Assembly (NCBI GenBank): GCA_964371025.1
Contig: CAYJKH010000004.1
Coordinates: forward strand, 46,448 to 110,447
DNA from: an uncultured Muribaculaceae bacterium
GTDB taxonomy: Bacteria > Bacillota_I > Bacilli_A > RF39 > UBA660
Direction of reading: 5' to 3'
Length of the DNA stretch: 64,000 nucleotides
Shown: piece by piece, positions 1 to 64,000 of the stretch
Layout: each line of letters begins with the position of its first letter
Numbering within the stretch: the first letter of the stretch is position 1
Translations under genes and position numbers: made by a program
Notes under the pieces: generated by a model
Database searches by the model: none
What the model was told of the DNA's origin: nothing
The model's input: the letters and a program-made list of their open reading frames with translations, nothing else

Positions 1-159
1 AAGGAAACATTAATAAAGTATGATATTGTTGATACGAATCGTCTTTTAGAAATAGAGGGTAGTAGTGACAATGTTATTAATAGTGATGGAACTGTTTTAG
101 TAAAAGAATGGAAAGAATTAGCAGAGAAATTCGGAGCAGTATGCGATGATATTAAATAA
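1..159 (+). CDS. 3' end of an unidentified CDS (truncated by window edge)
   Basis: Frame 1 is open from base 1 to TAA at 157-159 (...KEWKELAEKFGAVCDDIK*). Too short for family assignment. Confidence 0.35.
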   Translation, partial: KETLIKYDIVDTNRLLEIEGSSDNVINSDGTVLVKEWKELAEKFGAVCDDIK

Positions 160-175
160 AATATAAGGAGTAAAG

Positions 176-733
176 ATGGAGAGTTTCCGGTATAAAGAAG
201 TAAAATATTTAAATAAAATAGAAAAGAAAGAAGTGAATGAGTTATTAAATAGCTCATTTCCGAAGGATCAAAGAACACCGTTATGGTATTTGATATTAAG
301 AAGTAAAAATAAATATATAAAATTTTATGCTTTTTATGATGATGATAAACTTGTAGGACTTACATATTTTATATTAAGTGAAAACACGACATTTTTATTA
401 TATTTTGCAATAAATCCTAATATTAGAAGTAAAGGTTATGGAAGTAGATTGTTAAATTTTGTAAAAGAATATAAAAATGATAATAAAGTATTTTTAACAA
501 TTGAAGAAGTAGATAAAAAATATGATAATTATTGCCAAAGATTACAAAGATATAATTTCTATATTAAGAATAATTTTACTTTAGAATCATTTTTAGTCCA
601 TGAATACGGAGACGGAGACTATATGTTTATGTCATATAATGGTAAATGTACTTTTACGGATTTAGAAAAAGCTATTAAGGTTTTAACGACTCCATTATTT
701 TATAATTTTTATAAAGCAGAATTAAAAGAATAA
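176..733 (+). CDS. GNAT-family N-acetyltransferase
   Basis: AAGGAG RBS about 7 nt upstream of the ATG. The 185-aa protein has the acetyl-CoA-binding motif A (RSKGYGSRLL, Q/RxxGxG/A type). Confidence 0.65.
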   Translation: MESFRYKEVKYLNKIEKKEVNELLNSSFPKDQRTPLWYLILRSKNKYIKFYAFYDDDKLVGLTYFILSENTTFLLYFAINPNIRSKGYGSRLLNFVKEYKNDNKVFLTIEEVDKKYDNYCQRLQRYNFYIKNNFTLESFLVHEYGDGDYMFMSYNGKCTFTDLEKAIKVLTTPLFYNFYKAELKE

Positions 734-745
734 AGAGGTGAATTT

Positions 746-2389
746 ATGAAAAAATTAAAGAACTGTAAAGTTGAAATAATAGCATTATTTATAGTAATTA
801 TATTATTAATAGGGTCATCATATGCCTTATTTGTAATATCTAATCAAAGTACTAATGAAATAAAGTTTACAGGACATCAGTATCAATCTCTTGTCTTAAA
901 TGACACTGAAGCTACTTCTATTAATATGTTAAATGCATATCCTATGAGTGACTCTAAAGGATTAAGAACAACAGTTTATGAATTTACTTTAACAAATAAT
1001 GATACAATATATCAAGATTATACTTTATATATTGATACTTATAAAGACCTTCCAAATGAGACTTTAGGGGAATATAAAAAGATATCATTTACAAAAAATG
1101 GAACAACTAATCCAGTAGTAGAATTATCAAGTTTACCAACTATGCCTTTAACTGAAGACGATCCAACTATGGATGATACTATTATGAAAAAAATCATTAT
1201 AGACGAAGGATTAATTGCTCCAGGAGAAACTATAACTTATTCATATCAAATATGGATAAAAGAGGATGCTCCTGATACTGTTCAAGGAACAATGTTTAAT
1301 GGTAAAGTTAAAGTACTAGGTAGCCAAACTATTGAAAGGTATTCTGCGATGAAGGCAGTAGATGCTCCGGGTGGATGGTTTGAAGCGTTAGGAACTATAT
1401 ATCAAACTTCTGTTGCATATGATGAAATTAATGAAATTATCTTTGAAAAAAGTAGTGACACAACTTCATATGAAAATGCTATAAATAAATGGGACTTTTC
1501 CAATAATAATGATGAAAGTATCTTAGCGTATCTTGACAATAATAAAGTTTTTCATATCCAGTCTGAAAATAAAATTTTAGCACCTGAAAGTTTAAATAAT
1601 ATGTTTGCTATTCCTATTACAAAAGTCAACTTTGAAAATTTTAGTACCATAAATACAATAAATATGACTAATATGTTTAATTATAGTGAATTAACTAGTA
1701 TAGATTTAAGTTCTTTTGATACAAGTAATGTAGTGGATATGAGCGAAATGTTTTATGAGAGTAAATTCACATCTTTAGACTTAAGTAATTTTGATACAAG
1801 CAAGGTTATAAAAATGAATAATATGTTTAAAGATACTGAAGTGCAAAGTTTAAATTTATCTAGCTTTGATACAAGTAATGTAGTGGATATGAGCGGGATG
1901 TTTCAACTTAGTAAAGTTAATACTCTAAATTTAGATAATTTTAATACAAGTAAAGTAACAAATATGAGTAGTATGTTTGCCACAGAAACTATTCAAAATT
2001 TAAATATAAATAGTTTTGATACAAGCAATGTAGTAAATATGAGTTCAATGTTTGGAGAAATTGGAGAGATAAGTCTAAATTTAAGTTCATTTGATACAAG
2101 TAAAGTAACAGATATGGGATGGATGTTTTCAAATAGTGAAATTAGCAGCCTAGATTTATCTAATTTTGATACAAGGCAAGTAACAGATATGGAATATATG
2201 TTTTATAATAGTGTTGTAACAAGTCTAGATTTAAATTCATTTGATACAAGTAAAGTAACAAATATGAGTAATATGTTTTTTGAAAGTGCTGTAACAACAG
2301 TATATGCAAGAACATTAGCTGATAAAACAAAATATGATACATCAAGTGGGAAACCAACAGGTTTAAATGTAATTGTTGGAACCCCTTAA
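746..2389 (+). CDS. Surface protein with DUF285/BspA-like 25-residue repeats and an N-terminal signal-anchor
   Basis: AAGAGGTG RBS. Hydrophobic N-terminus (MKKLKNCKVEIIALFIVIILLIGSSYALF), then a beta-rich domain, then nine repeats of consensus LxLSxFDTSxVxxMxxMF. This is the signature of the DUF285 / bacterial surface protein 26-residue repeat family. Confidence 0.8.
   Translation: MKKLKNCKVEIIALFIVIILLIGSSYALFVISNQSTNEIKFTGHQYQSLVLNDTEATSINMLNAYPMSDSKGLRTTVYEFTLTNNDTIYQDYTLYIDTYKDLPNETLGEYKKISFTKNGTTNPVVELSSLPTMPLTEDDPTMDDTIMKKIIIDEGLIAPGETITYSYQIWIKEDAPDTVQGTMFNGKVKVLGSQTIERYSAMKAVDAPGGWFEALGTIYQTSVAYDEINEIIFEKSSDTTSYENAINKWDFSNNNDESILAYLDNNKVFHIQSENKILAPESLNNMFAIPITKVNFENFSTINTINMTNMFNYSELTSIDLSSFDTSNVVDMSEMFYESKFTSLDLSNFDTSKVIKMNNMFKDTEVQSLNLSSFDTSNVVDMSGMFQLSKVNTLNLDNFNTSKVTNMSSMFATETIQNLNINSFDTSNVVNMSSMFGEIGEISLNLSSFDTSKVTDMGWMFSNSEISSLDLSNFDTRQVTDMEYMFYNSVVTSLDLNSFDTSKVTNMSNMFFESAVTTVYARTLADKTKYDTSSGKPTGLNVIVGTP
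1625..2300 (+). repeat. Intragenic tandem repeats, 75 bp (25 codons), about 9 units
   Basis: Near-identical DNA units, for example TTTGATACAAGTAATGTAGTGGATATGAGCG at about 1715 and about 1865. Periodic FDTS(N/K)V..M..MF in the translation. Confidence 0.85.
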
Positions 2390-2400
2390 ATTAAGTTAAT

Positions 2401-2430
2401 AAAAGATTAGATAATTTCTAATCTTTTTTG
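2401..2430 (+). terminator. Rho-independent terminator after the DUF285 gene
   Basis: Stem AAAGATTAGA (2402-2411) / TCTAATCTTT (2417-2426), 5-nt loop, followed by a T-run. Confidence 0.75.
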
Positions 2431-2502
2431 TTTAATTATATTTATTTTTACTAGAAATTAGGAAGTAATTATGTTAAAATAGATAAGAAAAGTGGAGGGA
2501 AT

Positions 2503-2994
2503 ATGTTAAAAATAAAAGGCGAAAAAGTAAAAGTTCAATCTAGTGAAATAAATATTAGACATCGTTATTTTGAAGAGTGTAATATTATAACGATTGGTTT
2601 AAGAACTAGTTTTTATCCAATATTAATAAATGATCGTATTGTTCATGGAACAATTGAGGTTAGTGTTGATACTGATAATGTTAATTCTTTAAGAGAATTA
2701 AATGGTAAAGAGTTTAAGGAAGGGAAATTATCAGTTACTTTAAATGAAGATGGTATATGGAATACTTATAAGTACAATGAGTTTAAATTATCTTTTGGAG
2801 AGTATGAAGATAACTGTGTTAAAGTTGAACTAGAACTTGATGAAATTGAATTAAAGAAAAAATCTTATGTAGAAAGTATTTATACATTTAATGAAGAGAA
2901 CTTAAATAAACATTTTGATATGTCAGATTTTTATGACAAGAAAATTATAAAACAAATGAGTAATAAAGAAATTATTAAGTATTATACTAAATAA
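2503..2994 (+). CDS. Hypothetical protein (163 aa, soluble)
   Basis: GGAGGG RBS before the ATG. Uninterrupted ORF with local codon style. No motif recognised. Confidence 0.55.
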   Translation: MLKIKGEKVKVQSSEINIRHRYFEECNIITIGLRTSFYPILINDRIVHGTIEVSVDTDNVNSLRELNGKEFKEGKLSVTLNEDGIWNTYKYNEFKLSFGEYEDNCVKVELELDEIELKKKSYVESIYTFNEENLNKHFDMSDFYDKKIIKQMSNKEIIKYYTK

Positions 2995-3009
2995 TAGGAA
3001 GGAGTTTAT

Positions 3010-4668
3010 ATGGAAGAAAAAATTAAAATAGCAGAGTTATTATTTCCTGATAATAAATATAGTATTTCAGAAATTGAAAATATGTATAAACCTCGTGATT
3101 TAAATGATGGAGCAATGGTTACAAGACTGGGCCCATCTCCAACCGGATTTATTCATATGGGTAGTTTGTATGGATCTTTTATTGATAAAACTTTTGCTAA
3201 TCAAACAAATGGAGTGTTTTTCTTAAGAATTGAAGATACGGATAGTAAAAGAGAAGTAGAAGGCGGTGTAGAAGGGGTATTTAATGACTTAAATACATTT
3301 AATTTAACTCCTGATGAAGGAGAATCGTTCGGTGGTAATTATGGACCTTATAAGCAGTCTTTAAGAAATGATATTTATCATTCTTATATTAAAAAAATGA
3401 TTATAGATAATAAGGCATATCCATGTTTTATGAGTGAAAAAGAATTAGAAGCAATTCGTGAAGAACAAGAAATTAATAAAACTAAGTTTGGAATATATGG
3501 ACATTATGCAACAGATAGAGATTTATCATATGAAGAAATAGAAAATAAAATAAATAATGGTGAAAGTTATGTAATTAGATTAAAGTCATTTGGTAATCCT
3601 AATAACACAGTAGTTATTAAAGATGCTATTAAAGGAGATATTACATTTCCAGAAAATGATATAGATTATGTTTTAATAAAAAAAGATAAAACACCAGTAT
3701 ACCATTTTGCTCATGTATGTGATGATTATTTAATGAAAACAACTCATGTTATAAGAGGAGACGAATGGTTATCAAGTACACCAGTTCACTATCAAATATT
3801 TAATTATCTTAATTTAGAAAAACCAATCTATGCTCATCACGGAACAGTTAATAAAATAGAGGATGGAAAAACTCGTAAAATTTCGAAAAGAAAAGATCCT
3901 GAGGCCAAAGCATCTTATTATGAAGAACAAGGAATTCCAGTAGAAGCTCTTCACTTATACTTAGCTACAATTATGAACACTAATTTTGAAGAGTGGTATT
4001 TAGAAAATCCAACTAAAGGAATATCTGACTTTACTTTTACTTTTGATAAAATACCTGTAAGTGGAACATTATTTGATTTAGAAAAACTAATGAATATTTC
4101 TAAAACTTATTTTTCTACTAAAAATACAAATGATATTTATGAAGAAGCTTTAATTTATACAGAAAAGTTTGATAAAGAATTTAATTTATTAATGAAAAAC
4201 AATAAAGAAAATATGATTAAATTTTTAAATATTGAAAAAGATGGAGACAGAGTTAGAAAAGATATTGCTAAATATAGTGATATTAAAGAAGAATTTTACT
4301 ATGCCTTTGATGAACTATTTGAAAAGTATGCATATCTTAATATAGAAGATAAATATGATACAGAGTTATTAAGTAAGTATATTGATTCTCTTGTTTTAGA
4401 TAAGACAAAAGATGAGTGGTTTATGGCGACTAAAGAGTTTGCTATTAATAATGGTTTTGCACCAAATCCTAAAACGTATAAAAAAGATCCAGATAGTTAT
4501 ATTGGACATGTTGGAACATTATGCGAAGCATTAAGAGTAGTAGTTACTGGTAAGTCTAAATCTCCTGATTTATATGAAATACTTACAATCTTAGGAATTG
4601 ATAAAATAAAAGAAAGATTAAAATTATATAAAAATATTGAAATAGGTAAGGAGAGATTAAATGATTAG
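3010..4668 (+). CDS. gltX: Glutamate--tRNA ligase (long form, 552 aa)
   Basis: Class I signatures: HIGH-type PSPTGFIHMGS, RIEDTD box typical of GluRS, KMSKS-type KISKRK. AAGGAG RBS. Confidence 0.85.
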   Translation: MEEKIKIAELLFPDNKYSISEIENMYKPRDLNDGAMVTRLGPSPTGFIHMGSLYGSFIDKTFANQTNGVFFLRIEDTDSKREVEGGVEGVFNDLNTFNLTPDEGESFGGNYGPYKQSLRNDIYHSYIKKMIIDNKAYPCFMSEKELEAIREEQEINKTKFGIYGHYATDRDLSYEEIENKINNGESYVIRLKSFGNPNNTVVIKDAIKGDITFPENDIDYVLIKKDKTPVYHFAHVCDDYLMKTTHVIRGDEWLSSTPVHYQIFNYLNLEKPIYAHHGTVNKIEDGKTRKISKRKDPEAKASYYEEQGIPVEALHLYLATIMNTNFEEWYLENPTKGISDFTFTFDKIPVSGTLFDLEKLMNISKTYFSTKNTNDIYEEALIYTEKFDKEFNLLMKNNKENMIKFLNIEKDGDRVRKDIAKYSDIKEEFYYAFDELFEKYAYLNIEDKYDTELLSKYIDSLVLDKTKDEWFMATKEFAINNGFAPNPKTYKKDPDSYIGHVGTLCEALRVVVTGKSKSPDLYEILTILGIDKIKERLKLYKNIEIGKERLND

Positions 4669-6817
4669 ATTATTAAAATATTTAAAAAGTTCATTTATAT
4701 TAGTTATTTTAATAATTTGTTTATTAATTCTCCAAGCCTTTTTGGATTTAACATTACCTGATTATACCGCTAAAATAGTAGACGTTGGTATATCACAAGG
4801 TGGAATTGAAAATGCTGCAATTGAAGAAATTGGAGAGTCGACTTATAATGAATTAAAATATTTAATGAATCATGATGATGCATTAGTTTTAGAAGAAAAT
4901 TATTCTTATAAATATTATTTTAATGGCGAAAATATTTATACGTTAAACCCAAATGCAGATATTGATAAGGTAAGTAAAGTAATGCTGGAACCTATGAATA
5001 TTTTAAATATGCTAGAAAGTCCAGAATTTGCAAAAGAAAATAACATGGAAAGTCCAATAAATATATATCATTATATTGGGGCAATGGATGCTAAACAGTT
5101 AGAGATGTTTAATAAAACTATTACTGAAGAAATGGCAAAATATCCTGATACTTTCTTAATGCAAGGAGCTATTACCTTTATAAATAAAGAGTATGAAAGA
5201 ATTGAAATAGATACTGATCAATTTCAAACATCATATATTTTAAAAACTGGTATTATAATGATACTAATTACATTAAGTGCTGCATTAGTAGGAATAGCAG
5301 TTATTTACTTAAGTGCCAAAGTTGCAGCTACTCTTGCTAAAAATTTACGTAATAAAGTCTATTCTAAAGTTTTAAAAATGTCAAAGGATGATGTTACTAA
5401 AATTGGAACAGCATCATTAATTACAAGAACAACAAATGATATTCAACAAGTTCAATCAGTTATGGCAGTATTTTTCAAAATAGTAATATATGCTCCGATT
5501 ATAGCAGTTGGAGGGGTTATTAAAGCCAGCAATACTAATAATGAAATGCTAGATATAATATTATATTCATTAATTGCTATCTTACTTTTAATGATGATTT
5601 TATTTACTTTTGCACTTCCTAAATTTAAGAAAATTCAAAGTTTAATTGATAAATTAAATTTAGTAGCACGTGAAAGTTTGGCAGGTATTTCTATTATAAG
5701 AGCATTTTCTAATCAGAAACAAGATGAAGAAAAATTTGAAAAAACAAATGATGCTTTAACTAAAAATAATAAATCAGTACTTATTATCATGAGTTTTATG
5801 ATGCCAATGATGATGCTAATATTAAATATAACAGTTTTAGCAATCGTATATTTTGGAGCAAAAAGTGTTGATTTAGGAACAATGCAAGTAGGGGATATAA
5901 TGGCATTTATTCAATATACAATGCAAATTATAATGGCATTTGTAATGATATCAGTTATGGCTATATTACTTCCAAGAGCAAATATCTCGGCTAAAAGAAT
6001 TAATGAGGTATTAACTACTAAAATTAATATTAAAACTAATAAAAAATCCAAAAATTTTGACAAAACTAAAAAAGGTTTAGTAGAGTTTAAGAATGTTTCA
6101 TTTAAATATTCTGATGCTGATTATGATACCATATCAGATGTTACTTTTACTGCAAAACCTGGACAAATAACAGCGTTTGTAGGGTCTACTGGTAGTGGGA
6201 AATCTACTATAGTTAATTTAATGCCAAGATTTTTCGATACAACAAGTGGTGAAATTTTCATTGATGGTATTAATATTAAGGAAGCTAATTTAGAATCACT
6301 GCGTAATAAAATAGGGTTAGTTCCTCAAAAAGGTATTTTATTTTCAAAAACAATCAAAGAAAATATTAAGTTTGCAAATCGTAAAATAAACGATACCGAT
6401 ATTTCTAACGCTTTAGAAATTGCTCAAGCAAAATCTTTTGTATCATCATTTAAAGATAAAATAAATCATAAAATATCACAAGATGGTTCAAATGTAAGTG
6501 GTGGTCAAAGACAACGTTTAGCAATTGCTCGTGCTATTGCTAAGAATCCAGATATTCTAATTTTTGATGATTCATTTTCTGCTTTAGACTATAAAACAGA
6601 TGTTAAAGTTCGAAAAGCTTTACAAAAACAAATTAAAGATAAGACAGTCTTTATAGTAGCTCAAAGAATTTCAACTATAAAAGATGCCGATAATATTATT
6701 GTTTTAAATGAAGGGAGTATTGTCGGTAGTGGAAAGCATCATGAATTATTAAAATCATGTAATGTTTATAAAGAAATAGCAAATTCTCAATTAAATGAGG
6801 AAGAGGAGGTTATCTAA
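4661..6817 (+). CDS. ABC exporter, fused permease/ATPase (half of a heterodimer)
   Basis: TM domain followed by Walker A GSTGSGKST, signature VSGGQRQR and Walker B ILIFDD. Overlaps gltX by 8 nt. Confidence 0.85.
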   Translation: MIRLLKYLKSSFILVILIICLLILQAFLDLTLPDYTAKIVDVGISQGGIENAAIEEIGESTYNELKYLMNHDDALVLEENYSYKYYFNGENIYTLNPNADIDKVSKVMLEPMNILNMLESPEFAKENNMESPINIYHYIGAMDAKQLEMFNKTITEEMAKYPDTFLMQGAITFINKEYERIEIDTDQFQTSYILKTGIIMILITLSAALVGIAVIYLSAKVAATLAKNLRNKVYSKVLKMSKDDVTKIGTASLITRTTNDIQQVQSVMAVFFKIVIYAPIIAVGGVIKASNTNNEMLDIILYSLIAILLLMMILFTFALPKFKKIQSLIDKLNLVARESLAGISIIRAFSNQKQDEEKFEKTNDALTKNNKSVLIIMSFMMPMMMLILNITVLAIVYFGAKSVDLGTMQVGDIMAFIQYTMQIIMAFVMISVMAILLPRANISAKRINEVLTTKINIKTNKKSKNFDKTKKGLVEFKNVSFKYSDADYDTISDVTFTAKPGQITAFVGSTGSGKSTIVNLMPRFFDTTSGEIFIDGINIKEANLESLRNKIGLVPQKGILFSKTIKENIKFANRKINDTDISNALEIAQAKSFVSSFKDKINHKISQDGSNVSGGQRQRLAIARAIAKNPDILIFDDSFSALDYKTDVKVRKALQKQIKDKTVFIVAQRISTIKDADNIIVLNEGSIVGSGKHHELLKSCNVYKEIANSQLNEEEEVI

Positions 6818-8673
6818 TGAAAGAAAGTATAAAATATTTAGCCTCGCTTCTTGGAAACTATAAGAAAAGGTTATTTTTAGTATTTATATTTGCGATATTA
6901 TCAACTGTTTTTGCAATACTAGGGCCAAAATTTATTGGTATCATCACAACTGAAGTTTTTGAAGGATTTATCAAAAGTATTACAGGAGATGGTGGAATAA
7001 ATTTTGAATTTATTACTAAATGGGCAATAATTTTAATTGTTTTATATGTAGTAAGTTCTATTTTTGCAATCTTACAAAATACAATTATGGCTAAAGTTGC
7101 TAATAATATAGCATTTAATTTAAGAAGAAAAATAAGTAAAAAAATCAATAAATTATCTATGAAATATTTTGATCAAAAAAATCATGGAGAAACATTATCG
7201 ATAATAACGAATGATGTAGATTTACTAACTCAAATGTTATCACAATCTATAACAACACTTATTACAGGAACAGTTACAATTGTTGGGATAATTATTATTA
7301 TGTTTACAATTAACTGGATTATGGCTGTTGTGTCATTAATTATGGTTCCGTTAATTATGATTATTGTTAAATCAATAGTTAAAAAGAGTCAAACTTATTT
7401 TGATAATAACCAAAAAGTTCTTGGAGATATGAGTGGATTTATAGAAGAAAGTTATGCTGGTCATGATATAATTCAATCATTTAATGGTGAAAAAAGTAGT
7501 ATTAAAGAATTTAAAGATATAAATGAAGATTTATATGATAATGCTTGGAAAAGTCAATTTTTTACTAATTTAATGCAACCATTAATGACCTTTATAGGAA
7601 ATTTTGGGTATGTAGTAATTTCCATTTTAGGAGGTTACTTAGTAACTAAAAATAAAACACAAGTAGGAGATATCGTATCTTTTACTCAATATATTAGACA
7701 ATTGACGCAACAAATTACTCAAGTAGCACAAGTTATTAGTAATTTACAAAGTGCACTTGCTGCTACTAAAAGAGTAAAAGAATTTTTAGAATTAGAAGAA
7801 GAAGTTAATAATTGTAAAGATGCTTATAGTATTCAAAAAATTAAAAGTGATGTTGAATTTAAAAAAGTGTCATTTGGATACGATAAAAAATTAGTAATTG
7901 ATAATTTTTCTATAAAGGTAAAAGAAGGTCAAAAAGTTGCAATAGTTGGTCCAACTGGAGCAGGAAAATCTACTATTATTAAACTTTTAATGAGATTTTA
8001 TGAATTAAATAGTGGTTCAATTTTAATAGATGGAAAGGACATTACTAAATTTAATCGTAATGAATTTAGAACATTATTTGGTATGGTGTCACAAGATTCT
8101 TGGCTATTTAATGGTACCATAAAAGAAAATATTCATTATGGTAATTTAAATGCTACTCATAAAGAGGTAGAAGAAGCATGTATTGCTGCTAATGTAGACC
8201 ATTTCATTAAAACATTACCAAACGGATATGATATGGTAATAAATGAAGAAGCCGATAACATATCAATTGGACAAAAACAACTTATGACAATTGCAAGAGT
8301 AATCCTTGCTAACCCAAAGATATTAATTTTAGATGAGGCAACTAGTAATGTAGATACTAGAACGGAAAAATTAATTCAAAAAGCTATGGATAATGTTATG
8401 AAGGGTAGAACAAGTTTTGTTATTGCTCATAGATTATCTACTATTAAAAATGCAGATGTTATTATTGTGATGGAAAATGGAAAAATTGTAGAACACGGGA
8501 ATCACAATAATCTAATTTCTAAAGATGGACATTATGCAAAATTATATAATTCTCAGTTTGAAGAAGTTAAATCACAAAATACTAAAGTTTCAAAAACTAA
8601 AAGTCCAACTAAAAAGAAGGAAACAACAAAGAAAAAAGTTGTAAAGAAAAGTAAAGCAAAAAAGAAAAAATAA
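6817..8673 (+). CDS. ABC exporter, fused permease/ATPase (second half), with a Lys-rich C-terminal tail
   Basis: Walker A GPTGAGKST, Walker B ILILDEATS, H-loop AHRLST. Its ATG overlaps the upstream stop (TAATG). Confidence 0.85.
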   Translation: MKESIKYLASLLGNYKKRLFLVFIFAILSTVFAILGPKFIGIITTEVFEGFIKSITGDGGINFEFITKWAIILIVLYVVSSIFAILQNTIMAKVANNIAFNLRRKISKKINKLSMKYFDQKNHGETLSIITNDVDLLTQMLSQSITTLITGTVTIVGIIIIMFTINWIMAVVSLIMVPLIMIIVKSIVKKSQTYFDNNQKVLGDMSGFIEESYAGHDIIQSFNGEKSSIKEFKDINEDLYDNAWKSQFFTNLMQPLMTFIGNFGYVVISILGGYLVTKNKTQVGDIVSFTQYIRQLTQQITQVAQVISNLQSALAATKRVKEFLELEEEVNNCKDAYSIQKIKSDVEFKKVSFGYDKKLVIDNFSIKVKEGQKVAIVGPTGAGKSTIIKLLMRFYELNSGSILIDGKDITKFNRNEFRTLFGMVSQDSWLFNGTIKENIHYGNLNATHKEVEEACIAANVDHFIKTLPNGYDMVINEEADNISIGQKQLMTIARVILANPKILILDEATSNVDTRTEKLIQKAMDNVMKGRTSFVIAHRLSTIKNADVIIVMENGKIVEHGNHNNLISKDGHYAKLYNSQFEEVKSQNTKVSKTKSPTKKKETTKKKVVKKSKAKKKK

Positions 8674-8746
8674 GAGTTTAGAGCAATCTTTTCTCTTTTT
8701 TATTTTCTAAATTAATAAACCGTGATATATTAATTAAGGTGATAGA

Positions 8747-9271
8747 ATGGAAATAACAAAGGTAATAACAGGGGTTTTAGATGAAAACTGTTATATAATA
8801 AAAGAAAAAGAAACTTGCTTAGTTGTAGACCCCGGAGCAGATTTCCCCAAAATAAAAGATGCAATCAATGAGAGAAAAGTATTAGGAGTATTAATAACTC
8901 ATTCGCACTCAGATCATATTGGAGCATTAAGAAATTTTTTAACAAATAAAAAAATTAAAATATTTAAAAAAAGTAATCTAGTTGATAATGAAAATGTTGA
9001 AATAGGAGATTTTAATTTTAAACCTATATTTACACCAGGGCATTCAAGTGATTCAGTATCATTTTATTTTGAAGATAGTAATACTCTTTTTAGTGGAGAC
9101 TTTCTTTTTAAAAATACAATCGGAAGAACTGATTTACCAACAGGAAATCAAAATGAAATGATGACTAGTATTGAAAAAATAAAAGAATATGATAAAAATA
9201 TGATTATTTATCCTGGACACGGAGATGAAACTACTTTAGATGATGAAATAAATAATAATATGTTTTTTTAA
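8747..9271 (+). CDS. MBL-fold metallo-hydrolase
   Basis: HSHSDH metal-binding motif plus downstream TPGHS and PGHG motifs. GGTGA RBS. Confidence 0.75.
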   Translation: MEITKVITGVLDENCYIIKEKETCLVVDPGADFPKIKDAINERKVLGVLITHSHSDHIGALRNFLTNKKIKIFKKSNLVDNENVEIGDFNFKPIFTPGHSSDSVSFYFEDSNTLFSGDFLFKNTIGRTDLPTGNQNEMMTSIEKIKEYDKNMIIYPGHGDETTLDDEINNNMFF

Positions 9272-9283
9272 TAGGAGATTCTT

Positions 9284-9598
9284 ATGTACTTAGATTTAAT
9301 TGTAATAGCTACCATAATAATAGTAGTAGCATTAACTAAAAAAAGATTATTTCCAGTTATATTGATAATATTTATAATGGATATATTGATGAACTTATTA
9401 GCTTTTGCTGCAAAGGTTATCCCAATAAGAGAAATATCAAGCTTTATTGTGACATATATTCCAGCTAGTTTAACAGAAGTAATTAATAAATATACTATAG
9501 ATCCAATAAATATTGCTCTACAATATTTATTAGTAGGATTAACAGTAGTATTTTTATACTATTTAATTAAAATATTTATTAAGAAGAAAAGAATATAA
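9284..9598 (+). CDS. Small integral membrane protein (104 aa)
   Basis: Three hydrophobic segments. AGGAG RBS 7 nt upstream. Confidence 0.5.
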   Translation: MYLDLIVIATIIIVVALTKKRLFPVILIIFIMDILMNLLAFAAKVIPIREISSFIVTYIPASLTEVINKYTIDPINIALQYLLVGLTVVFLYYLIKIFIKKKRI

Positions 9599-9620
9599 AA
9601 AAAATATATTCTTTTTTTTT
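9589..9620 (+). terminator. Rho-independent terminator
   Basis: Stem AAGAATATA (9589-9597) / TATATTCTT (9605-9613), A7 loop, then T7. Confidence 0.7.
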
Positions 9621-9658
9621 AATTGTGTTATACTAAAATTATAGATACAGGAGGACAT

Positions 9659-10393
9659 ATGATAAGTATAAAAGAAAACAAAGAAACAAATTATTTAAAA
9701 TTAAAAAATGATGTAATTACATATGCAGTATGTAAATCAAGAAATGATAAATTATTAAGAGCCACTATTCAAGTTTTAAATCAAAATTTAAAATTAAAAA
9801 CAGTGGAAGTATATAAAAAAATCGATCTAATTGACATTAATGAAGAAAATAAAATAATTCCCCTTCGTAAAGATTTGAGAAGATTATATGGTGATAGATG
9901 CATGCTAACTGGAAAAGAAGGAGAACTAGAATATCATCATTTAGAAAAGAAGGAGTATGGTGGTAAAAATACAGTAGAAAATGGTGCTTTACTTTCAAAA
10001 GAAGCACACGTATGGTTACACGATGTAGTTGAGGCCAATAATCCTAGATTATTTAGAGAAATAAATGAAGCTCTTTATAGATATAAAGAAGCCTTTGATA
10101 CTGATAACTGGAAACTAATCGAACAATTTGAATTAGAAATATTTCCGAAAGTAGAAAAATTAATTACAACAAGATTCATTGAAACATATCAAGAACTTGA
10201 AGAAAAAAGTAATCCTAAAAAGAAAAAAAGAGGAACAAGACGTCAAAAAGTAGATGAAGCAGATGATAAATCTAGTTCTAAAAAACAAGATGCAGTAGCA
10301 AGAGAAGTTACTAAATTACATAATCAAAAAATAATGAAAAAAGTTAGAAAAAGTGTTGATAAAAATGAAAGACTTTATAACTCACATAGATAA
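9659..10393 (+). CDS. HNH-nuclease-motif protein with a basic C-terminal tail
   Basis: AGGAGG RBS directly upstream of ATG 9659. The ORF-track start at 9623 has no RBS. HNH-type motif: YHHLEKKEYGGKNTVENGALLSKEAHVWLH. Confidence 0.6.
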   Translation: MISIKENKETNYLKLKNDVITYAVCKSRNDKLLRATIQVLNQNLKLKTVEVYKKIDLIDINEENKIIPLRKDLRRLYGDRCMLTGKEGELEYHHLEKKEYGGKNTVENGALLSKEAHVWLHDVVEANNPRLFREINEALYRYKEAFDTDNWKLIEQFELEIFPKVEKLITTRFIETYQELEEKSNPKKKKRGTRRQKVDEADDKSSSKKQDAVAREVTKLHNQKIMKKVRKSVDKNERLYNSHR

Positions 10394-10395
10394 TT

Positions 10396-11574
10396 ATGTT
10401 TGATGTGGTAATAATCGGAGCAGGCCCAGCCGGGTTAATGTGTGCTCTTAATTTAGATAAAAACTTAAAAGTATTAATAATTGATAAGAATAATACAATC
10501 GGTAAAAAACTACTCCTAACAGGAGGAGGAAGATGTAATATTACAAATAATAAATCAAATAAAGACTTCTTAGAAGAAATTAAACATAATAAAAAATATT
10601 TATATTCTACAATTAATAACTTTGGACCAAGTGATATATTAGAGTATTTTAAGGATATTGATTTTATCGAAGAAGAAGAAAATAAAATCTTTTTGAAAAG
10701 TGGTAATTCAAATGAATTAATTAAGAATCTTGAAAACCGATTAACTTGTAAAATTAATTATAACGAAAAAGTTGTAAATATAAATATAGAGGATGATTTT
10801 ATAAATGTAATAACTAATAAAGGAATTATAAATACTAAAAATGTTGTATTTGCAACAGGTGGAGCAAGTTATAAAGGAACTGGTAGTACGGCCGATCATA
10901 TTAAATTTGCTAAAAATCTTGATATAGATACGGTTAATTTATATCCAGTAGAAAACAGTATTATTATAAAAGATACCTTTGATTTAAGTGGTACAAGTAT
11001 TAGTGAAGTAACAGTTTCTGCTAATAAACATAAAAAAACGGGTAATGTTATGTTTACTCATAATGGTTTAAGTGGTAGTTCTATTATGAAGATAAGTGAA
11101 TATATTTATTTAGAAAATATAAAAAATATTAAAATTGACTTCTTACCTAATCTAGATCTATGCTTATTAAAAGATTCATTAGAATTAAGTCGAAATAATA
11201 GAATTTTAGAATTTTTAAATAGTTATTTTTCCAAAAAATTCAGTATCTTCTTATTAAATAAATCTAATATTGATAAAAGTAGTTTAATAAAGCAAATTAA
11301 TCATAAAGAATTAAATTTGTTATTAAATAATTTAAAAGATATGAATATCGAAATAAAAAAAGTATCACCAATAGAGTTAGCTTATGCAACAGGTGGTGGT
11401 ATAAATTTAAAAGAAATTAACACTAAAACATTTGCAACTCATAAATATAATAATATATACTTTATTGGTGAATCACTTGATATTCATGGCCCAATAGGGG
11501 GATATAATATTACTCTCGCAATGTCTACTGGGTATAGTGCATCACTTGATATAAATAAAAAAACTTCACTATAA
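10396..11574 (+). CDS. FAD-dependent oxidoreductase, HI0933/BaiN family
   Basis: N-terminal dinucleotide fold VIIGAGPAGLM and the family-typical GGGRCNITN motif. Confidence 0.75.
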   Translation: MFDVVIIGAGPAGLMCALNLDKNLKVLIIDKNNTIGKKLLLTGGGRCNITNNKSNKDFLEEIKHNKKYLYSTINNFGPSDILEYFKDIDFIEEEENKIFLKSGNSNELIKNLENRLTCKINYNEKVVNINIEDDFINVITNKGIINTKNVVFATGGASYKGTGSTADHIKFAKNLDIDTVNLYPVENSIIIKDTFDLSGTSISEVTVSANKHKKTGNVMFTHNGLSGSSIMKISEYIYLENIKNIKIDFLPNLDLCLLKDSLELSRNNRILEFLNSYFSKKFSIFLLNKSNIDKSSLIKQINHKELNLLLNNLKDMNIEIKKVSPIELAYATGGGINLKEINTKTFATHKYNNIYFIGESLDIHGPIGGYNITLAMSTGYSASLDINKKTSL

Positions 11575-11585
11575 TGAAGTTTTTT
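11557..11585. terminator. Bidirectional terminator hairpin shared by convergent genes
   Basis: AAAAAAACTTCA (11557-11568) pairs with TGAAGTTTTTT (11575-11585). The 6-nt loop CTATAA holds both stop codons. Confidence 0.65.
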
Positions 11586-12153
11586 CTTCTATATAACTAT
11601 CTTTAATAAAAGTAGGAGAGTACTTTTTAAAAAAAGTATATTCATTAACAGGGACAATAATTGTATAAGAAATTAATTCTTTATAAACTCTACTTACTAT
11701 TGTAGAGTTTTTTAATAATAGATTTAAGTCTTTTTCCTTATCATAAGAAATAGTTATCTTTATTTCATAAGCTTTAATTAAATTTAATATTTCAGCCTTT
11801 TTTAAACATTCAATTGGAGAGGATGTATAGGCTTTAATTAAACCACCAGTACCTAGTAATGTTCCTCCGAAATATCTAATAACTACTACTAATATATTAG
11901 TTAAATCATTTTTTTTAATAACATTTAAAATAGGAAGACCTGCAGTTGAAGAAGGTTCTCCATCATCACTTGCTCTATATATATCATTTATTACATAAGC
12001 ATAACAATGATGATTAGCTTTTTTATATAAAGTTCTTAATTCTGTTAAATAAATTTCTACTTGAACAGTGTCATTAACTTTGAATATATATGTAATGAAT
12101 TTTGAATTTTTAATAATTAGTTCATTTTTTATATTTTCTTTTATTGTCTTCAT
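11569..12153 (-). CDS. yigZ: YigZ/IMPACT-family protein
   Basis: Conserved SDDGEPSSTAGLPIL motif of the UPF0029/IMPACT family. AAGGAG RBS. Confidence 0.75.
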   Translation of the reverse strand: MKTIKENIKNELIIKNSKFITYIFKVNDTVQVEIYLTELRTLYKKANHHCYAYVINDIYRASDDGEPSSTAGLPILNVIKKNDLTNILVVVIRYFGGTLLGTGGLIKAYTSSPIECLKKAEILNLIKAYEIKITISYDKEKDLNLLLKNSTIVSRVYKELISYTIIVPVNEYTFFKKYSPTFIKDSYIEEKTSL

Positions 12154-12245
12154 AATAACTCCTTTTACTATTATATCTAATTTTAATAATAAGATATATA
12201 CAAATTAATAAAATATTTGTATAATGAATATTAGAGGAGGAAATT

Positions 12246-13358
12246 ATGAAAATAAATAAAAAAGATTTTGATTTTGTTTCTATAAATAAACTAATAAAAG
12301 TATTATTATTTGTAACAGTTATAGGAGCAATATTACTAGCAACATATGTATTTAAAGAATGGAATATATTTAGTGGTATTAAGACGTTCTTTTCGGTGAT
12401 TTCACCATTAATAATAGGATTTATTATAGCGTGGTTATTTGAACCAGCTGCAACATTTTTAGAGAAGAAGAAACTTCCGAGAATTATAGCTTGTTTAATC
12501 CCATATATTGCCTTTTGGGGAGTATTAATCCTAGCAATAACATTAATAGCACCATCATTTATTGATCAAGTTATATCATTTGCAGAAACTATTCCAGCTT
12601 TAGCAGAAGAAGCTTTAAAGACTGCTACTAGTTTTACAAATACTCTTAACTTAAATGAAGTTGTTAATATAAAGGAGCAGTTTAGTGGAGCTTTAGGAGG
12701 AATAATTAGTACTTTATCTACAACATTACCTAATTTACTAATTTCAATAGGGTCAAGTGCTGTTGGAATAGGATTTACTTTATTCTTAAGTATAATTATA
12801 GGATTTTACTTACTATATGACTTTAAAAAAGCTAATAATGCTATTATGGCTTTTGTTCCTAATAAATGGCAAAATAATGCAAAAGAGTTGGGTCAAAGAA
12901 TTAATACTTCTTTAAGAAGTTATGTTCAAGGAGTGTTAATCATAATGGTATTAATATTTGTATTCCAAAGTATTGGATATACATTATCAGGATTAGAGTC
13001 ACCTCTAGTATTTGCAGTATTTGGAGCAGTTACTAATGTAATACCATATTTTGGTCCATATATCGGAGGAATCCCAGCAGTTATAGTAGGATTTACAATA
13101 AATCCACTTGTTGGAATATTTGTTTTAGTAACAATTTTAGTAGTTCAATTACTAGATAATGTATTTTTCTCACCGCTTGTAATGGGACATGCTGTTAAAC
13201 TACATCCTGTTACAATAATTATTTCCTTATTGATTTTCCAACAATTATTTGGTATCATAGGAATGATTGTAGCTACTCCGATTGTAGCATCAATTAAAGT
13301 TATATTTAATTTTACAAATGAAAGATTTAATATAAAAGAAAAAATAGTTAATAATTAA
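12246..13358 (+). CDS. AI-2E (PerM/UPF0118) family transporter
   Basis: Multi-pass membrane protein of 370 aa with the typical C-terminal VIPYFGPYIGGIPA region. GGAGG RBS. Confidence 0.75.
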   Translation: MKINKKDFDFVSINKLIKVLLFVTVIGAILLATYVFKEWNIFSGIKTFFSVISPLIIGFIIAWLFEPAATFLEKKKLPRIIACLIPYIAFWGVLILAITLIAPSFIDQVISFAETIPALAEEALKTATSFTNTLNLNEVVNIKEQFSGALGGIISTLSTTLPNLLISIGSSAVGIGFTLFLSIIIGFYLLYDFKKANNAIMAFVPNKWQNNAKELGQRINTSLRSYVQGVLIIMVLIFVFQSIGYTLSGLESPLVFAVFGAVTNVIPYFGPYIGGIPAVIVGFTINPLVGIFVLVTILVVQLLDNVFFSPLVMGHAVKLHPVTIIISLLIFQQLFGIIGMIVATPIVASIKVIFNFTNERFNIKEKIVNN

Positions 13359-13384
13359 ATAAACAGGGACTAAAGAAAAGTAAT

Positions 13385-13541
13385 AATATATTTATTTATA
13401 GAGATTTAACAAAGGGTGGAAGTTAAAATTAAATATATCATGAAAGCTACTTTAAGAGTTTATTCGAGTGATCGTTATCCAATTAAGACCAAATTTAGGA
13501 TGGTACCGGACTTTTGTCCTCCTAAAGCTTGGTCTTTTTTT
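13385..13541 (+). promoter_or_regulatory. T-box leader (tRNA-Ala specific) with intrinsic terminator
   Basis: T-box core AAATTTAGGATGGTACCGG (about 13491-13509). Terminator arms AAGACCAAATTTAGGA / TCCTAAAGCTTGGTCTT followed by T7 (to 13541). Stem I distal loop GGGTGGAA. Putative specifier GAA-A-GCU-A with GCU at 13446-13448. alaS lies downstream. Confidence 0.75.
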
Positions 13542-13560
13542 CTAATAATAAGGAGGAAGT

Positions 13561-14094
13561 ATGAAAATATATTTAATCGGAGGAAAAGCCAGAAATGGTA
13601 AAGATACTCTGGCAAAATTTCTAAAAGAAGCAGAAGAAATTAATAATAAAAAAGTATGTATAATGCAAATAAGTAATCCTTTAAAACATTATGCTAAAGA
13701 TCATTTTAATTGGGATGGTAAAGAAAGTACAAAACCTCGTAGTCTCTTAACAGAAATTGGAACAGAAGTTATTAGAGTTAAAATGAAGCAAGATGAATTT
13801 TTAATTAAAAGATTAGTAGAAGACTTGCAAGTATTAGAAAACTACTTTGATGTAGCTATAATTTCAGATGTTAGATTAGTACTGGAATATGACTATGTTA
13901 AAAAATCATATCCAGATGCAATAACTATTAAAATAAAAAGAGAAGACTTTGAAAGTAACTTATCAAATGATCAAAAAAATCATTTAACAGAGACAGGATT
14001 AGATAATTACAATGATGTAGACTATTTAATAATAAATAAAACATTAAAAGATTTAAAATTACAAGCAAATAAACTAGTAAATGAAAAGAGGTAA
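13561..14094 (+). CDS. P-loop kinase-like protein (phage-type dNMP kinase-like)
   Basis: AAGGAGG RBS. N-terminal P-loop GGKARNGKDT plus an RSLLTEIGTEVIR segment, as in the dNMP-kinase family. Family assignment is tentative. Confidence 0.5.
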   Translation: MKIYLIGGKARNGKDTLAKFLKEAEEINNKKVCIMQISNPLKHYAKDHFNWDGKESTKPRSLLTEIGTEVIRVKMKQDEFLIKRLVEDLQVLENYFDVAIISDVRLVLEYDYVKKSYPDAITIKIKREDFESNLSNDQKNHLTETGLDNYNDVDYLIINKTLKDLKLQANKLVNEKR

Positions 14095-14097
14095 ATA

Positions 14098-16791
14098 ATG
14101 AAGTATTTAACACATAAAGAAATAAGAAAGATATGGATAAACTATTTTACAAAAAATAACCATAAAATATTCCCGAGTGCACCATTAATTCCGATTAATG
14201 ATGATAGTCTGCTTTGGGTTAATGCAGGGGTTACACCGTTAAAAAAATATTTTGATGGAACTAGCATTCCTGATTCAAGAAGAATAGTATCAATTCAAAA
14301 ATGTATTAGAACAAATGATATTACTCAAGTGGGTATAACAAAAAGACATCATACTTTTTTTGAAATGATGGGTAATTTTTCGGTAGGAGACTATTTTAAA
14401 TTAGAAAGTATTGAATTTACCTTTGAATTGTTAACTTCAAAAGACGGATTTGATATCGATAAGGATTTATTATATATAAGTGTTTATGATAAAGATGATG
14501 AGGCATATGATAAGTGGTTATCTTTAGGAATAGATAAAAGTCATATTGTAAAACTTTCAGGTAATTTTTGGGAAATAGGGCCTGGTCCTTGTGGTCCTGA
14601 TTCAGAAATATTTTTTGATAGAGGAGAAAAGTATGATCCGAATAAAGATGCCTTTTTAAAATTTAGTAAAGACGAAGAACAGGAAAGATATGTTGAGATA
14701 TGGAATAATGTTTTTTCTGAATTTAATGCAGTTGAAGGAAAAGATAGAGTTGATTATCCAGAACTTCCAAGTAAGAATATAGATACAGGAGCAGGATTAG
14801 AAAGATTTTGTTGTATATTCCAAAATGTAGATAGTAATTTTGAAACGGATTTATTTACTCCTATTATTAAACATATTGAGGAATTATCAAATATTATGTA
14901 TACAGGACAAACTGAGTTTAAGATTATAGCAGATCATATAAAAGCAATTACTTTTGCTTTAACAGATGGAGCAGCTTTTGAAAATGTTGGGCGTGGTTAT
15001 GTTATTAGAAGATTACTTAGAAGATCAGTAAGAGTTGCTAAAAAAATAGATATTAAAGATCTTTTTATGTATAAATTAGTTAGTGATGTAGTAAATATAA
15101 TGGATGAATTTTATCCTGAATTAAAACAAAAACAAACTTTAGTAGAAACTCTAATTTTAGAAGAAGAAAAACTATTTTCAAAAACACTAGAAAAAGGAGA
15201 ACGTCTTCTAAAAGATTTAATGAATGATTCAATTCATAATACAATAAGTGGTAATGATGTATTCAAATTATATGATACGTATGGATTTCCGTATGAATTA
15301 ACTGAGGAAATATTAAAAGAAAATAATTTTACAACATCTAAAGAAGAATTTGATAAATATATGCAAAGTCAAAAAGATTTAGCAAAAAAGAATGTTAAAA
15401 ATAAGACTGCTATGGCTAGTCAAAATGAACAGTTATTAAATTATTTTGAAAAATCTACTTTCTTATATGGTCCTACAAGATTAAAAGCAAAAGTTTTAAA
15501 AGTTTTTTCAAAAGAAAAAAAATTAGAAAAAATTACTCAAACAGGATTTGTAGTATGTGATAAAACATGTTTCTACGCTGAATCTGGCGGTCAAGTAGGA
15601 GATACTGGTATGATTATTGGTGAAAACTTTAAAGCTCGTGTATTAGATGTATTTAAGGCTCCAAATGGACAACATGTTCATGCTATTAAAATGTTATCTG
15701 GAACTATAACTGAAAATAACTCTTGTGAACTAGTAATTGATAAAGCAAGAAGAGGAGCAATAGAAAAAAATCATTCAACAGCCCATATCTTAATGTATAC
15801 ACTTCGCGAAATACTAGGAGAAAATGTTAAACAAGCAGGTTCTTTTGTAAATGAAGATAAATTAAGATTTGATTTTACTTATCCTAATAAAATTTCAGAA
15901 GAAAAAATTATTAAAATAGAAGATACTATTAATAATCACATTTCTAAAAATTCAATTTGCTCAACTGAAACAACGACATTAGAACAAGCCGAAAAATTAG
16001 GGGCACTAGCATTTTTTGAAGAAAAATACACAGATGTTGTAAGAGTAGTTAAACTAGGGAAATCCATTGAATTATGCGGTGGTACTCACGTAGCTAATAC
16101 TAAAGATATTAAAAAAATAGCAATAACTGATTTAGAATCTAAGGGAAGTAATGTTTATAGAATTGAAATAATAAATGAAACTAAATTTGAAAAAGCTTTT
16201 TTTGAAATTTTAAAACCTTATAATGATGCAATTATCAAATTATTAATGAAATCAAAAGATATAATTGAAAAAGCTAGATTAGAAAATATAAATCTAGATT
16301 TTAATGTTAATGTTGAAAAAGTACCAGGAAATTCATATAATGATATTATTTTTTCTCGTAATCAATTATCATATATAACAGCTGAAGTTAAAGATTTAGA
16401 AAAAAAATATTTACAATTAAAAGAACAAGAGTCTTTAAAATCACTTAACTCTTATACTGATGAAATAGTTAATGTAAATAATAAAAATATTTTAATTCAA
16501 ACAGTAAGTAATCAAGATAATGAAATATTAAAAACAATTACAGATACTTTAGCTAATAAATATGAAAACATTTCTATTTTATTATTTAATATTCATAATG
16601 ATAGTGTTAACTTTATTGGAAAAAGTAATGATAAAAGTGTAAATATAGGATATATCATTAAAGAAATAAGTAATATTTGTAATGGAAATGGTGGAGGAAG
16701 TGCTAGTTTTGGTAGAGGTGGATCTAAAGAAATTATTAATTTAGATAAAGCTATTAATTTTGCAAATACTACACTAAGAAGTAATGAATAA
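14098..16791 (+). CDS. alaS: Alanine--tRNA ligase
   Basis: 897 aa. Class II AlaRS N-terminus (FPSAPLIP, WVNAGV), editing-domain HSTAHIL and CGGTHV motifs, C-terminal DHHA1-like GGGS region. Confidence 0.95.
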   Translation: MKYLTHKEIRKIWINYFTKNNHKIFPSAPLIPINDDSLLWVNAGVTPLKKYFDGTSIPDSRRIVSIQKCIRTNDITQVGITKRHHTFFEMMGNFSVGDYFKLESIEFTFELLTSKDGFDIDKDLLYISVYDKDDEAYDKWLSLGIDKSHIVKLSGNFWEIGPGPCGPDSEIFFDRGEKYDPNKDAFLKFSKDEEQERYVEIWNNVFSEFNAVEGKDRVDYPELPSKNIDTGAGLERFCCIFQNVDSNFETDLFTPIIKHIEELSNIMYTGQTEFKIIADHIKAITFALTDGAAFENVGRGYVIRRLLRRSVRVAKKIDIKDLFMYKLVSDVVNIMDEFYPELKQKQTLVETLILEEEKLFSKTLEKGERLLKDLMNDSIHNTISGNDVFKLYDTYGFPYELTEEILKENNFTTSKEEFDKYMQSQKDLAKKNVKNKTAMASQNEQLLNYFEKSTFLYGPTRLKAKVLKVFSKEKKLEKITQTGFVVCDKTCFYAESGGQVGDTGMIIGENFKARVLDVFKAPNGQHVHAIKMLSGTITENNSCELVIDKARRGAIEKNHSTAHILMYTLREILGENVKQAGSFVNEDKLRFDFTYPNKISEEKIIKIEDTINNHISKNSICSTETTTLEQAEKLGALAFFEEKYTDVVRVVKLGKSIELCGGTHVANTKDIKKIAITDLESKGSNVYRIEIINETKFEKAFFEILKPYNDAIIKLLMKSKDIIEKARLENINLDFNVNVEKVPGNSYNDIIFSRNQLSYITAEVKDLEKKYLQLKEQESLKSLNSYTDEIVNVNNKNILIQTVSNQDNEILKTITDTLANKYENISILLFNIHNDSVNFIGKSNDKSVNIGYIIKEISNICNGNGGGSASFGRGGSKEIINLDKAINFANTTLRSNE

Positions 16792-17716
16792 TTATTTACT
16801 AGAAAGTGATAACTATATATTAATTAATAATTTCATAAATGAAATAATATTAAAAAAGGATTTTTCTAATATTGATAAAAATATTTATAATTTAACTAAT
16901 GTAGCGCTAATTGATGCTATTAATGATTTAGATACTTATAGTTTTTTTGATACAAAGAAAACTATTATTATAAATAATATTGAATTTAAAGATGTAAGGG
17001 AAGAGGAATTAAATTTATTAATAAATTATTTAAATAAACCACATGATGATAATTTATTAATAATAACTACTCCCAAAATGGATGAGAGAAAAAAAGTATA
17101 TAAAGCAATTAAATCATTAACAAATTATAATAAGTTAATACCAGATATAAAAGGATTTGCAAAAGAAAAGTTAAAAGATTATAAAATAGATAGTGATGCA
17201 CTTAAAACATTACTAGAATATTCTAATGATAATATCGATAAACTATATAATGATATTAATATATTAAAAGCTTATAAAATAGAAGAAAAAGAAATATTAA
17301 AAGAAGATATTATAGATGCTTTATTTTATTTAGTAAAAGAAGATAAAGATTTATCATTTGAATTTGTTAGATACTTATCAAAAAAAGATATTAAAAATAC
17401 TCTTTATTCTTATGAAAAATTAGAACTACAAGGAGTAGAACCGATTGCTATATTAGGACTTATTGCAAGTCAACTTAGAATAATATATAAAGTTAAAATA
17501 CTAAGTAGTAGACAACTAAATAATGAAGATATGAAAAATATCTTAAATGAAAAAACCACATTTCGAATCAATAAAACAAAAGAAGTAATAAATAACTTTT
17601 CTAAAGCTGAACTATTAGAATTATTTAAAGCTTTAAGAGATTTAGATATAAAAATGAAGAGTACTGATATAGATAAACATCATCTAATTAAAATGTTTAT
17701 ATTACAAATAAAATAA
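16784..17716 (+). CDS. holA: DNA polymerase III delta subunit
   Basis: 310 aa. Overlaps alaS by 8 nt. Layout matches the delta subunit (N-terminal YLL..D..L.., central LKTLLEYSNDNIDKLYNDINILKAY, C-terminal PIAILGLIASQLRIIYKVK). Confidence 0.65.
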   Translation: MNNYLLESDNYILINNFINEIILKKDFSNIDKNIYNLTNVALIDAINDLDTYSFFDTKKTIIINNIEFKDVREEELNLLINYLNKPHDDNLLIITTPKMDERKKVYKAIKSLTNYNKLIPDIKGFAKEKLKDYKIDSDALKTLLEYSNDNIDKLYNDINILKAYKIEEKEILKEDIIDALFYLVKEDKDLSFEFVRYLSKKDIKNTLYSYEKLELQGVEPIAILGLIASQLRIIYKVKILSSRQLNNEDMKNILNEKTTFRINKTKEVINNFSKAELLELFKALRDLDIKMKSTDIDKHHLIKMFILQIK

Positions 17717-17742
17717 AAAGAAAGTAATTATTTACTTTCTTT
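17717..17742. terminator. Bidirectional terminator between holA and rarA
   Basis: AAAGAAAGTAA (17717-17727) / TTACTTTCTTT (17732-17742). Overlaps the rarA stop codon. Confidence 0.6.
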
Positions 17743-18942
17743 AAATTTTTCTATTTTATCATATACTTCTTTTAAGTGTTTTTCATATCCTAACTCTTTT
17801 GGTATATAATATTTTCTATTTTTAATAGAATTAGGTAAATAAGTTTGTTTAACCATCACATTGGGATAATCATGAGGATAAATATAAGTTGGGCTATTAG
17901 TCTTTATTTGTTTTGGAATAGTAGAAGTATTTTCGTCTTTTATATCTTCTAAGGCACTAGCAATAGCTAAATAAGCAGTATTACTCTTAGGAGATAGAGC
18001 CATTTCAATTACGATTTGACTAATTATAATTCTAGCTTCTGGCATGCCAACTCGAAGAGCAGCATTAATAGCAGCGTCCAGACGAGGACCCATATCAATA
18101 TTAGCAAGTCCGATGTCTTCGTATGCAATAACCGATAATCTTCGGAATATTGATTCTAAATCTCCTTGAGTAATAAGTCTTGCAACGTAGTGAATACTAG
18201 CATTAACATCGCTTCCTCGAATAGATTTTTGTAAACCACTTAATACATCATAATGATATTCATCGCTTTTATCAGAATAAAAGACTGCCTTGCTATTAAT
18301 TAACTTAATTACATCTATATCAATTACTTTTTCATCTGTAATAAAAGCTATTTCTAATAGGTTATAAGCATATCTTAAATCATTTCCAGATACTTTAGCA
18401 ATTAAAGATACTGCTTCATCTGTTATAGTTTTATCTTTAAACTCTTCTAATAAGCTTGCTTTTTTCAATCCTTTGATTATATCCTGATTAGTAAGTTCAT
18501 ATAATTCGAATAAATGACAACGACTTCTAATAGCGGGATTGATAGAGTGGTAAGGATTGGATGAGGTTAATCCAATTAATATAATTAAACCACTTTCTAT
18601 TACTGGTAATAAAATATCTTGTTTATCTTTATTAAGTCTATGAATTTCATCCATTATTAAAATGATTGAGCCATACATTTTAGCTTCTTCAATTACAATA
18701 TCTAAATCCTTTTTTGTATTGCTAACAGCATTTAAAAAACGATATCTCATATCAAGGTCGTTTACTAAAGCATGAGCAATTGAGGTTTTTCCAATACCAG
18801 GTTTTCCAAATAAAATTAAAGAAAATAGTTTTTTACTTTTAACTAGATTAGTTAATATTTTATTTTCTCCTATTAAATGAGATTGTCCAATTATATCATC
18901 CAATGTTACTGGTTTTAATCTTTGAGCTAATGGTTTGTTCAT
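17728..18942 (-). CDS. rarA: Replication-associated recombination protein A (AAA+ ATPase)
   Basis: Walker A GKPGIGKTS, Walker B IILIMDEIHR, MgsA C-terminal domain. GGAGG sits 5 nt upstream of ATG 18942, so I prefer this start to 18954. Confidence 0.9.
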   Translation of the reverse strand: MNKPLAQRLKPVTLDDIIGQSHLIGENKILTNLVKSKKLFSLILFGKPGIGKTSIAHALVNDLDMRYRFLNAVSNTKKDLDIVIEEAKMYGSIILIMDEIHRLNKDKQDILLPVIESGLIILIGLTSSNPYHSINPAIRSRCHLFELYELTNQDIIKGLKKASLLEEFKDKTITDEAVSLIAKVSGNDLRYAYNLLEIAFITDEKVIDIDVIKLINSKAVFYSDKSDEYHYDVLSGLQKSIRGSDVNASIHYVARLITQGDLESIFRRLSVIAYEDIGLANIDMGPRLDAAINAALRVGMPEARIIISQIVIEMALSPKSNTAYLAIASALEDIKDENTSTIPKQIKTNSPTYIYPHDYPNVMVKQTYLPNSIKNRKYYIPKELGYEKHLKEVYDKIEKFKESK

Positions 18943-19067
18943 AAAGGCCTCCATAAATATATTTTAACATAAAAGTTTATTTAATAATAGTAGAACAAGT
19001 AGATAGCAAAATTGACAAAAATGTTGAAAAATGGTATTATAACCGCTATAAGGAGTTGAAAAGGGTT

Positions 19068-19304
19068 ATGGAAATAGAAGATGTAGTTAAATTTGAAAAT
19101 AATGAGTACTATGTACTAGATAAAATGACTTATGAAAATATGGAACTTTTCTGCCTGGTTTTACTGAAAAATGATGAACCAACAGAAACGATAAGACTGG
19201 TAGAATATAAAAATAATAATTTATATGAACCATCTAAAGATATAATGGGAAAAATTATGCCTTTATTTGTTCAAAATATATTAGAAAGTGCTAATAATAA
19301 TTAG
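19068..19304 (+). CDS. DUF1292-like small protein
   Basis: 78-82 aa. Pattern NEYYVLDKMTYENMELFCLVLL...TIRLVEY resembles the UPF0473/DUF1292 fold pattern. Start is uncertain: ATG 19068, or TTG 19056 as in the ORF track. Confidence 0.45.
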   Translation: MEIEDVVKFENNEYYVLDKMTYENMELFCLVLLKNDEPTETIRLVEYKNNNLYEPSKDIMGKIMPLFVQNILESANNN

Positions 19305-19319
19305 TATTAGGGGGATAAA

Positions 19320-20915
19320 ATGAACGAAAATAATAATTATATATCAACAACAGGAATAACAGAAGAATATGCAAAACAAGCAGAAGACTTTGTAAATTCT
19401 GTTATTAATCAAAATGAACCTGTTAATACTAATGTGTACTCATCAACAACAGGAACATCAGAAGAATATGCAAAACAAGCAGAAGACTTTGTAAATTCTA
19501 TTATTAATCCAGAGTTGGAAACTTCTAAAGAAAATGATGAATTAAACAATAGATATAGTATGAGTAGCCCTATAACTCTGTCAATGTTAATTGATAAGAT
19601 GGATAGTAAAATGATAGAATTATATAATCAATCGGTAGAAGCTACGCTAATTGAAGAAAAGAAAGTACAATATTTTGAAGCGATTGAAAAAGTAGTTATC
19701 AATCGTTTAGAAGAAGCTAAAAAAATAGTTGTTGATTATAATACTGGGGAATCTTATATTTCCAAGGAATTATTTAGAGAAGCTTTAAATATAATTAATT
19801 ATAATGATAATTTAAAAGAAATTGAAAAAGCTTGCGAAGTATACGGATTTGAAAAATATCAAAAAATCAGCTATACGGATCTTATGCAAACTCATGAAAA
19901 ATTAATTAAAGAAGATGTTATTTATAATTCTAATGCTGATAAATTAGAGTATTATGCAGAAGTTTTAGAAAATAAAATAAAAAAAGATGAAGTTGATTAT
20001 AAAGTGTGGACAGCAGGATTAGCTCGAACAACTAGTGATAATAAAGAAAAAGTAAGTATTGCAAAAACTATAAATCCTAATGGTGCTGATACAGTTGATA
20101 ATCCAATTGTACCAGTGGAAGCAAAGCCGATTGTACCAGTATCCTCTAATTTTGAAAAGGTAAATAAAAAAATAGATAAAGATAAAGTAAAACGTATACT
20201 AATAGGAGCGTTGGCAGGAGCTGGATTAAGCTTATTAGTAGGAAGTGTTCCTATTGTTGTTACATCTGCTATTATTTTAGCAACTGGTAAATTTTTAAAA
20301 TCACAAATAAAACCAGAAAATGTTATAGTTTCTATAGAAAATGATGAAAATTTAAAACAAAAATTAAACCATAAACTTCATGATTTTGTTTTAAATGGAA
20401 ATTTAGATAAGACACTGGACTTTGTTAAAGGAGCTGCGATTGGGGCTGCTGCTACGGGAATTATTGAAACAGGAATTCAGCATGCTATGACAAACGGCGA
20501 TAGCGGTTCATCGAGTATATCAGATGTGGTAAACAAAGCAGAAGCAAATTTTTCGAATTTAGAAGTTCCAACAGAACCTTCTAATCCATATGATTCAATT
20601 CAAATAGGTGAGTCTATTGATTCATATAATATAACAGAAGGATATAATTCTTCTAATATGGCAGTTGATGATGTAAATGTAGAATCACTTAATTCAGAGT
20701 ATGTAAATGGAGAAAACAGTGAAATAGGAAGATTTGCTATATTAGATGATGCGGGAAGTGTAGAGCAAATTATTAGTGAAGAAGGAGTTAGTGCTTCTGA
20801 TTTAATTGATCAAGGATATAATCCTGATAATATAGCAATTGATGTTCAAAATACATCGGGTGAATCACAGGCATGGACAAATATTGATCAGTATACTCAA
20901 GGTAAATCAAGATAA
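19320..20915 (+). CDS. Membrane-anchored protein of unknown function with duplicated N-terminal motif
   Basis: GGGGGA RBS. Two copies of STTG..EEYAKQAEDFVNS.IN. Central hydrophobic segments (ILIGALAGAGLSLLVGSVPIVVTSAIILATG, GAAIGAAATGIIETG). Acidic Ser/Asn-rich C-terminal domain. Confidence 0.6.
   Translation: MNENNNYISTTGITEEYAKQAEDFVNSVINQNEPVNTNVYSSTTGTSEEYAKQAEDFVNSIINPELETSKENDELNNRYSMSSPITLSMLIDKMDSKMIELYNQSVEATLIEEKKVQYFEAIEKVVINRLEEAKKIVVDYNTGESYISKELFREALNIINYNDNLKEIEKACEVYGFEKYQKISYTDLMQTHEKLIKEDVIYNSNADKLEYYAEVLENKIKKDEVDYKVWTAGLARTTSDNKEKVSIAKTINPNGADTVDNPIVPVEAKPIVPVSSNFEKVNKKIDKDKVKRILIGALAGAGLSLLVGSVPIVVTSAIILATGKFLKSQIKPENVIVSIENDENLKQKLNHKLHDFVLNGNLDKTLDFVKGAAIGAAATGIIETGIQHAMTNGDSGSSSISDVVNKAEANFSNLEVPTEPSNPYDSIQIGESIDSYNITEGYNSSNMAVDDVNVESLNSEYVNGENSEIGRFAILDDAGSVEQIISEEGVSASDLIDQGYNPDNIAIDVQNTSGESQAWTNIDQYTQGKSR
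19344..19509 (+). repeat. Intragenic direct repeat (2 x 67 bp, 99-bp register)
   Basis: 19344-19410 and 19443-19509 differ at only about 3 positions (TCAACAACAGGAA..AGAAGAATATGCAAAACAAGCAGAAGACTTTGTAAATTCT.TTATTAATC). Confidence 0.9.
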
Positions 20916-20938
20916 TTTTTTAGTGAAAAGGGGAAATT

Positions 20939-21181
20939 ATGAAAGATAAAGTTATATCATTAAATAATGGTAATCAAGTATTTGTAGTAGAAGAAGTTAA
21001 TTACTTAAATAGAAAATTTGCTTTTTGTAATATTATTAGAGACAATAATCCCACAGAACAATATGTTGTTTTAGAAGTTATTGTAGAAAATGATGTTTTA
21101 CAAGTAAGAGATATTCAAGATAAAAATATAATTGATAATGTATCAGTTTTAATAACAAAACAATTACAAAATAGAGCTTAA
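20939..21181 (+). CDS. DUF1292-like small protein
   Basis: 80 aa. GNQVFVVEEVNYLNRKFAFCNII...YVVLEVI..DVLQVRDI follows the same pattern as 19068..19304 and 27084..27317. GGGGAA RBS. Confidence 0.45.
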   Translation: MKDKVISLNNGNQVFVVEEVNYLNRKFAFCNIIRDNNPTEQYVVLEVIVENDVLQVRDIQDKNIIDNVSVLITKQLQNRA

Positions 21182-21187
21182 ATACTA

Positions 21188-21222
21188 TACTCCATCTCAT
21201 AAATGAGGTGGAGTATTTGCTT
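21188..21222 (+). terminator. Rho-independent terminator
   Basis: ATACTCCATCTC (21188-21199) / GAGGTGGAGTAT (21206-21217), one G-U pair, T-rich tail. Confidence 0.65.
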
Positions 21223-21260
21223 ATTATTTTAATATATGAGATAATTATTATGGTGATTAG

Positions 21261-22148
21261 ATGAATATAGAAGATGCTAAAGATGATTTTATAAATTATT
21301 GTGTTTTTGAAAAAGGGTTGGCTAACCATACTAAGGATTCGTATTTAAATGATTTAAAAATATATATTAATTATTTGAAGTCTAAAAAAATAGAGGATGC
21401 GCTTAATATAAGTGTAGATAATATAAAAGATTATTTAAAATATATTAATAATAAAGAAGTATCTACTATTGCACATAATCTTACAGTTATTAAAAGTTTT
21501 CATCAATATTTATATAAAAATAAACTAGTACTTGATGATGTTACTAGTTCAATTAAACAACCTAAATTATTAAAAAAAATACCTAAAACTATTAGTGATA
21601 ATGATATTGAAAAGTTATTAGATATTACCATTGAAAATAATTTTGATATAAGAAATAAAGCCATGTTAGAACTAATGTATTCATCAGGACTAAGAGTTAG
21701 TGAATTAGTGAATTTAGAGTTAAATGATATAAATATTGAAAATAATACTATTTTAATATATGGTAAGGGTAGTAAAGAAAGATTTTCCTTATTTTCAGAA
21801 TATGCAAAGATTGCTCTTTTAAATTATTTAAATATTAGAAATAGTTTATTAAAGGGGAAAATTACATCAAAAGTATTTTTAAATAATCATGGTACTGGGA
21901 TAACTAGACAAGGTTTTTTTAAAATACTAAAGAAATTACTAGAAGAAAAGAATTTAGATAGTAGTATATCTCCTCATACTTTAAGACATTCTTTTGCTAC
22001 TCATTTACTAGAAAATGGAGCGGATTTAAGAAGTATTCAAGAATTATTAGGACATAGTGATATTTCTACTACTAAGATATATACTCATATAAGTGATAAT
22101 AAAGTTAAGGAAGAATATGAAATGTTTCATACAAGATATAAGAGGTGA
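21261..22148 (+). CDS. xerD: Tyrosine recombinase XerD/XerC type
   Basis: Catalytic region HTLRHSFATHLLENGADLRSIQELLGHSDISTTKIYTH. Followed by deoB, as in Bacillus ripX-drm. Ends in TGA. Confidence 0.85.
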   Translation: MNIEDAKDDFINYCVFEKGLANHTKDSYLNDLKIYINYLKSKKIEDALNISVDNIKDYLKYINNKEVSTIAHNLTVIKSFHQYLYKNKLVLDDVTSSIKQPKLLKKIPKTISDNDIEKLLDITIENNFDIRNKAMLELMYSSGLRVSELVNLELNDINIENNTILIYGKGSKERFSLFSEYAKIALLNYLNIRNSLLKGKITSKVFLNNHGTGITRQGFFKILKKLLEEKNLDSSISPHTLRHSFATHLLENGADLRSIQELLGHSDISTTKIYTHISDNKVKEEYEMFHTRYKR

Positions 22149-22153
22149 TTTAA

Positions 22154-23317
22154 ATGTTATATAAAAGAATATTTGTAATAGTCCTAGATTCTTTAGGAGT
22201 AGGAGAGGCACAAGATGCTATTAATTATGGTGATACAGGAGCTAATACTTTAGGAAATATTAAGGCCAACTATGATTTGTTTGTTCCAAACTTAGAAAAA
22301 ATTGGATTTTTAGATACTATTAGTATGAGTGATAATCAAAATGTTGATGCTTATTATACAATAGCTAAACCTAATAACGCTGGTAAAGATAGTATAAATG
22401 GTCATTATGAGATGTTTGGTGTTAAGAATACAATACCATTTCAAACCTATAATAATGGCTTTACGTTTGAAATATTAAACAATATAGAGGAAATTACAGG
22501 TAGAAGAGTTCTTGGTAATAAAAGTGCTCAGCCAATTGATATAATTAATGAGTTAGGAGAAAGACAAGTTAATTATGGATCTTTGATAATATATACTTCT
22601 GCTAATTCAGATTTATCAATATCAGCCCATGAAGATTCTATTCCACTTCCAACACTATATCAATATGCAGAAAGTATTAGGGCTTTAACTTTAACTGAAG
22701 ATTTTAGAATAGGAACAGTTACAGCAAGGCCTTTTACAGGAATTCCTGGTAAATATAAATTAATTAATTCTGCTAAAAGAGAATATTCTCTAAAACCTCC
22801 TGCAAAGTCTGTTTTAGAGTCATTAGTAGAAAATAAGTATAATGTTATCGGAATAGGGAAGATTAATAATTTAATGGCTGGAGTAGGGATAACTAAACAA
22901 ATAAATGCTACTTCTAATGAAGAGGCTATTAATAAATTAAATGATATTATAGATAAAGATTTTACAGGTCTATGTGTTACTAATTTATCAGACTTTGATA
23001 CATATGGACATATGAGAGATTTAGAATCTTATGCTAATAAAATTGAAGAAGTTGATGTAGAAATATCTATGTTATTAAATAAAATAGAAAATGATGATTT
23101 AGTTATTATAACAGCAGATCATGGAAATGATCCAACATTTACTGGAAGTAATCATACTAGAGAAAATGTTCCAGTAATTATATATTCTAGAGAATTTAAG
23201 CATCCTAAAAGACTAAAAGAATTTAATACTTTAGCTAATATTGGTGCAACTATAGCCGATAATTTTAATATAGAACTACCTAAGATAGGTATAAGTATAT
23301 TAGATGATTTAATGTAA
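22154..23317 (+). CDS. deoB: Phosphopentomutase
   Basis: N-terminal VLDSLGVGE and C-terminal ITADHGNDPT metal-site motifs. 387 aa. Confidence 0.9.
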   Translation: MLYKRIFVIVLDSLGVGEAQDAINYGDTGANTLGNIKANYDLFVPNLEKIGFLDTISMSDNQNVDAYYTIAKPNNAGKDSINGHYEMFGVKNTIPFQTYNNGFTFEILNNIEEITGRRVLGNKSAQPIDIINELGERQVNYGSLIIYTSANSDLSISAHEDSIPLPTLYQYAESIRALTLTEDFRIGTVTARPFTGIPGKYKLINSAKREYSLKPPAKSVLESLVENKYNVIGIGKINNLMAGVGITKQINATSNEEAINKLNDIIDKDFTGLCVTNLSDFDTYGHMRDLESYANKIEEVDVEISMLLNKIENDDLVIITADHGNDPTFTGSNHTRENVPVIIYSREFKHPKRLKEFNTLANIGATIADNFNIELPKIGISILDDLM

Positions 23318-23320
23318 AAA

Positions 23321-23352
23321 AAAGAACCCTATATATAACGAGGTTCTTTTTT
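23321..23352. terminator. Terminator hairpin between deoB and the convergent HTH gene
   Basis: AAAGAACC (23321-23328) / GGTTCTTT (23342-23349) with a T-run. The loop is about 13 nt. Confidence 0.55.
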
Positions 23353-23399
23353 AATTAATAATTGAAAGTTAACATAATATCAATTATAGGAAGTTGTAA

Positions 23400-24167
23400 T
23401 TATACTTTTCTAGATTGTATTTCTGCTATTTTTTCAAATACTTCTTTGGCATTATCATCAGTTATTTTATTAAAACCTAATTCTCTTAATGCTAATACTT
23501 TAACTGTATTTAATTCCTGAGTACGAGATAAAATTTCTTCTTTTTTCTGTTCAATATCTTCTACAAATCTTTGATGAGATTCTTTTACTTTATCTTTTTT
23601 TAAAGCTGTACCATCATTAAACATAGTTATGGCACTAAATAAGATACTTTCAAATCTATATTGCTTATCTTCATCATATTCAAATTCTAAAGGATTAGTA
23701 TGTCCTAAAGACTTAGATACATATGCTAGAATATATTTTAATTCTACATTAGTCTCCATAGCTTGAATAAAGTGGTATAAGAAGTTATACGTTGTATATG
23801 TTTCATCTGATGAATCATTAATAAGTTTTTCTTTTAAAATATTTATTAAATCTGTAAATAGGGCTTGTTCTTTCTTATTAACTCCCCTCATATCACAAAA
23901 TAAATCACGAGAAGAATCATTAACACCTTCTTTTAATCTTTTTTCAACTTCAATGATATAATCTCCACTTAAGTTAATATTTTTAATATCATTAATGGCC
24001 TCTAAATTTAATAAACTAAGTAATTTAACCGCTTTTTCTTTAGGCCAATCATTCATATTATCAATTGCTAAATAATTGTATAACATTTGTCTTGAAACTC
24101 CTAAATATTTAGCTAGTCTAACCTTACTAATTCCCAGTTCTGTTAATAAAACATTTAATTCTTTCAT
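23400..24167 (-). CDS. XRE-family helix-turn-helix protein with an uncharacterised C-terminal domain
   Basis: N-terminal HTH LTELGISKVRLAKYLGVSRQMLYNY. AGGAGGG RBS. 255 aa. Confidence 0.65.
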   Translation of the reverse strand: MKELNVLLTELGISKVRLAKYLGVSRQMLYNYLAIDNMNDWPKEKAVKLLSLLNLEAINDIKNINLSGDYIIEVEKRLKEGVNDSSRDLFCDMRGVNKKEQALFTDLINILKEKLINDSSDETYTTYNFLYHFIQAMETNVELKYILAYVSKSLGHTNPLEFEYDEDKQYRFESILFSAITMFNDGTALKKDKVKESHQRFVEDIEQKKEEILSRTQELNTVKVLALRELGFNKITDDNAKEVFEKIAEIQSRKV

Positions 24168-24189
24168 AACATCTACCCTCCTAATAATA

Positions 24190-24218
24190 ATTTTACCAAT
24201 CTAATGTCAAGTAGTCAA
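24190..24218 (-). promoter_or_regulatory. Putative sigma-A promoter of the HTH gene
   Basis: On the minus strand: TTGACT (24218-24213), 17-nt spacer, TAAAAT (24195-24190), about 20 nt upstream of the RBS. Confidence 0.4.
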
Positions 24219-24287
24219 GTAAGTATTTGTATAATGTTTTACATTTTTTAACAAACTAATAACTTAGGAGGCTATTCCCCTACTCTT

Positions 24288-24533
24288 TTACTTAAATACC
24301 ATAAATAATATTATCTGAGTAATAAATATTAGTGGAATTATAAAATTAAACTTGATTTTCTTAATTTTATGTCTACTAGTAATCATACCCATTATAACTC
24401 CAAGAGAACCTCCCAAAATAGATAATATTATAAAAGTCTTTTCAGATATACGTCTTTTCTTATAAATAGCTAGTAGTTTATCTAAAATCATCAAAAGAAA
24501 AGAAAAGAGATTAATTCCTATAATAAATACCAT
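24288..24533 (-). CDS. DUF1294-family membrane protein
   Basis: 81 aa with the pattern DK..A...K.RISEKTF..LS.LGGSLG...GM....HK. Overlaps the mnmA 3' end by 16 nt. Confidence 0.6.
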   Translation of the reverse strand: MVFIIGINLFSFLLMILDKLLAIYKKRRISEKTFIILSILGGSLGVIMGMITSRHKIKKIKFNFIIPLIFITQIILFMVFK

Positions 24534-25627
24534 AGTTTTTTACCTTCTTTTCTGACTTCTTTAATAATTCCACCACCTATACATATATCATTATCATATA
24601 ATACACAAGCTTGTCCTGGAGTAACTGCTTTTACATCATCATAAGTTACTATTATTTCATTTTCTTTATATTCAATATTTACTTTAATATCTTCTTGTCT
24701 ATATCTAAATTTTGCAAAACATGATGTTGGTCTTAAATCACAATTAAAATTTAAACTATCTACTACACAACTAGTAGAATATAAATACTTAGTATCATCT
24801 CCTAATGATACATAAAGAATATTTTTTTCTAAGTTTTTACCAACTACAAATAATTTATCGATAGTTCCACCTACATTTAAACCTTTTCTTTGCCCTATTG
24901 TATAATACATTAATCCATGATGTTTACCAAGAATAGTAGAAGTATCTATATCAACAATATCACCTTCCATGTTAGGTAAATAATTAGTTAAAAATTGTTT
25001 GAAGTTTCGTTCTCCAATAAAACAAATCCCAGTTGAATCTTTTTTATTATATGTTATTAAGTCATTATCTTCTGCTATTTTTCGAACCTCACTCTTTTTT
25101 AAATTACCAAGCGGGAATAAAACATTTTCCAATTGTTTTTGACTTACTTGGGATAAAAAGTATGATTGATCTTTATTATTATCAATAGCCTTTTTTAAAT
25201 AACCATCTTCTAATTTAACATAGTGTCCTGTTGCAATAAAATCAGCATCTAACTCGATTGCTTTTTTCGTAAAATAATCAAATTTAATATACTTATTACA
25301 CATAATATCTGGATTAGGGGTTCTTCCTTTATTTAATTCATCCAAGAAATACTTAAATACATTATCCCAGTATTCTTCCACAAAATCTACTCGATGAAGG
25401 GGAATATTTAATTTGTCACATACTGTTTTAGCATCATTATAATCTTGTTCTTGAGGACATATATCCTCATCTAGGGTTGGATTACCTAAATAGTCACTAT
25501 TAGCTGTAGAATCCCAATTACGCATGAATAAACCCTCTACAGTATAGCCTAAATCAATTAATAGTTTCGCTGCAACAGAAGAGTCTACTCCTCCACTCAT
25601 TCCGATAATTACTTTTTTATTTTTCAT
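24518..25627 (-). CDS. mnmA: tRNA 2-thiouridine(34) synthase
   Basis: PP-loop GMSGGVDSS, conserved CNKYIKF and GICFIGE segments. GGGTGA RBS favours ATG at 25627 over 25645. Confidence 0.9.
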   Translation of the reverse strand: MKNKKVIIGMSGGVDSSVAAKLLIDLGYTVEGLFMRNWDSTANSDYLGNPTLDEDICPQEQDYNDAKTVCDKLNIPLHRVDFVEEYWDNVFKYFLDELNKGRTPNPDIMCNKYIKFDYFTKKAIELDADFIATGHYVKLEDGYLKKAIDNNKDQSYFLSQVSQKQLENVLFPLGNLKKSEVRKIAEDNDLITYNKKDSTGICFIGERNFKQFLTNYLPNMEGDIVDIDTSTILGKHHGLMYYTIGQRKGLNVGGTIDKLFVVGKNLEKNILYVSLGDDTKYLYSTSCVVDSLNFNCDLRPTSCFAKFRYRQEDIKVNIEYKENEIIVTYDDVKAVTPGQACVLYDNDICIGGGIIKEVRKEGKKLWYLL

Positions 25628-25735
25628 ATTTATCACCCTTTTCATTTTTAAATTATATCATTATTTTTATTATGTCGCAATTAATTCATATTTACTTTTA
25701 CTAGTATTTATTTTATAATTAAGTTGAGGTGAAGT

Positions 25736-25822
25736 ATGAGTAATAAATTTATTAAAATAGTTACTATTCTTGTTTTATTATCAATGGTAGCTGGACTATT
25801 TACAGTCGTGTTTATGTTTTAA
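25736..25822 (+). CDS. Possible 28-aa hydrophobic micro-protein
   Basis: GAGGTGA RBS 5 nt upstream of the ATG. MSNKFIKIVTILVLLSMVAGLFTVVFMF* forms one TM helix. No other support. Confidence 0.3.
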   Translation: MSNKFIKIVTILVLLSMVAGLFTVVFMF

Positions 25823-25841
25823 AATCTATTTATAGATTTTT

Positions 25842-26141
25842 TTATTTGTCTAAATATACCTCAAGTTCTGGTATAATCGTTTTAGTTATACTATTATTAC
25901 CATACTTATTAACTATATCATTAATTCTGCTAGTATCTTTTGTACTATATAAAAGAAGTAATCCCGCTATTCTTGATGCCATATATTCTTCAAGTTCTTT
26001 TATTTCTTTAGTAGATATTTTGTATTTTTGTTTTATATCTTTTATAGGACTATTATTATATAAGTAATTAGTTAATGAATTACTAACTAAATTCACATAT
26101 TTATCATTATCTTTTAACTTTATTTTACTCCACACTTTCAT
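25842..26141 (-). CDS. Hypothetical protein (99 aa)
   Basis: GAGGTGA RBS precedes the internal ATG at 26141 (MKVWSKIKL...). No family recognised. Confidence 0.5.
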   Translation of the reverse strand: MKVWSKIKLKDNDKYVNLVSNSLTNYLYNNSPIKDIKQKYKISTKEIKELEEYMASRIAGLLLLYSTKDTSRINDIVNKYGNNSITKTIIPELEVYLDK

Positions 26142-26217
26142 ATATATCACCTCAAAATATGATATATATAATAACATAAAAACCTTATAAATAAAAGAAA
26201 AAGATGTGGATACATCT

Positions 26218-26538
26218 TTATTTTTTCACTAAAGTTTTACAAGTTCCATTAACTCTATTAATTTCAGCACTACGTTTACTTCTTGATACATTTTTATTAT
26301 TTTCTTCCAATATAGTAGTTAAAGCTTCAAGTTTTTCTTTATTTTTATATTTATCATCATTAATACTATAATATCCCCATTCTGTTACAACAAAATTAAT
26401 AGTACCATCATTTACTGATGAATAGTTTCCATAAACTTTTTTTGGTTCCTCCTTTTTCATATAAAAAAGAACTGTAGGAAGAATATTAATAATTTCATTT
26501 TTTACATCAGTGGTTAGTTCATATCTTTCAAAATTCAT
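26218..26538 (-). CDS. Hypothetical protein (106 aa)
   Basis: AAAGGAGA RBS. No family recognised. Confidence 0.5.
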   Translation of the reverse strand: MNFERYELTTDVKNEIINILPTVLFYMKKEEPKKVYGNYSSVNDGTINFVVTEWGYYSINDDKYKNKEKLEALTTILEENNKNVSRSKRSAEINRVNGTCKTLVKK

Positions 26539-26598
26539 AAAATCATCTCCTTTGTATGTATTTTAACACTATTATAAAATAAAATAAAGAAAAATTCT

Positions 26599-27033
26599 TT
26601 ATTTTATTTTAGGAGAAGAAATAGATTGAGGCTTTAAATTAATAATTTTTTCATGATTTATTTTTTGTTTAGAATTTTCTAAAAGTTCCTTAATAGAAAT
26701 AGTATCTTTATCATTATCCATTGAAATATATGATGTAGCACCAATTATAAGAGCAATCCCAGTTGCTATGGTACGTTCTATTAGTTTTTTTCTACGTAAT
26801 TTTTCTATTCTTAATATTGACCTTAATACTCCATCTTGATATTTTCTTGAATTAATTAATTCTTCTGGATCAATATACTCATCATTGTTTGTAATAGGAT
26901 TAATTCTTTCTTGGAATATAAATTCTTCTTCTGTAGTTATTTTTTCATTATTAAGTTTTTTTCTAGCTATATTATTTTTTGTAGTTAATTTAGCAAATAT
27001 TTCTTCTTCAGTAAGTTCGTTTTTAATCATCAA
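26599..27033 (-). CDS. Single-pass membrane protein of unknown function (144 aa)
   Basis: AAGGAG RBS. Cytoplasmic N-domain, basic stretch RIEKLRRKKLIER, TM IATGIALIIGATSYI, short C-terminal tail. Confidence 0.5.
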   Translation of the reverse strand: MMIKNELTEEEIFAKLTTKNNIARKKLNNEKITTEEEFIFQERINPITNNDEYIDPEELINSRKYQDGVLRSILRIEKLRRKKLIERTIATGIALIIGATSYISMDNDKDTISIKELLENSKQKINHEKIINLKPQSISSPKIK

Positions 27034-27083
27034 ATCTTTCTCCTTTCGTATAGTTATTCATTAAAAAAGATGATAACTCATCT

Positions 27084-27317
27084 TTACGCTAACTTTTTTG
27101 CATATTCTAAGAATACTATTTGTAATTCTTGTTCAGTTTTTACATCTTCTAAAGTATTATTTTCAGTATTTATTTTTCTTACAATTAACTCTTCTTCGTC
27201 TTCACTATAAGATAAAAATAAATATTTACTACCTCTAACTTCAATTGAATCAATTTCATAATACTTTTTATTATTTATTTCATATACATTTACTTCAACA
27301 TATTCTTCTTCGTTCAT
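27084..27317 (-). CDS. DUF1292-like small protein
   Basis: AAGGAG RBS. VYEINNKKYYEIDSIEVRGSKYLFLSYSEDEEELIVRKI...EDVKTEQELQIVFLEY fits the DUF1292 pattern best of the three paralogues. Confidence 0.5.
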   Translation of the reverse strand: MNEEEYVEVNVYEINNKKYYEIDSIEVRGSKYLFLSYSEDEEELIVRKINTENNTLEDVKTEQELQIVFLEYAKKLA

Positions 27318-27328
27318 ATTAATACTCC

Positions 27329-27862
27329 TTATTTACCTCTAATGATCGTTTCACCTTTTTCTTGATTATCTTTATCAATTGAGTCATAGTGTTCTTGTTG
27401 CATTTGCATAAGAGCAGCATCGTCTAGATTTTTTTGATTTTGACTTTCTTCAAGGCTTTGTTCAATTTTATTTTGATTTTGGATATTTTCGAACATTTCT
27501 GCTTGTTTTTCTAAATCTTTAATATCTTCTGAATTTAACCAAGAAGTTACAGTAACTAGTCCTCCTGCTATAATTATACCAGCAATTATTTTGGCAATCT
27601 TTCTAGCTCGGTTACGTTGCATTTCAAGTTTAGCTTTTTTTATTTTTGTCTTTTTAAGTAGTTCTTGATCTTTTTTAAATTTATCAAAAGTATAGGGTTC
27701 TCCTACATTATTTAGTTTTTCTGTTTGTTTATTATTATAATCTATAATTGGTTTTAAAAATTCATTAATTTCTTTTTGTTCTTGTTCTGTTATCTTTTTT
27801 CTGCTTTCTTCATTAAAGCTATTACCGAAATTAGCTATTTGTTCTTTTTCATTTAGTCCCAT
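27329..27862 (-). CDS. Single-pass membrane protein of unknown function (177 aa, coiled-coil-like)
   Basis: AAAGGAA RBS. Basic stretch KIKKAKLEMQRNRARK, then TM IAKIIAGIIIAGGLVTVTSWL, then DLEKQAEMFENIQNQN, which resembles the repeat motif of the 531-aa protein. Confidence 0.55.
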   Translation of the reverse strand: MGLNEKEQIANFGNSFNEESRKKITEQEQKEINEFLKPIIDYNNKQTEKLNNVGEPYTFDKFKKDQELLKKTKIKKAKLEMQRNRARKIAKIIAGIIIAGGLVTVTSWLNSEDIKDLEKQAEMFENIQNQNKIEQSLEESQNQKNLDDAALMQMQQEHYDSIDKDNQEKGETIIRGK

Positions 27863-27935
27863 ATGATTTTCCTTTCAATTATACTAATATAGTATAATAC
27901 ATAACTTTAATTGTCAATTATATAGCAAAATATTA

Positions 27936-28175
27936 CTATTTACTTGACTCTTTTATATTAAAATCTTCAAGTTTATTGTCACTATTTACTAATTTAACAA
28001 TTGTCTCTTCTGCTGCTTTTAATTTTTTATCACATATATTTGATAATTCTATAGCTTTATTAAATTCTTTTATAGCATCATCTAGTAAGACTTCTCCTGT
28101 TTCAAGTTTTTTAACAATTACTTCTAATTCTTGAAGTGCTTCTTCAAAGCTTAATTCATTATTTATTTTACTCAT
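27936..28175 (-). CDS. xseB: Exodeoxyribonuclease VII small subunit
   Basis: 79 aa. FEEALQELEVIVKKLETGEVLLDDAIKEFNKAIEL is the canonical XseB helix pair. Immediately follows xseA with a 1-nt overlap. Confidence 0.9.
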   Translation of the reverse strand: MSKINNELSFEEALQELEVIVKKLETGEVLLDDAIKEFNKAIELSNICDKKLKAAEETIVKLVNSDNKLEDFNIKESSK

Positions 28176-29428
28176 TATATTACCTCCACTGATACATTAC
28201 CATCATTAAATTCTATTGATAATTTATCTTTTTTCTTTAAATTTTTACTACTATTAATTACTCTATCATCTTTTTTAGTTATCGTATATCCTCTTTTTAT
28301 AGTAAGTAAAGGAGATAATGGTTCTAAGTTAGATAATAATTGTAAATATTTATTAGTTTTATTATCAATTAATAATTTAGGACTATTTAATATATAAGAA
28401 TTACTTACTTTATTATAATCATTCTTTTTAATTGATGTTAAGTTCATTATATTAAATTTCAATTGCTCTAAAAGAGCAGAAAAATGCATTTCTTTACTAT
28501 CGATTAAATTCATTGGTTTTTGTAAGATATGACGTGATTTAATTGATACTAACTTTTCTTTGTTTATTTCTAATTTATTAGTAATAATTTTATTTAATCT
28601 AATATTTATTTGATTTAGATAAGTTGTGACATCTGTAATATGAGGAACTGCTAACTCTGCTGCTGCTGTTGGAGTTGGAGCTCTTAAGTCCGCTACAAAA
28701 TCACTAATTGTAAAGTCAATTTCATGCCCAACAGCGCTAATAATTGGAATATTTGATGCATATATCTCCCTAGCTACTTCTTCTTCGTTAAAGGGCCATA
28801 GATCTTCTATACTTCCTCCTCCTCTTCCAACAATCAATGTATCTAAATCATATGAGTTTGCGAGTTTTATTTGTTTTACAATATCATCTTTTGCAAATTC
28901 TCCTTGAACTAAAGCTGGAAATAAAATAATTTCTGTAAGGGGCCATCTTCTTTTAATTGTAGAAATAATATCTTTTATAGCAGCTCCAGTTGGAGCTGTA
29001 ATTACTCCAACTCTTTTAGGGATTTTTGGAATTGGTTTTTTGCATAAAGAATCAAATAATCCTTCTTTTTGGAGTTTTTCTTTTAACTGTTCATACGCTA
29101 TATGTAAGTTCCCTACTCCATCTTCTAACATTTCTCCTACATAAATTTGATATCCTCCAGTTTGTTCATACACTGAAATTTTTCCAGTAATTAAAACTTT
29201 CATTCCATCTTGAGGAGTAAATTTTATTTTAGAGGCACTTGATGCAAACATTACAGCATTTATTCTTGAATTTTCATCTTTCAAAGTAAAATAAAAATGC
29301 CCTCTAGTATGATTTTTAAAATTAGAAATTTCCCCTTTTAAAAACACTTCTTGTAAATGGCTATCATTATCTATTTTGTACTTTATATATTTAGTTAGTT
29401 GTGAAATACTAATGTATTTATCATTCAT
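28175..29428 (-). CDS. xseA: Exodeoxyribonuclease VII large subunit
   Basis: N-terminal OB-fold (VFLKGEISNFKNH..GHFYFTLKD), GRGGGSIEDLWPFN motif. AGGAGG RBS favours ATG 29428 over the ORF-track start 29461. Confidence 0.9.
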   Translation of the reverse strand: MNDKYISISQLTKYIKYKIDNDSHLQEVFLKGEISNFKNHTRGHFYFTLKDENSRINAVMFASSASKIKFTPQDGMKVLITGKISVYEQTGGYQIYVGEMLEDGVGNLHIAYEQLKEKLQKEGLFDSLCKKPIPKIPKRVGVITAPTGAAIKDIISTIKRRWPLTEIILFPALVQGEFAKDDIVKQIKLANSYDLDTLIVGRGGGSIEDLWPFNEEEVAREIYASNIPIISAVGHEIDFTISDFVADLRAPTPTAAAELAVPHITDVTTYLNQINIRLNKIITNKLEINKEKLVSIKSRHILQKPMNLIDSKEMHFSALLEQLKFNIMNLTSIKKNDYNKVSNSYILNSPKLLIDNKTNKYLQLLSNLEPLSPLLTIKRGYTITKKDDRVINSSKNLKKKDKLSIEFNDGNVSVEVI

Positions 29429-29520
29429 ATTACCTCCTAATTTATATAATAATTTTATCATAATATTTTTTTGTTGTATATAAGTTATTTATGTTATAAT
29501 CCTTTACAAGGAGTGTGAAT

Positions 29521-29832
29521 ATGGCAAGAACAATTAAAAGTATTGAATATAAAGTAAATAAAGAGGAGTTAATAACTAATATTAATAGTATTCTAAGTTC
29601 TAATGAATTTAAACCATTTAATTACAATGGAGAAAGCGTTTATAAAAAAGGAGTTGGTTTTTGGACTGCTGCTAAATATATTAAAATAGAATTTATAGAG
29701 AACAAAGTTAATATATCTGGTTGGGTTAAAAACTTTGGGGTTTCAGAAAGTAATTTAGAAGGATTTGTTGGGGTAATACCAAAATCTACTGTTACTAAAG
29801 TAATAAATGATATTATTGAAATAATTAAATAA
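29521..29832 (+). CDS. Hypothetical protein (103 aa)
   Basis: AAGGAG sits 6 nt upstream of ATG 29521. No family recognised. Confidence 0.5.
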   Translation: MARTIKSIEYKVNKEELITNINSILSSNEFKPFNYNGESVYKKGVGFWTAAKYIKIEFIENKVNISGWVKNFGVSESNLEGFVGVIPKSTVTKVINDIIEIIK

Positions 29833-29860
29833 AAAGTGTGTAGTTTATCTACACACTTTT
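29833..29860. terminator. Bidirectional terminator (hypothetical gene / nusB)
   Basis: AAAGTGTGTAG (29833-29843) / CTACACACTTT (29849-29859), 5-nt loop. Confidence 0.75.
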
Positions 29861-29861
29861 A

Positions 29862-30263
29862 TTATTCGCAATTATGATAAATACTATCTAAGACAGCATT
29901 AATTAATTTAGTAACAGCCGCATCACTATACTGTTTAGATAACTCAACTGCTTCATTAATAGCTACTATACTTGGAGTATCACTATGTTTTAATTCATAA
30001 ATTCCTAGTTTTAAAATAGCTTGATCTACTTTATTTAATCTATCGATTGTCCAGTTTTTAGTCATATGTTCATTAGCTAACTCTATAATACTTTTTTCAT
30101 TTTCTAAAATATATTTTATAGAATCATTAACAAAGTTATTTTCTATTTCAATTTTTTCTTTAATTAAGTCCTCTATATTATATTCATAGCTAGTATTGTT
30201 AATAATATTTACTTGATATAAAACAGTTATAATTATTTCTCTTAATTCACTTTTATTTTTCAT
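29862..30263 (-). CDS. nusB: Transcription antitermination factor NusB
   Basis: 133 aa. C-terminal INEAVELSKQYSDAAVTKLINAVLD is typical of NusB. AAGGAG RBS. Confidence 0.85.
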   Translation of the reverse strand: MKNKSELREIIITVLYQVNIINNTSYEYNIEDLIKEKIEIENNFVNDSIKYILENEKSIIELANEHMTKNWTIDRLNKVDQAILKLGIYELKHSDTPSIVAINEAVELSKQYSDAAVTKLINAVLDSIYHNCE

Positions 30264-30273
30264 ATTTACTCCT

Positions 30274-32814
30274 TTATTTATCTTCTATATTCTTTTTTAA
30301 TTGATATAAACACTCTAATGCCTCCAAAGGAGTCATATTAAGAGGATCTAACTTTTTAATTTCTTCTTCAATTTTACTTTCTTCTTTAACTTCTGTTATT
30401 TCAAATAAGGAAGTTTGGGTAAAAGTACTTTTTTTAACACTACTTTTTTCATATATATCTAGTATTTCTGATGCTCTTTTGATTACTGGTTTTGGAAGTT
30501 TGGCAAGGGCTGCTACATTTATTCCATAACTTTTATCAACTGCCCCATTTCTAATTTTATGTAAAAATGTTATTTTATCGTTTTCTTCTGTTGCTGCTAC
30601 ATGAATATTTTTTAAAGTAGGCAATTGTTGTTCTAGTGCTGTTAATTCATGATAATGAGTTGAAAATATGGTTTTTGCTTTTACAGTATCATGAATATAT
30701 TCTAAAATAGCTTGTGCTATACTCATCCCATCATAAGTTGCGGTCCCTCTTCCTAATTCATCAAATAAAATTAAACTTTTATTAGTAGCATTACTTATTG
30801 CAAGTTCGGCTTCTTTCATTTCTATCATAAAAGTAGATTCCCCACTAACTAAGTCATCACTTGCTCCAATCCGAGTAAATATTTGATCAAATATTGGCAT
30901 AGTAGCGCTGGAACATGGAACAAAGCACCCGATTTGAGCCATTATAATACTTATAGCTGTTTGTCTCATATAAGTAGATTTCCCAGACATATTAGGTCCT
31001 GTTATAAGTAAAATATTAGTATTCTGATTCATAGAAACATCATTAGATACATATTTATCTTTAATAACATTTTCTACTACTGGATGTCTACAGTCAACCA
31101 TTTTAATTATATTATCATTAGTAATTATAGGTCTATTTAATTTATACTTATCTGTACATATTGAAAATGCTTGTAATAAATCTATTTCACTAATAATCTT
31201 AGCATTATACTGAATCTTATCAATATATCGTTTAGTAGCTTCTTTTACATCATTAAATAATTTATATTCTAACTTTATAATTTTATCATGTGCTGACAAA
31301 ATTATATCTTCTTTTTCTTTAAGTAAAGGAGTAATAAATCTTTCACAATTAGCTAAAGTTTGCTTTCTATCGTATCCAAATTCATCTTTTATTAAATGTT
31401 TTTGTCCTTTAGTTACTTCTATATAATATCCAAAAACTTTATTAAACCCCACTTTTAAATTTTTAATACCCGTCTTTTTTATTTCTTCTTGTTCTATTTT
31501 TATAATATACTCTTTTGAATTACTACTAATTTCTCTTAATTCATCTAATTCTTTATTAAAACCATTTTTTATGATATTACCTTCATTTAAATTAAAAGGA
31601 GCATCTTCATTAATAGATTTTTCTAATAAACTATATAAATCATCTAATATAATTAATTCATCTTTATAATTGATATCTTTGATTATTTTATTAATATTTG
31701 GAAATACTTTAATAGAATTTTTTAATTGTAATAAATCTTTAGGATTTAAATTTTTGTAAGAAACTTTTCCTACTAATCTTTCTAAATCATATACATTATC
31801 AAGCTCATTAATTAAATCATCCCTTAATATAAACTCTGTAGAAAATTTCTCTACTAAATCATACCTATGATTAATATCATCGATTGATGTTAACGGGTTT
31901 AAGATATTGTGTTTTAAATAACGTGATCCCATCGCAGTCATACATTTATCTAATAACCAAAATAATGTATATTGTTTTGAGGAATCTTTAATTGATGTAA
32001 TTAATTCTAAGTTTTTAATAGTATTAATATCTAATCTTAAAATATCTTCATTTCTTGATATAGAACATTCTTGTAAATGAACTAAATCACTTTTCTTATT
32101 AGAAATAATATAATTTAGTAAATGTTTAATTCCTGTTATTATTCTATCATCATCAATATCCTTATATATATATTTATAATTAACTAACTCTTCTGTCTCG
32201 TTAGTAATAGTTACAATAACATTGTAAACACTTCTTAAAATCTCTACAATTTCTCGGTTGATATTATCACTTACAATTACTTCTTTAACTCCTAGTCGAA
32301 TAACTTCTTTAATCATCTTATCAATATCATTGTCCATTATTTTAGCATTAACTTCTCCAGTAGATATATCTATATATACTAAAATAAAACAAAAATTAAA
32401 GTCATATATACTAGCTATAAAATTATTACTCTTAGAATCTAAATTAGTATCAATAATAGTTCCTTTAGTAACTATTTGAACCACTTCACGAGTTACCATC
32501 CCTTTAACATCTTTAGCATCTTCCATCTGTTCTACTAAAGCAACTTTATATCCTTTTTCGATTAAAATTTCTAAATAATTACTAGCAGCATGGTGAGGAA
32601 TCCCACACATTGGAATTTTCTCTTCAAGTCCAGCTTGTTTGCCAGTTAAAGTTAAATCAAGGATTTTTGACATATTTACTGCATCTTCAAAAAACATTTC
32701 ATAAAAATCTCCAAGTCGAAAAAAAATAATACAATCTTCATTATTTTCTTTTATTTCAATGTATTGTTTCATCATTGGACTAAGTTTTTCTTTATCAATT
32801 TCCGATCTTCGCAT
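30274..32814 (-). CDS. mutS: DNA mismatch repair protein MutS
   Basis: 846 aa. N-terminal TPMMKQY-type motif (SPMMKQYIEIK), Walker A GPNMSGKSTYMRQ, DELGRGT, STHYHEL. Confidence 0.95.
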   Translation of the reverse strand: MRRSEIDKEKLSPMMKQYIEIKENNEDCIIFFRLGDFYEMFFEDAVNMSKILDLTLTGKQAGLEEKIPMCGIPHHAASNYLEILIEKGYKVALVEQMEDAKDVKGMVTREVVQIVTKGTIIDTNLDSKSNNFIASIYDFNFCFILVYIDISTGEVNAKIMDNDIDKMIKEVIRLGVKEVIVSDNINREIVEILRSVYNVIVTITNETEELVNYKYIYKDIDDDRIITGIKHLLNYIISNKKSDLVHLQECSISRNEDILRLDINTIKNLELITSIKDSSKQYTLFWLLDKCMTAMGSRYLKHNILNPLTSIDDINHRYDLVEKFSTEFILRDDLINELDNVYDLERLVGKVSYKNLNPKDLLQLKNSIKVFPNINKIIKDINYKDELIILDDLYSLLEKSINEDAPFNLNEGNIIKNGFNKELDELREISSNSKEYIIKIEQEEIKKTGIKNLKVGFNKVFGYYIEVTKGQKHLIKDEFGYDRKQTLANCERFITPLLKEKEDIILSAHDKIIKLEYKLFNDVKEATKRYIDKIQYNAKIISEIDLLQAFSICTDKYKLNRPIITNDNIIKMVDCRHPVVENVIKDKYVSNDVSMNQNTNILLITGPNMSGKSTYMRQTAISIIMAQIGCFVPCSSATMPIFDQIFTRIGASDDLVSGESTFMIEMKEAELAISNATNKSLILFDELGRGTATYDGMSIAQAILEYIHDTVKAKTIFSTHYHELTALEQQLPTLKNIHVAATEENDKITFLHKIRNGAVDKSYGINVAALAKLPKPVIKRASEILDIYEKSSVKKSTFTQTSLFEITEVKEESKIEEEIKKLDPLNMTPLEALECLYQLKKNIEDK

Positions 32815-32864
32815 ATATGTCTCTCCTCAAAGTATTATATCAAAAAATAACCTTTTAATAAAGG

Positions 32865-33878
32865 TTATTTTAATTTTTCTAACTTATTAACAGCATCCTC
32901 AAAACTATCTACTCCGATTAATTTTATATCAAGATTTTCATCATTTATAACTTTCTTAGCATTATTATAATTATTACCATTAACCGCTATAAAAATATCT
33001 GCGCCTTCTTTAACCGCACCACGGACTTTATGCTCTACTTCTCCAATTTCTCCTGCTACTCCTTCATAATCAATTGTTCCACTTCCAGCAATTGTATAGC
33101 CTTTTGTTAAATCTTCTTTAATTAATTGATCATATATATATAAAGTAGTTAATAAACCACCACTTGGACCACCTTCAGAAGAAGAAAAATTAATATCAAC
33201 ATCAACTGGAGTATCAAATGTATTCATAATTGATAAGGCTACTCCTAAAGCATTTTTACCATCAATTTCTTCTAGTTTAGCATTTATTATTTTTTCTTTT
33301 TTATCTCTTTCTATTAAAACTTCAACATCACTACCAGCTTCATACTTTTTAAAATAATCTTCTTGTTGAATAATATCAAAAAAATTCACATCATCAATCT
33401 TTCTAATAATATCCCCCACTTTATAATAATTATTATCCCCTATATTAGATATAACAATTGCATCAGTTCCTGTACTTTCAACATTAATTCCCGCTTTTGT
33501 AAATGCTAAATATATAGCATTTTGATTTGTTTCATTTAAAGATATTTCACTTCTTTTTTTTATCTCATCAAAACTTTCATCATCAGAATATGTATAATCA
33601 GATAATTTTTCTCTTTCCCAAGATGGGATTAAAAAGCTAAGTCCCACAGTTAATATATTACCTTTTTTTTGGGATACATAACTTAAATTAAAAGTTCCTT
33701 CACTAGAAGTTGCATCTTCTACTTTAATTTTATCAGTTGTATTAAGCATTCCTCCTCCTGTAAAGATTAAATAATCAAGGGGAAATATTAATATTCCTGT
33801 AAATATTATTAAAAATATTAAAAATTTATATTCTTCTTTTATATACTCTATTATTTTATTAAATCCTTTTTTTATCAT
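32865..33878 (-). CDS. YlbL/SepM-type membrane-anchored PDZ + Lon-like serine protease
   Basis: N-terminal TM, PDZ-like region (GDIIRKIDDV), Lon C-terminal-like GPSGGLLTTLYIY and GTIDYEGVAGEIGEVEHKV. Confidence 0.75.
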   Translation of the reverse strand: MIKKGFNKIIEYIKEEYKFLIFLIIFTGILIFPLDYLIFTGGGMLNTTDKIKVEDATSSEGTFNLSYVSQKKGNILTVGLSFLIPSWEREKLSDYTYSDDESFDEIKKRSEISLNETNQNAIYLAFTKAGINVESTGTDAIVISNIGDNNYYKVGDIIRKIDDVNFFDIIQQEDYFKKYEAGSDVEVLIERDKKEKIINAKLEEIDGKNALGVALSIMNTFDTPVDVDINFSSSEGGPSGGLLTTLYIYDQLIKEDLTKGYTIAGSGTIDYEGVAGEIGEVEHKVRGAVKEGADIFIAVNGNNYNNAKKVINDENLDIKLIGVDSFEDAVNKLEKLK

Positions 33879-33945
33879 ATTGCTCCTTTATTGTATATTA
33901 ATAATATCATAATTAAATATTTAATTCTAGGTGAAAAATATAATA

Positions 33946-33973
33946 AAAGGATTAGAAATATTTCTAATCCTTT
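33946..33973 (-). terminator. Terminator hairpin closing the pilin operon
   Basis: Perfect inverted repeat AAAGGATTAGAAA-TA-TTTCTAATCCTTT. On the minus strand it is followed by a T-rich stretch. Very similar to the hairpin at 2402-2426. Confidence 0.6.
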
Positions 33974-34181
33974 AGAGTCACTCATAGGATATGCATTTAA
34001 CATATTAATAGAAGTTGCTTCAGTATCATTTAAGACAAGAGATTGATACTGATGTCCTGTAAACTTTATTTCATTAGTACTTTGATTAGATATTACAAAT
34101 AAGGAGCTGATGACCCTATTAATAATATAATTACTATAAATAATGCTATTATTTCGACTTTACATGCTTTTAATTTTTTCA
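33965..34181 (-). pseudogene. 5' remnant (about 217 nt) of a DUF285 surface-protein gene paralogous to 746..2389
   Basis: The reverse complement aligns base-for-base with 746-964, with about 10 substitutions and a 1-nt indel. The reading frame stops after 29 codons (MKKLKACKVEIIALFIVIILLIGSSAPYL*). Homology ends at AAAGGATTA, where the terminator hairpin begins. Confidence 0.85.
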
Positions 34182-34207
34182 TATATACTGTTCTCTTTGT
34201 TATCTCA

Positions 34208-35719
34208 TTATTTAACTACAAAAGTTAATCCTGCGGGTCTAGAATTAGTTTTTTCTAATATAGCTTTATCAGCAGTATTTCTCACATATACTGTATTAAG
34301 TGTCGTATTTTCAGCAAAAGTTGCTGCAATATTGTATGATACATCAGTTAAGACCCCACTAAAATCATTTTTAGATAAATCTAAAGTTGTCATACTAGTT
34401 AACCCTCTAAAAGTTGATTGTATATTTTCAACATTACTCGTATCCCAACTAGATATATCAAGTGATTTCAATTTATAACAATGTAGGAAAAAACTTTGCA
34501 TATTTGTTATTAAATGAGGATTAAAACCCGTTAAATCAAGTGTTTCCATTTTGTAATTATAAGCAAACATAGCATAAGCATTAGTAACATTAGTAACATT
34601 AAAAGTAGATAAGTCTAGATTAATTATGTTATCCATTTGTCTAAACATACCATACATATAAGTTGTTTTATCAGTATTTAAAGTTGATACATCTAAATGT
34701 TCGATTGCTGAACAATCCATAAATACACCACCCATGTTAGTTACATCTCTAGTATCAAATATTCCATTAAATTCAATAGTTTTCAATGTTGTAAAACTTC
34801 TAAACATATTTTGAATACTCTCAGGAGCTAATATTCTATTATTAGATTGAATATGTAAAACATTAGTGCTATCAATATATGCTAGAATCGTACCATCATT
34901 ATTTTCTGAATAGTCCCATTTATTTGTAGCGTTATCATATGCTGCTTGATCTATTCCTTTTTCAAATAAAACACCCTCTAGTTCAAACTTAGGAGTAAAT
35001 GTTGCTCCATCATATCCTGTGAACATAGCATCATACCAACCACCAGTAGCGTCAAAAGCTTTCATTTTAACTGCATCACTTCTATCATAATTCATTACAA
35101 ATTCATCATAATTAACAGGAACTGTAACTATTAAATCATACGGTTCTTCTAATTCGTTATGAGCAAAATTTATTTCAAGTGTAAATATACTATTACTAAT
35201 AGTTGTTTTAATATTACTTATAGTTAAGTTAGGAAAGAAGATTCCTGAATCTTTATATTCTCTTTCTCCTAGATTTGGTACTTTATAATCTTCATCATCA
35301 TAAATAATTGATGTTATGCTTTTTAAATTGATTAACTCTGCTATTACAGAAGCATCTTCATTTGCTTCTAATAAACCAGCAACATCTCTACTTTTTATAA
35401 TCAAATCTTTTGTAGAACCATCTGTAAAAGAAAAAGTTATATTACTAGTAGTTACATACTTAGTATTATCATTATTTGTATTACCCGCTGTTGTTGTATT
35501 AAATGTTACATCTTCTAATCCCATTTCTACTATATCCTTTTGAATATCTCTATTTAATAAATCTTTATATGTAAATAAATCTAATTTATATGCTTCAATA
35601 GTATTTTTGTTAAAAAATCCAATTACTGAATTAAATAAAACTACTGATAATACTGCTACTATTGAAAAAGTAATTACTAATTCTACAGAAGTTAACCCTT
35701 TTTTATTTATTCTTCTCAT
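34208..35719 (-). CDS. Modular type IV pilin-like protein with C-terminal DUF285/BspA-like repeat domain
   Basis: AAGGAG RBS. Prepilin-type leader MRRINKKG|LTSVELVITFSIVAVL (Gly-1, Glu+5). The central about 90 aa is homologous to the 547-aa protein. Five 26-residue repeats of the LDLSxF(D/N)xxNVTNxxxMF type. Confidence 0.75.
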   Translation of the reverse strand: MRRINKKGLTSVELVITFSIVAVLSVVLFNSVIGFFNKNTIEAYKLDLFTYKDLLNRDIQKDIVEMGLEDVTFNTTTAGNTNNDNTKYVTTSNITFSFTDGSTKDLIIKSRDVAGLLEANEDASVIAELINLKSITSIIYDDEDYKVPNLGEREYKDSGIFFPNLTISNIKTTISNSIFTLEINFAHNELEEPYDLIVTVPVNYDEFVMNYDRSDAVKMKAFDATGGWYDAMFTGYDGATFTPKFELEGVLFEKGIDQAAYDNATNKWDYSENNDGTILAYIDSTNVLHIQSNNRILAPESIQNMFRSFTTLKTIEFNGIFDTRDVTNMGGVFMDCSAIEHLDVSTLNTDKTTYMYGMFRQMDNIINLDLSTFNVTNVTNAYAMFAYNYKMETLDLTGFNPHLITNMQSFFLHCYKLKSLDISSWDTSNVENIQSTFRGLTSMTTLDLSKNDFSGVLTDVSYNIAATFAENTTLNTVYVRNTADKAILEKTNSRPAGLTFVVK

Positions 35720-35728
35720 ATATTCTCC

Positions 35729-36286
35729 TTATATACTAAATTCCATATTACTATATGAAAGGTATTTTTCACCATTTGTACTAGAAGTTCTTTCGAATTC
35801 TACAAACATTCTATATTTATTATTGTATTTAGATGCTACCGTAAAACTAGGTAGAGAATTTATATATATTTTGAATCCCTCTGTTGTAATATCAGAATTA
35901 TTTATAGTATTTTTAAAGTCTGTTATTTTATAACTTGTTATATACACTGTTTTAATATCATTTGCTGAAACTAAAGCTCTACAAGAATTTTCTTGTTCAG
36001 CATTTAACAAAGTACAAACATCACTATTTTCATATTTTATAAAAGTATTAGTTCCAATAGCAGCATCCACTTCACTACTAGCAGTATCTTTATTATTATC
36101 TTTTATAAGTTTTATAATCCAGTACATTCCATACTTACTATTAACATCGTCATATACTTCTCTTTTTTCATATTCTCCCATAAATACAGCACTATTTACA
36201 AAGATTATGGCAAATAAAGACATTAAAAAAGCTGATACTACTAGTAATTCTACTGTTACAAACCCTTTACAATTATTACTTTTCAT
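35729..36286 (-). CDS. Type IV pilin / pseudopilin-like protein
   Basis: AAGGAG RBS. Leader MKSNNCKG|FVTVELLVVSAFLMSLFAII (Gly-1, Glu+5). 185 aa with a Cys pair (CTLLNAEQENSC) reminiscent of a pilin disulfide loop. Confidence 0.7.
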   Translation of the reverse strand: MKSNNCKGFVTVELLVVSAFLMSLFAIIFVNSAVFMGEYEKREVYDDVNSKYGMYWIIKLIKDNNKDTASSEVDAAIGTNTFIKYENSDVCTLLNAEQENSCRALVSANDIKTVYITSYKITDFKNTINNSDITTEGFKIYINSLPSFTVASKYNNKYRMFVEFERTSSTNGEKYLSYSNMEFSI

Positions 36287-36376
36287 ATATAATTTCTCCT
36301 TGCTATTCTCTATTATTTATTATATACTAATTTATAGTAGAATACCATAGCAATTTATTAAAAAGGGGTTGAAAAT

Positions 36377-37702
36377 ATGGTTACATTTGATTTTACAAAA
36401 ACACCAGTTACGCAAATAGTAGACTATGTAATACTATATGCAGCTAAAGCTAGTTCATCTGATATCCACTTTGACCCTCGTGAAAAAGGATTAATGATTA
36501 GAATCAGAATAGATGGAGAATTACAAGATTTCACATTTATTCCTAAAGATTTTCAGAAAAATTTAATAACTCGTATTAAAATTTTATCTAATATGAATAT
36601 TACAGAAACTAGATTACCACAAGATGGTGCAATTAAGGGTGATTTTTCGGGAGTATATTTAGATATGAGGGTTTCTTCTCTTCCCACTAATGAAGGAGAA
36701 AAAATAGTTATTCGTATTCTTGATTATACTAGAAGTTTTCAAGGCCTAGATTATTTAGGATTTAATCAAGATAATTTAGTAAAAATAAAAAGGATGATTG
36801 AAGTTCCAAATGGAATTATATTAGTCACAGGTGCTACTGGTAGTGGTAAATCTACTACTGTATACTCTATGCTCCAAGCTCTAAATAAACCGGAGATTAA
36901 TATTGTTACAGTAGAAGATCCGGTTGAAATGTCAATTGAAGGTATTAATCAAGTTCAAGTAAATTCAGAAATTGGAATGACTTTTGGAACTGCTTTAAGA
37001 TCTATCTTAAGACAAGACCCAAATATTATTCTAATTGGAGAAATCAGAGATTCGGAAACTGCCAAAATTGCAGTAAGAGCATCTATTACAGGACATTTAG
37101 TTTTATCTACTCTACATACTAATAATACATTATCTACAATTGAAAGATTACTTGATATGGATGTTGAAAGATATTTCTTATCAAGCGCTATTACTGGTAT
37201 TATTTCTCAAAGACTCGCTAAACAGCTATGTCCAAAATGTCGTATACAAAGAGCCGCTACTCCTGGAGAAAAGCAAGCTTATAAAACATTTGCTAATCAA
37301 GATATTACTAATATATGGGACGCTAATAAAGATGGGTGTGAAAATTGTCGAAATGGTTATAAAGGACGAATTGCAATTCATGAAGTATTAGAAATTAATG
37401 AAAATTTACGTGATGTTATAAATGAGGAAAATGTTAAAAAAGAAGTATTAAGAGCGGAAGTTTATGAAAAAAATAATACTATAACTTTATTAAGAGATGG
37501 ATTACTTAAAATAATGAGTGGTTTAACTACATTTGAAGAAATATATAGAATTATTGAAATAGATGAATCTACTATTGTAAAAAAAGTAGAACCTAAAATA
37601 GATAAAACAACAGATTCTCAAGTTACAACCACTCCAATTAATGCAATAACTCCCCCTAATAATACACTTATTCAACACTATAGCCAATCAAATAATCAAT
37701 AA
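36377..37702 (+). CDS. Type IV pilus / competence pseudopilus assembly ATPase (GspE/PilB/ComGA family)
   Basis: RLPQDGAIKG, Walker A GATGSGKST, Asp box VEDPVE, Walker B ILIGEIRD, His box GHLVLSTLHTN, tetracysteine CPKC...CENC. Has a Thr/Pro/Asn-rich C-terminal tail. Confidence 0.85.
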   Translation: MVTFDFTKTPVTQIVDYVILYAAKASSSDIHFDPREKGLMIRIRIDGELQDFTFIPKDFQKNLITRIKILSNMNITETRLPQDGAIKGDFSGVYLDMRVSSLPTNEGEKIVIRILDYTRSFQGLDYLGFNQDNLVKIKRMIEVPNGIILVTGATGSGKSTTVYSMLQALNKPEINIVTVEDPVEMSIEGINQVQVNSEIGMTFGTALRSILRQDPNIILIGEIRDSETAKIAVRASITGHLVLSTLHTNNTLSTIERLLDMDVERYFLSSAITGIISQRLAKQLCPKCRIQRAATPGEKQAYKTFANQDITNIWDANKDGCENCRNGYKGRIAIHEVLEINENLRDVINEENVKKEVLRAEVYEKNNTITLLRDGLLKIMSGLTTFEEIYRIIEIDESTIVKKVEPKIDKTTDSQVTTTPINAITPPNNTLIQHYSQSNNQ

Positions 37703-37736
37703 AAAGCAATTCACTCTGATATGAATTGCTTTTTTT
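37702..37736. terminator. Bidirectional terminator (ATPase / tmk)
   Basis: AAAAGCAATTC (37702-37712) / GAATTGCTTTT (37723-37733) plus a T-run. Confidence 0.7.
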
Positions 37737-38403
37737 AGTCTTTAATTATTTTTGAAAATACTTCTTCACTTATTTCTTCGATTGTTTTTATATGATTATC
37801 TTTAATACAAGATATTACATCCCAGTTATATAATTCAGATAATTCTATATAAGCATTTTCCGCTGCTTGTAAGTGATTTAAGTCACTTTCATGTTGATCT
37901 ATTGAAACTCTATTTTTTCTGAGTTCCAAAGAATATTCTAAAGGCATATGTAAAAATATTGTATTATCGGGTACTGGTAATTTTAATAACCAGTACTCTA
38001 ATTTATCTATCCATTTATAAATATTAAATCTTTCATCTTTATCTATTATTTTAGAACCTTGGTGAGCCATATTAGATGATGTATAACGATCTAAGATTAT
38101 ATAACAATCTTCATCTATCATTTCTAATATTTTATTTACATTATACTTTCTGTCAGCTGCATAGTAAAGTGATGCTATTTGGGGGTCAACATTAGTAGCT
38201 CCTTCTTTAAAATAACCTTCTGATATTTCTTTTTTCCCAAGATATGGGCCTCCGATTATTTTACCAGTTGGACTATCATAAGCTGGAAATTCTACTCTTA
38301 TACACTTTTTACCAGCTGCTAATAATTTTTTTTCTAATAACTTAGATTGCGTTTCTTTTCCAGAACAATCAGTTCCTTCTATAACAATAATTTTACTCTT
38401 CAT
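37735..38403 (-). CDS. tmk: Thymidylate (dTMP) kinase
   Basis: P-loop IVIEGTDCSGKETQ. The GGTGG RBS favours ATG 38403; the ORF-track start is a GTG inside the RBS. Confidence 0.8.
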   Translation of the reverse strand: MKSKIIVIEGTDCSGKETQSKLLEKKLLAAGKKCIRVEFPAYDSPTGKIIGGPYLGKKEISEGYFKEGATNVDPQIASLYYAADRKYNVNKILEMIDEDCYIILDRYTSSNMAHQGSKIIDKDERFNIYKWIDKLEYWLLKLPVPDNTIFLHMPLEYSLELRKNRVSIDQHESDLNHLQAAENAYIELSELYNWDVISCIKDNHIKTIEEISEEVFSKIIKD

Positions 38404-38455
38404 AAATTTTACCACCTTACTAATATAATAACAAAATATTTAATATTAAACAATC

Positions 38456-39034
38456 TTAATCAATAATAATATTATTATCATCGAAATCTACTAGTAAAAA
38501 TTTTCTACTAGCTAGATAATCACACATATGAACAAAATTTTGATGTTTAGTTTTAGGTTTTTCTAATACTTCATTTCCTCTATAATCTTTATTCCAAGGC
38601 CCCATATGAGTTTTAATACTATCAGTTAATAGTATTACCTCATCATCATTTAACATTAATTTATCTTTATTATCTTTAATATAATTAGCTACTAATATTG
38701 GATGATCCACTAAAGTATAAGTACTTTTTTCTAAACCACTTTTTAATCCATCATGTAGTAATAAACCCATTATCATAATATCTTTTTCGGTATCACTATA
38801 TTTATCTCCGATAGAGGGGTTATTTAATAATTCAAATGCAATTCTTACAGCAGCTTTAGTGTGTCTTACTAATCCTTTATCTCCTGTTGTATATTTAGGA
38901 TGATATTTACCAGTAGACGATGCTGGAACTTCATAAAAATAATCTGGTAATAACTCTAACATTATTTCTGCTGATTTTTTTATATTATCATTTTTTATAT
39001 AACTTAATTCTTTACTAAATTCTTTACTTTTCAT
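38456..39034 (-). CDS. HD-domain phosphohydrolase
   Basis: HxxK...LLLHDGLK (H...HD) metal motif. 192 aa. Confidence 0.65.
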   Translation of the reverse strand: MKSKEFSKELSYIKNDNIKKSAEIMLELLPDYFYEVPASSTGKYHPKYTTGDKGLVRHTKAAVRIAFELLNNPSIGDKYSDTEKDIMIMGLLLHDGLKSGLEKSTYTLVDHPILVANYIKDNKDKLMLNDDEVILLTDSIKTHMGPWNKDYRGNEVLEKPKTKHQNFVHMCDYLASRKFLLVDFDDNNIIID

Positions 39035-40124
39035 TTTTCCTACTTTCTAAAAATTTAACTATAACACTATTACTTAAATATAAATAATTTTGATTAATAA
39101 AAATATAATTTTCATTCTCTTTTATATAATTTTCTTCTATTAATTTTGAATAATCGAAATATTCATTTATTTGTTTATTAAATTTTTTAATAAATTTACT
39201 TTTATTAAGACCTTTAATTTTTCTAAATCCTAGTAATATTTCATATTCTAATACATCATCAATAGTAAGTATTTCAATATCTTTGATATATTCATTTAAT
39301 ATATATTTATTAATACTTCTAGTATTTATTATTCTTTTATTATCAATATATGATGCAGCTCCTAATCCAAAACCATAATATGTATTATTATTCCAATAAC
39401 ATAAATTATGTTTTGATTCATATCCTACTTTTGAAAAATTACTAGTTTCATAATGATTAAAGTTATTTTTACTAAATACCTCTTTTATATATTGATACAT
39501 ATTATAATCTATTTCTTCTTCAATATTTTTAAAATTATTAATATATAACTTAGTATTTTTCTCAATTATTAAAGAATATGTTGAAATATGGGTAATATCT
39601 TGTTCTAAAATAAACTCTACATCTTTTTTTAAAACATTAATATTTGGAGTAATCCCATACATTAAATCAAGATTTATATTATTAATCCCGATTTTTTTGG
39701 TAAACTTAATTAACTCTTTTACTTTATCAACATCAATTACTCTATTTAAAATTTTTAAATTAACCTCATTAATTGACTCTAGTCCATAACTTATTCGGTT
39801 AATTCTATTATTTTTAAATAGCAATAACTTATCAGGTGTGGTATTATCAAAATTACATTCAATAGTAACTTCACTATTTTCTTTTAATCTAAAAATTTTT
39901 ATTATTCCAAATAATTTTTTTAACTGTTTAATATTTAAACAACTAGGAGTACCTCCTCCAATATAAAGAGTTTCTAATTCTTCGCCTTGATATTTTTCTT
40001 TTATTTCTTTTTCTAGGCTTAATAAGTATTTATCTACTAAGTTATCATTATAAAAAAGCTTTGGAAAATCGCAATATGAACAAATATTTTCACAAAAAGG
40101 GATATGAATATAACAATTTTTCAT
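39024..40124 (-). CDS. hemW: Radical SAM heme chaperone HemW (HemN-like)
   Basis: YIHIPFCENICSYCDF (CxxxCxxC). Directly downstream of lepA, as in Bacillus. Confidence 0.85.
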   Translation of the reverse strand: MKNCYIHIPFCENICSYCDFPKLFYNDNLVDKYLLSLEKEIKEKYQGEELETLYIGGGTPSCLNIKQLKKLFGIIKIFRLKENSEVTIECNFDNTTPDKLLLFKNNRINRISYGLESINEVNLKILNRVIDVDKVKELIKFTKKIGINNINLDLMYGITPNINVLKKDVEFILEQDITHISTYSLIIEKNTKLYINNFKNIEEEIDYNMYQYIKEVFSKNNFNHYETSNFSKVGYESKHNLCYWNNNTYYGFGLGAASYIDNKRIINTRSINKYILNEYIKDIEILTIDDVLEYEILLGFRKIKGLNKSKFIKKFNKQINEYFDYSKLIEENYIKENENYIFINQNYLYLSNSVIVKFLESRKNEK

Positions 40125-41917
40125 TATTTATCACTAGTTGAAAGAATTGTTAAAAATGCTTCTTGTGGTACTTCTACACTACCAATTTGTTTCATTCTTT
40201 TCTTTCCTGCTTTTTGTTTTTCTAATAATTTTTTCTTACGAGATATATCCCCACCATAACATTTTGCAAGGACATTTTTCTTCATTGCTTTTATATCTGT
40301 TCGAGATATTATATGTGTTCCAATAGCTGCTTGGATTGGTACTTCAAACATTTGACGAGGAATAATTTCTTTTAATTTTTCAACAACAAGTTTTCCTCTT
40401 GTATAAGCAAATTCTTTATGGACTATAACGCTTAATGCATCTACCACATTTCCATTTAATAAAATATCCATCTTTACTAAATTACTAGGACGATATCCTA
40501 TAACTTCATAATCAAATGAAGCATAACCTTTTGTGTATGATTTCATTTTATCAAAAAAGTCATATACTATTTCTGCTAAAGGTACCTCATAATATATTGT
40601 AACTCGATCATTATCAATATAATCCATATTTAAAAATATTCCTCTTTTATTTTGACATAACTCCATAATTGCTCCAATATATTCACTTGGAGAAAAGATA
40701 CTAACTTTTACATAAGGCTCTCTTGTTTCTTTAATTGCTTCTCTACTAGCCATTTTAGATGGTGAATCTACTAGTTCTGTTTTACCATTATTTAAAACTA
40801 CTTCATATATAACAGATGGTGATGTTGCAATTAAATCAATATTAAATTCTCTTTCAATTCTCTCTTCAATAATTTCCATATGAAGAAGTCCTAAAAAACC
40901 ACATCTAAATCCAAATCCTAAAGCATTTGATGTTTCTGGTTCAAACTCTAAGGCTGCATCATTTAATTTTAATTTTTCTAAAGCTTCTCTTAAATCTTCA
41001 AATTTTGATGCTTCAATTGGGTAAAGTCCTGAATAAACCATAGGTTTCATAGGTTTATATCCTGGTAATTTTTCAACATCCTCTTTATCATGGGTAATAG
41101 TATCTCCAACATGAATATCTTTGATACTTTTAATTGAAGCATACAAATAACCTACTTCACCACAACTTAAGCTTGTTACTTTTTTCTCATGGGGAGTATT
41201 TACGGAAAGACCATTAACCTCATAAACAGCATTTGTTTCCATCATTTTAATAGTGTCTCCAACTTTAATAGTACCATCTTTAACTCTAATACTTGCAATT
41301 ACTCCTTTATAAGGATCATATAAACTATCAAATATTAGAGCTCTAAGTTTATCATTACTACTAGCTTTTGGTGATGGAATATATTTAATAATACTTGTTA
41401 ATACATCTTTAATTCCAATTCCATTTTTTGCAGAAGTTAATACTATTTGTTCTTTATTAAAACCTAAACCTTCAATTTCTTTAATAACTTTTTCAACGTC
41501 TGCCGAAGGTAAATCTATTTTATTAATAACTGGAATTATTTCTAAATCATTTTCCATTGCTAAATATAGATTAGCTAAAGTTTGAGCTTCAACTCCTTGA
41601 GCAGCATCTACTATTAGTAACGCTCCTTCACAAGCAGCAAGAGAACGAGATACTTCATAAGAAAAATCTACATGTCCTGGAGTATCAATTAAATGAAAAT
41701 AGTAGTCTTCATTTTCATATTTATAATTAAGTTGCACAGCATTTAATTTAATTGTAATACCACGTTCACGTTCAATATCCATTGAATCTAACATTTGCTC
41801 TTTTAATTCTCTTTTAGTTATAGCTCCTGTTTCTTCTAGTATTCTATCTGCTAAAGTTGACTTTCCATGATCAATATGCGCGATAATACAAAAATTTCTA
41901 ATATTTTCTCTTTTCAT
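40124..41917 (-). CDS. lepA: Translation elongation factor 4
   Basis: [15 protein letters not shown]1 motif, [13 protein letters not shown], LepA C-terminal domain. 597 aa. Confidence 0.95.
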
Positions 41918-41967
41918 AATACTCCTCCAATATATTTATTATATCATTTTTTTATACTTTTTTATAT

Positions 41968-41997
41968 AGAAAAATGACTTCTAAAAAGAAGTCATTT
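41968..41997 (-). terminator. Terminator downstream of the tRNA
   Basis: AAATGACTTCT (41972-41982) / AGAAGTCATTT (41987-41997). On the minus strand it is followed by TTTTTC. Confidence 0.7.
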
Positions 41998-42007
41998 AAT
42001 ATTTAAT

Positions 42008-42084
42008 TGGTAGCGACGGAGGGGATCGAACCCCCGACCTTTCGGGTATGAACCGAACGCTCTAGCCAGCTGAGCTACATCGCC
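42008..42084 (-). tRNA. tRNA with CAU anticodon (elongator Met, or Ile2 if lysidine-modified), CCA encoded
   Basis: The reverse complement GGCGATGTAGCTCAGCTGGCTAGAGCGTTCGGTTCATACCCGAAAGGTCGGGGGTTCGATCCCCTCCGTCGCTACCA folds as a 77-nt cloverleaf. Anticodon loop is TTCATAC. Confidence 0.9.
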
Positions 42085-42139
42085 ATAAAAGGTAACAAAT
42101 AAATTATAACAAATATTCATTACCATTTCAAGTAAAATA

Positions 42140-43408
42140 TTACTTTTTGCTAATAATAAAAGATACTCCATTTTTTTCGTTTTTAATTGTAATATTATAA
42201 TTAATTAAACTTAATGTTTTTTGGACAATAGATAATCCCAATCCAAACTGACCATTAACACCTTTTCGAAAAGGTGAAAAAATTCCTGCTAAAAGTTTTT
42301 CTTCAATATTATCACCATCATTATAAACAATTAGTTTATTATTTTTAATAGTTACTTTAATAACACTTTTAGCATATCTCATAGCATTAGAGAATAAATT
42401 GTCTAATATAGTTTCCCAGTATTCATCATTTCCTGTAAAATCAACCTTGTTTGGTACGTCTATTATAAACTCAATATTTTTATTTAAAAATCTAAATTTT
42501 TCTACTTCTTTTAATATTATAGCATTAATATCTACTTTTGTATTTAAAACATTTTTTCCATCACTTAAATAATCTAGTTTATTTAAATATAAAAGAGAAT
42601 GTACTTTTTTTTCTAAAGAATCTATTTGCTCTTTAATAACTGCAATTGACTTATCTTTATCTTCTATGCCGTCCTCACTAGCTTCAATGTATGACTTTAT
42701 AACAGCAATTGGAGTTTTAAAGTCGTGTGATATATTTTGATACATTTGAGTACGATAATTTTCTTGAGTTTTTAAAGAAAGTCTCATATCTTCCATAGCT
42801 AATAATAATGACTTAATCTCATCATCAATTGTAAAATCAATATTATGATCATAATCATCCTTATCAATATTATCTATTTTCTCTTTTAGTTTTTCGATTT
42901 TTTTTATTATATAACTAGACCATAATACTAAAACCAACCCAATTAATAAACAGGTACCTAAAACAACAGGCATAATTCTACTAACTAAGGATGAGTAAGA
43001 TGAATTAATATATTTATCATCTGTAATTGCTATCTTAGTTAAATTATCACTAATAGTCTGATAATAGTAATATGTTCCTCCTCCTATTTCAATTTTTCCA
43101 TAATCATCTGCTAAATATGAAATTAATTCTTCTTTGTCTTTATATTTAATAACTTCATTTATATTATTACTAGTTAATATTTTTCCGTCAATAATATAAA
43201 TAACAGCAACCTCACTATCTATTTCAACTGGAACTTGTTCATTTGTATTCATCATTAATGGTTTAGATAAGTATGAATATAAACTACTTTCCGCTGCTGG
43301 TAAGATAAAATTAGGAAGTAATAGCCCAAGTGATAATGTTAAGATAACAAAGATTAGTCCAATAATAATTAATAATTGTTTGGTTAGTTTTAATTTGTTA
43401 TTTATCAT
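42140..43408 (-). CDS. Sensor histidine kinase
   Basis: Two TM segments flanking an extracytoplasmic domain. H-box SHDFKTPIAVI, N-box LFSNAMRY, G-box GLGLSIV. Confidence 0.85.
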   Translation of the reverse strand: MINNKLKLTKQLLIIIGLIFVILTLSLGLLLPNFILPAAESSLYSYLSKPLMMNTNEQVPVEIDSEVAVIYIIDGKILTSNNINEVIKYKDKEELISYLADDYGKIEIGGGTYYYYQTISDNLTKIAITDDKYINSSYSSLVSRIMPVVLGTCLLIGLVLVLWSSYIIKKIEKLKEKIDNIDKDDYDHNIDFTIDDEIKSLLLAMEDMRLSLKTQENYRTQMYQNISHDFKTPIAVIKSYIEASEDGIEDKDKSIAVIKEQIDSLEKKVHSLLYLNKLDYLSDGKNVLNTKVDINAIILKEVEKFRFLNKNIEFIIDVPNKVDFTGNDEYWETILDNLFSNAMRYAKSVIKVTIKNNKLIVYNDGDNIEEKLLAGIFSPFRKGVNGQFGLGLSIVQKTLSLINYNITIKNEKNGVSFIISKK

Positions 43409-44061
43409 ATTAATCTATACCCATATCCATATATAGCATCTATTTTTAAAATTGGCATTTTCTTTCTTAAACGTCTTACTAAATCATCTACTACTCTATC
43501 AGTTCCAAAGTAATCATTACCCCAAATTAAGTCTAACATATCTTCACGTGCAAAACTTTTATTCATGTTATTTATTAATAATACTAATAAATCAAACTCT
43601 AGTGTTGTTAATTTAATTTCTTCATCTTTTATCTTTACTATCCTTTTTTCAATATTAATAGAATAGTCTTCATAGTAAATAAAATCTTTTGAAGTCTTTT
43701 TATAAACTCTCTTCATTATTTTATCAACTCTTAAAACTAATTCCTTAGGGGAATATGGTTTAGTTAAGTAATCATCACTCCCTAGTTCTAATCCTAATAT
43801 TTTATCAATTTCTTGATCTCTTGCTGAGGTAAATATAACTGGTACTTCTTCATTTTCTTTTCTAATTGCTTTTATAACGTCATATCCTGAAATATCATCT
43901 TCTAGCATAATATCTAAAATCCATAAATCAATTCTTTCTTTATAAGAAATAGCGTCACTTCCTTTAGTAAAACACACTACTTCATAATTATTTTTCTCTA
44001 AATATAATTTTATAATATTTTGAAGATCCAACTCATCTTCTACTAATCCTATTTTTTTCAT
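43405..44061 (-). CDS. OmpR-family response regulator
   Basis: Receiver domain (DLWILDIMLEDD, K at TKPY) plus a winged-helix C-terminus ending GYGYRLI. 4-nt overlap with the kinase gene. Confidence 0.85.
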   Translation of the reverse strand: MKKIGLVEDELDLQNIIKLYLEKNNYEVVCFTKGSDAISYKERIDLWILDIMLEDDISGYDVIKAIRKENEEVPVIFTSARDQEIDKILGLELGSDDYLTKPYSPKELVLRVDKIMKRVYKKTSKDFIYYEDYSINIEKRIVKIKDEEIKLTTLEFDLLVLLINNMNKSFAREDMLDLIWGNDYFGTDRVVDDLVRRLRKKMPILKIDAIYGYGYRLI

Positions 44062-44111
44062 ATTATCTCCTATTAATTTCTAATTATATTATACTATAAA
44101 GTAGTATCTAA

Positions 44112-44585
44112 AATATAGAATAATTATGGGAAATTATGAAAAAAGATATATTTTCATATATCTTTGTACTCTTTTTATATCAACTCCATAATTCATATTT
44201 TTATTTATATACTTAACTTTTAAGTGAGAGGATAAAAAGTTAAGTTGTTCTTATCTATATTCTTTTATTGTTCTATTATATGATCTACCTCCTTTGATGA
44301 ATTAAGTATATAAAATAATTACGGAGGGATTATGATGCAATTATGGGAAATTATGAAAAAAGATATATTTTCATATATCTTTGTACTACTTATTATATCA
44401 ACTCCATAATTCATATTTTTATTTATATACTTAACTTTTAAGTGAGAGGATAAAAAGTTAAGTTGTTCTTATCTATATTCTTTTATTGTTCTATTATATG
44501 ATCTACCTCCTTTGATGAATTAAGTATATAAAATAATTATGGAGATATTATGATTCAATTATGGGAAATTATGAAAAAAAAGAAC
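44112..44585 (+). repeat. Tandem direct repeat, unit about 217 bp, 2 full copies plus a partial third
   Basis: Units 44124-44340 and 44341-44558 are nearly identical. A third copy starts at 44559 and is cut off by the queH 3' end. Each unit holds a small ORF, an 11-bp-stem hairpin (44211-44245, 44428-44462) and a CCTCC element. Confidence 0.9.
44332..44409 (+). CDS. Possible 25-aa hydrophobic peptide (intact copy within the tandem repeat)
   Basis: GGAGGG RBS 4 nt upstream. MMQLWEIMKKDIFSYIFVLLIISTP*. Copy 1 lacks the RBS and first ATG and has a 1-nt deletion. Copy 3 (ATG 44550) diverges after MIQLWEIMKK. Confidence 0.35.
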   Translation: MMQLWEIMKKDIFSYIFVLLIISTP

Positions 44586-44586
44586 T

Positions 44587-45180
44587 TTACGTTCTTTTTG
44601 AAAATTCACAACCACAGTAGGTTTGTCTATACAAATTTAATTCCCTAGATTTAGCAATACTATTTATATAACCATTACTCTTTTTAAAATCAGCATATAA
44701 AAATTTCACATTATATTCATTATTAAGGATTTCTCCAATCTCGTTTATCCACTTACTATTTTTTCTAGGACTTATTGATAAAACGGTTGAAAAATAGTCA
44801 TAATTATTATCTTTTGCATACTTAACAGTATTTTCTAATCGTAACTTATAACATAAATAACATCTCTTACCACCTTCATTATGAGTCTCATATCCTTTTA
44901 CTTCATTATAAAATTCATTTGAATTATAGTTTGCTTTTATTAAATTAACTTTAAACTTATAATTACTTTTTTTTAAGATTTTCTCTAGTTCATTTAGTCT
45001 AATATCATATTCTTCTTTATCCGTTATATTAGGATTATAATAAAATATAGTAACTTTGAAATGATTTGCTACAATATCTAAAACAGTTGTTGAACATGGT
45101 GCACAACAAGCATGTAGTAATAGTGTTTTACCATAACTATCATCATTAATTTGTTCATTCATTATTTTTTCATAATTCAT
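44587..45180 (-). CDS. queH: Epoxyqueuosine reductase QueH (DUF208)
   Basis: LLLHACCAPCS, CYLC and YCGCEFS cysteine motifs. The AAGAGGT RBS favours ATG 45180. Confidence 0.8.
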   Translation of the reverse strand: MNYEKIMNEQINDDSYGKTLLLHACCAPCSTTVLDIVANHFKVTIFYYNPNITDKEEYDIRLNELEKILKKSNYKFKVNLIKANYNSNEFYNEVKGYETHNEGGKRCYLCYKLRLENTVKYAKDNNYDYFSTVLSISPRKNSKWINEIGEILNNEYNVKFLYADFKKSNGYINSIAKSRELNLYRQTYCGCEFSKRT

Positions 45181-45190
45181 ATATACCTCT

Positions 45191-45700
45191 TTATTTAACA
45201 ATTGCCTCGATATCTGGTTCTAATGAAATAGATATTTTTTTAGAAATTGGTTCTAGTTTAGTTATTTTAATATTACATTTTTCTAGTAATTTTTTACTTA
45301 CAATATTATTATCTGATTTACTATATTTATCTGATAAGTAAATAACTTCCTTTATACCAGATTGAATAATAGCTTTAGCACATTCGTTACAAGGGAATAA
45401 ATCAACATAAATCCTTGCATTTTTTAAATCTTCTCTTGCTCCAGCATAATTTAAAATAGCATTTAATTCCGCATGACAAACATAAGCATACTTCGTATCT
45501 ACAAAATCACCTTCTCTTCCCCATGGAAATTCATTATCATTAAAACCATTAGGAGTTCCATTATAACCAACTGATAAAATTCTATTTTCTTTGTTTACAA
45601 TACATGCTCCAACTTTTGTGCTAGGATCTTTACTACGACAGGCACTAAGTTTTGCAATTGCCATAAAATATTCATCCCAAGATATATTATTTTTTTTCAT
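45191..45700 (-). CDS. dCMP deaminase (ComEB-type)
   Basis: Zinc motifs CHAELNAI and PCNECAKAI. 169 aa. Confidence 0.85.
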   Translation of the reverse strand: MKKNNISWDEYFMAIAKLSACRSKDPSTKVGACIVNKENRILSVGYNGTPNGFNDNEFPWGREGDFVDTKYAYVCHAELNAILNYAGAREDLKNARIYVDLFPCNECAKAIIQSGIKEVIYLSDKYSKSDNNIVSKKLLEKCNIKITKLEPISKKISISLEPDIEAIVK

Positions 45701-45801
45701 ATAAACCTCTTTTCTTTCATAAATATTTTATCATATAAATTTATAAAAAACATAAATTTATTAATAATATATGATATAATGATAATAATTGAGAGGTTTT
45801 T

Positions 45802-46512
45802 ATGTATTTATTTTTTTCTTATATATTTTTATTATATTTTATATATTCTGTATTAGGATATGTTATTGAAGTTCTTCATTTACTATATGACAAAAAGAAA
45901 TTTATTTATAGTAGAGGATTTCTACTAGGGCCATATATTCCAATATTTGGAATTGGAGCTTTACTTATTACTTCTATTCTTAGTAAATATAGTAATGATT
46001 TATTTACAGTGTTTATAATGAGTATTGCTTTATGCGGAATCTTAGAGTATCTTACTAGTTATTTTATGGAAAAAATATTTGGTCTTAGATGGTGGGATTA
46101 CTCAACTCACAAATATAACCTTAATGGTAGAATTTCTTTATCAGTATTAATTGGTTTTGGACTTGCTGGAGTTATTTTAGTAAGCTTTATTAATCCTTTT
46201 GTTTATAGTTATATTCATAGTATCGATCCTTTAATTATAATGATTATAGCATCAATTTTAGCTATTTTATTTTTAATAGATTTTGCAATTTGTACTTATG
46301 CAACATTTTTATTGAAGGAAAAAATTGAATCCAATGTTATTACTGATAATACTAGTGAAATTAAAGATTGTCTTAAAAAACTTCTAACTGAATCTAATAT
46401 ATTATACAAACATATTCTTAGAGCATTCCCAAATATTATTAGTATTAATATTAATAAATTAGCAAAATTAAATAGACTTAGATTACCTAAAATAAAAAAA
46501 ACTAGTAAATAG
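45802..46512 (+). CDS. Multi-pass membrane protein (CmpB/DUF1113-like)
   Basis: Five to six TM segments with GPYIPIFGIGA and LRWWDYS motifs, which I associate with the putative 'ABC-transporter type IV' membrane family. Tentative. Confidence 0.45.
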   Translation: MYLFFSYIFLLYFIYSVLGYVIEVLHLLYDKKKFIYSRGFLLGPYIPIFGIGALLITSILSKYSNDLFTVFIMSIALCGILEYLTSYFMEKIFGLRWWDYSTHKYNLNGRISLSVLIGFGLAGVILVSFINPFVYSYIHSIDPLIIMIIASILAILFLIDFAICTYATFLLKEKIESNVITDNTSEIKDCLKKLLTESNILYKHILRAFPNIISININKLAKLNRLRLPKIKKTSK

Positions 46513-46517
46513 TTTTT

Positions 46518-46769
46518 TTATTTTATTATAAATATTGTCATACCTGTATTAAAGTTATCAATTTTATAACTTAAGATATTTTTATTTTCTTTTAAGGTTT
46601 GTTGAGTTGCTTTTTTCAAAATCCCCTCTCCTTCACCGTGTACTATTATTCCTTGTTTTTCTTTTAAGATAATACAGTCGTTAATAAAAGCATTTATTAA
46701 TACTCTTGAACTATCTCTTGTTTCTCCATGTATATCAAGACTTGGAAAACTATTATAAAAATTTATCAT
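46518..46769 (-). CDS. Smr-domain protein
   Basis: LDIHGETRDSS...IIVHGEGEGILK matches the Smr (MutS2 C-terminal) DLHG...HGxGxG pattern. 83 aa. Confidence 0.6.
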   Translation of the reverse strand: MINFYNSFPSLDIHGETRDSSRVLINAFINDCIILKEKQGIIVHGEGEGILKKATQQTLKENKNILSYKIDNFNTGMTIFIIK

Positions 46770-47260
46770 TTATTCTCCTTTGTAGTATAAACAGCATCTT
46801 TTATTCTATATGAGTATACCATACCATCTTCTTCATATATTTCAAATTCTCCATAAATAGTTGTATTAGTATCTAGTGGTGGATAATCAAGTCCATCTTT
46901 AAGAATGAATTCTAATCCTTGAGCACAACATGCTGTTGCATCAGTAATAATAATTACATGAATATCTTCAACTCCCGTATTGTAAGTAGAATATCTTCCT
47001 TCTAATTTAATCGTTTTTCCAACAGCGCTTTTTGGATCATTTACAATGTCATAAACTTCTCCAAAAACCATTGTACTACTTAGAGTAGTTAGATTTATAT
47101 CTATATCATCCTCAGATATATTGACATTGTATTTTTCTTGAAAATCATTTTCAATCGGAGCTTCTACACCTTCTGGAACAATTGTTTTTATATCATTATT
47201 AGTACTAACAGTGCATCCAGTTAATAAAAATAATATTAATAATATATTAAGTATTTTCAT
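46766..47260 (-). CDS. Lipoprotein with a CC motif, co-operonic with the metal ABC importer
   Basis: Lipobox LLTGC at residues 12-16. DATACCAQGLEF motif. Starts 3 nt after the permease stop. Confidence 0.55.
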   Translation of the reverse strand: MKILNILLILFLLTGCTVSTNNDIKTIVPEGVEAPIENDFQEKYNVNISEDDIDINLTTLSSTMVFGEVYDIVNDPKSAVGKTIKLEGRYSTYNTGVEDIHVIIITDATACCAQGLEFILKDGLDYPPLDTNTTIYGEFEIYEEDGMVYSYRIKDAVYTTKENK

Positions 47261-47263
47261 TGA

Positions 47264-48100
47264 TTATCTCCTTTTAATAAACCCTAGTATAAAAAATAAT
47301 ATAAATACAATAATATTAATAGCTACTATTGTAGACCCTACTGGTGTTCCTACTAGGATTGCTGTGATTATTCCAATTAATGTTGCTAATACTCCTACAA
47401 CAGCAGAAGTTATTACAGTGCCTTTATATGATTTATTTATACTTAAGGCTGATAGTGCTGGGAATATTATTAGAGCAGATATTAGTAGTGTTCCGACTAA
47501 GTTCATAGCCAGAACTACAATAACTGCAATCATTACTGCTAATAATAAATTATAATTATTAGTTTTAGTTCCAATTACTTTAGAAAAATCCTCATCAAAT
47601 GTTGTTGCAAATATTTTATTAAAAAATATTATAAATAAACTAATTACAATAATTGATAAAATAATACAAGTAATAACTTCTATACTTGATAAAGTAAGAA
47701 TTGAGGTTGAACCAAATAATGTTACACATACATCTCCAGCTAAATTAGTAGATACTGGAAATATATTCATCAATAAATATCCAATTGCCATAAATGATAC
47801 AGATATCATAGCAATAACGGCGTCTCCATTAATTTTTTTATTATTACCTGTTCTAAGAATAAAAATTGCTGCAATTATAGTAATTATTAAAGTAATAATC
47901 ATATTGTCGATAAATCCTATTAACATAGCCATTACTAAAGCCCCAAAGGCAACATGAGACAGTCCATCTCCAATAAAAGAATATCTTCTTAAAACAAGAG
48001 TTACTCCTAAAAGTGATGCACAAAGCGCAATTAAAACTCCTACAATTAAAGCATACGCTACAAAAGGATAAGTTAAATATTCAAATAATTTATCTATCAT
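47264..48100 (-). CDS. znuB: Metal (Zn/Mn-type) ABC importer permease
   Basis: ABC-3 family multi-pass protein. AGGAGG RBS and an ATG overlapping the ATPase stop (ATGATAGATAA) favour a start at 48100. Confidence 0.8.
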   Translation of the reverse strand: MIDKLFEYLTYPFVAYALIVGVLIALCASLLGVTLVLRRYSFIGDGLSHVAFGALVMAMLIGFIDNMIITLIITIIAAIFILRTGNNKKINGDAVIAMISVSFMAIGYLLMNIFPVSTNLAGDVCVTLFGSTSILTLSSIEVITCIILSIIVISLFIIFFNKIFATTFDEDFSKVIGTKTNNYNLLLAVMIAVIVVLAMNLVGTLLISALIIFPALSALSINKSYKGTVITSAVVGVLATLIGIITAILVGTPVGSTIVAINIIVFILFFILGFIKRR

Positions 48101-48788
48101 ATTTTTCCTCCTGTAACAATTTATAAGCTTTATATTTATTACTTTTAAGATATTTTTCTTTACATAAACACATTGAATCATCTCCAACATGTAGGATATG
48201 AGTAGCATACTTTATTGCATTATCAATATCGTGAGAAATCATAATAATAGTTTTTCCTTCTTTATGTAATTTTTCTAATATATTATACATTCCAACTTTA
48301 GCAGATGGATCTAAAGCATTAATCGGCTCATCTAAGACTAATATATTATCATTTAAACATAATGCACGAGCCAGTAATACTTTTTGTTTTTCACCGCCAC
48401 TTAAATCTTTAAATTGTTTATTTACTAGTTTTGAAATATTTAGTTTCTTTAAAATTTCAATAACTTTTTCTTTTTCAGATTTTTTATAAAACAATTTAAA
48501 ATTACCACTACTTTGAAACCCAGTTAATACTACTTCCATAACAGTAGCAGGAAAATTTTGTCCAATATTATTTTGTTGAGGAAGATATCCTATTTTTAGA
48601 TTATTAGTCTTAATTTCTCCACTAAGGGGCTTTAATAGTCCAATAATTGTTTTAATCAAAGTAGATTTACCACTTCCATTTTCTCCTAAAATAACTAAAA
48701 ACTCATTATCATTAATAGTTAAATTAATGTTTTTTAAAATTACTTTATCATATCCAACGCTTAAATTTTCACATACAATCTTTTCCAT
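48090..48788 (-). CDS. znuC: Metal ABC importer ATP-binding protein
   Basis: Walker A GENGSGKST, signature LSGGEKQK, Walker B ILVLDEP. I prefer the start MEKIVCENL (48788). Confidence 0.85.
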   Translation of the reverse strand: MEKIVCENLSVGYDKVILKNINLTINDNEFLVILGENGSGKSTLIKTIIGLLKPLSGEIKTNNLKIGYLPQQNNIGQNFPATVMEVVLTGFQSSGNFKLFYKKSEKEKVIEILKKLNISKLVNKQFKDLSGGEKQKVLLARALCLNDNILVLDEPINALDPSAKVGMYNILEKLHKEGKTIIMISHDIDNAIKYATHILHVGDDSMCLCKEKYLKSNKYKAYKLLQEEKYDR

Positions 48789-48789
48789 A

Positions 48790-49752
48790 TTAATTACCAC
48801 TTAAAGCTTTCTTAATAACTTCTAAATTATCTTCCATAACTGATAAATAACTAGTATTTTTTAAGTCGCTTTCTTTTATACTTTGTAAAGAATTTAAAGT
48901 TAATATCTGAACTTTTTCTTTAGCAGCATTATTTATCGCTTCTGGAATATTGTGATTGCGATCTGTTAAATCAATAATATATGAAATTCCATTATTTATT
49001 TCATCACTTAATTCTTTAATAACCTCAAAACTTGCTTCACTTTCTGTAGAACATCCACTTAAAGCGCTATGAACTTTTATATCATAATCATTTGTTAAAT
49101 AAACAAAAGGGAATCTATCGCCAAAAAGTAAAGTATCTTCCCTACTTTCACTAATTGTTTTAGCATACTCTTCTTCTAATTCTTTAATTTTATTTATATA
49201 TAAATCACGATTTTCTTCATATAATTTACTATTAGCTTCATCTATTTTAATTATACTATTTGTTATATCATTAACAAATATTTCAGCATTCATTAAAGAT
49301 AGCCAAACATGTTCATCATAATGTCCAATATCATTAGAATGTTCATGCTCATCATGATTTTCTTCTTCGTGGTGTTCGTGCTCTTCAATGATTGCTTTAT
49401 CTCCTAAAATAGATAATAAATTAACTACTTCGATATCTTTATTTTTACTTGTTTCTAAAACATCATAAACCCATTCTTCACTTTCACCACCAACATAAAC
49501 AAATAAATCAGCATTATTAATAGCTACTATATCTTCTGTTGTTGCTTGATAGCTATGAAAATCAATTCCAGTATCTCCAAGAAGGGTTATTTCAATATTA
49601 TCACTACCATTAGTTATTTCATTTATCCAATCATATGTTGGATATATCGTTGTTACAATACTTAGTTTATCATTATTTTCCTTATCATTAGAACATCCTG
49701 TTACTAATATTATTAAACAGATAATTGATAACATATTTATTATTTTTTTCAT
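48790..49752 (-). CDS. znuA: Metal-binding lipoprotein of the ABC importer with a His-rich loop (zinc type)
   Basis: Signal/lipobox MKKIINMLSIICLIILVTGCS. His/Glu-rich insertion EEHEHHEEENHDEHEHSNDIGHYDEH, typical of ZnuA/AdcA. The ORF-track N-terminal extension (to 49848) was rejected. Confidence 0.8.
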   Translation of the reverse strand: MKKIINMLSIICLIILVTGCSNDKENNDKLSIVTTIYPTYDWINEITNGSDNIEITLLGDTGIDFHSYQATTEDIVAINNADLFVYVGGESEEWVYDVLETSKNKDIEVVNLLSILGDKAIIEEHEHHEEENHDEHEHSNDIGHYDEHVWLSLMNAEIFVNDITNSIIKIDEANSKLYEENRDLYINKIKELEEEYAKTISESREDTLLFGDRFPFVYLTNDYDIKVHSALSGCSTESEASFEVIKELSDEINNGISYIIDLTDRNHNIPEAINNAAKEKVQILTLNSLQSIKESDLKNTSYLSVMEDNLEVIKKALSGN

Positions 49753-49795
49753 ATTTTTCTCCATTCTTTTATAATTTATTATATCATATAATAAT

Positions 49796-51754
49796 TTATA
49801 TAGATTTATTTTTTTGATCCTGATACTTAACTCTAATATATTCAACATTATAAATTTTTTTAGATTTTTCTATATTAGAATCGTATTGAGATGCTACATA
49901 ATCTTTATCAAGTGCAAAAATATAAAGATCTTCCTTTTCCTCTTTATATTTATTAGTAATTACTAAACAAATCCCTAACTCTAATTTTTCAGCAGTTTTC
50001 AAATGATTTTTTTTCACTTTATCATAACATAATATAAATCGTGGTTTTGGTTTAACTAATTCATTAGAATCGTTACAATAATCAATAGTATCAAATATAA
50101 TTTCATTATATGAACTCCCGCTCCTAATTATATTTTTAGGATTCATAATTTTATTTGGTTTATCCGTAAAACTAGCACCTTGTTTGTATGATGAAAATGA
50201 ATCAACTGGATAAGCATGACTAAGTCTTTTCATATTAAAATCAGTATACACCAATGTATACATATCTTGAGGATCATGGTAAGTAGTTAATTTTTCATTT
50301 CCAATGTAACTAAAGCAGCCACTTTTTCTTTCAGCCTCTATTAATTTTTCATTTCCAGGGCTCGATGTATGTGTAGTAGTTGATTTAACTAAGGCTCTAA
50401 ACGGTTTACCATCTAAAACTAAAAAATCTAATCCTGTTTGAGCAGATAATTCCAAATTTTTGTATTCGAGAATATTCGTATCATTAATCATTTCGTGTTT
50501 CATTTTATGATAAGCGTTATTTTTAGCCCCTCTAACATTATCATAAAATTTTTCAATTTGTTCTTCCTTATTCAACTCTTCATGTAAATTAATTATTGTA
50601 TTAAAATCATATAATTTTATATGATTAATTTTATTATACATATCTAAATCTTTTTTACTTATTATATCATCTGGTATAGATAAATTATATGTTAGTAATT
50701 CATCAGTATCTCTTAAAACATTTGTTAAAGTATCCTCAAAATGATAATCAATAATCATTTCAGATAAAACCAATTTAGTATCTAATTGCAAATATTCTTT
50801 TATAGCATTTTCTCCTAGTTTTACTATTTGTAAAAGAGGTTCTACCAAATTATTAAACTCACCTTTTACTGTAATCTCACTTTTATTAATTAAATATTCA
50901 TTAAGCATTTCCCTATTAACCCCATAGTTATTTTCTTTTATAAATGAAAATAACTCAGAGTATAAAGAAAACATTTCATTTTCTTTATCTAAAGTAGTTA
51001 TAAGTTTATTAACAAACTTTTTTCTTTCATTTTCAATGCCAGTAGCATCATTATTTACCATTAAATTATTAGCTGCATACCTATAAACTGATGAATTATA
51101 AGTGTGGGTAACTCTATTAATAACATCTTTATTATCTAACATAAATATAGGCAAAATATATGGGTCTTTTGCTAAACTATTATAATCAAATTTTTGAATT
51201 ACTGATAAGCTACTAGCATCAATCATATTATTTAATATATGGTCAATAGTTTCTTTTTTTAAAGAAAAGATTATATTTGCAAGTTCTTGATTAGAAAATT
51301 CATTATTATCCAAAACATAAATTTGTGTTTCTGAAAGAACTTGTTTAATTATTTCTACTATATTTTCATTATTTGTAGCTTTTAGGTATTTATAGTAATT
51401 GTTAAAAGCACTAGCCTCTAAATTATAAAAATAATCACCTGTAATTTCACGATTATTAGCTATTAAATAGCAAAAATTATCATTTAAGAACAAATCAAAT
51501 AATCCCTCATTTTTTGAAGTTAACATTGCATTAATATAACTTACTAGAAAAGGAATATCTGTCATTTCATTGATAGTATCATTATTCATAAATGCTAGTA
51601 TACTATCTTTATTAAATTCACAAAAAAATGAATTAAGGATATATTTATTATCCTTATCTAAAATAATGTCTCTTACTTTTTTTTCTTTATAAAATATTTT
51701 CTTTTCTTCTACACTTAATTTTCTATCTATCTTTTTTAATTTTTCATAATTCAT
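49796..51754 (-). CDS. Large cytoplasmic protein of unknown function (652 aa)
   Basis: AGAGGT RBS. Long uninterrupted ORF with no TM segment or signal peptide. No motif recognised. Confidence 0.6.
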   Translation of the reverse strand: MNYEKLKKIDRKLSVEEKKIFYKEKKVRDIILDKDNKYILNSFFCEFNKDSILAFMNNDTINEMTDIPFLVSYINAMLTSKNEGLFDLFLNDNFCYLIANNREITGDYFYNLEASAFNNYYKYLKATNNENIVEIIKQVLSETQIYVLDNNEFSNQELANIIFSLKKETIDHILNNMIDASSLSVIQKFDYNSLAKDPYILPIFMLDNKDVINRVTHTYNSSVYRYAANNLMVNNDATGIENERKKFVNKLITTLDKENEMFSLYSELFSFIKENNYGVNREMLNEYLINKSEITVKGEFNNLVEPLLQIVKLGENAIKEYLQLDTKLVLSEMIIDYHFEDTLTNVLRDTDELLTYNLSIPDDIISKKDLDMYNKINHIKLYDFNTIINLHEELNKEEQIEKFYDNVRGAKNNAYHKMKHEMINDTNILEYKNLELSAQTGLDFLVLDGKPFRALVKSTTTHTSSPGNEKLIEAERKSGCFSYIGNEKLTTYHDPQDMYTLVYTDFNMKRLSHAYPVDSFSSYKQGASFTDKPNKIMNPKNIIRSGSSYNEIIFDTIDYCNDSNELVKPKPRFILCYDKVKKNHLKTAEKLELGICLVITNKYKEEKEDLYIFALDKDYVASQYDSNIEKSKKIYNVEYIRVKYQDQKNKSI

Positions 51755-51827
51755 ATACTTACCTCTAACATATAAATTATATCATATCTCATCAATTATA
51801 AACTAGATTAAAATATTTATAAGTAAA

Positions 51828-51863
51828 TCAAAAGACTAAAACTATTCCAAATAATTTTAGTCT
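51828..51863 (-). terminator. Terminator downstream of ppdK
   Basis: AGACTAAAA (51833-51841) / TTTTAGTCT (51855-51863). On the minus strand it is followed by TTTGATTT. The loop is 13 nt. Confidence 0.5.
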
Positions 51864-51869
51864 ATATAT

Positions 51870-54491
51870 TTAAATAATATGTTCTAGTGCTGCTTGAGCT
51901 GCTGCTAGTCTTGCTATTGGTACTCGGTATGGAGAACAAGATACATATTCAAGTCCTATGTCATTAAAGAACTCAATACTAGAAGGATCTCCTCCATGTT
52001 CACCACATACTCCTAAGTGAATTTTTTTATTAGTAGTTTTAGCTAATTTTACGGAATTTTTAACTAACTGTCCTACTCCTTCTTGATCAAGTTTAGCAAA
52101 TGGATCATTTTCTAATATTTTATTTTGATAATAACTATCTAAAAATTTAGTAGCATCATCTCTTGAATATCCATATGCCATTTGAGTTAAATCATTAGTT
52201 CCAAATGAGAAGAAATCAGCATGTTCTGCTATTTTATCAGCAATAATTGTTGCTCTTGGTATTTCGATCATTGTTCCTACTAAATATTTTATTTTAGTAG
52301 TTTTTTCTTTTTGAATTAAATCAGCTTCTTGATTAACTATATCTTTTACAAATGTTAATTCATTAACTGTTCCTACTAACGGAATCATTATTTCGGGTAC
52401 TATATTAATACCTTCTTCATTATTAACCTCAATTGCAGCCTCAATAATAGCTCTTGTTTGCATTTTAGCGATTTCTGGATAAGTGATTGATAAACGACAG
52501 CCTCTATGTCCCATCATTGGATTAAACTCATGTAATTCACTACATTTAGATTTAATGTCTTCTACTGATATATTCATCTCTTTTGATAATTCTACTATAT
52601 CCTCTTCTTTACTTGGTAAAAATTCATGTAATGGTGGATCTAGATATCTTACAGTCATTGGTTTTTCTTTAACTGCTTTATACATGTTTTTAAAATCATC
52701 CTTTTGAAATGGAATTAATTCATTTAGGGCATCAATTCTAGTTTTTTCATCACTTGCTAAAATCATTTTTCTAATTTTTATAATTCTACTTTTATCAAAA
52801 AACATATGCTCAGTACGGCAAAGTCCAATTCCTTCAGCACCGAGCTCCAATGCTTTATTAGTATCTGTTGGATTATCAGCATTTGCTCTAATTCCTAAAG
52901 TTCTAACTGAATCTGCCCACTCCATTATTTTGCTAAAGTTACCTGATATTTTTGCTTCTTCTGTTTTAATATTTCCTTGATATATTTTACCAGTTGAACC
53001 ATCTAGGGAAATATAATCATCTTTAGTAAAGGTTATATTTCCTAAAGTAAACTCTTCTTTTTCTTCATTAATTTTTATATCATCACAACCTGATACACAA
53101 CAAGTTCCCATACCACGAGCAACAACTGCTGCATGAGATGTCATTCCTCCTCGAACTGTTAAAATCCCTTGACTGGCATGCATTCCTTCAATATCTTCAG
53201 GAGATGTTTCAAGTCTTACTAAAATTACTTTTTCTCCTTTTTGACCACGTTTTTTAGCATCATCGGCATTAAATGAAATCCTACCAGATGCAGCACCAGG
53301 AGATGCCGCAAGTCCACTTCCAATTTCTTTGGCTTCTTTTATAGCATTCATATCAAATGTTGGATGAAGTAATTGATCAAGAGATTTAGCATCTATTTTT
53401 AATACTGCTTCATTTTTAGTAATTAATTTCTCATCAACCATATCACATGCTATTTGAAGAGCTGCTTGGGCTGTTCTTTTACCGTTTCTTGTTTGTAAGA
53501 AATATAGGGTTTTATCTTCAATAGTAAACTCCATATCTTGCATATCTTTATAATGTTTTTCTAATTTTTTAGCAATTGTTACAAATTGTTCATAAACTTC
53601 AGGCATGTCTTCTTGTAATTTTTCAATTTTTTGAGGTGTTCTAACTCCTGCTACAACATCTTCTCCTTGAGCATTAATTAAATATTCTCCATATATTTTA
53701 TTTTCTCCAGTTGATGGATTTCTAGTAAATGCTACTCCTGTTCCAGAAGTATTACCCATATTTCCAAATACCATTGATTGGATATTAACAGCAGTTCCCC
53801 AACTAGCGGGAATATCATTCATTCTTCTATAAACTACTGCTCGATTATTTTCCCAAGAATTAAACACCGCTTTTACTGCTCCTAGTAATTGAGTTTTAGC
53901 ATCATTCGGAAATTCTTCTCCTTTATTATCTTTATAAATACCTTTAAAAAGTCTAACTAACTCTTTTAAATCATCCACTGTAAGATCTGTATCATTTTTA
54001 ATATTACGCTTTTCTTTTACTTCATCAATTATTTTTTCAAAGTAAGACTTTTTAACATCCATTACAACATCAGCATACATTTGAATAAATCTACGGTATG
54101 AATCATAGGCAAATCTTTCATTATTAGTCTTTATCGCTAAAGCTTTAACTACTTCATCATTAAGTCCTAAATTTAGGATAGTATCCATCATTCCTGGCAT
54201 TGAAGCACGAGATCCACTTCTTACTGATACAAGTAAAGGATTATTTATATCTCCAAACTTTTTATTAGTTATTTTCTCTAATTTTTCAATGTTTTCATAT
54301 ATTTCTTTTTCAATTGATTCTTTAATTTTCTTATTTTCTTTATAATAATCTAAACAAGCATCAGTTGATATAGTAAATCCTTGGGGAATTGGTAGTCCTA
54401 AATTAGTCATTTCTGCTAAGTTAGCACCTTTTCCTCCAAGTATATTTTTCATATTTTTATTACCTTCATTAAATAAGTATACAAATTTCAT
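51870..54491 (-). CDS. ppdK: Pyruvate, phosphate dikinase
   Basis: 873 aa. ATP-grasp N-terminus (GGKGANLAEM), phosphohistidine motif GGMTSHAAVVARGMG, PEP-utilising C-terminus (GICRTEHMF-like LCRTEHMF, FFSFGTNDLTQ). Confidence 0.95.
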   Translation of the reverse strand: MKFVYLFNEGNKNMKNILGGKGANLAEMTNLGLPIPQGFTISTDACLDYYKENKKIKESIEKEIYENIEKLEKITNKKFGDINNPLLVSVRSGSRASMPGMMDTILNLGLNDEVVKALAIKTNNERFAYDSYRRFIQMYADVVMDVKKSYFEKIIDEVKEKRNIKNDTDLTVDDLKELVRLFKGIYKDNKGEEFPNDAKTQLLGAVKAVFNSWENNRAVVYRRMNDIPASWGTAVNIQSMVFGNMGNTSGTGVAFTRNPSTGENKIYGEYLINAQGEDVVAGVRTPQKIEKLQEDMPEVYEQFVTIAKKLEKHYKDMQDMEFTIEDKTLYFLQTRNGKRTAQAALQIACDMVDEKLITKNEAVLKIDAKSLDQLLHPTFDMNAIKEAKEIGSGLAASPGAASGRISFNADDAKKRGQKGEKVILVRLETSPEDIEGMHASQGILTVRGGMTSHAAVVARGMGTCCVSGCDDIKINEEKEEFTLGNITFTKDDYISLDGSTGKIYQGNIKTEEAKISGNFSKIMEWADSVRTLGIRANADNPTDTNKALELGAEGIGLCRTEHMFFDKSRIIKIRKMILASDEKTRIDALNELIPFQKDDFKNMYKAVKEKPMTVRYLDPPLHEFLPSKEEDIVELSKEMNISVEDIKSKCSELHEFNPMMGHRGCRLSITYPEIAKMQTRAIIEAAIEVNNEEGINIVPEIMIPLVGTVNELTFVKDIVNQEADLIQKEKTTKIKYLVGTMIEIPRATIIADKIAEHADFFSFGTNDLTQMAYGYSRDDATKFLDSYYQNKILENDPFAKLDQEGVGQLVKNSVKLAKTTNKKIHLGVCGEHGGDPSSIEFFNDIGLEYVSCSPYRVPIARLAAAQAALEHII

Positions 54492-54559
54492 ATATCCTCC
54501 TTATACTATAATAAATATATCAATAATTAGAAAATTATACAAGAAAAAAAGTATATCAG

Positions 54560-55039
54560 TTATGATATACCATTTATCAAAATTAAGATTAGTAACAAAA
54601 CTCCTAAAGATAAAATTAAAAATATAAAAATAGTCATCAAAAGAGAAATAATTATAGTATTTTTAATTTTTTTATTACTAGGGTTAATTAATTTATTTTT
54701 TGAAAATAATAATAATATATTTAAGAATGGGTAAAATAAATTACTTAAAATAATATAAACATACGACTTATTTAAATATGTTAATAATAATGAGTTAATT
54801 CCTAATATAATTAAAATGAATAAAAACACTCCTACATAAGGTATAAATATGGATAATAATCCAAATAAGATTAACGGATTGATATTAATAATTCTAGACA
54901 CACACACTAGATTATAAATGGGAATTAGACTTTTATAAGCCTTAATTCCTATATCTTTGAATACTTTATATAGACTTATTACATAAATAAGATAAATTAT
55001 AATAATACTACTAATAATTATAATATTAAAAGTATCTAT
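54560..55039 (-). CDS. DUF5684-like small membrane protein with uncertain non-canonical start
   Basis: The frame is open from just after the trxA stop (55045) down to 54560. The conserved-looking FKDIGIKAYKSLIPIYN motif and the first TM lie upstream of the only canonical start (GTG 54907). The candidate start is ATA 55039, preceded by AGGT. Confidence 0.45.
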   Translation of the reverse strand: MDTFNIIIISSIIIIYLIYVISLYKVFKDIGIKAYKSLIPIYNLVCVSRIININPLILFGLLSIFIPYVGVFLFILIILGINSLLLTYLNKSYVYIILSNLFYPFLNILLLFSKNKLINPSNKKIKNTIIISLLMTIFIFLILSLGVLLLILILINGIS

Positions 55040-55047
55040 TTTTATAC

Positions 55048-55341
55048 CTACTCACTTTTACTAAATTCTTCTATTTCTTCTTTTGATAAAATACCACCAG
55101 TTTTAGCAATTAATTTATCATTTTTAAAAAGTAATATAGAAGGTACTGAAAATACTTTATATTCTTTTGCTAAATCAACGTTTTCATCAACATCAATTTT
55201 ATAAATATCAATAGTATCTATCTCTTCTAAAGTAGGGGTTATCATTTTACAAGGTCCGCACCAAGTAGCAGAAAACACCACTAAAACTTTATCTTTTTTT
55301 ATTACTTCTAAGAATTCATTTTTATTATTTATTATTTTCAT
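55048..55341 (-). CDS. trxA: Thioredoxin
   Basis: Active site WCGPCK. 97 aa. Confidence 0.9.
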   Translation of the reverse strand: MKIINNKNEFLEVIKKDKVLVVFSATWCGPCKMITPTLEEIDTIDIYKIDVDENVDLAKEYKVFSVPSILLFKNDKLIAKTGGILSKEEIEEFSKSE

Positions 55342-55350
55342 ATAAATCTC

Positions 55351-56067
55351 CTATTCATATTTTTTTAATATATTATCTAAGTTTGATACATTATCTAATT
55401 TTTCTTTTTCTTCTAATACTTTTACTGTTTCAACATTAGTTATTTCATATTTTAATAACATATCCATTAATTGATTATCAGCTTCTATATTAGTAATTTT
55501 TTCATCCTGAATATTATTTGTTAATTCATAAACTTCATCGATTGGTTCAATTACTTTATTAGTTTTATCTGATAAGAATAAACTATCATGAATTATATAG
55601 TCTATTACTTTGCTTTCACGATATAAATCAATATTTCCTAGTGGAATGGCAAGTAATAATAAAACTACAAATATAACAATATATCCTTCTACTAATCCAA
55701 TTAAAAATCCAATTATTTTAGAAGGTATTTGTAAAATAATTGTCATATCTACTAGTTTTTGTAAAATCCCTGTGATTGCTAATATTATAGAAAAAACAAA
55801 GTATAAACCACCAAATACTAGTAAAAATCCTACTAATCGATACATTAATATATTAAGAGAGTCTATTCCTTCAAAACTTCCCCAAAAATTAGAAAATGGT
55901 AAGTATGTACTTAAAATGTTACTTAATTCTTTTGAAAATGTAAATCCTAAGTAAAATACTATAATTGTTCCAATAATTGAAATAGCTCCTTTTATAGCAC
56001 CTTTTTTAAGTCCTACTAGCCCACTCATAATTATTAATAATATTACTCCAATATCAAAAACATTCAT
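55351..56067 (-). CDS. cvpA: CvpA-family membrane protein
   Basis: N-terminus MNVFDIGVILLIIMSGLVGLKKG plus four TM segments is typical of the colicin V production protein family. Has a soluble C-terminal extension. Confidence 0.7.
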   Translation of the reverse strand: MNVFDIGVILLIIMSGLVGLKKGAIKGAISIIGTIIVFYLGFTFSKELSNILSTYLPFSNFWGSFEGIDSLNILMYRLVGFLLVFGGLYFVFSIILAITGILQKLVDMTIILQIPSKIIGFLIGLVEGYIVIFVVLLLLAIPLGNIDLYRESKVIDYIIHDSLFLSDKTNKVIEPIDEVYELTNNIQDEKITNIEADNQLMDMLLKYEITNVETVKVLEEKEKLDNVSNLDNILKKYE

Positions 56068-56141
56068 AAAAATTCCTCCTTGATTATTTATAGTATAAAC
56101 TATTTTTTAAAAATATGCTATAATTATTTAAGAGGTGTATT

Positions 56142-57047
56142 ATGAATATAGTTATTAAAGTTGATGAAGAAACAAAAGCAAAAATGATTGAATATTATAA
56201 AGACAAAAAAAGAGATAAAGAAATCCCTTATGTTGTTTTTCAAGCAGATGAAGAAGATACTGTAATTACAATGTATACTTCAAATAAAGTAATGTTCCAA
56301 GGACTATCAGCAGATGTTGATGCTTCGATGTGGGGAATTGCCGTTGATCAAGCCAAAGAAAAAAATGAAGTTATTAAAGATATGACTTATTATAATATAT
56401 CATCAGTTGGATCTGATGAAGTTGGTACGGGAGACTATTTTGGACCAATTGTTGTTAGTGCAGCCTACGTTAAAAAAGAAGAAATTAAATTTTTAGAAGA
56501 TTTAGGAGTGGCTGATTCAAAAAAATTAAATGATGAGAAGATTTTAAAAATTGCTCCACTAATTGCAAAACAAATTAAATATAAAAGCACTATTTTATCT
56601 AATAAAGAATATAATGAAAAGTATTCTAAAAATGTAAATATGAATAAGATTAAAGCTCTTTTACATAATAAAGTATTACTGGAGTTAACTAATGAAATAG
56701 ATGACAAATATGATTTAATTATAATTGATGAGTTTGCTCGTGAAAACCGTTATTATGAGTATTTAAGTGATTGTAGTGAAGTTAAAAGAGGTTTAACTTT
56801 TCTAACTAAAGCGGAAGATAAAAATTTAGCAGTAGCAGCTGCTAGTATTATATCTAGATATATATTTTTAAAAGAATTTGATAAACTATCAGATAGTGTT
56901 GCTCTTCCTCTTCCAAAAGGTGCAGGTGTTGAGGTTGATAAAATTGGAGAAGAACTAGTAGAAAAATATAATGAAGATAAACTAAAAGATGTTGCTAAAT
57001 TAAACTTTAAAAATACAGATCGTATTTTACATACTATGATATATTAA
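56142..57047 (+). CDS. rnhC: Ribonuclease HIII
   Basis: N-terminal about 80-aa substrate-binding domain, then the catalytic GSDEVGTGDYFGP and IIDEFA motifs. 301 aa. Confidence 0.85.
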   Translation: MNIVIKVDEETKAKMIEYYKDKKRDKEIPYVVFQADEEDTVITMYTSNKVMFQGLSADVDASMWGIAVDQAKEKNEVIKDMTYYNISSVGSDEVGTGDYFGPIVVSAAYVKKEEIKFLEDLGVADSKKLNDEKILKIAPLIAKQIKYKSTILSNKEYNEKYSKNVNMNKIKALLHNKVLLELTNEIDDKYDLIIIDEFARENRYYEYLSDCSEVKRGLTFLTKAEDKNLAVAAASIISRYIFLKEFDKLSDSVALPLPKGAGVEVDKIGEELVEKYNEDKLKDVAKLNFKNTDRILHTMIY

Positions 57048-57072
57048 AAAGACAAGGAAACTTGTCTTTTTT
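57048..57072. terminator. Bidirectional terminator (rnhC / small minus-strand gene)
   Basis: AAAGACAAG (57048-57056) / CTTGTCTTT (57061-57069), GAAA loop, T-run. Confidence 0.75.
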
Positions 57073-57256
57073 AGTGTTCTTCAAATCTTAAATATTTCTT
57101 TGTTTTTACTTCCTCTTTTTGAAGTAATAAAAATAGTTCATTTTCACACTGTTCACATATAATATTACTTTTAACTTCACTATACTCTTCTTTTACTTTT
57201 TTTAATAATATTATTGATCCTCTTCTTATACTTTTACTCCATACTTTTTCTATCAT
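57071..57256 (-). CDS. Hypothetical small protein (61 aa) with a CxxC pair
   Basis: The AGAGGT RBS favours ATG 57256 (MIEKVWSK...). Contains CEQCENE. No family recognised. Confidence 0.4.
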   Translation of the reverse strand: MIEKVWSKSIRRGSIILLKKVKEEYSEVKSNIICEQCENELFLLLQKEEVKTKKYLRFEEH

Positions 57257-57345
57257 ATTTCGTACCTCTATTTTAGTATAACATAAATCCAAAAAATACT
57301 ATGTTTTTTTTAAATATATGATATATTTATATTATAGGAGGAAAA

Positions 57346-58860
57346 ATGAAAAAATTAAAAAATAAAAAAATACTAATTCCAAGCATTATTTTAATATTAA
57401 TAATAATTATTGGAGTTACAATCTATTTTATTAAAAGTAATAATATAGATTATAGTCTAGTACATACTCAAATTGATACTAATAGTTGTGAGGATATTAA
57501 AACTACTAGTCATGAAATATTATTTTTAGTAAATGGTTACCCTTTAGTAGTTGATACTAAAAGTGATGAGGTACACTATAACACTACTCAACTAACTACT
57601 GAATTGGCAAATGAAATTACTTTATGTAATTCTAAAGGATATGAGGTATTAGTTAATGAAGAAAAATTAACTAATAAGAAAAGTCTAGATATAAACCTAG
57701 ATACACTAAGTATGGATGAATATATAAATATTACTCTTAGTAAAAATAATGAAGAAAAAGATGTATTAATTAGAACTTTACATGAAAACATTAACTTTTC
57801 CACACAAGGAGAAAGTGATGATGGTTACTATTATTTTGATTATAATAATGGTGCAGTTAAGATGGATAATGAAGGGAATGTTGTATTTTACAAAGTAACA
57901 GAGTTTATTAGAAATTTCAAAAAATATGAAATTGATGGTAAAACTTATTATGGTCATTTAGAACAAGCTTATGTTTACGATAATATTACTGTTGAAGGTG
58001 CTAAACATATGAAACTTATTGTAATGGATGATGAGTATAATATAGTAGATACTGTTGATTACTTAAATGCTAGTAATGGTATTCATGAAAATCATTCTCT
58101 AGAAAATCATGACTATCAAATACTTGATTTAGGACATTATATTGTAACAGCATACGTTGCAGAAGATGTTGATAATGTTTCTGCAGACTTAATGATCAAT
58201 GATGATAAAGAGGCAAAAGTTGCAGCAGCAGTTTTCCAAGAAATAAAAGATGATGAGCTAATATTTGAGTTTAATTCTATTAACTATCCAGAATTATATG
58301 AGTATAGTACTGATCGTAATAATTATGGAGATGATGAATATCAAGATTATATGCATTTAAACTCTGTTATAATTGATCCAAATGATGGTAATTATATTAT
58401 TTCATTAAGAAGTATGGATGGAATTATTAAAGTTAATAAACAAACTTCTGATATTATGTGGATTCTAGGAGGAATTGGTGATCAATTTGATGTTGGCAAT
58501 TATCAACCATCACGTCAACACTATGCTACTATATCAATTAATGATACCTTAACATTATATGATAATGGTAATACAAATGAACAATCAAGAATCTTAGAGT
58601 ATAAGTTAGATGAAGATAATAAAGAATTAATTAAAGCTAATGAATTCCAAATTGATGGATATTTTGGAAGTATAAGAGGTTCAACTATCAGATTATCAAC
58701 TGATGAAAATATTTTCTTATCTGCTTGGGGTGAAACTCAAGATAACAAAGCAATCATTACTGAATATAACTTTGATACTGATGAAAAAATATTAGAGATA
58801 TATGATCATACAGAAGAATTAGATAGTAAAACATATCGAGTACATAAATATGATAACTAA
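57346..58860 (+). CDS. Membrane-anchored arylsulfotransferase (ASST)-like beta-propeller protein
   Basis: GGAGG RBS, N-terminal TM. Motifs NGIHENHSLENHDYQIL and DYMHLNSVIIDPNDGNYIISLRSMDGIIKVNKQTSDIMWILGG resemble the ASST family. Confidence 0.5.
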   Translation: MKKLKNKKILIPSIILILIIIIGVTIYFIKSNNIDYSLVHTQIDTNSCEDIKTTSHEILFLVNGYPLVVDTKSDEVHYNTTQLTTELANEITLCNSKGYEVLVNEEKLTNKKSLDINLDTLSMDEYINITLSKNNEEKDVLIRTLHENINFSTQGESDDGYYYFDYNNGAVKMDNEGNVVFYKVTEFIRNFKKYEIDGKTYYGHLEQAYVYDNITVEGAKHMKLIVMDDEYNIVDTVDYLNASNGIHENHSLENHDYQILDLGHYIVTAYVAEDVDNVSADLMINDDKEAKVAAAVFQEIKDDELIFEFNSINYPELYEYSTDRNNYGDDEYQDYMHLNSVIIDPNDGNYIISLRSMDGIIKVNKQTSDIMWILGGIGDQFDVGNYQPSRQHYATISINDTLTLYDNGNTNEQSRILEYKLDEDNKELIKANEFQIDGYFGSIRGSTIRLSTDENIFLSAWGETQDNKAIITEYNFDTDEKILEIYDHTEELDSKTYRVHKYDN

Positions 58861-58861
58861 A

Positions 58862-58887
58862 AAAAGTAGAATATAATTCTACTTTTT
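58862..58887. terminator. Bidirectional terminator (ASST-like gene / dnaJ)
   Basis: AAAAGTAGAAT (58862-58872) / ATTCTACTTTT (58876-58886), 3-nt loop. Confidence 0.75.
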
Positions 58888-60007
58888 ATTTTTCATTTTT
58901 TTCAGTAAATTTATCAAAATTTTTAATAAAACTATCTGTTACTAAAGATTTTTCTAATTTCTCTAATAATTTTTTTTCATCTTTACTAACTTTTTTCGGA
59001 GTTACTACTCTAAAGACAACGTACATATCACCTTTTCTATTTGATGATGAATTAAATATACCTTTTCCTTTAATTCTTTGTTTATCTCCAGTATCGGTTC
59101 CAGTTGGTACTTGTAGTTTTACATTTCCATGAATTGTTGGAATTTCTTTTTTACATCCTAGGATAGCATCCACAATTGTTATAGGTACTTCTAAATATAT
59201 ATCATTTTTATCTCTTTCATAAAATTCATGTTCTTTTACAATAAATTCAATATATAAATCTCCATTTGGTCCACCATTTAATCCTGGATTTCCTTTTCCA
59301 GAAAGTCTTAACTGTTCTCCAGTAGATACCCCACTTGGAATTGTTACAGTTACTTCTTTATTTTTCTTGATTTTTCCTTTTCCATTACAAGATTTACATT
59401 TTGTTTTAAATGTTTTACCTTCTCCCCCACAAGTAGGACAAGTTGTTTTAGTTAAGAAAGCTCCAAGAATTGTTCTTTGTTCTGATGTTACTTGCCCACT
59501 TCCGTTACAAGTTGCACAAGTAGTTGAATCAAATCCACCTTCTCCATGACATTCACTGCAGTCATCCATTACATCTAAATCAATTTTTCGCTCTGTTCCA
59601 TATACTGCTTCTTCAAATGTAAGATGCATACGCATAATTGCATCAGATCCTTGACGGGCTCTTGTTCTTGATGAACCTCCGAAACCGGAAAATCCTGAAC
59701 CACCGAATAAATTATCGAAAATATCTCCAAAGTCAAAGTCTGCTCCACTAAATCCAGAACCTCCAAAACCAGAAGCTCCATTATTATTGAATGAATGGCC
59801 AAATTGATCATATTGTTTTCTTTTTTGACTATCAGATAATACTGAATAAGCTTCTTGAGCTTCTTTAAAACTCTCTTCCGCTTTTGGATTATCTTTATTT
59901 AAGTCTGGATGAAATTCCTTAGCTTTTTTACGAAAAGCACTTTTAATATCTGCTTCACTTGCATTCTTATCTACTCCTAAGGTTTCATAATAATCTCTTT
60001 TACTCAT
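58886..60007 (-). CDS. dnaJ: Molecular chaperone DnaJ
   Basis: J-domain with HPD (FHPDLNK), G/F-rich linker, four CxxCxGxG zinc-finger repeats. Confidence 0.95.
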
Positions 60008-60061
60008 TTTTACTCCTTAATAAAATTATAAAGTTCTAGTTTCCTAGAACTTATAACTTTT

Positions 60062-61891
<1,830 letters not shown>

Positions 61892-62437
61892 TTATTGTTG
61901 ATTTATTTTAACCGATGCCGGTCTAATAACTCTATCTTTTAATTTATATCCTTTTAATAATACTTCAATAACAATATCATCATCCATATCAGGATTATTT
62001 TCTGTCATTAAAGCTTCTTCTTGCATAGGATCAAATACTTCTCCTACACGGTTAATTTCTTCAACTCCATATTTTTTTAAAATATCTTTTAAAGCTGAAT
62101 GCATTATTTTAAAACCATCTAAAAATTTATTTACTTCATCACTTTTGTTAGTAACACTAACTGCTCGATCAAAGTTATCAACTAGTGGAATTAAATCTTT
62201 AATAATATCTTGATTAGCATACTTAATTGTATTAATCATTTCTTCATCTTTTCTTTTACGATAATTAACTAATTCAGCATGTGATAATAAATTTTTATCT
62301 GTTAACTCTTTTACGTCTTGTTTTAATTTTTCAATTAATTCTTTATCGCGTTTAGAGCTTTTCTTTTCTTTTTTCTCAGTTGAATTATCGCTTACTACAG
62401 TTTCTAATTCTTCTACAGTCTCATTATTTTTATCCAT
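61892..62437 (-). CDS. grpE: Nucleotide exchange factor GrpE
   Basis: Coiled-coil N-terminus, NYRKR motif (VNYRKRKDEE), C-terminal beta domain GYKLKDRVIRPA. Confidence 0.9.
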   Translation of the reverse strand: MDKNNETVEELETVVSDNSTEKKEKKSSKRDKELIEKLKQDVKELTDKNLLSHAELVNYRKRKDEEMINTIKYANQDIIKDLIPLVDNFDRAVSVTNKSDEVNKFLDGFKIMHSALKDILKKYGVEEINRVGEVFDPMQEEALMTENNPDMDDDIVIEVLLKGYKLKDRVIRPASVKINQQ

Positions 62438-62440
62438 ATT

Positions 62441-63427
62441 CTACCTTTCAATATTTTCTTTAATATATTCAAGCATTGAAACTACTCTGTCATATTCCAT
62501 TCTTTTAGGACCAACAATTGCAATAGTTCCATTATCATTACCGTCTTTAAAGTTTGTCTTTATAACAGTAACATCCTCATCTATATTATTTTCTTTTCCA
62601 ATGTATACTTTAATATTATTTGAATCATCTTCTTTTATATCTAAAAGTAATTTGTCATCATCTAATTTGTTAAATACATTTTTTATTTTATCTACATTAG
62701 TAAATTCTGGTTGTTCTAATATTTTATTTTTACCAACCACATTTATACCGTTAGATGTAAAATCAGTAAACACATGATAAAAAGCATTATATAACTGTTC
62801 ATGTTGTTTTACATATTTACCTATAATTGGTTTGATTTCATACTCTAATTTAGTACTAATTTCATCAATCGGAGTTCCGACTATTAAATTATTAATAAGT
62901 CCCACCATCTTTTTTATTTCAGTTGTTGAAACATCTTTTAATTTAATATTTTTATGTTCAATATGTCCTTTATCTGTAACTACTATTACTACCATACTAA
63001 CGTCATCATAAGGAACTACTTCTATTTGTTTTAGAAGATTCTCATGAGATGTACTACCAAGTACTACTGTTGCATAATTAGTCATATCTGATATAACCTG
63101 TAATGATTTAGTTATTACATCAGATAGTGCGAGTTGTTGATTATGAAAAACTTGCTGTAATTTTAGCATATCTTCGCCATTCATCTGTTTTGCTTCCATT
63201 AAGTTATCTACATAATAACGATAACCTTTCTCACTTGGAACACGCCCACTAGATGTATGAGTTTTTTCAAGTAAATTCATCTCTTCTAAAGCCGACATTT
63301 CATTTCTGATAGTTGCACTAGAACATTTAAGTTTCTTACTAATCGCATTAGACCCTACAGGTTTTGCTAATTTAATATAGTCTTCTACTATTAACTTAAG
63401 TAATTTACCTTGTCTTTCACTTAACAT
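62441..63427 (-). CDS. hrcA: Heat-inducible transcription repressor HrcA
   Basis: N-terminal winged helix (SERQGKLLKLIVEDYIKLAKPVGS). First gene of the hrcA-grpE-dnaK-dnaJ operon. The AGGAGG RBS favours ATG 63427. Confidence 0.9.
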   Translation of the reverse strand: MLSERQGKLLKLIVEDYIKLAKPVGSNAISKKLKCSSATIRNEMSALEEMNLLEKTHTSSGRVPSEKGYRYYVDNLMEAKQMNGEDMLKLQQVFHNQQLALSDVITKSLQVISDMTNYATVVLGSTSHENLLKQIEVVPYDDVSMVVIVVTDKGHIEHKNIKLKDVSTTEIKKMVGLINNLIVGTPIDEISTKLEYEIKPIIGKYVKQHEQLYNAFYHVFTDFTSNGINVVGKNKILEQPEFTNVDKIKNVFNKLDDDKLLLDIKEDDSNNIKVYIGKENNIDEDVTVIKTNFKDGNDNGTIAIVGPKRMEYDRVVSMLEYIKENIER

Positions 63428-63441
63428 ATCTTCCCTTCCTC

Positions 63442-63468
63442 CTAGCACTGTAATCATTTAAGTGCTAA
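63442..63468 (-). promoter_or_regulatory. CIRCE operator (HrcA binding site) in the 5' UTR
   Basis: CTAGCACTG-N9-AAGTGCTAA against consensus TTAGCACTC-N9-GAGTGCTAA. Abuts the RBS. Confidence 0.8.
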
Positions 63469-63472
63469 CTAT

Positions 63473-63514
63473 ATTCTACACACTTTTTTAGCACTTGTCA
63501 ACATTGTTTGCTAA
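63473..63514 (-). promoter_or_regulatory. Sigma-A promoter of the hrcA operon overlapped by a second CIRCE-like element
   Basis: On the minus strand: TTGACA (63501-63496), 17 nt, TAGAAT (63478-63473). TTAGCACTT-N9-GTTTGCTAA at 63488-63514 overlaps the -35 element. Confidence 0.7.
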
Positions 63515-63542
63515 TATTTCACAAAAATAAAAAAGGATATAT

Positions 63543-64000
63543 TTATCCTTTAATTTCAAAGTGATTACCACTATCTAAATATAAAATTCCTAACTTATTT
63601 TCCAGTTGTTCTAAGAAATCATTATAGTAATTTATCGATTCAATTTTAGTTAAAGTTATATATACTAAATTACCATCATCCATATAACATAAGAATCTTT
63701 CTTTATCAAATTCATTTGGAACATACTTAATTGAAGATATTTTTGACAAAATATTAGGAGATACTCTACTTAGTTTACTAGTAAAGTTTTTCGTCATAGA
63801 ATTATCTAACTCTGACATAAGCGTTGGTATATTAAATGATTCATTATTAGCTAACACTTCATTATCTTCAAAAACTATTTCATTCTTACTATTTATATAT
63901 AGAGGTTTATTTTCTTCGATATCAATTTTTAAAATCATAAAAAAATCATAACTAACATTTACATCTTTTATAGATAATTCTTTTTTTAATTCTTCCTCTA
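63543..64000 (-). CDS. DivIB/FtsQ-like cell-division protein, C-terminal part (5' end beyond the window)
   Basis: The frame stays open upstream of the ORF-track Met (…KELSIKDVNVSYDFFMILKIDIEENKPLY…) to the window edge. The POTRA-to-beta-domain layout resembles DivIB. Assignment is tentative. Confidence 0.45.
   Translation of the reverse strand, partial: EEELKKELSIKDVNVSYDFFMILKIDIEENKPLYINSKNEIVFEDNEVLANNESFNIPTLMSELDNSMTKNFTSKLSRVSPNILSKISSIKYVPNEFDKERFLCYMDDGNLVYITLTKIESINYYNDFLEQLENKLGILYLDSGNHFEIKG

Follow-up and report, generated by a model that had tools for sequence, protein, structure and literature searches.

The modular-pilin concept, with display of a module at the filament tip, comes from PilB of Streptococcus sanguinis (PMC8179133); S. 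sanguinis PilB, with a vWA module, and PilC, with a lectin module, are the prototypes (PMC8179133; Shahin et al. 2023, PMC9934059). Dataset S1 of Raynaud et al. 2021 (PMC8179133) contains 1219 modular pilins, 22 of which combine N_methyl with DUF285 (IPR012902 and IPR005046, the latter being DUF285) and have from one to nine DUF285 hits. We found no discussion of the pilin and DUF285/BspA combination in the literature beyond this table. In Mollicutes and Firmicutes, surface proteins with DUF285/PARCEL repeats, lipoproteins of the LppQ type, were described by Roske et al. 2010 (PMC2996958); pilins and prepilin targeting have no occurrences in that paper.

We analysed a 64-kb stretch of DNA (the window) from the genome of an uncultured, very AT-rich gut bacterium. 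It carries a small type IV filament (T4F) locus in which two pilin genes face an assembly ATPase. The locus is probably the pilin and motor part of a small, lineage-specific T4F system of a gut Bacilli/Mycoplasmatota organism, whose 503-aa subunit is a modular pilin with a grafted DUF285 module. As in S. sanguinis, the host is a monoderm and the modular pilin gene lies, together with another pilin gene, beside T4F machinery. Unlike the vWA and lectin modules of S. sanguinis, the module here is of the DUF285/PARCEL type; in further contrast to S. sanguinis, the window locus has two pilins only and no PilC or PilD within 64 kb, and no sequence similarity is detectable between its pilin module and the pilins of S. 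sanguinis. The features of the locus, and one related gene elsewhere in the window, are as follows.

34208..35719, minus strand: pilin2::DUF285 modular prepilin, 503 aa, stop codon included (ORF; DUF285/PARCEL matches; pilin-module homology)
35696..35719, minus strand: pilin2 leader MRRINKKG, 8 residues, mature N-terminus LTSVE (sequence reading)
35102..35719, minus strand: pilin module, residues 1 to ~206 (~205 aa) (colinearity, tblastn, hhalign, AlphaFold2)
35066..35101, minus strand: linker of ~12 residues (DEFVMNYDRSDAVK region) from the pilin module to the DUF285 module (between two alignment ends)
34211..35065, minus strand: DUF285/PARCEL module, residues 219-503 (285 aa), with N-cap, repeats and C-cap (PF03382, TIGR02167, AlphaFold2)
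35720..35731, minus strand: overlap of the pilin1 stop codon with the pilin2 Shine-Dalgarno sequence, TAAGGAGAATATATG (sequence reading)
35729..36286, minus strand: pilin1 prepilin, 185 aa, leader MKSNNCKG, mature N-terminus FVTVE (orthologues at the same position in relatives)
36266..36376, plus strand: divergent control region, a promoter-like site followed by a GGGG-rich ribosome-binding site 5′ of the ATPase start
36377..37702, plus strand: GspE/PilB-type extension ATPase, 441 aa, without N1 domain (PF00437, motifs, PDB matches)
37701..37734, either strand: bidirectional terminator-like hairpin immediately 3′ of the ATPase (hairpin prediction; synteny comparison)
33946..33973, minus strand: terminator-like hairpin 3′ of the pilin operon (hairpin prediction)
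746..2389, plus strand: DUF285/PARCEL surface protein of 547 aa, a non-pilin paralogue with an ordinary signal anchor (BLASTP, PF03382, TIGR02167)

The ORF coordinates agree with the divergent arrangement originally described, the starts of pilin1 and the ATPase being separated by 90 bp, and the layout, with divergent genes and two pilins, is indeed unlike the colinear comG operon. The two pilin genes make up one co-transcribed operon, as shown by the overlap of the pilin1 stop codon with the pilin2 Shine-Dalgarno sequence, together with the promoter-like site and the flanking terminators. The promoter-like site upstream of the ATPase (TTTACA-16-TATAAT, 36266-36293) has 11 of 12 matches, and is a match to the consensus only.

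Both pilins have the class III prepilin signature, as the original prediction had noted for the two adjacent genes: leaders of equal length (8 residues) ending in Gly, Glu at +5 (L-T-S-V-E in pilin2, F-V-T-V-E in pilin1) and then ~20 hydrophobic residues. When all possible starts in the 64-kb window were scanned, pilin1 and pilin2 were the only genes with this signature at a genuine ORF start. It is conserved in orthologues: Gly8 and Glu13 of pilin2 are invariant across the orthologue alignments, as are G8 (G-1) and E13 (E+5) of pilin1 in 13 orthologues. Cleavage of pilin2 by a prepilin peptidase after Gly8 is predicted from the sequence. The proposal of a second pilin, the 185-aa protein, is supported as well, this protein being a member of a large family (369 representatives at E<=1e-3) that is missed by Pfam; in the best 150 representatives the G-1/F+1/E+5 pattern (G|F-x3-E) is kept in 147, and the modal leader has 8 residues. 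The N-terminus of the 503-aa protein scored 15.1 bits with PF07963 (N_methyl), under the cut-off of 21.2, and pilin1 had no Pfam or NCBIfam match, N_methyl included. Orthologous pilin2 proteins of two relatives, L010 (23.3 bits) and L016 (27.4 bits), exceed the N_methyl cut-off.

The pilin module of the 503-aa protein is colinear with the stand-alone pilin2 (193-199 aa) that occupies the same locus position in three relatives (L034, L032 and L036) and terminates there just past a PINY/PVNY strand. Stand-alone pilin2 proteins of 162-199 aa (P0121-P0132 and those of the three relatives) align to residues 1 to ~205 and stop at that point. In a tblastn search of the window, the L034 pilin2 matched residues 4-203 of the 503-aa protein (E 4.5e-21), and hhalign of the pilin module against the profile of the relatives gave a probability of 94% (E 1.4e-7). 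The ~200 aa of pilin-like sequence seen in the original prediction are supported by full-length homology to the stand-alone pilins of relatives. A word-indexed homology search with residues 1-219 alone produced no match at E<=1; a profile incorporating the relatives retrieved 14 stand-alone pilins. The AlphaFold2 model of residues 1-219 (13 sequences), of moderate confidence (pLDDT 69), has a helix at 11-66 (56 residues) followed by 9-10 beta strands, while residues 31-163 are under pLDDT 50 in the full-length model. Foldseek with the pLDDT 69 model found no pilin resembling it in the PDB (best E 0.12), and in a PDB profile search with the pilin module pilins ranked top at E values that are not significant (0.1-0.4). 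The linker is bounded by the end of the stand-alone-pilin alignment and by residue 219, where the paralogue alignment starts; pLDDT is low at residues 199-210 of the full-length model. The reading of the 503-aa protein as a modular pilin made of a pilin module, a linker and a DUF285 module is supported.

The repeat region scores as DUF285, as expected, with both PF03382 (68.4 bits, cut-off 25; E 5.8e-19) and the TIGR02167 PARCEL 26-residue repeat (93.3 bits, cut-off 30; E 4.5e-27). Where five 26-residue repeats had been counted, we find six in register, at residues 303-458 (nt 34346-34813), plus a degenerate seventh. The segment described as a stalk (residues 219-302) turned out to belong to the DUF285 module as its N-terminal cap; the paralogue at 746-2389 has it too, and it is modelled with high confidence, pLDDT being mainly >90 across residues 211-503. 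Against the PDB, the module gave weak generic LRR matches only, by Foldseek and by sequence, with no solved DUF285 relative. The alignment of DUF285 homologues was made from trimmed sequences; full-length MAFFT had put repeats onto the pilin module. The paralogue matches PF03382 with E 1.8e-69 and TIGR02167 in 8 stretches, and in BLASTP its residues 202-544 align to residues 219-502 of the 503-aa protein (E 2e-47) with both caps included. The donor of the grafted module is therefore likely to be the resident DUF285 surface-protein family that this paralogue represents. Known DUF285/PARCEL proteins of the LppQ type share with the window module the same family of 25-26-residue amphipathic repeats; they are lipoprotein- or signal-anchored, whereas the window module is borne by a pilin.

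The ATPase belongs to the GspE/PilB/ComGA family and has all catalytic boxes and the tetracysteine motif, just as first proposed: PF00437 (T2SSE domain) matches with E 3.8e-120, and the motifs are Walker A at 152, Asp box at 179, Walker B at 217, His box at 239, CPKC at 285 and CENC at 321. PDB matches are GspE, PilF and PilB at E 1e-97 to 1e-92, compared with 1e-37 for PilT. With the GspE/PilB/PilF extension ATPases it shares the N2 and C-terminal domains, Walker A/B, the Asp and His boxes and the tetracysteine Zn motif; unlike them it has no N1 domain, matching GspE/PilB profiles only from profile position 106/178 on, and it has a ~45-residue low-complexity C-terminal tail. The NCBIfam equivalog cut-offs are missed for GspE (465 vs 630 bits), PilB (458 vs 676) and ComGA (267.7 vs 300), and no subtype is assigned. 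By its sequence, membership in the GspE/PilB-type family is clear, and an extension-type T4F motor is the supported assignment.

Seventeen related genome loci from uncultured gut Bacilli/Mycoplasmatota share the gene order MutS, YlbL-like gene, pilin2, pilin1 / ATPase. In 12 of the 16 informative related loci, PilD (PF06750 and PF01478) and PilC (PF00482, two copies) follow directly 3′ of the ATPase. In the window the downstream flank of the ATPase is rearranged, and the hairpin at 37701..37734 marks the synteny break, at the place where relatives carry PilD and PilC. The original prediction was right that the 64-kb window has no platform protein or prepilin peptidase: tblastn to E 10 across the window detected no PilC or PilD, whether whole or as remnants. 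Further pilins are also absent from the 64 kb, and the locus shows no evident major pilin of the usual size. The label ‘orphan’ applies to the window only: most relatives carry PilD/PilC directly beside the ATPase, and the flank is rearranged here. Scans of genome and metagenome collections based on the ATPase gave a closest relative at 67% identity; the closest relative found was L034 (68%), reached via pilin1. A 423-aa gene beside a pilin in L012, considered as a PilC candidate, was rejected, since it is an asparagine synthase.

In the mechanism we propose, both prepilins would enter the membrane, a prepilin peptidase would trim the 8-residue leaders after Gly8, and the PilB-type ATPase with a PilC platform would polymerise the pilins into a filament via their N-terminal helices. 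PilC and PilD would be encoded elsewhere in the host genome. The larger subunit would have arisen by addition of a complete DUF285/PARCEL solenoid to the C-terminus of the ~205-aa pilin module via the ~12-residue linker; because of its bulk, this subunit would most likely occupy the tip of the filament or form part of a short pseudopilus. The LRR-like module may then be displayed as a ligand-binding (adhesion) surface, an adhesin role that we infer by analogy.

The missing PilC and PilD may be explained otherwise, as the sign of a remnant system in which the machinery was lost after the rearrangement, the pilin-like N-termini serve as uncleaved signal anchors that tether the DUF285 module to the membrane as a mere surface protein, and the ATPase is idle or re-used. 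The 64-kb window without PilC, PilD or their remnants would fit such a loss, as would a synteny break exactly at the PilD/PilC position of relatives, the use of other anchors by most DUF285 proteins and the sub-threshold N_methyl scores. Against it, the ATPase is full-length, lacks none of the catalytic motifs and has a promoter-like site and a terminator of its own, and both pilins retain G-1 and E+5. Split loci are, moreover, a stable state in the clade: in six other lineages (L007, L012, L014, L015, L018 and L034) intact pilins and an intact ATPase occur with no PilD/PilC next to them, and in L011 the ATPase, PilD and PilC are kept but have no pilins beside them. We therefore regard the remnant reading as unlikely.

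Slightly more doubtful is a Com-type DNA-uptake pilus or T2SS-like pseudopilus, with the pilins as minor subunits and the DUF285 module serving something other than adhesion to a host or partner. The host lineage is monoderm, the ATPase lacks N1 like ComGA and scores 267.7 bits with the ComGA core model, the N-terminus of the L001 pilin2 is faintly ComGE-like (E 5e-4), and the locus is without a typical major pilin. Yet that ComGA score is below the equivalog cut-off and the GspE/PilB profiles score far higher; the PilC of relatives has 296 bits to GspF against 142 to ComGB (cut-off 240); a colinear comGA-GG operon is absent; and the pilins do not resemble ComGC. With the ComGA and ComGB cut-offs unmet and a divergent layout with two pilins, we rejected the assignment to a Com pilus. 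As for chance resemblance of the N-termini to pilins in an AT-rich genome, the motifs are short and neither N-terminus attains a curated cut-off; but the signature occurs in only two ORFs of the 64 kb, which adjoin each other and a T4F ATPase, it is conserved over hundreds of homologues, and the synteny of relatives includes PilD and PilC. Chance is thus effectively refuted. The preferred reading remains that of a small T4F system with a modular pilin.

The fusion is a further example of the catalogued modular-pilin design and makes no new category. A DUF285 module on a pilin scaffold had been thought novel, a claim that does not survive the 22 such proteins in Dataset S1 and others among the homologues; canonical pilin-DUF285 proteins are found among the top homologues of the window protein (P0047, P0008/P0025, P0035 and P0056). 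The N_methyl+DUF285 proteins of Dataset S1 have the same two-part architecture. Examples of that type which we checked are mostly stand-alone genes remote from T4F machinery, whereas the window protein is encoded in the core locus. The window protein would escape the survey of Raynaud et al., because its N-terminus is under the N_methyl cut-off. More widely, the Pfam N_methyl model misses both the widespread pilin1 family (369 representative clusters) and its partner family, so that modular-pilin surveys based on InterPro undercount them.

The locus offers a natural example of the origin of a modular pilin: a stand-alone pilin of ~195 aa, persisting in closer relatives, gained a whole DUF285 module with both caps, and the grafted module has its nearest full-length match in a non-pilin paralogue encoded by that same genome. 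The analysis also places a T4F system in Mycoplasmatota-like gut bacteria that are uncultured and poorly known. As a tentative generalisation, for which the case is somewhat short of even, the C-termini of the two pilins in a minimal T4F locus might be an exchange site for surface modules in reduced-genome gut Bacilli/Mycoplasmatota, and the window would show a DUF285 module that was recently grafted, whole, from a gene for a resident surface protein. If true, this would point to cassette-like re-targeting of the filament tip as hosts are adapted to. In that syntenic position pilin2 is found module-free, with an Ig-like and an ALK-type glycine-rich domain, with unassigned extensions, or with DUF285; pilin1 too occurs in long forms. 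The same fusion beside a divergent ATPase was also found in related genomes: a second lineage (P0056, L018) likewise has pilin1, pilin2::DUF285 and the divergent ATPase, and there P0056, seen on 21 contigs, is a pilin-DUF285 protein encoded in the orthologous locus.

The window has a G+C content of ~26% throughout. The three ORFs of the original prediction, two prepilin genes (here pilin1 and pilin2) and a divergent ATPase gene, were recovered exactly as claimed. The locus contains the following features:

33946-33973, terminator-like hairpin downstream of the pilin pair
34208-35719, minus strand, pilin2 ORF (503 aa)
35729-36286, minus strand, pilin1 ORF (185 aa)
36266-36293, promoter-like site of the ATPase gene (11/12 consensus match)
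36377-37702, plus strand, ATPase ORF (441 aa; 90 bp gap to the 185-aa gene)
37701-37734, bidirectional terminator-like hairpin at the ATPase end

The stop codon of pilin1 overlaps the Shine-Dalgarno sequence of pilin2 (TAAGGAGAATATATG). Together with the hairpins and the promoter-like site, this overlap indicates a compact unit in the order terminator, pilin2, pilin1, divergent control region, ATPase and terminator; beyond the ATPase the window carries tmk, an HD-domain gene, a HemN-like gene and lepA. The class III prepilin signature ascribed to the two minus-strand proteins is present at the N-terminus of each: an 8-residue leader with a final Gly, Glu at +5 and ~20 hydrophobic residues. When every possible start codon in the six frames of the window was scanned with a regular expression, the signature was found at a genuine ORF start in these two genes only, the remaining matches being internal starts within housekeeping genes.

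The ATPase belongs to the GspE/PilB family (PF00437, E 3.8e-120), and every motif reported for it was found: Walker A, Asp box, Walker B, His box and the tetracysteine CPKC...CENC. It scores under every equivalog cut-off and aligns with the GspE and PilB profiles only from positions 106 and 178 on, so the N1 domain is missing. Among solved structures, GspE, PilF and PilB (E 1e-97 to 1e-92) match far better than PilT (1e-37), which marks it as an extension motor.

The profile searches supported one part of the proposed pilin-DUF285 fusion directly. The 503-aa protein passes the cut-offs of PF03382 DUF285 (68.4 bits, cut-off 25, E 5.8e-19) and of the TIGR02167 PARCEL repeat (93.3 bits, cut-off 30), but it reaches only 15.1 bits against PF07963 N_methyl (cut-off 21.2) and the 185-aa protein gives no match to that model; the N-termini are the weak point of the family assignment. 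The 26-residue repeats are present as described, but there are six in register (residues 303-458) plus a degenerate seventh, rather than five. Against PDB, the DUF285 module gave weak, generic LRR matches at most.

The pilin-like character of residues 1 to ~206 was confirmed by full-length homology to stand-alone pilins of relatives. A profile of the relatives' pilin module aligned with residues 5-197 of the window pilin2 (hhalign 94%, E 1.4e-7, 150 columns), and a search with this profile yielded 14 proteins, most of which are pilins of 162-172 aa that stand alone. In L034, a closer related locus reached via pilin1 (ATPase 68% and pilin1 40% identical), pilin2 is a stand-alone protein of 193 aa with a weak N_methyl match, and it aligns with window residues 4-203 (E 4.5e-21). 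The stand-alone pilins of L034 and of two further loci, L032 and L036, are colinear with the window pilin2 from Met1 to the conserved PINY/PVNY strand (~residue 205) and end there. Residues 219-502 of pilin2, in turn, align end to end (E 2e-47) with residues 202-544 of a non-pilin DUF285/PARCEL protein of 547 aa encoded in the same window (746-2389, plus strand), and the alignment takes in the C-cap as well as the N-cap (MKAxDAxGGW...NKWD...ILAPES), which is well conserved. By these alignments, the 503-aa protein has its pilin module at residues 1-~206, followed by a linker of ~12 residues, and its DUF285 module, which is complete, at residues 219-503. The window pilin2 is a graft. The homology and synteny of the relatives settle the pilin identity of the window proteins.

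The paralogue itself has eight DUF285/PARCEL repeat matches. Many DUF285 homologues (e.g. the proteins P0006 and P0107) have a signal anchor plus 'SYA[FL]' motif, and the N-terminus of the paralogue (MKKLKNCKVEIIALFIVIILLIGSSYALFVISNQS) is similar to it and looks like a putative SipW/TasA-type signal. No family match was obtained for the paralogue's N-terminal domain of ~200 aa.

The full-length AlphaFold2 model has pLDDT mostly >90 over residues 211-503. In a separate model of residues 1-219 (13 sequences), residues 11-66 form a helix of 56 residues and beta strands come after it, a predicted topology compatible with a pilin, but at pLDDT 69, and a Foldseek search with this model found no solved pilin resembling the module.

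The pilin1 protein aligns with the same-position protein of 12 relatives, with G8 and E13 invariant. When 1.84 billion cluster representatives were searched exhaustively with phmmer, 369 matched at E<=1e-3 and 163 of them at E<=1e-10. Most of these matches are full-length and have 170-220 aa; sixteen of the best 150 exceed 300 aa. Among these 150, G|F-x3-E lies near the N-terminus in 147, the modal leader having 8 residues; of the three exceptions, two are N-terminally truncated and one has Ala at -1. Pfam N_methyl matches none of 13 aligned members, and no NCBIfam model detects the window protein (35729-36286) or its homologues P0135-P0284. Thus pilin1 represents a large, conserved pilin family missed by current domain models, one that will escape InterPro-based pilin surveys.

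With the ATPase as query over one genome per species, we found 17 related loci (ATPase identity 60-65%), all from uncultured gut Bacilli/Mycoplasmatota MAGs, e.g. Candidatus Pelethosoma; in the genome and metagenome collections scanned with this query, no genome came closer than 67% identity. In relatives, MutS and a YlbL-like PDZ/Lon gene come first, usually with a Gate-domain gene after them, and then pilin2, pilin1 and the divergent ATPase. The window has MutS (at 53-54% identity) and the YlbL-like gene (at 33-38%) on that side too. The relatives' plus-strand gene for a Gate-domain (PF07670) membrane protein, which separates the YlbL-like gene from pilin2, is absent from the window, where a 330-bp spacer with the terminator-like hairpin (33879-34207) takes its place.

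No platform protein (PilC) or prepilin peptidase (PilD) had been seen in the 64-kb window, and the relatives' PilC and PilD, as well as their RpoD and DnaG, indeed gave no tblastn match in it even at E 10. The conclusion that the ATPase is an orphan is not supported. Relatives mostly have genes for a prepilin peptidase (PF06750, E 1e-34; PF01478, E 6.5e-17) and for PilC (T2SSF domain twice, E 2e-53; 296 bits with the GspF model) after the ATPase, in convergent orientation: this is so at 12 of the 16 informative loci. Since RpoD and DnaG are essential and yet absent from the window, the whole block must be elsewhere in the genome, and PilD and PilC may have moved with it. The PilD/PilC pair does not adjoin the ATPase in four GTDB loci (L007, L012, L014, L015), nor in L018 and L034, which were found later, and L011 has ATPase, PilD and PilC with no adjoining pilins, so the clade commonly shows split arrangements. 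The relatives' PilC proteins (L001:13747-15843, minus strand, with equivalents in L002, L005, L017 and others) are 590-766 aa long, with an N-terminal extension of ~290 residues before the GspF/PilC-homologous part, which starts at ~residue 293.

The pilin positions of the related loci carry different modules:

Proteins at the pilin2 and pilin1 positions of related loci
pilin2 in L004, L008, L009, L007, L015: 119-179 aa, without extra module
pilin2 in L010, L013, L016: 293-379 aa, without assigned domain
pilin2 in L001, L002, L005, L017: 537-557 aa; in L001, Ig-like domain and ALK/LTK glycine-rich domain (PF12810, E 4e-45)
pilin1 in L007: 599 aa
pilin1 in L012: 368 aa

The pilin2 of L030 also falls in the 537-557-aa group; the PF12810 domain of the L001 protein (L001:7706-9319, minus strand) is an unusual module for a bacterial pilin.

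A second lineage has a DUF285 version as well, P0056 (679 aa, N-terminus G|YMLVEL, on 21 contigs). A pilin1 orthologue (98.4% by hhalign, E 1e-14) precedes its gene, which is divergent from an ATPase 60% identical to that of the window, and the pilin2 profile matches the first 200 residues of P0056 (92.9%, E 3.7e-7). The window N-cap looks less like P0056 than like the paralogue in the same window. Of the 120 homologues that match the 503-aa protein best, P0008/P0025, P0047, P0035 and P0056 have canonical pilin N-termini, and another group has G|ITLIAL-type N-termini with no Glu5. P0047 has a precomputed N_methyl match and is named at NCBI just 'BspA family leucine-rich repeat surface protein'. 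The P0047, P0025 and P0035 genes do not adjoin T4F genes. P0035 is one of two tandem DUF285 genes a few kb upstream of a diversity-generating-retroelement-like pair, bAvd and reverse transcriptase (L022:17206-20517).

IPR026906 is the InterPro entry of BspA-type LRRs. S. sanguinis PilB served to define modular pilins, and an InterPro survey of IPR012902 (class III signal-peptide motif) with extra domains gave 1219 proteins in 264 architectures (Raynaud et al. 2021, PMC8179133). Dataset S1 of that study lists IPR012902 with IPR005046, which is DUF285/PF03382 (Roske et al. 2010, PMC2996958), in nine architecture lines summing to 22 proteins, and IPR026906 likewise appears there (PMC8179133). The suggested novelty of a DUF285 module on a pilin scaffold is thus not supported: the architecture is already catalogued, and P0047 and P0056 are further examples. 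In the literature searched, we found no discussion of a pilin-DUF285 protein in article text, and the PARCEL paper makes no mention of pilins (PMC2996958).

The observation of two pilins, a DUF285 fusion and a divergent ATPase is confirmed by ORFs, profile matches and relatives, and its interpretation as modular pilin, second pilin and motor was largely right, novelty and orphan status apart. We consider it probable that PilC and PilD are encoded elsewhere and that, together with them, the PilB-type ATPase would assemble both prepilins, cut after Gly8; probably, too, the DUF285 solenoid of the 503-aa subunit would serve as a binding module, presented at the tip of a pilus or of a short pseudopilus. 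That the system is a remnant in which the pilin N-termini serve as plain anchors seems unlikely; the sub-threshold N_methyl score and a window empty of PilC and PilD speak for it, and the G-1 and E+5 residues kept in both pilins and the split loci elsewhere in the clade speak against it. We regard it as quite improbable that the filament is of the Com or secretion type and the DUF285 module has another role; the ATPase falls short of the ComGA cut-off and scores far higher with the GspE and PilB profiles. Chance resemblance of the N-termini is exceedingly improbable in view of the relatives' homology and synteny. The locus is instructive for its visible graft junction and for its variable-module position in an uncultured gut lineage.

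Elsewhere in the window, GC skew and gene orientation flip near 24 kb (~21000-25000), with plus-strand genes on the left and minus-strand genes on the right, and at 21261-22148 there is a gene for a tyrosine recombinase of the XerD type (NF001399, 312 bits, above cut-off); the region looks like a replication terminus. A 531-aa protein (19320-20915, plus strand), in which an N-terminal motif (TG..EEYAKQAEDFVNS.IN) is duplicated and a membrane segment lies in the centre, has no NCBIfam match. A signal-anchored protein of 504 aa (57346-58860, plus strand) matches the arylsulfotransferase (ASST) family (PF05935, E 6e-16).
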